In this document: piece after piece, positions 1-12,724 of the stretch
Numbering within the stretch: the stretch's first letter is position 1
Layout: every line of letters begins with the position of its first letter
Assembly: GCA_002713205.1 (NCBI GenBank)
Contig: PAVW01000003.1
Location: 16,201-28,924, forward strand
From: Nitrososphaerota archaeon
GTDB lineage: Archaea > Thermoproteota > Nitrososphaeria > Nitrososphaerales > UBA57
Length of the DNA: 12,724 nt
Reading direction: 5' to 3'
Translations under genes and position numbers: made by a program
The notes under the pieces: generated by a model
Databases searched by the model: none
What the model saw: only the letters and a program-made list of their open reading frames with translations
What the model was told of the DNA's origin: nothing

Positions 1-169
1 CTTTGTTAAAATTGGTTTAACTATCTGCAATACAAGAATACAATAAGTTAGCACTATTTAAGTTCTTTAGCCGAAGGCAAGATTATTGCAATAGATTAAC
101 TTATTTCTTTAGACCAAATAAAGAAGTGTTTTGGTTCATGGAAAAATTATACTCAATAATGTTAATTTA

Positions 170-1540
170 TTATAGTGTTTTTTCTATTATTGTAATACTT
201 CCTATTTTTGAATTACTAGGATCAGCATACCAGATATTCCCCTGTTTATCAATAGTTAACCACTGCACTAAGGGCGCTACTGATGGTATTTGAATTAGTT
301 TTGTTAATGCGGTTTCTGGATCCAGAACAGCTATCTTGTCTGTCACATGTTCTGCATACCATATATTTCCATATCTATCTTCAATCATCCCCGAAACCAA
401 TGCATATTCACTCTGCACAACATATCTATCAAACGTTAATGCTATCGGATCAAATCTTGTTATATTAGTACCACCATGTTCTCCAATCCATATCTTCCCA
501 TTAGATTCTTGTAAGAAAGACGCTGGTGTTACTAATCTTGTATCTATTGGTTGATATTCTACAATTTCGTTTGAAATAGGATCTAAAAGACCTATACTTC
601 CTCTACCAATTTCCGTAAACCACACACGTTCAAATTCATCTATCAGAATTGCTGCAGGGTGAATATCTTCATCTAAGTCAAATATCTTGAAGTTTTCACT
701 CTTGGAATCAAATCTTATAATCTTGCTTTTATTTATTATGGCAATCCATACATTATCATTAGAATCAATTTGTAAATCAATCATGAATCCTTCTATAGGA
801 GGTCTGAAAGTTCTTGTTACATGTTCGTCTGGATCTATATAGCCAAAAGTAATCGTCTTAGTATCAGTGAACCAAACTCTCCCTTTACTATCCATTGCCA
901 ATTTCATCGATGATTCCCCATCATGACTAAAGAATTCAAAGTCTTTAGTTTCAAGATTGAATTTCCATATTCCAGGATTAATAATATCACTTATCCATAT
1001 GACATCTCTTTTTTTATCGTAAAGAGGCACAAGAGGAAGTGATTTTGGATCCAATATTGAATATTCTTTTAAAATAAATTCAAGTTCGTTTAAACTAATC
1101 TTTGGAACTTCAATTACGTTCCCTATATGTCCCCTTGCAATCTTATTGCTATTCTTATCAAAAACTAACCATTCATAGGATGAATTTGTCTTACCTATAA
1201 CTATCACTTGCAAAGACTCACCAGATTTGACAGGTTGATTGTCTGTATGTACAGTTACTGTACTCTGATCAATCCTATCCCTATCCCATCCTCGAGCTTT
1301 TATGAATTTGATGTCACCATCTATTATTTTGAGTTTAAATTCGAATATAGGCTGTGCATTGAAATTCTTAATTACTAGTAATGTGAGTTTATTCTTTTGT
1401 TTCATTGATATAGAAACATCATCATGACTAACAGACTCTTCAGCTAATACACTAGTGATTCTGATTTGTTGTGAAGGCACTACTAATACTATAAAGAGAA
1501 CCACAACTAGAAATGTAGTGATAATTACTTTTAGTTTCAA
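170..1540 (-). CDS. Secreted or membrane-anchored seven-bladed beta-propeller protein (Vgb/NHL-type repeats) with an N-terminal Ig-like domain
   Basis: 456-aa ORF with a TTG start (caa at 1538-1540 on +). It has an N-terminal hydrophobic signal/anchor (KVIITTFLVVVLFIVLVVP). Seven repeats of about 40-45 aa each carry a [VI]W[FIY] strand (VIWISD, RVWFTD, NVWIAI, RVWFTE, KIWIGE, NIWYAE, NIWYAD). These are typically followed by I-x-x-[FLI]-D-P turns, the pattern I associate with streptogramin-lyase-like (COG4257, from memory) and NHL propellers. Function is not inferable. Confidence 0.75.
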   Translation of the reverse strand: MKLKVIITTFLVVVLFIVLVVPSQQIRITSVLAEESVSHDDVSISMKQKNKLTLLVIKNFNAQPIFEFKLKIIDGDIKFIKARGWDRDRIDQSTVTVHTDNQPVKSGESLQVIVIGKTNSSYEWLVFDKNSNKIARGHIGNVIEVPKISLNELEFILKEYSILDPKSLPLVPLYDKKRDVIWISDIINPGIWKFNLETKDFEFFSHDGESSMKLAMDSKGRVWFTDTKTITFGYIDPDEHVTRTFRPPIEGFMIDLQIDSNDNVWIAIINKSKIIRFDSKSENFKIFDLDEDIHPAAILIDEFERVWFTEIGRGSIGLLDPISNEIVEYQPIDTRLVTPASFLQESNGKIWIGEHGGTNITRFDPIALTFDRYVVQSEYALVSGMIEDRYGNIWYAEHVTDKIAVLDPETALTKLIQIPSVAPLVQWLTIDKQGNIWYADPSNSKIGSITIIEKTL

Positions 1541-1644
1541 TCTACTCTTTTACATACAAGGAGCTAATTAATTGAACCTATTGAATAAATTGATATATTT
1601 ATAGAGTGTTTAGTTATCTTAATTTCTAATAATATATTTTTAAA

Positions 1645-2103
1645 TTAAACTGATTGAACAACAAACTGCCCCATATGTAATGGATGCCCTTCACCACAGA
1701 ATATAGTACAGAAATAAGTGAAAATACCTGTTTTGTCCGCCGTGAACTTGATTACAGATTGGGCATTGGGACTGATATGTATACTACCGATTTCTGGATA
1801 ACCATCTATGGCAAACCCGTGTGGTATATCCAAACTCTCTAACATAATAGTTACTGTCTGACCTTCATATACAGTTATAGAACAATAATCGAACCTCCAC
1901 TGATATGCATGCATCGTTATTTCTATTGTATCTTTGGATGAATCAGCTTTGAAAACATCCTCGTAACACTCGTTAGCATTTTGTAATCGTGTACCAAGAA
2001 TTTCATCAGATTCATCTATTCGCTGCTGCATAGATATAAAAACCATGAATATAGCAACAGTGATTATACCACCTGTCACACCTGCCATTATCATTCTATT
2101 CAT
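1645..2103 (-). CDS. N-terminally membrane-anchored CuA-type cupredoxin (cytochrome c oxidase subunit II / NosZ C-terminal domain-like)
   Basis: 152-aa ORF with one N-terminal TM helix (MAGVTGGIITVAIFMVFISM). The cupredoxin ligand pattern is H95 in LDIPHGFAIDG, then C132-TIF-C136-GEG-H140-PL-H143-M144 (codons 1672-1710). This compares with canonical CuA H...C-x3-C-x3-H-x2-M (e.g. CSEICGxxHxxM). No oxidase subunit I gene is adjacent. Confidence 0.8.
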   Translation of the reverse strand: MNRMIMAGVTGGIITVAIFMVFISMQQRIDESDEILGTRLQNANECYEDVFKADSSKDTIEITMHAYQWRFDYCSITVYEGQTVTIMLESLDIPHGFAIDGYPEIGSIHISPNAQSVIKFTADKTGIFTYFCTIFCGEGHPLHMGQFVVQSV

Positions 2104-2241
2104 AATTAAATTTCCTTCATTCTATAATTTGTGTGTTATTTATTCAATAGAAAGAAAATTACCATATAATTCTCCATATGTCTTTACGTAAAAATCCTTC
2201 ATATGTAATAATTAGATACAAATACAACTATTCACCGTATG

Positions 2242-2248
2242 TTTATTA
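2242..2248 (+). promoter_or_regulatory. Putative TATA box for 2276-2830
   Basis: tttatta is centred about 30 nt upstream of the ATG at 2276. The spacing fits an archaeal TATA at about -27 and a leaderless or very short-leader mRNA. Pattern-based only. Confidence 0.3.
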
Positions 2249-2275
2249 GAAAAGTTAATTAAGTTAAATGTTAAG

Positions 2276-2830
2276 ATGAACATTATGAAAAATATAGTGT
2301 TAGGAATAGCTGTAACAGCAGTATTTGCCACAATAATAGCAATATCATTGACGTCGGTAGTAGATAGTACAGAACCAGAAATTGGTACTGACGCTGTCAC
2401 TTTATTGCTCAATTACAAAAGAATACCAGCAGGAGACTTCATACACGTATATGATTCTACACCATTCCCTATAGCACAAGGACATATTGCAGTAAAAGTA
2501 GATTGTAATGAAGCTGGACACGGTATTGCATCACTTGCAATAGGTGTTGCACCAGAATTAGAAGTGAAAAAGCTGACAATGGATAATATGGTTCATGAAT
2601 TATCTTCCCATGGAGATATGTGTCTTTACCATATAGATTTACCACCAGAACATGGTTCGATGGTAACGGATGTAGCACTAATGAATACTAGTAGCAAATC
2701 AATAAGGCTTGGACCAACTGCCACAGTAGTTATGCATGTACAAAGCTTCGGTGACGAAATGGAACACAAAGAAAGTACAGACATGAAGCACGGAGATATG
2801 GGAAAAGAAGGTATGAAAATGGATAAATAA
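2276..2830 (+). CDS. N-terminally anchored extracytoplasmic protein with a Met/His-rich C-terminal tail (putative metal, likely copper, binding)
   Basis: 184-aa ORF with an N-terminal TM/signal anchor (IVLGIAVTAVFATIIAISL). The last 32 residues, MHVQSFGDEMEHKESTDMKHGDMGKEGMKMDK (2732-2827), contain 7 Met and 4 His. It is transcribed divergently from the cupredoxin gene. The start could also be the ATG at 2285. Confidence 0.7.
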   Translation: MNIMKNIVLGIAVTAVFATIIAISLTSVVDSTEPEIGTDAVTLLLNYKRIPAGDFIHVYDSTPFPIAQGHIAVKVDCNEAGHGIASLAIGVAPELEVKKLTMDNMVHELSSHGDMCLYHIDLPPEHGSMVTDVALMNTSSKSIRLGPTATVVMHVQSFGDEMEHKESTDMKHGDMGKEGMKMDK

Positions 2831-2841
2831 ATACCTATGAC

Positions 2842-2848
2842 TTTTTTT
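2842..2848 (+). terminator. Putative oligo-T archaeal terminator after 2276-2830
   Basis: A T7 run lies 12 nt after the TAA stop at 2828-2830. Oligo-dT tracts are the known archaeal RNA polymerase termination signal. A new TATA-like element follows. Confidence 0.35.
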
Positions 2849-2859
2849 AAATGTAAGAG

Positions 2860-2873
2860 TTATATTATAAAAT
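2860..2873 (+). promoter_or_regulatory. Putative TATA box for the 2893-3435 / 3447-4874 transcription unit
   Basis: ttatattataaaat is centred about 25-30 nt upstream of the ATG at 2893. Confidence 0.35.
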
Positions 2874-2892
2874 ATTATCAGAAATAATCATT

Positions 2893-3435
2893 ATGATGTA
2901 TAGAATGTATTATTTTTCATCATTTATTATTCTTACAGTGATAATATTAACAGGAGTTAATGTGGTATTTGCTCAGGAAACAGTAGAAGATGAAAACAAA
3001 CCGATGATAGCGCCTACAGATAAGGGTTCCATTGATGTCGAACTCTCATGGTCGCCTATCCCGTTAGAACCAGAGCAGACAACGCAATTGCATATACGTT
3101 TCCTTCAGAAAGATAAAGTGACACTACAACAACATATAGATTATAAAATATTTGTAGAGAATGATGGAATAGAAGTCTTCAGAATACCTCTCACACATAC
3201 GAACCCTGGTGAAGTTACCATACCATACGCTTTTACATCAACAGGTAGCTTCTTGATAGGTGTTGACGTTGAAGGTATACTCTTTCAACCCATATCGAAA
3301 GAAACCGCTACATTTTCAGTGGTAGTAGTACCAGAATTCCCAATTAGTGTGATGTTTATAATGACCATTGTTATAGCTGCTACTATAATTTCGATAAGAA
3401 TGAAGCCTTACGCAAAATCTATATATAAAAATTAA
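2893..3435 (+). CDS. Secreted single-module Ig-like protein with a PEFG-CTERM-like archaeosortase sorting signal
   Basis: 180-aa ORF with a signal peptide (FSSFIILTVIILTGVNVVFA|QE). One module of about 100 aa follows (IDVELSWSPIPLEPEQTTQLHIRFLQ...GSFLIGVDVEG). The C-terminus is tripartite: VVPEFPIS (PEFP codons 3331-3342), a hydrophobic helix VMFIMTIVIAATIISI, then basic RMK. Confidence 0.8.
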   Translation: MMYRMYYFSSFIILTVIILTGVNVVFAQETVEDENKPMIAPTDKGSIDVELSWSPIPLEPEQTTQLHIRFLQKDKVTLQQHIDYKIFVENDGIEVFRIPLTHTNPGEVTIPYAFTSTGSFLIGVDVEGILFQPISKETATFSVVVVPEFPISVMFIMTIVIAATIISIRMKPYAKSIYKN

Positions 3436-3446
3436 TTGTTTAGAAA

Positions 3447-4874
3447 ATGATGAAAAATAATGTATTACTATACATGTTTATAACATCTGCATTTATTGTT
3501 TCAATGATAAATTTTATACCTGTATTTGGTCATGGTCTGGCGGGTGATATGCCTCCACCAATTGATCTAAGTGGTAAAAATGTAACTGTTTTCGTTAAAA
3601 TGAACCCTGCTACGTTATCTGCTGCTGCTCCTGAAGATGCAACTATAGGAATAAGATTTTTTGATGTCACAACGGATGAGAACTTACAACAGGTAACATA
3701 CAGGATAGCGATTAAGAAAGATGGTAATTTGTTAATGAATGACTGGTTCTATCATCCTAATGGTGATCTGACGATTAAGATAAAACCCAAAGATACTGAA
3801 AAAGTAAGAATCTATGGCGATAAAGAACCACAACTCGGAGGATGGTATGGTAGGGGTGGACCACCAGTTGTTGAAGCGCCTATATTCCTTGAAGGTGGTC
3901 TATACAATATCTATGTAGAAATATTCACTGTAGGTACAACAAGGCAAATACTTGATCCACCATTACAATTTGATGCTTGGGTTAGTGTGGCGGAAGATAA
4001 TTCATTCACTGTAGTTAATAATGATAATGTATATCCAGTAATAATCAGAAGTTACTTCGATACGATCAATAAGCTTGAGTTCGAAGATGATAGTAATATG
4101 TTAAGATTTAGCATGCCGTTTAATTGGGAACCAGAATTTGTAGAATTTGTATCTATGATACATGAAGAAATTATAATTCCAAAAGATTTTAAATCATTAG
4201 TTGAGTCTGATACTTTCCAAGCATATGTGAATGATATTCCAGTAAGAGATAGAACGTTGCTTGTTGATCCTTATTCTTTTGAAGATAAATTAGTAATACA
4301 TTACTTGATAGCAACTCAGGAACTTATCAATATAAGTGAACAAATTTTAACAGATTCAACATATCCAGAAGAGATGATATTCACACTTAAGCCAATTGAA
4401 GGAACACAAACTAGAGAAGACACTAACATGAATTTGATTACTGATAATGGAAAAGTAAGAATACTAGTATCGTGGGATCAAAAAATGATCGAACCTGATA
4501 AACCTGTGAATTTTGATATTGTGTTTTTCGATGAGAATAAAAATAGTATACTCCGGGATGTTAATTATAATTTTAAGATATTCGATGATAGAGGTAATGA
4601 GATCTTCGTTAAAAACAATATTCTTAGTAATGAAGGTATAGATAGACTAACATACACGTTTGAAAATGAAGGTACTATAACATTACAGGTATATGTTATG
4701 GGTACAGGTTCGTTTCCATCTCAAATGGACACCTCCTTCATGGGAATTGTTGAAGGTTCGATAAGTGTTGTGCCAGAATTTCCTATAGGAGTAATTATAG
4801 CTATGGTAGGAGCCATTTCGGCTGTACTATTGTTCACACATAACAGATTAATGCCTAATCATTTGAAAGTTTAG
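3447..4874 (+). CDS. Large secreted multi-domain protein with a PEFG-CTERM-like sorting signal (paralogue A)
   Basis: 475-aa ORF starting 11 nt after the stop of 2893-3435 on the same strand, so it is likely co-transcribed. It has a signal peptide (FITSAFIVSMINFIPVFG|HG). The C-terminal module VRILVSWDQKMIEPDKPVNFDIVFFD is of the same type as in 2893-3435. It ends in VVPEFPIG (PEFP codons 4773-4784) + VIIAMVGAISAVLLF + THNR. It is colinear with 4855-6225. Confidence 0.85.
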   Translation: MMKNNVLLYMFITSAFIVSMINFIPVFGHGLAGDMPPPIDLSGKNVTVFVKMNPATLSAAAPEDATIGIRFFDVTTDENLQQVTYRIAIKKDGNLLMNDWFYHPNGDLTIKIKPKDTEKVRIYGDKEPQLGGWYGRGGPPVVEAPIFLEGGLYNIYVEIFTVGTTRQILDPPLQFDAWVSVAEDNSFTVVNNDNVYPVIIRSYFDTINKLEFEDDSNMLRFSMPFNWEPEFVEFVSMIHEEIIIPKDFKSLVESDTFQAYVNDIPVRDRTLLVDPYSFEDKLVIHYLIATQELINISEQILTDSTYPEEMIFTLKPIEGTQTREDTNMNLITDNGKVRILVSWDQKMIEPDKPVNFDIVFFDENKNSILRDVNYNFKIFDDRGNEIFVKNNILSNEGIDRLTYTFENEGTITLQVYVMGTGSFPSQMDTSFMGIVEGSISVVPEFPIGVIIAMVGAISAVLLFTHNRLMPNHLKV

Positions 4875-6225
4875 TTAACGATGGTCTAATTCTTATGATT
4901 ACTACTGCAGATACTAATGTGATCATCGTGAATAATGGACCAAATGGAAATTCTGGTATTACAGTAAATAGTAACGGTGCAGCCTCTCCAGTATTATTTA
5001 TATTTTCAATCAGTAACAGTATAGTACCTGTCTGTTCTTTTGTAAAAGTATAATCTTGTACTATAGCCCCTATTGGAGCTTTATGGTGTTTTCTAAAGAT
5101 CTCTGTTCCATCTTTTAGGAGTACAAAGTCAGCAGTAGAATGTCTTAATGTATCAAATGTTTTTGGATCTCTCAATGTAATTATGAATTTTGTATTCGTA
5201 TCGGGTTCTATAAGAGCAGGACTCCATGAAATTTGTAACAGGAAATTTTCTTTTCCAGACATAATTTGCACCGGGAACTTTGGAACTTCCCTTGGAATAA
5301 GAGAAAAGACAGCAGTATTCTGCTCGGATTTTTCCTTTTGTGCTATTCTTATTAACTTGTCCTTTGATATCACGAAATGAACTATTCGTGTATTCTCATA
5401 TGAATAATCATCAATCAATATTTCTCTATTAGAAAGTTCAACACCATTTATTGTACCTACATAACTATTAGACATTAACTCTGTCAAATCATGAGGAATA
5501 TGTACCTCTTCATGCACCAATGGAACCTGGCTAAGGTAGTTTACATTCCAGTATAATGGCATTGAAAAAGTTATCATTCGTAAAGATTCATCATAATAAA
5601 TATTGCTTATTTGATCGTAGTAAGTTTTGATAAAAATATCATGTTGCTTACCGATATCATCCAATACCTGATGACGTGTGGTTTTACCTATACTTGCATA
5701 TAGATCGAAGTTTAATGGTTCTGCAAGTTTATTCTCATACTGTCCCAAGGATAAAACACTAATATTGTAATGATAAAGACCTCCGTCAAGTACTGGGCCT
5801 TTTACCACTGCAGGAATTTCCCGATTAGTGACTACTGCGTTGTAAAGAGATTCTCTATTGCCGATCACTTCGTTTTTTTCGGTATCAGTATGTTCAAATC
5901 TAATCGCCACTATACCATCACTACTATGGAACTGATCGTCAAGTAGAAGTTCATTAGTGCGCATCATCTTTACACGCAAAGTTATATGGGGAATAGTAGT
6001 GTCTGTATTAACTTCACGAATACTTATGAAAGCAGTACCAACTCTATCATCTTCTTCAAGAAATACTGGTTTCATATCTAGTGTGACGTAAATCCTTACA
6101 CCATCAACCAAAATCTGTCTTGATTCATCAAAACCCAATCCTTGCCCGAACGAGGGTAATTGCATGGTGCTGAATAGCAATACCCCTGATACAATTAACA
6201 TAAAAATTGGAATGGATGAATTCAT
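4855..6225 (-). CDS. Large secreted multi-domain protein with a PEFG-CTERM-like sorting signal (paralogue B)
   Basis: 456-aa ORF with a signal peptide (IFMLIVSGVLLFSTMQLPSFG|QG). The C-terminal module is FLLQISWSPALIEPDTNTKFIITLRD. It ends in VIPEFPFG (PEFP codons 4945-4956 on the minus strand) + PLFTMITLVSAVVII + RIR. Blocks of similarity to 3447-4874 run along its whole length. Its stop (4855-4857) lies inside the 3' end of 3447-4874. Confidence 0.85.
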   Translation of the reverse strand: MNSSIPIFMLIVSGVLLFSTMQLPSFGQGLGFDESRQILVDGVRIYVTLDMKPVFLEEDDRVGTAFISIREVNTDTTIPHITLRVKMMRTNELLLDDQFHSSDGIVAIRFEHTDTEKNEVIGNRESLYNAVVTNREIPAVVKGPVLDGGLYHYNISVLSLGQYENKLAEPLNFDLYASIGKTTRHQVLDDIGKQHDIFIKTYYDQISNIYYDESLRMITFSMPLYWNVNYLSQVPLVHEEVHIPHDLTELMSNSYVGTINGVELSNREILIDDYSYENTRIVHFVISKDKLIRIAQKEKSEQNTAVFSLIPREVPKFPVQIMSGKENFLLQISWSPALIEPDTNTKFIITLRDPKTFDTLRHSTADFVLLKDGTEIFRKHHKAPIGAIVQDYTFTKEQTGTILLLIENINNTGEAAPLLFTVIPEFPFGPLFTMITLVSAVVIIRIRPSLTKLSND

Positions 6226-6250
6226 TTAAAAAAAAGTATAGTTTCTCCGA

Positions 6251-6262
6251 TAAAAATATTTA
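6251..6262 (-). promoter_or_regulatory. Putative TATA box for 4855-6225
   Basis: The minus strand reads ttaaatatttttatc, centred about 31 nt upstream of the ATG at 6225-6223. A T8 run (A8 on +, 6228-6235) sits between it and the ATG. That run could alternatively be the terminator of the upstream gene 6270-6956. Confidence 0.3.
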
Positions 6263-6269
6263 AGCGATA

Positions 6270-6956
6270 CTAGAAATCTTCATTTCTTCTTTTACGAGTC
6301 AACGAAACTATTGCTATGATTACACCAGCAGCACCAAGTCCCATCCCTAACATGCCAAAATTATAAGCATTTTCTGTATCGTAACGAAAATCAGTAACTA
6401 TTCCGATACTCTGTTCTGTCTTACTCTCCACATTCCTGATCTTGTCCGACATCTGATCAACTGTAGCTTGTAATTGATTCACAGAAGACTGTATCTGCGA
6501 TGTAAGGTTCTTCAATTCTGTAGATTCTACAGAGATATCGGGAAATGATATCTTCTTTTTATCCTCAACATCTTCCACAGGAATCTCTGCGTCAACATCA
6601 TTGTTGCTAACAATACCTTGTATCACGATCATGTAACTACCAAGCCTAGTAGGTATTATTGGAGAAGTATAGAGACCTAACTCTTGAGTAGGTTCGATAT
6701 CTAGTATTTTTGTAACACCGCCATACTTTATTTCCGCCTCTAGACTTTTGGGATCGATAATAAGCGGTTTAGATTCTTTTTTAAATTCTAACACTATAGC
6801 ATTGAGCTCCCCCACAAGTGGTGGTTCGTTAATCCATCCAGTTTTTATAGTAATATCTCCAACATGAATCTCCGTATGAGCATAAGCAGAATTAAGAACA
6901 GAGATAGAAAGCATAAATGTTAAAAATACAATTATTGAACATCTAACTATATACAT
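6270..6956 (-). CDS. Secreted, C-terminally anchored protein with a predicted N-terminal His (CopC/YcnI-like design), a coiled-coil stalk and a TM + basic tail
   Basis: The ORF track starts at 7028, but that codon is TTG and adds 24 non-signal residues. The first ATG (cat at 6954-6956 on +) gives MYIVRCSIIVFLTFMLSISVLNSAYA|HTEIHVGD, a textbook signal peptide. The mature protein begins with His, followed by a beta-rich domain (ITIKTGWINEPPLVGELNAIVLEF). Next come a heptad-like helical segment (LKNLTSQIQSSVNQLQATVDQMSDKIRNVESK), a TM helix (MLGMGLGAAGVIIAIVSL) and TRKRRNEDF. The family call is inference. Confidence 0.7.
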   Translation of the reverse strand: MYIVRCSIIVFLTFMLSISVLNSAYAHTEIHVGDITIKTGWINEPPLVGELNAIVLEFKKESKPLIIDPKSLEAEIKYGGVTKILDIEPTQELGLYTSPIIPTRLGSYMIVIQGIVSNNDVDAEIPVEDVEDKKKISFPDISVESTELKNLTSQIQSSVNQLQATVDQMSDKIRNVESKTEQSIGIVTDFRYDTENAYNFGMLGMGLGAAGVIIAIVSLTRKRRNEDF

Positions 6957-7188
6957 AGAAATGATATTTTTATTTCCACATATTACTTTAACGAAAATTC
7001 CATAATTCTTATCAATTGATTTGTACAACCCTATATATCTCTGTAAACTTGATATTTAACAACTCACTATTCATGAACTACACCTCAATATTGATATATG
7101 GCTATAAAGGCTATATTTCGAAATATATGCAAAGGTTTATGGATAATCACAAGGAATTATTGAATAACTAATAAAATTGGTGTATGAT

Positions 7189-8757
7189 ATGAAATGGAAG
7201 ACATTAGAACATAATGGTGTTGTATTCCCTCCTGAATACAAGCCTAAAGGCTTTAAGATAAAGATCAAAGAAAAAACTATAGAGCTCAATATACAGCAAG
7301 AAGAGATGGCTGTTGCATGGGCTAAGAAGAAGGATACTCCATACGTACAGGATCAAGTTTTTGTGGAAAATTTCGTTAAAGATTTTCTTAGATTGTTTTC
7401 TCCAGAGTTCAGAGATGCTACTATAAATGATATTAGCTTTAGCGAGATCTATGAGTGGATGAATAAAGAAAGTGAAGTTGTTATAGACAAGGAAACCAAG
7501 AAGAAACTAACAGTCGAAAGGAAGAGAATAAGAGAGGAACTAAAGGGTAAATATGGTATAGCCAATGTTGATGGTCAGACCTTCGACATATCCAACTGGA
7601 TGGTAGAACCTCCAGGTATATTCATGGGTAGAGGTAAACATCCATTACGAGGTAAATGGAAACCCAGAATTAACCGTGAAGATGTAACTCTAAACCTTGG
7701 AGAAGATGTAAAAGTGTCTCCAGGAGACTGGGGTCAGATCGTACACGATCATGATTCCATGTGGCTTGCAAGATGGATTGATAAATTAGTTGGTAAAGAG
7801 AAATATGTATGGCTTTCAGATGCTGCCACTTTAAGACAAGAACGAGATAAGGATAAGTATGATAAAGCAAGTAAGCTTAGTCAACAGATAGAGAAAGTTA
7901 TCAATAAGACCTACAAAGCAATGAAATCGAATAACATCAAAGAATGTAAGATAGCTACCGTATGCTATCTAATATACAAACTCGCAATGAGGGTAGGTGA
8001 TGAAAAAGATCCAGATGAGACAGACACGGTTGGTGCTACAACATTAAGGGTGGAGCATATGAAATTAACCGATAGAATTATAGAATTTGATTTTCTGGGA
8101 AAAGATAGTGTTAGATGGCAGAAAAGCATAGAGTTTGACGGTAGGAATAATGTAATTTATGAAAATATGAGGAAATTTATTAAGGGAAAGAAAGATGATG
8201 AATTGATATTTTCGGGTATAACTTCAAGACATGTAAACAATTTCTTTAATAATATAGTTCTAGGGTTAAGTGCAAAAGTTTTTAGAACTCATCTTGCTAC
8301 AGAAATTGTTAGGCATTATCTGTCAAGTGTTGATAGTAAGATTACAAAAAGTTCTGAATTTGTAAAGATATATCATGTAAGAGTGGCTAACCTTGAAGCT
8401 GCAATAACATGTAACCATAAAAAGGCTCCAACAAAGAATTTTGAACAGATATTAGATAAGAAGCGTGAGAAGATTAAGAATATGGAAGAGGCTAAACCAA
8501 ATACCAATAAACAGAAGGAAAAACTCAAGGAGCGAAAGGAGAAGGCAGAACTTCAGTTGAAATTGGCTGAAAGTACTAAGGATTACAACCTTGGAACATC
8601 TCTTCGTAATTACATAGATCCTAGAGTGGTCAAGGCATGGGCAGATCATGTAGATTTAGAGTGGAAGAAGATCTATACGAGTGCGTTACAAAGGAAGTTC
8701 TTGTGGGTAGAGAAGGAAACGCCAAGATGGCAAAAGATAGTAATTAAATCACATTAG
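7189..8757 (+). CDS. top1: DNA topoisomerase IB (eukaryote-type topoisomerase I)
   Basis: Motifs match human TOP1 as I recall it. KWKTLEHNGVVFPPEY matches KWKFLEHKGPVFAPPY. TVGATTLRVEH matches TVGCCSLRVEH (Arg). FLGKDSVRW matches FLGKDSIRY (Lys, codon 8101-8103). AKVFRTH matches AKVFRTY (Arg). ITCNHKKAP matches ILCNHQRAP (His). A Lys/Glu-rich coiled-coil linker follows, then LGTSLRNYIDPR matches LGTSKLNYLDPR, with the catalytic Tyr codon at 8611-8613. The ORF-track start at 7177 is TTG, so I prefer the ATG at 7189 (MKWKTLEH). Confidence 0.95.
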   Translation: MKWKTLEHNGVVFPPEYKPKGFKIKIKEKTIELNIQQEEMAVAWAKKKDTPYVQDQVFVENFVKDFLRLFSPEFRDATINDISFSEIYEWMNKESEVVIDKETKKKLTVERKRIREELKGKYGIANVDGQTFDISNWMVEPPGIFMGRGKHPLRGKWKPRINREDVTLNLGEDVKVSPGDWGQIVHDHDSMWLARWIDKLVGKEKYVWLSDAATLRQERDKDKYDKASKLSQQIEKVINKTYKAMKSNNIKECKIATVCYLIYKLAMRVGDEKDPDETDTVGATTLRVEHMKLTDRIIEFDFLGKDSVRWQKSIEFDGRNNVIYENMRKFIKGKKDDELIFSGITSRHVNNFFNNIVLGLSAKVFRTHLATEIVRHYLSSVDSKITKSSEFVKIYHVRVANLEAAITCNHKKAPTKNFEQILDKKREKIKNMEEAKPNTNKQKEKLKERKEKAELQLKLAESTKDYNLGTSLRNYIDPRVVKAWADHVDLEWKKIYTSALQRKFLWVEKETPRWQKIVIKSH

Positions 8758-9022
8758 TTACACCATGTATATAATTTATGAATTTAAGCTGATATTACCA
8801 GTAATTTCTACTTGCACTTTATGGTATATTTTTATATTGAAAAGCAAATACAACTAAAATAACACTAGTTATATTTTATACCTATTATAGAATATTTAAT
8901 TGATTACAGCCTTCAGAATCCTATGTACTTTACATATAACTACTATTATTCTTACCGTGAAACTTAATTCTACTTGAATGACGACTAGAACATGTCAATA
9001 AAGTCATATTGTACAATATTCT

Positions 9023-10360
9023 ATGTTAATTCGTAACTTGTTGGGCTATAAGATAAAAAATAAAGAATGCATATATTGTTTTTTCGTATTCATTACAATC
9101 ATATCGTATTTCAATCTAGCTTACGCGCAGGACTATACATCAGAATCACTACTTATGACAGTCTTTACCAATGGAAAAACCCTAGTTGAATACAGATTAA
9201 GTACTAATGCTACAGTTCCTATATCAACAGTGCCGTTGTTTGGTAATGTATTTGAGCAATTGATAACTATTAATGAAGATAACCTACCTATTGATAATAG
9301 AATGCAAAATGGTTCATTGGTTATGGATACATTTGGTGTTTCTACTATATTCGTAATATATACAACTCCAGATCTTGTAAACGGAAAAGACAAGATCTGG
9401 ACCTTTACTGTAGACTCACCTATAGATACTTCTATAAGATTACCCGAAGAAAGCATCATAATCGGCTTAAACCAGATGCCGAATTCGATCAAGTTATACA
9501 AAAACCAATACGTGTTGATTATGCCAGAAGGTCATAACGAGATTAGTTATATTATAAGTACTCTATACACAAAAGAGCAAACCATAGTAGCTTTAAGCGA
9601 GGCAGAGAAAATTATAGAAGACCACAAGAATAAGGGTGTAGTTGTTAGTAGTGCTGAAAGTAAATTGAATGAAGCAAAGAATGCTTTTGATAATGCTAAG
9701 TATACATATGCAGAAATTCTTGCCAATGATGTAAAGACTATTACCAATAATACTAGTTATATCGCAATACTTGCAAGCAATGCATTAAGTGAAGCCAAGA
9801 CAACTATAAATGAGAACAACAAACAGGGTTTTGATATTTTCAATGCGAACCAGCTTTTTGGTCAAGCAGACCAAGAATACATAAACGGAAATTACGATGA
9901 AGCATTAAACTTAGCAAAACAAGCAAAGACTATTGCGTTAGATACAAGAAATGATTCAGTGATTTCTTTTGATCTATTATATTTAATTACTGGTATTATT
10001 ACGATGTCTGCTGTAGCTGGTACTGTTGTGTATATACACTTCAGAAAGAAAACTGTGATAGGAAAAACTTCGTCTAGAATAATCAATGGGCTTGTAGTTA
10101 AGAAAAGGAGAATCATAAATCTAACTAAGATATTAACTGAAAAACCTTATCTGCGAGAAGATGATAAAGATGTTCTAAACTTCATTGTAGAAAACGGTGG
10201 AGAGGTGTTTGAAAATGAAATCAGAGACAGATTTGATCTCCCAAAGACTACTGTATGGAGATTGGTTAAGCGTCTGAAACGTGAAGATCTCGTTGATATA
10301 GAGAAAGTTGATAGACAGAATCTAATAAGAATTAGGGAACAATTTACCAAAACTGACTAA
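9023..10360 (+). CDS. Membrane-tethered winged-helix transcriptional regulator with a large extracytoplasmic domain
   Basis: 445-aa ORF with a signal peptide/anchor (CIYCFFVFITIISYFNLAYA|QD). A beta-rich ectodomain of about 150 aa is followed by two helical repeats of about 50 aa (9596-9940). One TM helix follows (FDLLYLITGIITMSAVAGTVVYIHF, from 9968). The cytoplasmic C-terminus (from about 10145) is DVLNFIVENGGEVFENEIRDRFDLPKTTVWRLVKRLKREDLVDIEKVDRQNLIRI, a MarR/TrmB/ArsR-type HTH plus wing. The architecture resembles what I recall as COG2512, membrane-associated regulators. Confidence 0.8.
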   Translation: MLIRNLLGYKIKNKECIYCFFVFITIISYFNLAYAQDYTSESLLMTVFTNGKTLVEYRLSTNATVPISTVPLFGNVFEQLITINEDNLPIDNRMQNGSLVMDTFGVSTIFVIYTTPDLVNGKDKIWTFTVDSPIDTSIRLPEESIIIGLNQMPNSIKLYKNQYVLIMPEGHNEISYIISTLYTKEQTIVALSEAEKIIEDHKNKGVVVSSAESKLNEAKNAFDNAKYTYAEILANDVKTITNNTSYIAILASNALSEAKTTINENNKQGFDIFNANQLFGQADQEYINGNYDEALNLAKQAKTIALDTRNDSVISFDLLYLITGIITMSAVAGTVVYIHFRKKTVIGKTSSRIINGLVVKKRRIINLTKILTEKPYLREDDKDVLNFIVENGGEVFENEIRDRFDLPKTTVWRLVKRLKREDLVDIEKVDRQNLIRIREQFTKTD

Positions 10361-10425
10361 AATGCTATAAAGTAAAGATAAATTAATGCTGGTAAAATAG
10401 CGATATTCGTGCCGGGTGGCAGGGG

Positions 10426-10521
10426 GCCGGGGTAGCTCAGCCTGGTTAGAGCGCCAGTCCTCCATACAAAGGGGCTAAACTCATAATCTGGAGGTCGCGG
10501 GATCGAATCCCGTCCCCGGCA
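10426..10521 (+). tRNA. tRNA with anticodon CAT (elongator Met, or Ile2 if C34 is agmatidinylated), containing a 21-nt intron
   Basis: Cloverleaf folded by hand. The acceptor GCCGGGG (10426-10432) pairs 7/7 with CCCCGGC (10514-10520), and the discriminator is A10521. The D arm is GCTC-AGCCTGGTTA-GAGC, the variable loop is AGGTC, and the T arm is GCGGG-ATCGAAT-CCCGT. The anticodon arm CCAGA-CTCATAA-TCTGG (CAT at 10482-10484) forms only after removal of 10458-10478. CCA is not encoded. G1-C72 argues against an archaeal initiator. Confidence 0.85.
10458..10478 (+). other. tRNA intron at a non-canonical position (within the 5' strand of the anticodon stem, between positions 30 and 31)
   Basis: tcctccatacaaaggggctaa interrupts CCAG|ACTCATAATCTGG. 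The canonical 37/38 reading fails: it would put C at position 33 and a T-T mismatch at 31-39. I could not convincingly draw the bulge-helix-bulge motif by eye. Confidence 0.65.
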
Positions 10522-10573
10522 TACAATTCAATGATCTATTTCCTACAATTCAGAATAATCTAAACACGATTGA

Positions 10574-10583
10574 AATATAAATA
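10574..10583 (+). promoter_or_regulatory. Putative TATA box for 10604-11125
   Basis: aatataaata is centred about 26 nt upstream of the GTG start at 10604. Confidence 0.3.
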
Positions 10584-10603
10584 ACGTTCATACTGTTGTT
10601 TCC

Positions 10604-11125
10604 GTGAAGTTTTTTACCAGTATAGGAATATCTATATTTTTATCTCTACTGATTCTTAACCCAACTACAAGCTCTAACGCCCATCAATTGTTTAATTCTG
10701 AAGAAAGAAGAATTGGTGGTTATATTATGCAGATCGGTACAGAGCCAGAAATACCAGCAGTTGGAAAACAGATCAAAATACTATTCAGAGCAAGTGACCG
10801 TGATTATAATGATTTAATTGATGTAAAAATTGGTATGCGAATATACAAAGATGATGTGTTATTAGAAGAATTACAACCGAGAATTTTAAGTGATGGACAT
10901 TTCGATAAGGAATATACATTTACTGATGCTGGTATTCATATAGTTGAAGTAGATCTGTATACATGGAAAGGTAACGTGATAACAGAAAAGTTTAACATAA
11001 GTACTCTAAATCCGTTTGGATATATATTCTATTCAATGGTAATTATCGGGGTATTATTTCCGGCATCTTTATTTGTATTTCTGTTATTCCATAAAAAAAT
11101 TAAAGGAAAAAATTTCACAGTGTAA
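10604..11125 (+). CDS. Secreted single-module protein with a predicted N-terminal His and an NPFG + TM + basic C-terminus
   Basis: 173-aa ORF with a GTG start and a signal peptide (ISIFLSLLILNPTTSSNA|HQLF). An Ig-like module follows (IMQIGTEPEIPAVGKQIKILFRASD...GIHIVEVDL). The C-terminus is NPFGYIFYSMVIIGVLFPASLFVFLLF + HKKIKGK. The N-terminal segment resembles that of 6270-6956 (G-x-I-x3-G-x3-EP-x3-VG-x4-I). Confidence 0.7.
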   Translation: MKFFTSIGISIFLSLLILNPTTSSNAHQLFNSEERRIGGYIMQIGTEPEIPAVGKQIKILFRASDRDYNDLIDVKIGMRIYKDDVLLEELQPRILSDGHFDKEYTFTDAGIHIVEVDLYTWKGNVITEKFNISTLNPFGYIFYSMVIIGVLFPASLFVFLLFHKKIKGKNFTV

Positions 11126-11267
11126 CATTATTAATAACGTAAAAACAAAAAATATATTGTTTATTAATTACTATACCATACCAGAAGTGTATGAGTCTAA
11201 ATAATACCTGTATGGATAAAAGTAAAAAAAATATTCCGATTAAATTGATGTGTTGTATAAAGAGATA

Positions 11268-12233
11268 TTAAGTTAACATTGAATCAACTTTTTCGATAAA
11301 CTCATTAAACTTCTGTTTTGGAATCAAGGCACCACAAGCCCTCTGATGTCCTCCACCAGAACCACCCATTTCCACTGAAAGTTTGTTCACGATTCTTCCT
11401 AAATGATGATTAGAAGAATCTGAACCACGTAATGATAAAACATAATTGTCATTCTTCTCCTTGTATGCAACCGCAGCCTGAACGTTTTGTTCTAATGCTA
11501 GTAGCATATTTGCAACTATACTTGTAGATAGACTGTGCGTTTGTACATAAACCAAATTATTCATCATTTTTGATTCTCTTTCGATAACAGCAAGATTGAT
11601 ATGCACTTTTTGCGCATAATTCTTTGCAGAATCTAGGATACCAGTTATTTCATGTGGTATTGTTGTAATAAGTTCATTAACTAAAGAAAGTAGAAAATCG
11701 GTATTGTGTTGGTTGTCGTAAATAGCATATGAGAATGATGTAGCTTCGAAAAATACAAACTGTTTATCATACATCTTGTATAGTTTATTTGCTATAGGTT
11801 TATTCTTCATATCATCAGCTATTGCAGCACATGCAGCCAACAATGCAAATCTCTTTGTCAATTTATCACTAAATCTATTATAGATCTGCACCGAAGTACA
11901 TTCATCTATTGTATGTATAAGAATAATTTGATCATTATTTAATGTGTTTTTTATTTCATCAGCCAAATCATGATGATCTATGTAAGTAATATCAATGCCC
12001 TTCTTTCGTAAATCATGTAAAATTTCAATGAATTTTTTTTCATTTGCCTTGCTAAGACCTAGATCGCAAATGAAAAGACGATCAATATCCTGCATTTTTG
12101 AAACGTGTTCCAATATGGGTATGAAATCAGTATAATCTGTTAAGAATTGATAGGCATTAAAAATAGATTTTATCATTGTAGCAGAGACTATACCATCAAC
12201 ATCTTCCTTATGTGAAATACATACAGTCACCAT
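11268..12233 (-). CDS. DHH/DHHA1 family phosphoesterase (NrnA/RecJ-like size and motifs)
   Basis: 321-aa ORF. It has motif I SHKEDVDG (DxD), motif II FICDLG, motif III YIDHHD (DHH) and the DHHA1 motif GGSGGGHQRACGA (GGGH). Substrate (nanoRNA, pAp, cyclic nucleotides, ssDNA) cannot be told from sequence alone. Confidence 0.9.
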   Translation of the reverse strand: MVTVCISHKEDVDGIVSATMIKSIFNAYQFLTDYTDFIPILEHVSKMQDIDRLFICDLGLSKANEKKFIEILHDLRKKGIDITYIDHHDLADEIKNTLNNDQIILIHTIDECTSVQIYNRFSDKLTKRFALLAACAAIADDMKNKPIANKLYKMYDKQFVFFEATSFSYAIYDNQHNTDFLLSLVNELITTIPHEITGILDSAKNYAQKVHINLAVIERESKMMNNLVYVQTHSLSTSIVANMLLALEQNVQAAVAYKEKNDNYVLSLRGSDSSNHHLGRIVNKLSVEMGGSGGGHQRACGALIPKQKFNEFIEKVDSMLT

Positions 12234-12253
12234 AAATTTTACAGTTATCTATA

Positions 12254-12265
12254 ACATATATAATG
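12254..12265 (-). promoter_or_regulatory. Putative TATA box for the DHH gene
   Basis: The minus strand reads cattatatatgt, centred about 27 nt upstream of the ATG at 12233-12231. Confidence 0.35.
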
Positions 12266-12453
12266 TATATCATGAAAATATAATAGCGTTAAATTGAATT
12301 ATATTATATTAATAGATAGTTAAGTTGATTCATTTCTAATATGTTATTATTGTCAATTCCATATTTTTTAGATTTCAAAATACTAAATCTTCATATATAA
12401 GAGATAAAAATATTTCAACTCCGCACATATATAACAAAGAAACCAAGTGAAAA

Positions 12454-12645
12454 ATGTTCAATATAGTATATGTTATAGGTTTTATATCAACATTGACGAT
12501 GATCGATATTAGTTTAATTGGTGAGACTTTCATTGCCTATATAGGAATTGTTTTATTCAATAATAGGAAATGTATTGGTACTAGCGAGAATGACATGATA
12601 ATGATAATTTTCTGTCCTCATCTTGTGACATATACTATTGGGTAA
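12454..12645 (+). CDS. Doubtful small hydrophobic ORF (63 aa)
   Basis: An open frame with two hydrophobic stretches (IVYVIGFISTLTMIDISLIG, FIAYIGIVLF). It lies in a very AT-rich 430-bp spacer, where Phe/Ile/Asn/Tyr-rich ORFs arise by chance. No recognisable motif. Confidence 0.2.
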   Translation: MFNIVYVIGFISTLTMIDISLIGETFIAYIGIVLFNNRKCIGTSENDMIMIIFCPHLVTYTIG

Positions 12646-12664
12646 GTAATTTCATACAGTCGAT

Positions 12665-12724
12665 AAAAGTAAAAGTAAAAGTAAAAGTAAAAGTAAAAGT
12701 AAAAGTAAAAGTAAAAGTAAAAGT
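12665..12724. repeat. Perfect hexanucleotide microsatellite (AAAAGT)x10, truncated by the window edge
   Basis: Ten uninterrupted identical units run from 12665 to the last base of the window. Confidence 0.95.

Follow-up and report, generated by a model that had tools for sequence, protein, structure and literature searches.

Candidate copper-handling proteins outside the cytoplasm in a marine Nitrososphaeria archaeon and their relation to the copC/copD neighbourhood

The genes located between positions 1645 and 7028 of the DNA analysed here, together with genes J and I, are best explained, with a probability of about 0.6, as an accessory part of a copC/copD copper-acquisition neighbourhood conserved across Nitrososphaeria, in which protein F would pass Cu(II) to the importer. 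This supports the proposal of the earlier note that the region is an uncharacterised extracytoplasmic copper-handling cluster, although the support comes mainly from outside the window (that is, the whole analysed stretch of 12,724 nt from a Nitrososphaerota archaeon, belonging to marine Nitrososphaeria). Homology, residue conservation, topology and synteny were computed; from these we infer that copper is bound and transferred, and which parts proteins A, B, C, D, E and I play.

Gene content of the window and synteny with copC/copD

The open reading frames of the earlier note were confirmed (Table 1); the 3' ends of D and E overlap by 20 nt. All six products of the 1645-7028 region possess a signal or anchor helix, in agreement with the extracytoplasmic location that had been proposed for each of them. 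In the Kyte-Doolittle scan all eight proteins of Table 1 had a hydrophobic helix at the N-terminus, and C-F and I had a second one at the C-terminus. The -3/-1 rule would place the cleavage sites at AYA↓H (F), SNA↓H (I), VFG↓H (D) and SFG↓Q (E), the arrow marking the cleaved bond.

Table 1. Genes of the cluster, their positions in the window and the predicted features of their products
Protein	Position	Strand	Predicted features
J	170..1540	-	N-terminal TM helix, ~110-aa ectodomain, Vgb_lyase/SGL-type beta-propeller
A	1645..2103	-	Membrane-anchored CuA-type cupredoxin; directly upstream of J, same strand
B	2276..2830	+	Anchored jelly-roll-like ectodomain, variable His/Met/Glu-rich tail; divergent from A
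C	2893..3435	+	Signal peptide, one beta-sandwich, PEFP + TM + basic C-terminus (PEFG-CTERM-like)
D	3447..4874	+	Signal peptide (VFG↓H), two beta-sandwiches, ~170-aa middle domain, PEFG-CTERM-like end
E	4855..6225	-	Full-length paralogue of D, Gln at predicted mature residue 1
F	6270..6956	-	Signal peptide (AYA↓H), beta-sandwich, helical stalk, C-terminal TM helix, basic tail
I	10604..11125	+	Signal peptide (SNA↓H), beta-sandwich, C-terminal TM helix, basic tail

Neither CopC nor CopD is encoded anywhere in the 12.7-kb window, all of which was checked for them; only a propeller relative, J, is present. Related genomes place F next to these genes. In 34 of the 40 related archaeal loci, F and a gene encoding a CopC-CopD-YtkA-beta-propeller fusion are no more than 5 kb apart, and in 28 of the 40 no more than 1 kb; the two genes are usually divergently adjacent, in a range of organisms from Nitrosocaldus to Nitrosopumilus, and the CopC+CopD(+YtkA)+propeller composition of the neighbouring fusion scores above Pfam cut-offs in five lineages. 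In the MAG loci of Nitrososphaeraceae the order is CopCD(-), F(+), CopC-YtkA protein(+). Cupredoxins recur in the F/CopCD neighbourhood. Three loci (L001, L002 and L005, each with a 10 kb flank) have no CopC/CopD near F. As for the more distant relatives, six high-GC contigs were readable, and in every one of them the F-like gene is followed by a CopC or CopC-CopD gene, either immediately or with one small ORF in between. With G+C contents of 54-75%, as compared to 33% in this window, these contigs, which are probably bacterial, indicate that the F family is present in other lineages. Co-localisation in related genomes, which had been suggested as a check on the copper hypothesis, proved to be strong and points directly to copper. 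In L049, one of these six distant loci, a CopC-CopD-YtkA-cytochrome c fusion is followed by a PD40 propeller gene.

Protein F and its putative copper site

Protein F matched no family in Pfam or NCBIfam. The exhaustive profile search retrieved 1,038 clusters at 50% identity (E<=1e-3), so the family is a large, unannotated one. F is the marker gene of the neighbourhood. The beta-sandwich of F (residues 27-131) is followed by a helical stalk of ~45 residues (146-187), a C-terminal hydrophobic segment (198-221) and the basic tail RKRRNEDF. A histidine at residue 1 after signal peptide cleavage had been predicted for both F and I, and the relatives bear this out: His27 of F, the predicted mature residue 1, is invariant in all 153 sequences covering this column, being preceded in the family by A/G at -1 and A/V at -3 (pattern A-x-A↓H), and the same residue of I is His in 4/4 sequences. 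The caveat that paralogue E does not conserve the histidine was correct as well: of 49 D/E-family sequences, 32 begin the predicted mature chain with His, 10 with Asp and 5 with Gln. Judging from these alignments and the predicted cleavage sites, the occurrence of His at mature position 1 in F, I and the D/E family is far beyond chance. Trp41 and Glu44 of F are each invariant in 154/154 relatives, Asn52 is also invariant within the sandwich, and His27, Trp41 and Glu44 are at least 90% conserved among 92 diverse representatives. A second invariant histidine, which would be needed for a canonical histidine brace, is found neither in the 153-sequence set nor among the 92 representatives, which means that the site of F is not a bis-His brace like that of CopC. 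His-rich insertions are present in some members of the family (P0007, P0236).

The structural model of F has a pLDDT of 65.6 overall and of 81-90 within the sandwich. The best match among solved folds is the copper-resistance protein CrdA of Helicobacter pylori (PDB 9LL2/9LL4; E 5.8e-5, TM 0.66 on target), a periplasmic copper/silver-binding protein; however, this is a fold-only match with 14% identity, and F has no comparable Met-rich motif. CopC ranks 40th among the fold matches (6.4e-3), and YcnI is not among the top 50. The fold itself is a generic Ig-like sandwich, matching filamin and other non-metal domains too. At the same time, no domain of the cluster fell into a non-metal family, a placement which had been named as evidence against the copper hypothesis. 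Trp41 and Glu44 occur at the end of, and just past, the hairpin that starts at His27, and the register of this beta1-beta2 hairpin in the model suggests that the three residues may be close in space.

The likeness to YcnI of Bacillus subtilis deserves a detailed comparison. In YcnI, Cu(II) is coordinated by the amine and N-delta of His27 and by Glu50, with Trp137 in cation-pi contact, and the protein does end in a C-terminal TM helix, as the earlier note had it (PMC8424229); YcnJ, a CopC-CopD-YtkA protein, swaps Cu(II) with YcnI (PMC8424229, PMC12154828). F is built alike, from the signal peptide through His at predicted mature position 1 and the beta-sandwich ectodomain to the C-terminal TM helix; a conserved Glu and a conserved Trp are found in both proteins, and relatives of F, as in ycnKJI, adjoin a CopC-CopD-YtkA gene, although it is absent from this window. 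By analogy, F is proposed to capture and exchange Cu(II) on the outer side of the membrane. The two also differ: the positions of Trp41 and Glu44 differ from those in YcnI (the Trp is located ~110 residues after His1 in YcnI and 14 in F), the helical stalk is a feature of F, a beta-propeller is added to the archaeal importer, and no YcnK-type regulator was identified. F was tried as a member of the YcnI/DUF1775 family (PF07987) and rejected: among 122 scanned sequences there was no match either at E<=5 (30 F members) or at E<=0.01 (92 members), and hhalign of F profiles against YcnI (7ME6) and 3ESM gave 0.1-0.2%, with no sequence similarity. As far as can be judged from the sequences, F is an analogue of YcnI, not a member of its family.

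The same holds for CopC (PF04234, the C0-1 type with a Cu(II) histidine brace), which resembles F in the N-terminal His after the signal peptide, the Ig/cupredoxin-like sandwich and the association with CopD. Membership was rejected here too: F has no PF04234 match, one invariant His only, and hhalign values of 0.1-1.6% against the neighbouring CopC domains. YtkA/CtaK and FixH (PF13115, PF05751) are likewise small extracytoplasmic beta-sandwiches with a link to copper delivery and are found fused to CopD, but the YtkA domains of the neighbouring fusions constitute a family separate from F/I. Profile links to YtkA (43% for I and 21% for F by hhalign) are below membership thresholds, Pfam gave no YtkA match among the window proteins, and 2 of the 92 F-family members have one (best 5.5e-5).

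In the proposed mechanism, F is the key component, its sandwich being held outside the membrane by the helical stalk and the C-terminal TM helix. Most likely one Cu(II) would be ligated by the N-terminal amine, the imidazole of His27 and the carboxylate of Glu44, under a cap formed by Trp41 (a mono-histidine brace); F would then exchange the ion with the histidine-brace CopC domain of a CopC-CopD-YtkA importer, much as YcnI, an unrelated DUF1775 protein, does with YcnJ. I, C, D and E, which have paralogous beta-sandwich domains and either a TM helix or a PEFG-CTERM-like signal as anchor, would probably be further copper-binding or buffering surface proteins.

Other proteins of the cluster

Protein C matches the C-terminal domains of D and E in BLAST searches, and hhalign relates C to the C-terminal sandwich of D (99%) and to I (94.5%), and the same D sandwich to I (91%). 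Both the N- and C-terminal sandwiches of D, situated on either side of the ~170-aa middle domain, are of the C/I type, and E is 28% identical to D along its full length. A profile link between F and I was also found (hhalign 85%, E 6e-6). From these profile comparisons, the sandwich of I is homologous to those of C, D and E and probably also to that of F, the F-I link being, at 85% probability, short of certainty. In Nitrosocaldus I is found inside the same cluster (order J-E-B-F-C-D-I), and in locus L039 the domain homologous to C is fused to a plastocyanin domain. C, D and E end with the motifs VPEFPIS, VPEFPIG and IPEFPFG, with a TM helix and basic residues coming after each motif; of the three only D matches TIGR04296 (PEFG-CTERM), with 16.5 bits at a cut-off of 25. 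The assignment of the PEFG-CTERM proteins to the same function, which had been drawn from adjacency, thus gains homology as an additional argument, their sandwiches matching I and I matching F, while the role itself is a presumed one.

Protein J matches Pfam Vgb_lyase (1e-21). Its propeller is 41-43% identical to the C-terminal propeller of the CopC-CopD-YtkA-propeller fusions of relatives, aligning to residues 572-893 of the L038/L039 fusions (BLAST). A YtkA assignment of the N-terminal domain of J was discarded, as the match was lost after J had been taken out of the profile.

The CuA-pattern cupredoxin reported at the locus of A was corroborated by matches to solved CuA domains (phmmer against PDB: subunit II of the Thermus thermophilus ba3 oxidase, 1.2e-8; NosZ C-terminus, 3.5e-8), with one modification. 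A aligns across the whole cupredoxin of ba3/caa3 subunit II and N2O reductase with His-Cys-Cys-His in register, and the ligands H95, C132, C136 and H140 are aligned and conserved; however, the axial-Met position is occupied by His143, so that the pattern is C-x3-C-x3-H-x2-H in place of the CuA consensus C-x3-C-x3-H-x2-M. This His is present in A and both distinct homologues (3/3 sequences; copies in L039 and L040 gave identical BLAST alignments and hence two distinct homologues were counted), and the Met following it in A is not conserved. A also differs in being stand-alone, with no adjoining oxidase subunit I. All its Pfam/NCBIfam matches score under their curated cut-offs (COX2, PF00116, 15 bits vs 22; TIGR02866, 39 vs 147.7). 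The homologues, 61-64% identical, lie inside the cluster in L038, L039 and L040, and A is confined to close relatives. Its role may be that of a redox partner, similar to the cytochrome c part of the L049 CopCD fusion, or A may itself be a client of CuA metallation.

As to protein B, the Met/His-rich tail noticed earlier does exist (the C-terminus reads ...EMEHKESTDMKHGDMGKEGMKMDK), but it is variable or absent across 14 homologues, and the invariant residues sit in the core instead (D60, H70, C77, M115, C116, Y118 and H119). The fold search with the B model (pLDDT 81.6) against PDB gave no match below 1e-3. Homologues occur near CopCD in Nitrosocaldus, Nitrososphaeraceae and L038. A BIM1-like/X325 identity was rejected: the PF20238 profile gives sub-threshold scores only (0.062 for B; at best 0.0057, in 3 of 15 homologues), the mature N-terminus has no His, and no X325/LPMO fold was matched. 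We regard B as an ectodomain bearing His, Cys and Met, with a presumed role in the cluster.

Alternative explanations and the Nitrososphaera viennensis parallel

The proteins might instead be generic structural or adhesion proteins of the surface/S-layer space, assembled from Ig-like domains with a coiled-coil stalk and sorting signals; the adjacency to copCD would then be due to a shared envelope location or co-regulation. The fold matches of F, mostly filamin, Rib, Big and other non-metal Ig domains, agree with this, as do filamin and Big_1 among its distant profile matches, the rise of Nitrosopumilus PEFG-CTERM and S-layer proteins under H2O2 stress (PMC6593220) and the induction of the N. 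viennensis copCD region in biofilms too (PMC12448741). We nevertheless consider this explanation unlikely: it accounts neither for an invariant mature N-terminal residue along with invariant Trp and Glu in more than 150 sequences, nor for the tight coupling to CopC/CopD in archaea as well as in high-GC lineages, the reading frames often overlapping or adjoining. Rather improbable, too, is a function in the electron transport of energy metabolism (ammonia oxidation/respiration), in which A would carry electrons as a CuA protein and the PEFG-CTERM proteins would partner the ammonia-oxidation machinery. Ca. Nitrosopelagicus brevis co-expresses two PEFG-CTERM proteins and a membrane-bound cupredoxin with amoABCX and nirK (bioRxiv 10.1101/175141), A has a bona fide CuA-type fold, and L049 has a cytochrome c joined to its CopCD; however, the N. 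brevis proteins are only candidate orthologues of C, D and E, A is limited to close relatives, and the F family accompanies CopCD in the high-GC contigs as well.

N-terminal His sites are also known in Ni/Co uptake proteins and in LPMO/X325 proteins. On these grounds, and given the weak BIM1-like matches of the B family, the site could bind another metal (Ni, Zn or Fe) or be a catalytic, LPMO-/BIM1-like oxidative centre with no shuttling of Cu(II). This is very unlikely, because the single invariant His of F leaves no second His for a canonical histidine brace, B has no N-terminal His and found no LPMO/X325 structures in its fold search, and the conserved partner, CopC/CopD, is a copper system.

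The accessory role in copper acquisition has a parallel in N. viennensis, where copper limitation induces the copC/D region NVIE_014250-014310 together with its exported proteins of unknown function (Reyes et al., 2020, PMC7785015). NVIE_1457, located between two CopC/D genes, rises by +2.80 log2 under Cu limitation (PMC7785015); F matches it by gene position alone. The two regions resemble each other in CopC/D fusions with YtkA/SGL domains, flanking exported proteins, a regulator and plastocyanin, but this window is devoid of CopC/D genes and its gene order is rearranged. The exported proteins were left uncharacterised in that study (PMC7785015), and their families are resolved here.

Gene content, topology and the proteins A and B

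The genes of the window (32.8% G+C) are listed in the table below. In a hydropathy scan, J, A, B, C, D, E, F and I each showed a hydrophobic helix at the N-terminus, and five of them (C, D, E, F, I) another at the C-terminus; therefore the claim of the earlier note that all products of 1645-7028 are extracytoplasmic or membrane-anchored is consistent with the sequence. The eukaryote-type topoisomerase IB agrees with the Nitrososphaeria origin of the window. The convergent genes of the PEFG-CTERM-like paralogues D and E share their last 20 nt (4855-4874), which leaves no room for separate terminators.

Protein-coding features of the window, with positions and strands
Feature	Position	Strand	Remarks
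J	170-1540	-	beta-propeller protein
A	1645-2103	-	cupredoxin
B	2276-2830	+	
C	2893-3435	+	
D	3447-4874	+	
E	4855-6225	-	
F	6270-6956	-	
Topoisomerase IB, eukaryote-type	7177-8757	+	full-length; Topoisom_I 1.3e-64, Topoisom_I_N 1.1e-61
H	9023-10360	+	membrane-spanning winged-helix protein
I	10604-11125	+	
321-aa ORF	11268-12233	-	unannotated; known from its reading frame

Among the hallmarks of copper handling proposed earlier, the CuA-pattern cupredoxin A is supported by its matches to solved CuA domains (subunit II of the Thermus thermophilus ba3 oxidase, 1.2e-8; C-terminus of N2O reductase, 3.5e-8) and by its alignment, in which His95, Cys132, Cys136 and His140 are in register with three homologues and with the Thermus CuA domain. 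The axial ligand is a variant: the position of the CuA methionine is occupied by His143 in A and its homologues, and the next methionine is not conserved. All scores of A against curated models were under the cut-offs. In the best explanation A would act either as a redox partner or as a client for CuA metallation.

As to the Met/His-rich tail of B, it is present at the end of this protein, but it is variable or absent among the 14 homologues, in which the core residues D60, H70, C77, M115, C116, Y118 and H119 are invariant. The AlphaFold model of B (pLDDT 81.6, exceeding 90 across the ectodomain) shows a sandwich of jelly-roll type, for which no PDB structure scored below 1e-3, and the reading of B as a cupredoxin or a BIM1-like protein was rejected; the BIM1-like Pfam matches were weak and under threshold. 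A profile search of the PDB with B gave nothing useful, and profile-profile comparison related it to none of D, C, I and F. B is best explained as a His/Cys/Met-bearing ectodomain without a family assignment.

The F family and its predicted N-terminal histidine

Exhaustive search of 1.84 billion cluster representatives with a profile of the F ectodomain gave 1,038 matches with E<=1e-3, of which 327 had E<=1e-10; the family thus comprises about 1,000 clusters at 50% identity. Most of the matching proteins have ~190-240 aa, and position 1 of the profile falls at their residues ~24-37, so that the match begins directly after the signal peptide. Membership in Pfam or NCBIfam was found for none of 92 diverse representatives, save for YtkA in two of them and filamin-type domains in multi-repeat proteins. 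Judged from these searches, the F family is large and unannotated.

In the F alignment His27 follows A-x-A in 153/153 sequences, Trp41 and Glu44 are invariant (154/154 each), as is Asn52, and Ala26, His27, Trp41, Glu44 and Asn52 are kept at 90% or more in the 92 representatives. Distant members share the same layout, namely A-x-A/H (the slash marks the predicted cleavage site), GW..EPP, a YGG..K motif, a C-terminal TM helix and a basic tail. The second protein of this kind, I, has A/HQLFN in 4/4 sequences; histidine is the predicted first mature residue of both F and I. The large D/E proteins follow this in part: their predicted first mature residue belongs to a conserved motif [HDQ]-G-L-x-x-[DE], and of 49 sequences 32 have His there, 10 Asp and 5 Gln.

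Further proteins with a predicted mature histidine (AYA/HIFGG..., VCA/HNFTP...), which in profile comparison show no relation to F or I, occur in Nitrososphaeraceae copCD neighbourhoods (L018, 747-1313 and 2947-3750; L020; L022), and an N-terminal histidine appears to be a recurring theme of the copCD locus. Some F members carry His-rich insertions in the loop past the third sandwich strand (GDTHDHYDHT in the archaeal P0007, HSHSSTTTTTHAHSH in the high-GC P0236); such insertions are typical of metal-binding proteins.

The possibility that F is related by sequence to YcnI (DUF1775) or CopC was not upheld. Profiles of F, I, C and D displayed no similarity to YcnI (PDB 7ME6; 0.1-3%), F was equally unrelated to the CopC domains adjoining it in relatives, and thus F is not a member of DUF1775 or CopC; the links of the window profiles to YtkA were weak as well (21-43%). 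The model of F has a mean pLDDT of 65.6, its sandwich (27-131) reaching 81-90 and its stalk and anchor being poor. The best match among solved folds was the Helicobacter pylori copper-resistance protein CrdA (5.8e-5), followed by DUF4426 and many filamin-type Ig domains, with CopC at rank 40; YcnI was not among the top 50. Profile searches of the PDB gave only coiled-coil matches of the stalk for the full-length F alignment and nothing useful for the trimmed ectodomain.

The earlier note had joined the PEFG-CTERM-like proteins to the others by adjacency; they also have homologous beta-sandwiches. Profile-profile comparison linked the N-terminal domain of D to its C-terminal domain (96% probability), the latter to C (99%) and I (91%), C to I (94.5%), and a broad F profile to I (85%, E 6e-6, over 101 columns), which ties the PEFG-CTERM-like proteins to those with the N-terminal histidine.

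Association with CopC/CopD and the proposed role

Scanning species-representative genomes with the F alignment yielded 37 loci, all from Nitrososphaeria, including Nitrosocaldus, Nitrosothermus, Nitrosotalea, Nitrosopumilaceae and Nitrososphaeraceae. BLAST of the window proteins against the ORFs of these loci revealed a conserved neighbourhood, contiguous in Nitrosocaldus (J-E-B-F-C-D-I). Its large J-like gene, usually divergent from F, encodes a fusion of 926-1,070 aa. This comprises CopC (PF04234) and CopD (PF05425), which both pass the Pfam cut-off in five lineages, a YtkA-like domain (PF13115), which passes it in Nitrosocaldus, and a Vgb_lyase/SGL beta-propeller. With HMMs built from the fusion domains, an ORF containing CopC and CopD was detected within 5 kb of F in 34 of 40 archaeal loci, and within 1 kb in 28, in support of the expected co-localisation of F with copper genes.

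In the 12.7 kb of the window the same HMMs found neither CopC nor CopD, and its gene order is rearranged versus the relatives. J matches the propeller part of the fusions alone (41-43% identity to residues 572-893). A YtkA match of its N-terminal domain (98.7%) was an artefact, because J itself sat in the profile; without J the probability was 0.2%, hence YtkA is not there and J is not simply a truncated fusion that kept it.

In closer relatives (F 59-68% identical) the cluster includes A-like cupredoxins (61-64% identity), the A-like gene adjoining B in one locus (L038) and a propeller gene in another (L039), as in the window. Plastocyanin genes are present in these loci too. One of them, at L039 13465-14307, encodes a 280-aa protein in which a plastocyanin/azurin domain (PF00127, 6.8e-10) is joined to a C-like beta-sandwich with 74% identity to C; this predicted fusion connects the C family with a blue-copper protein.

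Distant contigs of the F family have 54-75% G+C and look bacterial, and the gene downstream of the F-like gene is CopC or CopC-CopD in 6/6 readable contigs. In the high-GC L049 (8924-12190) the F-like gene has genes for a FUR regulator and an ABC-3 metal transporter upstream; downstream come a 735-aa fusion, CopC-CopD-YtkA-cytochrome c, and then a PD40 beta-propeller gene. This echoes the redox protein A and the propeller of the window, suggesting that CopCD systems repeatedly include both a redox module and a propeller. Loci L026-L029 and L035, titled 'Nitrosopumilus sp.', have ~59% G+C, as against 33% in the window, and D/E-like proteins of 600-700 aa; they may belong to symbiont-type lineages.

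The functional parallel with Bacillus would be close. YcnJ has the domain set CopC-CopD-YtkA, like the importer of the archaeal loci, which adds the propeller; YcnI, composed like F of a signal peptide, a His1 domain and a C-terminal TM helix, binds Cu(II) by the amine and imidazole of His27 plus Glu50, with Trp137 capping the site, and exchanges Cu(II) with YcnJ (PMC8424229, PMC12154828, PMC13344008). The block is best explained as an accessory part of a copper-acquisition neighbourhood, in which F would shuttle Cu(II) for CopC-CopD, similar to YcnI in this but evolutionarily distinct from it, and I, C, D and E would be anchored paralogues. The homology, conservation, topology and synteny of the cluster are direct observations. 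That F and its partners bind and transfer the metal is what we infer.

One joint reading, to which we give a probability of about 0.35, is that the F family constitutes an unrecognised class of extracytoplasmic Cu(II) metallochaperones, widespread in bacteria and archaea, which would have come independently, on an Ig-like scaffold of no relation to YcnI, to a mono-histidine brace like that of YcnI. In Nitrososphaeria the family would have diversified into the anchored paralogues I, C, D and E, making up a copper-capturing layer under the S-layer that feeds the CopC-CopD importer and, through it, copper enzymes. Ammonia-oxidising archaea depend on such enzymes, and in the sea copper is scarce and held in strong complexes; what is known of their copper capture is, to our knowledge, limited to the presence of CopC/D. 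The "exported proteins of unknown function" flanking archaeal copC/D now have names and testable residues, and the main one, F, belongs to a family coupled to CopC/CopD in other lineages too. Binding of Cu(II) via His1 of F would mean a second, independent origin of the YcnI-type copper shuttle. Such binding would also extend the Cu(II) hand-off model, tested so far, as far as we know, in Bacillus only, to archaea and many uncultured bacteria, and would make F a gene by which copper-acquisition loci could be recognised in metagenomes.

Expression data and candidate regulatory elements

In Nitrososphaera viennensis the copC/D region, with its exported proteins of unknown function, ranks among those most strongly induced when copper is limiting, and NVIE_1457, located between the two CopC/D genes, rises by +2.80 log2 (PMC7785015); the region is also induced in biofilms (PMC12448741). 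Since the order in Nitrososphaeraceae MAG loci is CopCD(-), F(+) and a CopC-YtkA protein(+), F is likely, by gene position, the counterpart of NVIE_1457. Homologue search and cluster look-up gave no labelled N. viennensis protein for F, and a text search for NVIE_1457 no match; therefore the link to copper limitation is positional. A mapping of B to NVIE_014290 was dropped, that gene being named a putative cation channel elsewhere (PMC12448741).

As for regulators, H has an N-terminal hydrophobic helix, an outside domain of ~275 aa, a second TM segment (312-340) and, on the cytoplasmic side, a winged-helix domain (DUF7343 2.7e-8, MarR_2 3.8e-6), which is the predicted layout of a membrane-spanning one-component regulator. 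Encoded between the topoisomerase gene and I, H could be a candidate sensor/regulator of the cluster; no homologue of it was found in the related loci. The copper-responsive promoter motif of N. viennensis, TTCSGSMTTTGWACYANT, shows no enrichment here: the window has 1 match with 3 mismatches, where 0.46 would be expected.

The 13-mer CTATTGAATAAAT is common to the region upstream of J (1578-1590) and the divergent promoter region between A and B (2138-2150, reverse complement), and shorter copies of it lie between F and the topoisomerase gene (7156-7167) and upstream of the 321-aa ORF (12552-12562). Its copies may serve a promoter or a regulator, or may have arisen by chance in AT-rich DNA. 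A perfect tandem hexamer, (AAAGTA)n, of ~10 copies (12662-12724) continues past the window's end and may mark a contig end or an assembly break.

What the first reader, a model, noticed from the sequence alone, without database searches (positions are those of the whole stretch)
2893..6225. Three adjacent genes share one C-terminal sorting signal, V-[VI]-P-E-F-P + TM helix + basic tail (PEFG-CTERM-like archaeosortase substrates)
The C-termini are VVPEFPISVMFIMTIVIAATIISIRMK (2893-3435), VVPEFPIGVIIAMVGAISAVLLFTHNR (3447-4874) and VIPEFPFGPLFTMITLVSAVVIIRIRP (4855-6225). Each has the tripartite layout of exosortase/archaeosortase signals: short motif, hydrophobic helix, Arg/Lys cluster. The motif matches what I recall as the thaumarchaeal PEFG-CTERM class. 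A fourth protein (10604-11125) ends in a possible variant, NPFG-YIFYSMVIIGVLFPASLFVFLLF-HKKIKGK. Three or four substrates within 8 kb suggests a dedicated surface-anchored protein set. The cargo domains themselves appear uncharacterised.
Basis: partly seen in the sequence, partly recalled or inferred. Interest (0 to 1): 0.7.

Follow-up and report, generated by a model that had tools for sequence, protein, structure and literature searches.

The report
Variant PEFG-type membrane-anchor tails, thaumarchaeon
Three neighbouring genes of a marine ammonia-oxidising archaeon encode related secreted proteins that all end in a lineage-specific "PEFP" version of the known thaumarchaeal PEFG-CTERM anchoring tail; this is a modest extension of a known signal, and the enzyme assumed to process it could not be checked.

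Summary
ORFs 2893-3435(+), 3447-4874(+) and 4855-6225(-) each have a signal peptide and end in V-[VI]-P-E-F-P, an 18-residue helix and Arg/Lys. There are 3 such motifs against 0.003 expected by chance.

Three corrections apply:
- The proteins are paralogues sharing a macroglobulin-like domain plus tail, so they are not independent.
- The fourth protein (10604-11125) has an unrelated "PFGY" anchor, not a variant of this signal.

TIGR04296 (PEFG-CTERM) is the best NCBIfam hit but stays below its 25-bit cut-off (B 16.5-21.5, A 11.9, C and D none). The class assignment still holds by homology. Orthologues and paralogues of the same cargo family in other Nitrososphaerota end in VVPEFG and pass the cut-off (25.3-32.4 bits).

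The fourth motif residue follows lineage: 60 PEFG and 0 PEFP tails in Nitrosopumilaceae/Nitrosotalea loci, and only PEFP/PEIP/PEFA/PEFS in the window clade and Nitrososphaera-type loci. An unrelated 256-aa cargo family also carries VVPE[FILV]P.

The genes belong to a conserved copper-associated cluster (CopC/CopD, plastocyanin, cupredoxin).

No archaeosortase was found in 1.28 Mb of related loci, and whole genomes could not be searched. Processing is therefore unproven.

The parts
2893..3435 (+). Gene A, 180 aa. Signal peptide (aa 1-27), one MG-like beta-sandwich domain, then the PEFP tail.
   Evidence: ORF. Matches the C-terminal ~140 aa of B and C. Orthologues at 62-75% identity in L010-L012 keep VVPEFP.
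3325..3432 (+). Tail of A: VVPEFP, then helix ISVMFIMTIVIAATIIS, then IRMK, then PYAKSIYKN.
   Evidence: TIGR04296 scores 11.9 bits against a cut-off of 25.
3447..4874 (+). Gene B, 475 aa. Signal peptide (aa 1-28), mature N-terminal His29, four beta-sandwich domains, then the PEFP tail. It starts 11 bp after A and is probably co-transcribed with it.
   Evidence: AF2 model with pLDDT 86.8.
4449..4766 (+). Last beta-sandwich domain of B (macroglobulin MG2-like). This is the module shared with A and C.
   Evidence: The profile hits alpha-2-macroglobulin MG domains at E 4e-5. Foldseek matches 2p9r with TM 0.74 and probability 1.00.
4767..4871 (+). Tail of B: VVPEFP, then helix IGVIIAMVGAISAVLLFT, then HNR, then LMPNHLKV.
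   Evidence: TIGR04296 scores 16.5 bits on the full protein and 21.5 bits on the tail alone. A helix is predicted at residues 447-468.
4855..6225 (-). Gene C, 456 aa (gene callers use a 448-aa start). Full-length paralogue of B, convergent with it and overlapping it by 20 bp.
   Evidence: The orthologue in L010/L011 (66% identity) ends in VVPEFP. C-type paralogues of ~455 aa in Nitrosopumilaceae end in V[VA]PEFG.
4858..4962 (-). Tail of C: VIPEFP, then FGPLFTMITLVSAVVII, then RIR, then PSLTKLSND.
   Evidence: No NCBIfam hit.
10604..11125 (+). Gene D, 173 aa. Signal peptide, N-terminal His, one beta-rich domain, and a plain C-terminal transmembrane anchor beginning NPFGY. It is not part of the PEF system.
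   Evidence: No family hit. Among 74 relatives, PFGY is kept only in the closer ones and no Pro-Glu is present.
6270..7028 (-). Gene E, 252 or 228 aa. Signal peptide, N-terminal His, beta domain, coiled coil, and its own conserved tail AYNFG + helix + RKRR. It is a conserved neighbour of the A/B/C genes.
   Evidence: about 50 orthologues with AY[ND][FY][GA] + helix + KRK.
1645..2103 (-). Gene G, a membrane-anchored cupredoxin (copper context).
   Evidence: NosZ/CoxB cupredoxin hits at E 1e-13 to 5e-10.
170..1540 (-). Gene H, a Vgb-lyase-type beta-propeller. In related genomes this domain is fused to CopC/CopD.
   Evidence: PF24684 at E 1e-21. Fusions of 920-950 aa with CopC and CopD in L010; homologues of the same size in L011 and many other loci.

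Best explanation
A, B and C are Sec-exported, all-beta surface proteins of a marine ammonia-oxidising archaeon. Each ends in a lineage-specific PEFP form of the thaumarchaeal PEFG-CTERM sorting and anchoring domain.

Proposed mechanism:
1. The N-terminal signal peptide takes the protein across the membrane.
2. The C-terminal helix stops transfer. The Arg/Lys cluster stays in the cytoplasm, so the last beta-sandwich domain sits directly on the outer membrane face. Only four or five residues (PEFP) lie between the last beta-strand and the helix.
3. The invariant V-V-P-E-F-[P/G] at the membrane interface is read by a dedicated membrane enzyme. By analogy with PGF-CTERM/ArtA and PEP-CTERM/exosortase, that enzyme would remove the helix and attach a lipid.

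Shown here: the anatomy, the homology of the tail to PEFG-CTERM, its strict conservation, and its modular exchange with other anchor types. Inferred: membrane retention. Untested: step 3.

The cargo belongs to a conserved copper-linked gene cluster and probably acts in copper handling or redox chemistry outside the membrane. This rests on gene neighbourhood and conserved His/Glu residues only.
For: Motif conservation. Among 48 distinct tails, Pro3 and Glu4 are kept in 48/48, Val2, Phe5 and Pro6 in 46/48 and Val1 in 45/48. No helix column exceeds 25/48, although the proteins are only ~33% identical.

Link to PEFG-CTERM:
- B orthologues carry PEFG in L053 and L078, PEFA in L013, PEFS in L063 and PEFQ in P0067.
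- L078, L043 (456 aa) and L021 (452 aa) pass TIGR04296 at 26.1, 32.4 and 25.3 bits. A plastocyanin neighbour passes at 47.4 bits.
- Tail geometry is the same in both forms.

The motif tracks lineage. There are 60 PEFG and 0 PEFP tails in Nitrosopumilaceae/Nitrosotalea loci. There are 13 PEFP + 2 PEIP and 0 PEFG in the window clade. There are 10 PEFP + PEFA + PEFS and 0 PEFG in Nitrososphaera-type loci.

The tail is modular:
- It occurs on an unrelated 256-aa cargo family with VVPE[FILV]P.
- It occurs on L010's 401-aa protein, which has a different N-terminal part.
- In other genomes the same cargo instead carries a soluble 'WW' module or other anchors.

Structure: signal peptides are visible in the sequences, and a C-terminal helix is predicted at B residues 447-468.

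Copper context: cupredoxin and propeller genes in the window. A multicopper oxidase, a CopC/CopD fusion and plastocyanin in L001, L010 and about 40 other loci. CopC/D clusters with exported proteins of unknown function respond to copper limitation in N. viennensis (PMC7785015).
Against: - None of the window proteins reaches the curated TIGR04296 cut-off.
- No exosortase or archaeosortase gene was found. I screened 71 polytopic ORFs (22 clusters) in 1.28 Mb of related loci and scanned representatives of 18 of the 22 clusters (the other four were already accounted for: Pfam transporter hits, the A-like protein scanned and a PEFG-tailed protein). Four further loci showed none by their precomputed Pfam annotation.
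- No open paper links an archaeosortase to Thaumarchaeota.
- The tails run 8-11 residues past the basic cluster, longer than classical sortase-type signals.
- Inside the window the three tails are explained by paralogy alone.
- In Nitrososphaera-type loci only one cargo family was sampled, so lineage and cargo cannot be separated there.
Confidence: 0.62

Rival explanations
1. The tail is a permanent membrane anchor and is never processed. These would be ordinary type-I membrane proteins, and VVPEFP would be a structural cap that ends the last beta-strand and starts the helix at the lipid interface.
For: - No sorting enzyme was found.
- The fold-to-helix spacing is very tight.
- A further 8-11 cytoplasmic residues follow the basic cluster, often including a conserved Pro.
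- Neighbouring proteins D and E use plain C-terminal helices with their own interface motifs.
Against: A six-residue motif stays invariant across cargo only ~30% identical and across unrelated cargo. The same motif defines a curated sorting-domain family. Its fourth residue switches by lineage across several cargo types. All this is more than a helix cap would normally require.
Confidence: 0.28
2. The tail is cut by a rhomboid-type intramembrane protease, as rhombosortase cuts GlyGly-CTERM, rather than by an archaeosortase. The Pro and Gly at the top of the helix (PEFPxG / PEFG) would supply the helix-breaking residues that rhomboids prefer.
For: - A true rhomboid gene (PF01694, E 1e-31; weak rhombosortase hit at 20 bits) was found.
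- It lies 13-100 bp downstream of the B-family gene, on the same strand, in about 25 loci.
- It lies 168 bp downstream of the PEFG-tailed B orthologue in L053.
Against: Most B orthologues next to the rhomboid have lost the helix tail and carry the 'WW' module instead. No rhomboid lies within 10 kb in the window clade or in Nitrososphaera-type loci. The rhombosortase score is far below its cut-off of 84. Rhomboids are common housekeeping genes.
Confidence: 0.07
3. There is no signal at all. The shared ending is just inherited sequence from a recent triplication of one gene module.
For: A, B and C share a homologous C-terminal domain plus tail.
Against: The paralogues are only 28-30% identical, yet the hexapeptide is kept. 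It is also kept in orthologues from Nitrososphaera to marine clades, and in an unrelated cargo family.
Confidence: 0.03

Closest known systems
PEFG-CTERM sorting domain (NCBIfam/TIGRFAMs TIGR04296), Nitrososphaerota
   Same: - C-terminal position.
- V-V-P-E-F-x, an ~18-residue helix and a basic cluster at the same spacing.
- N-terminal signal peptide.
- Same phylum.
- The same cargo family carries canonical PEFG tails in other genomes.
   Different: - The fourth motif residue is Pro (usually followed by x-Gly) instead of Gly.
- Helix composition differs.
- The cytoplasmic extension is slightly longer.
- Scores are below the 25-bit cut-off.
- The variant is confined to particular lineages.
PEF-CTERM / archaeosortase C (TIGR03024) and PGF-CTERM / archaeosortase A of Euryarchaeota
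   Same: Tripartite layout, and a Pro-Glu-Phe or Pro-Gly-Phe motif at the membrane interface. For PGF-CTERM, ArtA-dependent cleavage and lipid attachment are proven in Haloferax (cited in PMC5744192). This is the model for the proposed mechanism.
   Different: Different phylum. The window's B tail scores only 14.8 bits against PGF-CTERM, and a canonical PEFG plastocyanin tail from L043 scores only 12.4 bits against PEF-CTERM. No Art homologue was shown here. There is no Ser/Thr-rich linker before the motif.
GlyGly-CTERM / rhombosortase
   Same: A C-terminal helix signal cut by a rhomboid-family enzyme. A rhomboid gene is a conserved neighbour of the B family in many genomes.
   Different: There is no Gly-Gly motif. 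The rhomboid is not of the rhombosortase subfamily (20 bits against a cut-off of 84). It is absent from the window locus.
CopC/CopD-linked clusters of exported proteins of unknown function in ammonia-oxidising archaea (PMC7785015)
   Same: The genes sit beside CopC/CopD fusions, plastocyanin, a multicopper oxidase and a cupredoxin.
   Different: No copper binding has been shown for A, B or C. The only hints are His29 after the signal peptide and the invariant His239, Glu241 and His285.

Membership tests
PEFG-CTERM (TIGR04296) | HMM score at or above the curated cut-off (25 bits) | tested here: not met
   B scores 16.5 bits on the full protein and 21.5 on the tail alone. A scores 11.9. C and D have no hit. 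Changing Pro to Gly in B raises the score only to 23.1.
PEFG-CTERM (TIGR04296) | Tripartite C-terminal layout: motif, ~18-20-residue hydrophobic helix, basic cluster, near the C-terminus | tested here: met
   The first basic residue is at position 25-26 from the start of the motif in both PEFP and PEFG tails.
PEFG-CTERM (TIGR04296) | Signature P-E-F-G | tested here: inconclusive
   P-E-F is invariant, but the fourth residue is Pro. Within one orthologous family G, P, A, S and Q interchange, so the difference lies within family variation.
PEFG-CTERM (TIGR04296) | Homology to proteins that are accepted members | tested here: met
   Members of the same cargo family pass the cut-off: L078 26.1, L043 32.4 and L021 25.3 bits.
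PEFG-CTERM (TIGR04296) | N-terminal signal peptide and restriction to Nitrososphaerota | tested here: met
   Signal peptides are visible. All 80 related loci are Nitrososphaerota.
PEFG-CTERM (TIGR04296) | Same tail on unrelated cargo within a genome or lineage | tested here: met
   - The 256-aa family carries VVPE[FILV]P and has no similarity to A, B or C.
- L010's 401-aa protein has a different N-terminal region.
- The PEFG form occurs on plastocyanin and on a multicopper oxidase (PMC9122916).
Archaeosortase/exosortase substrate | A cognate archaeosortase-family gene in the same genome | not testable with these tools
   Only about +/-10 kb around matches could be fetched, and no seed sequence was available. 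None was found among the polytopic ORFs of 1.28 Mb of loci. I recall an NCBI product name 'thaumarchaeosortase', but I could not verify it (0 papers).
Archaeosortase/exosortase substrate | Removal of the C-terminal helix and lipid attachment | not testable with these tools
   This needs C-terminal proteomics or lipid labelling.
PEFG-CTERM variant (protein D, 10604-11125) | Conserved Pro-Glu-Phe-type motif and an HMM match | tested here: not met
   No hit. Relatives keep x-P-F-G-Y only at 32% identity or more, and the motif is lost in more distant ones.
Macroglobulin MG-like beta-sandwich (cargo module shared by A, B and C) | Sequence and fold similarity to the MG2 domain | tested here: met
   The profile against the PDB gives E 4e-5 to alpha-2-macroglobulin. 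Foldseek matches 2p9r with TM 0.74.

The most novel reading that the evidence does not exclude
PEFP-CTERM may be a distinct, lineage-wide recoding of the thaumarchaeal sorting signal, with Gly changed to Pro on every cargo type in the window clade and in Nitrososphaera. That would imply a co-evolving, still unidentified processing enzyme. The rhomboid protease conserved next to this cargo family is one candidate. If so, ammonia-oxidising archaea would attach much of their extracytoplasmic copper and redox machinery through a sorting pathway not yet described in the open literature.
Probability: 0.12. Interest if true: 0.7.

Novelty: new variant of a known kind. Interest (0 to 1): 0.33.

Why it matters
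Ammonia-oxidising archaea carry out their key chemistry with copper proteins outside the cytoplasmic membrane. PEFG-CTERM proteins are co-expressed with amoABC and nirK (bioRxiv 10.1101/175141; PMC9122916).

If the curated model misses whole lineages that use PEFP (Nitrososphaera and this marine clade), their anchored surface proteomes are under-annotated. Here these proteins are all labelled "hypothetical". A retrained model would fix that.

The lineage-specific switch in the motif also gives a handle for finding the enzyme that reads it. The finding itself, however, mainly re-identifies a known type of signal.

Tried and rejected
1. A profile of the tails alone searched against the 5.8-billion-protein set returned only short fragments of the same family. 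It gave no census of cargo types.
2. I looked for an archaeosortase. I screened all ORFs with four or more predicted helices in 90 loci and scanned cluster representatives. They were ZnuB/AztB-type permeases, a rhomboid, transporters (MIP, MFS, Amt, Na/H exchanger, amino-acid permease, ZIP), UbiA and CopC/CopD, with no exosortase. Two extra context look-ups also found none. This shows only that no such gene is linked to these loci.
3. Literature searches for PEFG-CTERM, thaumarchaeosortase, and archaeosortase or exosortase with thaumarchaeal names found no paper naming a cognate enzyme. Haft 2012 is not held in the library.
5. Protein D as a 'NPFG variant' is rejected.
Full report
**Source and layout.** The window is a 32% GC fragment of a marine ammonia-oxidising archaeon (Nitrososphaerota).
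- It encodes a eukaryote-type topoisomerase IB at 7177-8757.
- Protein B occurs, with exactly the same sequence, on TARA Oceans and other marine metagenome contigs.
- All 80 genomic loci recovered with the B-family profile are Nitrososphaerota. The nearest genome is only 67-68% identical, so the clade is poorly represented.

**Observation.** The ORF list confirms three adjacent genes.
- A is 2893-3435 (+), B is 3447-4874 (+) and C is 4855-6225 (-).
- B starts 11 bp after A. C is convergent with B and overlaps its 3' end by 20 bp.
- Each protein starts with a signal peptide.
- The hexapeptide occurs three times, against 0.003 expected in shuffles.

**The three are paralogues.** B and C align end to end (28% identity, E 2e-61). 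A aligns to the last ~140 residues of both.
- An AF2 model of B (pLDDT 86.8) shows a signal helix, four beta-sandwich domains and a C-terminal helix at 447-468.
- Only PEFP lies between the last strand and that helix.
- The last domain, shared with A and C, resembles the macroglobulin MG2 domain. The profile gives E 4e-5 and Foldseek matches 2p9r with TM 0.74.
- The first 300 residues model well (pLDDT 91) but have no significant PDB neighbour.
- No Pfam family covers any of these proteins.

TIGR04296 (PEFG-CTERM, cut-off 25 bits) is the best NCBIfam hit for B and A but stays below threshold.

| Protein | TIGR04296 score |
|---|---|
| B, full protein | 16.5 bits |
| B, tail alone | 21.5 bits |
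| B, tail with Pro changed to Gly | 23.1 bits |
| A | 11.9 bits |
| C | no hit |
| D | no hit |

Taken literally the test fails. This explains why public records call these proteins hypothetical.

**Why the class assignment still holds.**
- Of the 120 best B homologues, 46 end in VVPEF[P/Q/S] + helix + basic residues, from Nitrososphaera gargensis to marine clades.
- Across 48 distinct tails, Pro3 and Glu4 are invariant. Val2, Phe5 and Pro6 are kept in 46/48 and Val1 in 45/48. No helix position exceeds 25/48.
- In the 80 genomic loci, B orthologues end in VVPEFG in Nitrosotalea-type genomes (L053, L078) and in PEFA in L013. They end in PEFS in L063. C-type paralogues of Nitrosopumilaceae end in V[VA]PEFG.
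- Several of these pass the curated cut-off: L078 26.1, L043 32.4 and L021 25.3 bits. A neighbouring plastocyanin passes at 47.4 bits.
- PEFG and PEFP tails share geometry, with the first basic residue 19-20 residues after the motif and often a Pro a few residues later.

**The fourth residue follows lineage.** Counts of distinct tails in the loci I fetched:

| Lineage | PEFG | PEFP and other variants |
|---|---|---|
| Nitrosopumilaceae / Nitrosotalea loci | 60 | 0 |
| Window clade | 0 | 13 PEFP + 2 PEIP |
| Nitrososphaera-type loci | 0 | 10 PEFP + 1 PEFA + 1 PEFS |

In the window clade the Pro form sits on several cargo types: A, B, C, the 401-aa and 272-aa proteins of L010, and an unrelated 256-aa family just upstream of the window. 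That family has seven clusters, all with VVPE[F/I/L/V]P. In Nitrososphaera-type loci only the B family was sampled, so lineage and cargo are confounded there.

**The tail is a movable module.** In most Nitrosopumilaceae the B orthologue has no helix tail. It ends instead in a soluble module, IPxWIKNNAGWWADGQIDDxxFVxGLQWLIxxGII, and NCBI names it 'peptidase'. A orthologues carry this module, or other transmembrane endings, or a CLIATAAFGS... region with several predicted transmembrane helices. Exchange of one cargo between alternative C-terminal devices is what one expects of a surface-retention signal.

**Protein D.** An exhaustive search found 74 relatives. Close ones keep x-P-F-G-Y at the start of the helix, and more distant ones lose it. 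None has Pro-Glu, and the cytoplasmic ends are long and variable. D is a plain C-terminally anchored protein. Protein E (6270-7028) has yet another conserved ending, AY[ND][FY][GA] + helix + KRK-COOH, in about 50 loci.

**Context.** Two gene layouts are relevant.
- The window carries a propeller protein (H), a cupredoxin (G), F, A, B, C and E. The longer contig adds a multicopper oxidase and the 256-aa protein.
- Across Nitrosopumilaceae the conserved cluster holds these genes: ZnuB/AztB-type permease, CopC/CopD-propeller fusion, E, plastocyanin-PEFG, A, B and a rhomboid.
- CopC/D clusters with exported proteins of unknown function are induced by copper limitation in N. viennensis (PMC7785015).
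- PEFG-CTERM proteins are co-expressed with amoABC and nirK (bioRxiv 10.1101/175141; PMC9122916).
- B has a His directly after the signal-peptide cleavage site that is conserved in at least 90% of the alignment, plus invariant His239, Glu241 and His285.
- A copper-related role is plausible, but it rests on inference only.

**Sorting enzyme.** I could not test for an archaeosortase in a whole genome. No seed sequence was available and only +/-10 kb around matches can be fetched.
- Among 71 polytopic ORFs (22 clusters) in 1.28 Mb of loci, representatives were permeases, transporters, UbiA, CopC/CopD and a rhomboid. None was an exosortase.
- No open paper names a thaumarchaeal archaeosortase.
- I recall an NCBI product name 'thaumarchaeosortase', but this is unverified memory.
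- The rhomboid gene lies 13-100 bp downstream of B in about 25 loci, and 168 bp after a PEFG-tailed B in L053. This is a lead. It is weakened because most of those B proteins lack the tail, and no rhomboid lies near the window genes.

**Verdict.** The result is a PEFP variant of a known thaumarchaeal C-terminal signal, on a paralogous, uncharacterised beta-sandwich family within a copper-associated cluster. It is useful for annotation and for the search for the processing enzyme, but not surprising.

Noticed in passing
L025 11747-12523; L053 11391-12122; about 25 further loci (L014-L030, L039, L044, L047, L057, L060, L066, L081, L088): A rhomboid protease gene (PF01694, E 1e-31) sits 13-100 bp downstream of the B-family gene on the same strand in many Nitrosopumilaceae and Nitrosopelagicus genomes. 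It sits 168 bp after the PEFG-tailed orthologue in Nitrosotalea. None is near the window genes.
   Followed up: partly
P0016-P0120 (74 of 120); L014-L090 B and A orthologues: A roughly 40-residue C-terminal module, IPxWIKNNAGWWADGQIDDxxFVxGLQWLIxxGII, replaces the PEF tail in most Nitrosopumilaceae B orthologues and some A orthologues. It has no Pfam hit, and NCBI names these proteins 'peptidase'. It may be a non-covalent surface-binding domain.
   Followed up: partly
window 3531-3533 (His29 of B); D 10604-11125; E 6270-7028: B, D and E all have a His directly after the predicted signal-peptide cleavage site. It is conserved in at least 90% of the B-family alignment and as A|H[QSP]LFNS in the D family. 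The B family also has invariant His239, Glu241 and His285. In a copper gene cluster this suggests metal sites, but that is untested.
   Followed up: partly
window 6270-7028 (-) and about 50 orthologues in L014-L088: The E family has its own conserved tripartite ending, AY[ND][FY][GA] + helix + K/R-K/R-K, usually right at the C-terminus. It is distinct from PEFG and matches no sorting-domain model.
   Followed up: partly
window 4855-4874: The convergent genes B and C overlap by 20 bp at their 3' ends. The same arrangement (30 bp) is kept in L010 and L011.
   Followed up: no
L078 105-1085; L053 7786-8784: A-family orthologues in Nitrosotalea-type genomes carry a CLIATAAFGSELAPQVQFLREYRD motif followed by several predicted transmembrane helices in place of the PEFP tail.
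   Followed up: no
window 2276-2830 (+): Protein F ends in a Met/His-rich stretch (EMEHKESTDMKHGDMGKEGMKMDK) and has a weak BIM1-like copper-acquisition hit (E 0.06). It may be a copper chaperone.
   Followed up: no
window 9023-10360 (+): A 445-aa protein with an N-terminal signal or anchor, an extracytoplasmic part, a transmembrane helix and a C-terminal winged-helix DNA-binding domain (DUF7343/MarR). It looks like a membrane-tethered transcription regulator.
   Followed up: no
L001 699-1469 (-), just upstream of the window; P0159-P0165: A small family of ~256-aa proteins (seven clusters) unrelated to A, B and C, always ending in VVPE[F/I/L/V]P + helix + basic residues. In L091/L092 it sits next to genes for a MauE/DoxX-like protein and a periplasmic binding protein.
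   Followed up: partly
L010 8310-9296 and 17719-18705: Two copies of a DDE transposase flank part of the PEFP gene island in the related contig. A truncated A-like gene (20296-20751) there lacks the tail. This suggests recent rearrangement of the island.
   Followed up: no

Follow-up and report, generated by a model that had tools for sequence, protein, structure and literature searches.

Two genes of a Nitrososphaerota (Thaumarchaeota) genome of the ammonia-oxidiser type, A and B, encode related surface proteins and meet tail to tail, each ending inside the coding sequence of the other, within a window that comprises the whole stretch of 12,724 nucleotides analysed here and to which all positions refer. 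The question raised by this locus is whether such a layout sets the expression of one gene against that of the other, as the original prediction had proposed for an inverted duplication of two surface-protein variants, or whether it has a more ordinary origin. A and B are ancient paralogues of a surface-protein family, located here in a copper-gene cluster, and their overlap is probably a tolerated by-product of genome compaction rather than a purpose-built regulatory device.

Geometry of the gene pair

The two genes and the stretch that they share are as follows.

3447-4874, plus strand: gene A, an ORF of 475 amino acids, with 67% identity to orthologues in three related loci (L001, L002 and L009)
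4855-6225, minus strand: gene B, an ORF of 456 amino acids, sharing the architecture of its paralogue A, with orthologues that are 55-72% identical (P0122-P0136)
4855-4874, both strands: 20 bp coding in both genes, read directly from the DNA

The stop codon of A (TAG, 4872-4874 on the plus strand) falls within the codons of B, and the minus-strand TAG that ends B (4855-4857, 'cta' in plus-strand reading) within those of A. The genes are thus convergent with an overlap of 20 bp and no intergenic space, as had been claimed, and it follows from this geometry that a full-length transcript of either gene is antisense to the 3' end of its partner. The overlap contains the last five sense codons and the stop of each gene, plus parts of one further codon each, and the residues encoded there are the tails of A and B beyond the membrane helix. 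Since both ends of the overlap are set by stop codons, its length cannot be changed by the choice of start codon. The C-terminus of A was found as in the window in independent public assemblies (P0001, P0241 and P0242), as was that of B (P0121, P0244, P0245 and P0247), and because both are repeated in this way the overlap is not an assembly frameshift; the same recurrence led to the rejection of such a frameshift as the source of the odd tail of B. Both ORFs are real genes, with full-length homologues (226 matches for A and 121 for B) and syntenic orthologues.

In the window, B reads its tail in a frame other than that of its orthologues, as would be expected if one of the genes were decaying after duplication and the overlap had arisen as a 3' extension, through a frameshift or the loss of a stop codon. 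In addition, the codon-aligned antisense reading of the A tail (LNFQMIRH up to its stop) resembles B tails found elsewhere (SMNFHQIRK and QLNFQWVRN, likewise up to their stops), a likeness from which it follows that a small indel shifted the last codons of B in the window. The shift, however, touches only about 10 residues after the membrane helix, while B is otherwise full length, retains the invariant residues of the family and is matched at the above level by many orthologues; its tail recurs in the independent assemblies, and A is equally conserved. A pseudogene or decaying copy was accordingly rejected on the conservation of intact, full-length orthologues, and is considered highly improbable.

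Shared architecture and ancient divergence

A and B share one plan, consisting of a predicted signal peptide, three beta-sandwich domains and a sorting signal of the PEFG-CTERM type. In its AF2 model (mean pLDDT 90.1), A consists of beta structure apart from a helix near the C-terminus (residues 447-468). Its predicted signal peptide covers residues 1-28: by inspection, the N-terminus is hydrophobic and is followed family-wide by [AVST]-[FY]-[GA] before a His, and the putative cleavage site was deduced from the -3/-1 rule. The C-terminal parts of the two proteins map as follows.

4419-4769, plus strand: C-terminal beta-sandwich module of A (about residues 325-441), homologous to the 180-aa protein encoded upstream and MG-domain-like
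4773-4871, plus strand: sorting signal of A (residues 443-475), with PEFP, a hydrophobic helix and an HNR...K tail, from the TIGR04296 match and the AF2 helix
4858-4956, minus strand: sorting signal of B (residues 424-456), with PEFP, a hydrophobic stretch and an RIR...K tail, from inspection and alignment to A
4960-5283, minus strand: C-terminal beta-sandwich module of B (about residues 315-422), matching the 180-aa protein by BLASTP (E 3e-12)

Both C-termini (VVPEFPIGVIIAMVGAISAVLLFTHNRLMPNHLKV in A and VIPEFPFGPLFTMITLVSAVVIIRIRPSLTKLSND in B) have the tripartite PEF(G)-type organisation of PEFG-CTERM proteins, in which V-[VI]-P-E-F-P is followed by a hydrophobic helix and basic residues. 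The PEFG-CTERM model TIGR04296 matched residues 441-468 of A with 16.5 bits (E 0.0049), short of the curated cut-off of 25 bits, and gave no match to B at E <= 0.01; as the model is only 30 positions long, scores below its cut-off are weak evidence against membership. No archaeosortase-type gene was present within the 12.7-kb window. The similarity of the 180-aa protein to A was likewise significant (BLASTP E 7e-15). Searches of Pfam and NCBIfam assigned neither A nor B nor their small neighbours to a family, the only matches being weak and sub-threshold, and for the N-terminal two domains no match was obtained in these databases even at E <= 10. With Foldseek against the PDB, the whole model and the N-terminal two domains hit only generic Ig, MG or arrestin-like two-sandwich structures (TM ~0.2), nothing being returned below E 1e-3 for the two domains (TM-scores about 0.2), and a sequence profile search of the PDB found MG-domain similarity of the C-terminal module only. 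The literature on PEFG-CTERM proteins is sparse, and functional data on the A/B family were not found in it. A and B belong to a large family of uncharacterised surface proteins of Nitrososphaerota, predicted to be secreted and comprising at least 281 clusters at 50% identity.

The two proteins are colinear full-length paralogues carrying the same C-terminal module and sorting signal, as originally described, and the sequence blocks quoted for the pair were all found in them. BLASTP aligned residues 2-475 of A with residues 1-453 of B (28% identity, 50% positives, E 2e-59), and the Smith-Waterman score of 515 was far above that of 300 shuffles of B (42.7 +/- 6.9; z = 68), with each of the three domains separately significant (z = 34, 28 and 13). 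The inference of an inverted duplication did not hold, A and B not being each other's closest relatives. In a neighbour-joining tree of 69 family members with a midpoint root, A grouped with Nitrosopumilus 'peptidase' proteins and with Nitrososphaera Ngar_c26530, and the B clade stood apart from A, weakly joined to 600-aa Nitrososphaera proteins. The root separated the two genes, with bootstrap values of 68 for the side of A and 31 for that of B. Their distance, 1.75, was the largest, and more than 20 proteins of other lineages were nearer to each copy. Furthermore, a Nitrosopumilaceae locus (L017) has genes of both kinds, B-like (36% identity) and A-like (35%), with 6.4 kb between them, inside the same copper-gene cluster. 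Taken together, the tree placement, the A-B distance and the L017 gene pair show that the duplication is ancient and that the tail-to-tail layout is a later, lineage-specific rearrangement. A recent local inverted duplication is not supported, each copy being nearer to Nitrosopumilus and Nitrososphaera proteins than to its partner. Intact copies of A and of B are conserved across at least five lineages.

Two groups of residues in A stood out in the family alignment.

3531-3533, plus strand: codon of His29 of A, the predicted first mature residue after [AVST]-[FY]-[GA]
4161-4301, plus strand: invariant His239, Glu241, Asp274 and His285 in the middle domain of A, a candidate metal site

At the predicted mature N-terminus, His was present in 216 of 237 family members, the remainder having Gln (14, members of the B clade), Asp (3) or a gap (4), and B has Gln28 where A has His29. 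His239, Glu241 and His285 occurred in 237/237 sequences and Asp274 in 235/237; B keeps all family-invariant residues. Because of the change from His to Gln at the predicted mature N-terminus, A and B have most likely diverged in function. The earlier suggestion of interchangeable surface variants is at odds with this difference at a family-wide conserved position, and also with the different operon partners that the two genes appear to have.

Gene neighbourhood and the overlap in related genomes

Each of A and B is preceded by its own, different small gene.

2893-3435, plus strand: 180-aa gene, 11 nt upstream of A, encoding a stand-alone C-terminal module with a PEFG-CTERM signal
6270-7028, minus strand: 252-aa gene, 44 nt upstream of B, encoding a secreted protein with a C-terminal membrane helix, a conserved neighbour of B

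The 180-aa gene and A are probably co-transcribed, and the same order, with the 180-aa gene followed by A, was found in L001, L002, L009 and L014. The gap between the 252-aa gene and B contains a T8 run and an AT-rich, TATA-like stretch. Beside the orthologues lie genes for a CopC-CopD-propeller fusion, plastocyanin-like proteins and a two-domain multicopper oxidase; the window itself encodes a CuA-type cupredoxin (1645-2103), and a 184-aa protein has a Met/His-rich tail. In two Nitrososphaera loci examined (L016 and L018) family members were located outside a copper context. The copper-limitation promoter motif of N. viennensis (TTCSGSMTTTGWACYANT; PMC7785015) had a single match in the window, with three mismatches, at 10733, which corresponds to chance level. 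From the neighbourhood together with the conserved residues, we infer a copper-related role for the family.

Conservation of the neighbourhood could also indicate a joint role of A and B, for example in a heteromeric surface complex or as carriers that follow one another in a single pathway, with linkage keeping them as one inherited, co-regulated block. The four-gene block (180-aa gene, A, B, 252-aa gene) was common to the window, L001, L009, L002 and L014, Nitrosopumilaceae L017 had the same genes, among them the CopC-CopD fusion and the plastocyanins, and every lineage examined that has B retains both paralogues. Against joint action, the A-like and B-like genes of L017 are separated by the distance given above, B is paired in L008, L010 and L012 with another paralogue, 'A2', which shares about 33% identity with A, and linkage does not require an overlap. 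We regard joint action as rather unlikely, if slightly less so than a regulatory purpose of the overlap itself.

Under the latter proposal, polymerase collision or a duplex of the 3' RNAs would let only one of A and B be expressed at a time, or would tune the two reciprocally. The geometry does force at least 20 nt of antisense between full-length mRNAs. No T5 run occurred within about 240 nt downstream of either stop (the first were about 286 nt past the stop of A and about 240 nt past that of B), so that transcripts would overlap by several hundred nucleotides if termination were U-tract-dependent. When synteny was compared, the tail-to-tail overlap recurred in related lineages (at least four diverged ones with an A-B pair), but its length and phase varied. 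The overlap was 20 bp in the window, 27 bp in L007, 30 bp in L001 and L009, and 33 bp in L002, L003, L014 and L015, and the reading phase (overlap length modulo 3) was 2 in the window and 0 in L001, L002 and L007. Among the loci compared, the junction carried indels and no conserved sequence motif. Across the family, the tails that follow the helix range from 7 to 13 residues and show little conservation. The B-clade alignment search for related loci returned only three genomes.

The junction was also searched for signals. A scan for bacterial-type terminators and promoters found two terminator-like sites in 3300-6400, which is chance level, neither of them near the junction, and the folding of both 3' regions was not more stable than that of shuffled sequences (z = -1.2 and +0.8). 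The best junction-spanning inverted repeat (18 nt, 4766-4783 / 4946-4963) was discarded as a regulatory element, as it consists of just the two V-P-E-F-P coding stretches.

Three different convergent partners were overlapped by the 3' end of B, namely A, a small PEFG gene and CopCD, more often than was seen for the unrelated pairs sampled; the overlap with the small PEFG gene was 20 bp in L010 and L011. B also occurred without any overlap, divergent from a third paralogue in L008 and in tandem with the same paralogue in L012. Unrelated convergent gene ends in relatives, at -19 bp (L016), -4 bp (L017), +9, +12 and +37 bp, were equally tight. The variable length and phase, the lack of conserved sequence or structure at the junction, the occurrence of B without overlap and the tightness of unrelated pairs all speak against a regulatory device, which is in our judgement unlikely, and we infer that the overlap probably has no regulatory function.

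The tail-to-tail A-B overlap persists across lineages whose proteins share no more than about 60-70% identity. One nonsense mutation in the dispensable tail could have abolished the overlap, and its persistence could therefore reflect weak selection for the layout.

Under the preferred explanation, that of a by-product of compaction, both genes would be part of a copper-handling cluster conserved in this branch of the phylum. Each of A and B would close a short unit of its own, with the 180-aa gene preceding A and the 252-aa gene preceding B; in this lineage the two units would have become placed tail to tail, until their 3' ends met and overlapped. The overlap is limited to the codons after the membrane helix of the sorting signal, presumably the least constrained part of either protein and one that is probably removed when the protein is anchored, judging from other archaeosortase substrates; such confinement to a poorly constrained, probably removed tail would explain why the overlap is tolerated. 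For the PEFG-CTERM class there is, to our knowledge, no demonstrated case of processing in any member, including removal of the tail by an archaeosortase.

Comparison with known systems

Convergent overlaps are a known class, accounting for 7% of 42,055 well-characterised overlaps (Palleja et al. 2008, PMC2478687), and prokaryotic pairs of this kind have been surveyed in that study and in Rogozin et al. 2002, cited therein. The A-B pair resembles them in consisting of real, conserved ORFs with nested stops and a short overlap (20-33 bp here) kept among relatives, and differs in that the partners are mutual paralogues, that both ends carry the same type of sorting signal, and that length and phase shift between lineages. 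The overlap itself adds little to this picture beyond a clean, multi-genome case of a convergent overlap limited to disposable sorting-signal tails, in which drift of length and phase can be seen.

In transcriptional-interference switches, such as pR/pL of coliphage 186 and prgQ/prgX of plasmid pCF10, promoters are close and the overlap involves 5' regions or regulatory RNAs. A and B share with these switches the face-to-face units whose transcripts must overlap, but they meet only at the extreme 3' ends of genes of ~1.4 kb, and no regulatory RNA or conserved element was found at this locus.

The PEFG-CTERM proteins of Thaumarchaeota (TIGR04296), an exosortase/archaeosortase substrate class together with PEP-CTERM and PGF-CTERM, have in common with A and B the P-E-F-[PG] motif, hydrophobic helix and basic residues, an N-terminal signal peptide as far as predicted, and a thaumarchaeal genome in which many such genes are clustered. 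A and B differ in having PEFP in place of PEFG, and in their scores, 16.5 bits against 25 for A and no match for B. The C-terminal module is related in profile to alpha-2-macroglobulin (E 2e-4) and in structure to the MG domain 2p9r (Foldseek, target-normalised TM-score 0.78). In contrast to MG-domain proteins such as alpha-2-macroglobulin and complement C3, A and B have a single module and neither thioester nor bait region, and the similarity is that of a generic beta-sandwich.

The family is of more interest than the overlap, being large, well-folded, phylum-specific, unannotated and linked to copper genes in Nitrosopumilus-type genomes. Ammonia-oxidising archaea depend heavily on copper, and secreted proteins with a predicted N-terminal His and a His/Glu/Asp/His set are, on sequence grounds, reasonable candidates for the acquisition of copper and its delivery to enzymes outside the membrane. 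It is conceivable, if speculative and rather doubtful, that the family represents a new type of copper-binding protein acting outside the cytoplasm in Nitrososphaerota, using the N-terminal His, the H-x-E/D/H residues or both, with B as a His-to-Gln variant whose metal site is changed or lost and with the conserved tail-to-tail overlap balancing expression according to copper supply.

The closest precedent for such a role would be the histidine-brace copper proteins, in which the N-terminal His is a ligand (CopC, YcnI, the periplasmic PmoB/AmoB and LPMO/BIM1-like proteins). A and B differ from these in having no sequence or fold match to any such family, and the B clade differs further in lacking the His. 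The features held in common, as far as they can be predicted, are a His as first mature residue followed by Gly, a beta-sandwich fold and an extracytoplasmic location, together with neighbouring genes for CopC-CopD, plastocyanin, cupredoxin and multicopper oxidase and with further invariant His, Glu and Asp residues.

Paralogy and age of the convergent pair

Two convergent genes share their coding 3' ends:

3447-4874, + strand: gene A, ORF of 475 aa, TAG stop at 4872-4874
4855-6225, - strand: gene B, ORF of 456 aa, minus-strand TAG stop at 4857-4855

As originally predicted, the 20 bases at 4855-4874 code for A and B on opposite strands. The overlap is independent of gene-start calls because both its ends are set by stop codons, and assembly error was ruled out as its source by the identical C-termini of A and B in several independent assemblies. 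The colinear paralogy claimed for the two proteins was also confirmed by a BLASTP alignment that spans both of them (E 2e-59; 28% identical and 50% positive positions). In the comparison with shuffled controls that the original prediction had named, the Smith-Waterman score was 515 against 42.7 +/- 6.9 (n=300; z = 68), so the claim stands; the three domains taken singly gave z = 34, 28 and 13.

In the AF2 model of A (mean pLDDT 90.1; 71-sequence input alignment), three beta-sandwich domains are flanked by a hydrophobic helix at the N-terminus and by a second helix (447-468) at the C-terminus. The last domain of the A/B proteins is similar to the macroglobulin MG domain, and the 180-aa protein encoded upstream of A (2893-3435, +) is homologous to it (E 7e-15 versus A, 3e-12 versus B). 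The first two domains of A, modelled alone with a mean pLDDT of 93.5, retrieved nothing better than E 1e-3 from the PDB (TM-scores of about 0.2) and no covering family in Pfam or NCBIfam. The C-terminal ends of A and B match the PEFG-CTERM sorting-signal pattern, a membership based on the motif and not on an HMM score, since A scored 16.5 bits against the short model TIGR04296, below its cut-off of 25, and B gave no match.

The pair had been described as an inverted duplication; in the sense of a local and recent event, this was not borne out. A neighbour-joining tree of 69 proteins (447 columns, 100 bootstraps) placed A with its 67% orthologues and then with 'peptidase' proteins of Nitrosopumilus and with Nitrososphaera proteins, Ngar_c26530 among them. 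B fell with its own orthologues and then, weakly, with 600-aa Nitrososphaera proteins whose sorting signal is of another kind. At 1.75, the distance between A and B was larger than that of A or B to more than 20 proteins from other lineages. The exact topology is uncertain because bootstrap values at deep nodes were modest (31-79). Independently of the tree, A-like and B-like genes occur together in Nitrosopumilaceae (locus L017), and the A/B split is therefore older than these lineages.

A profile search showed a large family, with 281 cluster representatives (50% identity) at E <= 1e-30, rising to 818 when the limit was relaxed to 1e-10. A third subfamily, A2, is about 33% identical to A. 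Further full-length paralogues (27-34% identity to A, A2 included) lie in the same clusters of related loci, which gives at least three family members per genome:

L014, 830-2254, - strand
L008, 4341-5756, - strand
L010, 8720-10180, + strand
L012, 4374-5777, + strand

His239, Glu241 and His285 (A numbering) were present in 237/237 family members and Asp274 in 235/237; decay of one copy of the pair appears highly improbable. In the family alignment the predicted signal peptide is closed by [AVST]-[FY]-[GA] followed by H-G, the His of which would, by the -3/-1 rule, be the first mature residue. This predicted position is His in 216/237 and Gln in 14/237 (B-clade members), and the basal B-clade protein P0136 retains His. 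The same feature was seen in two secreted proteins without a Pfam family, of 252 aa (6270-7028, -) and 173 aa (10604-11125, +), where His stands right behind the apparent cleavage site (AYA/HTEIH and SNA/HQLF).

Copper-related neighbourhood and other window content

The 180-aa gene, A, B and the 252-aa gene stay together as a block in L001, L009, L002, L014 and L015. Retention of the A-B linkage could mean that both proteins work together, which we consider rather unlikely. Genes for a CopC-CopD-beta-propeller fusion and plastocyanin-like proteins adjoin the block in related loci, and a two-domain multicopper oxidase gene lies near the cluster in other lineages. In the window itself, the following precede the block:

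170-1540, - strand: beta-propeller protein (Vgb_lyase/SGL-like), in related loci joined to CopC-CopD (~950 aa)
1645-2103, - strand: membrane-anchored CuA-type cupredoxin, 152 aa, CoxB/NosZ-like matches, adjoining the beta-propeller gene
2276-2830, + strand: 184-aa secreted protein with Met/His-rich tail MEHKESTDMKHGDMGKEGMKMDK

The 184-aa protein had a faint, sub-threshold Pfam match to a BIM1-like copper acquisition factor (E 0.062), and its gene adjoins the cupredoxin gene also in L001, L010 and L012. The same gene set was found in L017 (B-like, CopC-CopD fusion, 252-aa-like, two plastocyanins, 180-aa-like, A-like); no copper genes were seen around family members in two Nitrososphaera loci (L016, L018). 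In N. viennensis, copper limitation induces CopC/D and adjacent exported proteins of unknown function (PMC7785015), kinship of which to the A/B family is not implied. Our best guess for the family is a copper-related extracytoplasmic role, and this uncharacterised family with its possible copper link is a more promising lead than the overlap, itself of modest interest. In L001 a DDE transposase gene (4310-5296, -) sits between the plastocyanin-like and 180-aa genes, so the cluster is open to rearrangement.

The window (G+C ~32%) encodes several secreted proteins with a C-terminal P-E-F-P and hydrophobic helix, and close homologues are labelled as Thaumarchaeota, Nitrososphaerota or Nitrososphaerales MAGs. 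Eukaryote-type topoisomerase IB, a hallmark of Thaumarchaeota, aids the taxonomic placement. The window accordingly comes from a Nitrososphaerota genome. Beyond the block are:

7177-8757, + strand: eukaryote-type DNA topoisomerase IB, all three Pfam domains, E down to 1e-64
9023-10360, + strand: 445-aa protein with N-terminal hydrophobic segment, large presumably external domain, second membrane segment and C-terminal winged helix (MarR/TrmB/DUF7343-like), possibly a membrane-tethered regulator near the cluster
10426-10521, + strand: tRNA (full Rfam model, 53 bits), probably intron-containing going by its 96-nt span; no tRNA was called by ARAGORN anywhere in the window

The overlap across genomes and its explanation

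Overlap of gene ends in the window and related loci
Window: A/B tail to tail, 20 bp (mod 3 = 2)
L001, L009: A/B tail to tail, 30 bp (mod 3 = 0)
L002, L003, L014, L015: A/B tail to tail, 33 bp (mod 3 = 0)
L007: B facing gene with A-type tail, 27 bp (mod 3 = 0)
L010, L011: B facing small PEFG gene, 20 bp (mod 3 = 2)
L017: B-like gene facing CopC-CopD fusion, 4 bp
L008: B and A2 divergent, none
L012: A2 then B in tandem, then multicopper oxidase gene, none

The convergent overlap recurred in relatives, but its length and phase were not constant (20, 27, 30 and 33 bp). In the phase-0 lineages a conserved Leu codon in the tail of A, read in antisense, supplies the stop codon of B. In the window, the codon-aligned antisense of the A tail reads LNFQMIRH before a stop, like B tails elsewhere (SMNFHQIRK, QLNFQWVRN, each before the stop), and B itself is shifted by one in frame and ends in SLTKLSND. 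The variable length and phase, together with junction indels of 4-7 nt in the DNA alignment, make the overlap plastic; it is old within the clade yet plastic, and is confined to the 7-13 residues past the membrane helix, the most variable part of the proteins.

The original prediction was correct in its observations, overlap and paralogy, and only partly upheld in its interpretation, which extended to potential transcriptional interference or mutually exclusive expression of two surface-protein variants. Neither a terminator-like hairpin nor a conserved element was found at or close to the junction, where RNA folding was no more stable than in shuffles; an 18-nt inverted repeat (4766-4783 / 4946-4963) was rejected as a signal, being the opposed V-P-E-F-P coding stretches of A and B. 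The nearest T5 runs lie 286 nt beyond the A stop and ~240 nt beyond the B stop. Archaeal termination involves U-tracts together with aCPSF1 (PMC8716108, PMC7515710), and if this mode applies here, the overlap between the A and B mRNAs probably extends past the 20 bases shared by the coding sequences. That these antisense 3' ends are truly regulatory is unlikely in our judgement. We think it probable that A and B, which close two convergent units, are paralogues of one surface-protein family that separated long ago and have diverged in function, and that their overlap is a by-product of compaction, tolerated in tails that are unconstrained and probably cleaved. Against this by-product explanation count the persistence of the overlap across substantial divergence and the three different partners overlapped by the B 3' end. 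Linkage through joint function is compatible with it, and these likelihoods are separate judgements not intended to sum to one.

Tight convergent ends are common among the thaumarchaeal loci examined: unrelated convergent pairs were spaced at +9, +12, +37, +39 and -19 bp, the last serving as a background example for the phylum:

L016 (Nitrososphaera contig), 13894-14880 (+) / 14862-15389 (-): ComA-like / NUDIX pair, 19-bp overlap

Convergent overlaps made up 7% of 42,055 well-characterised overlaps, and long overlaps proved real in convergent orientation only (PMC2478687). The A/B overlap is a new example of this already known phenomenon.
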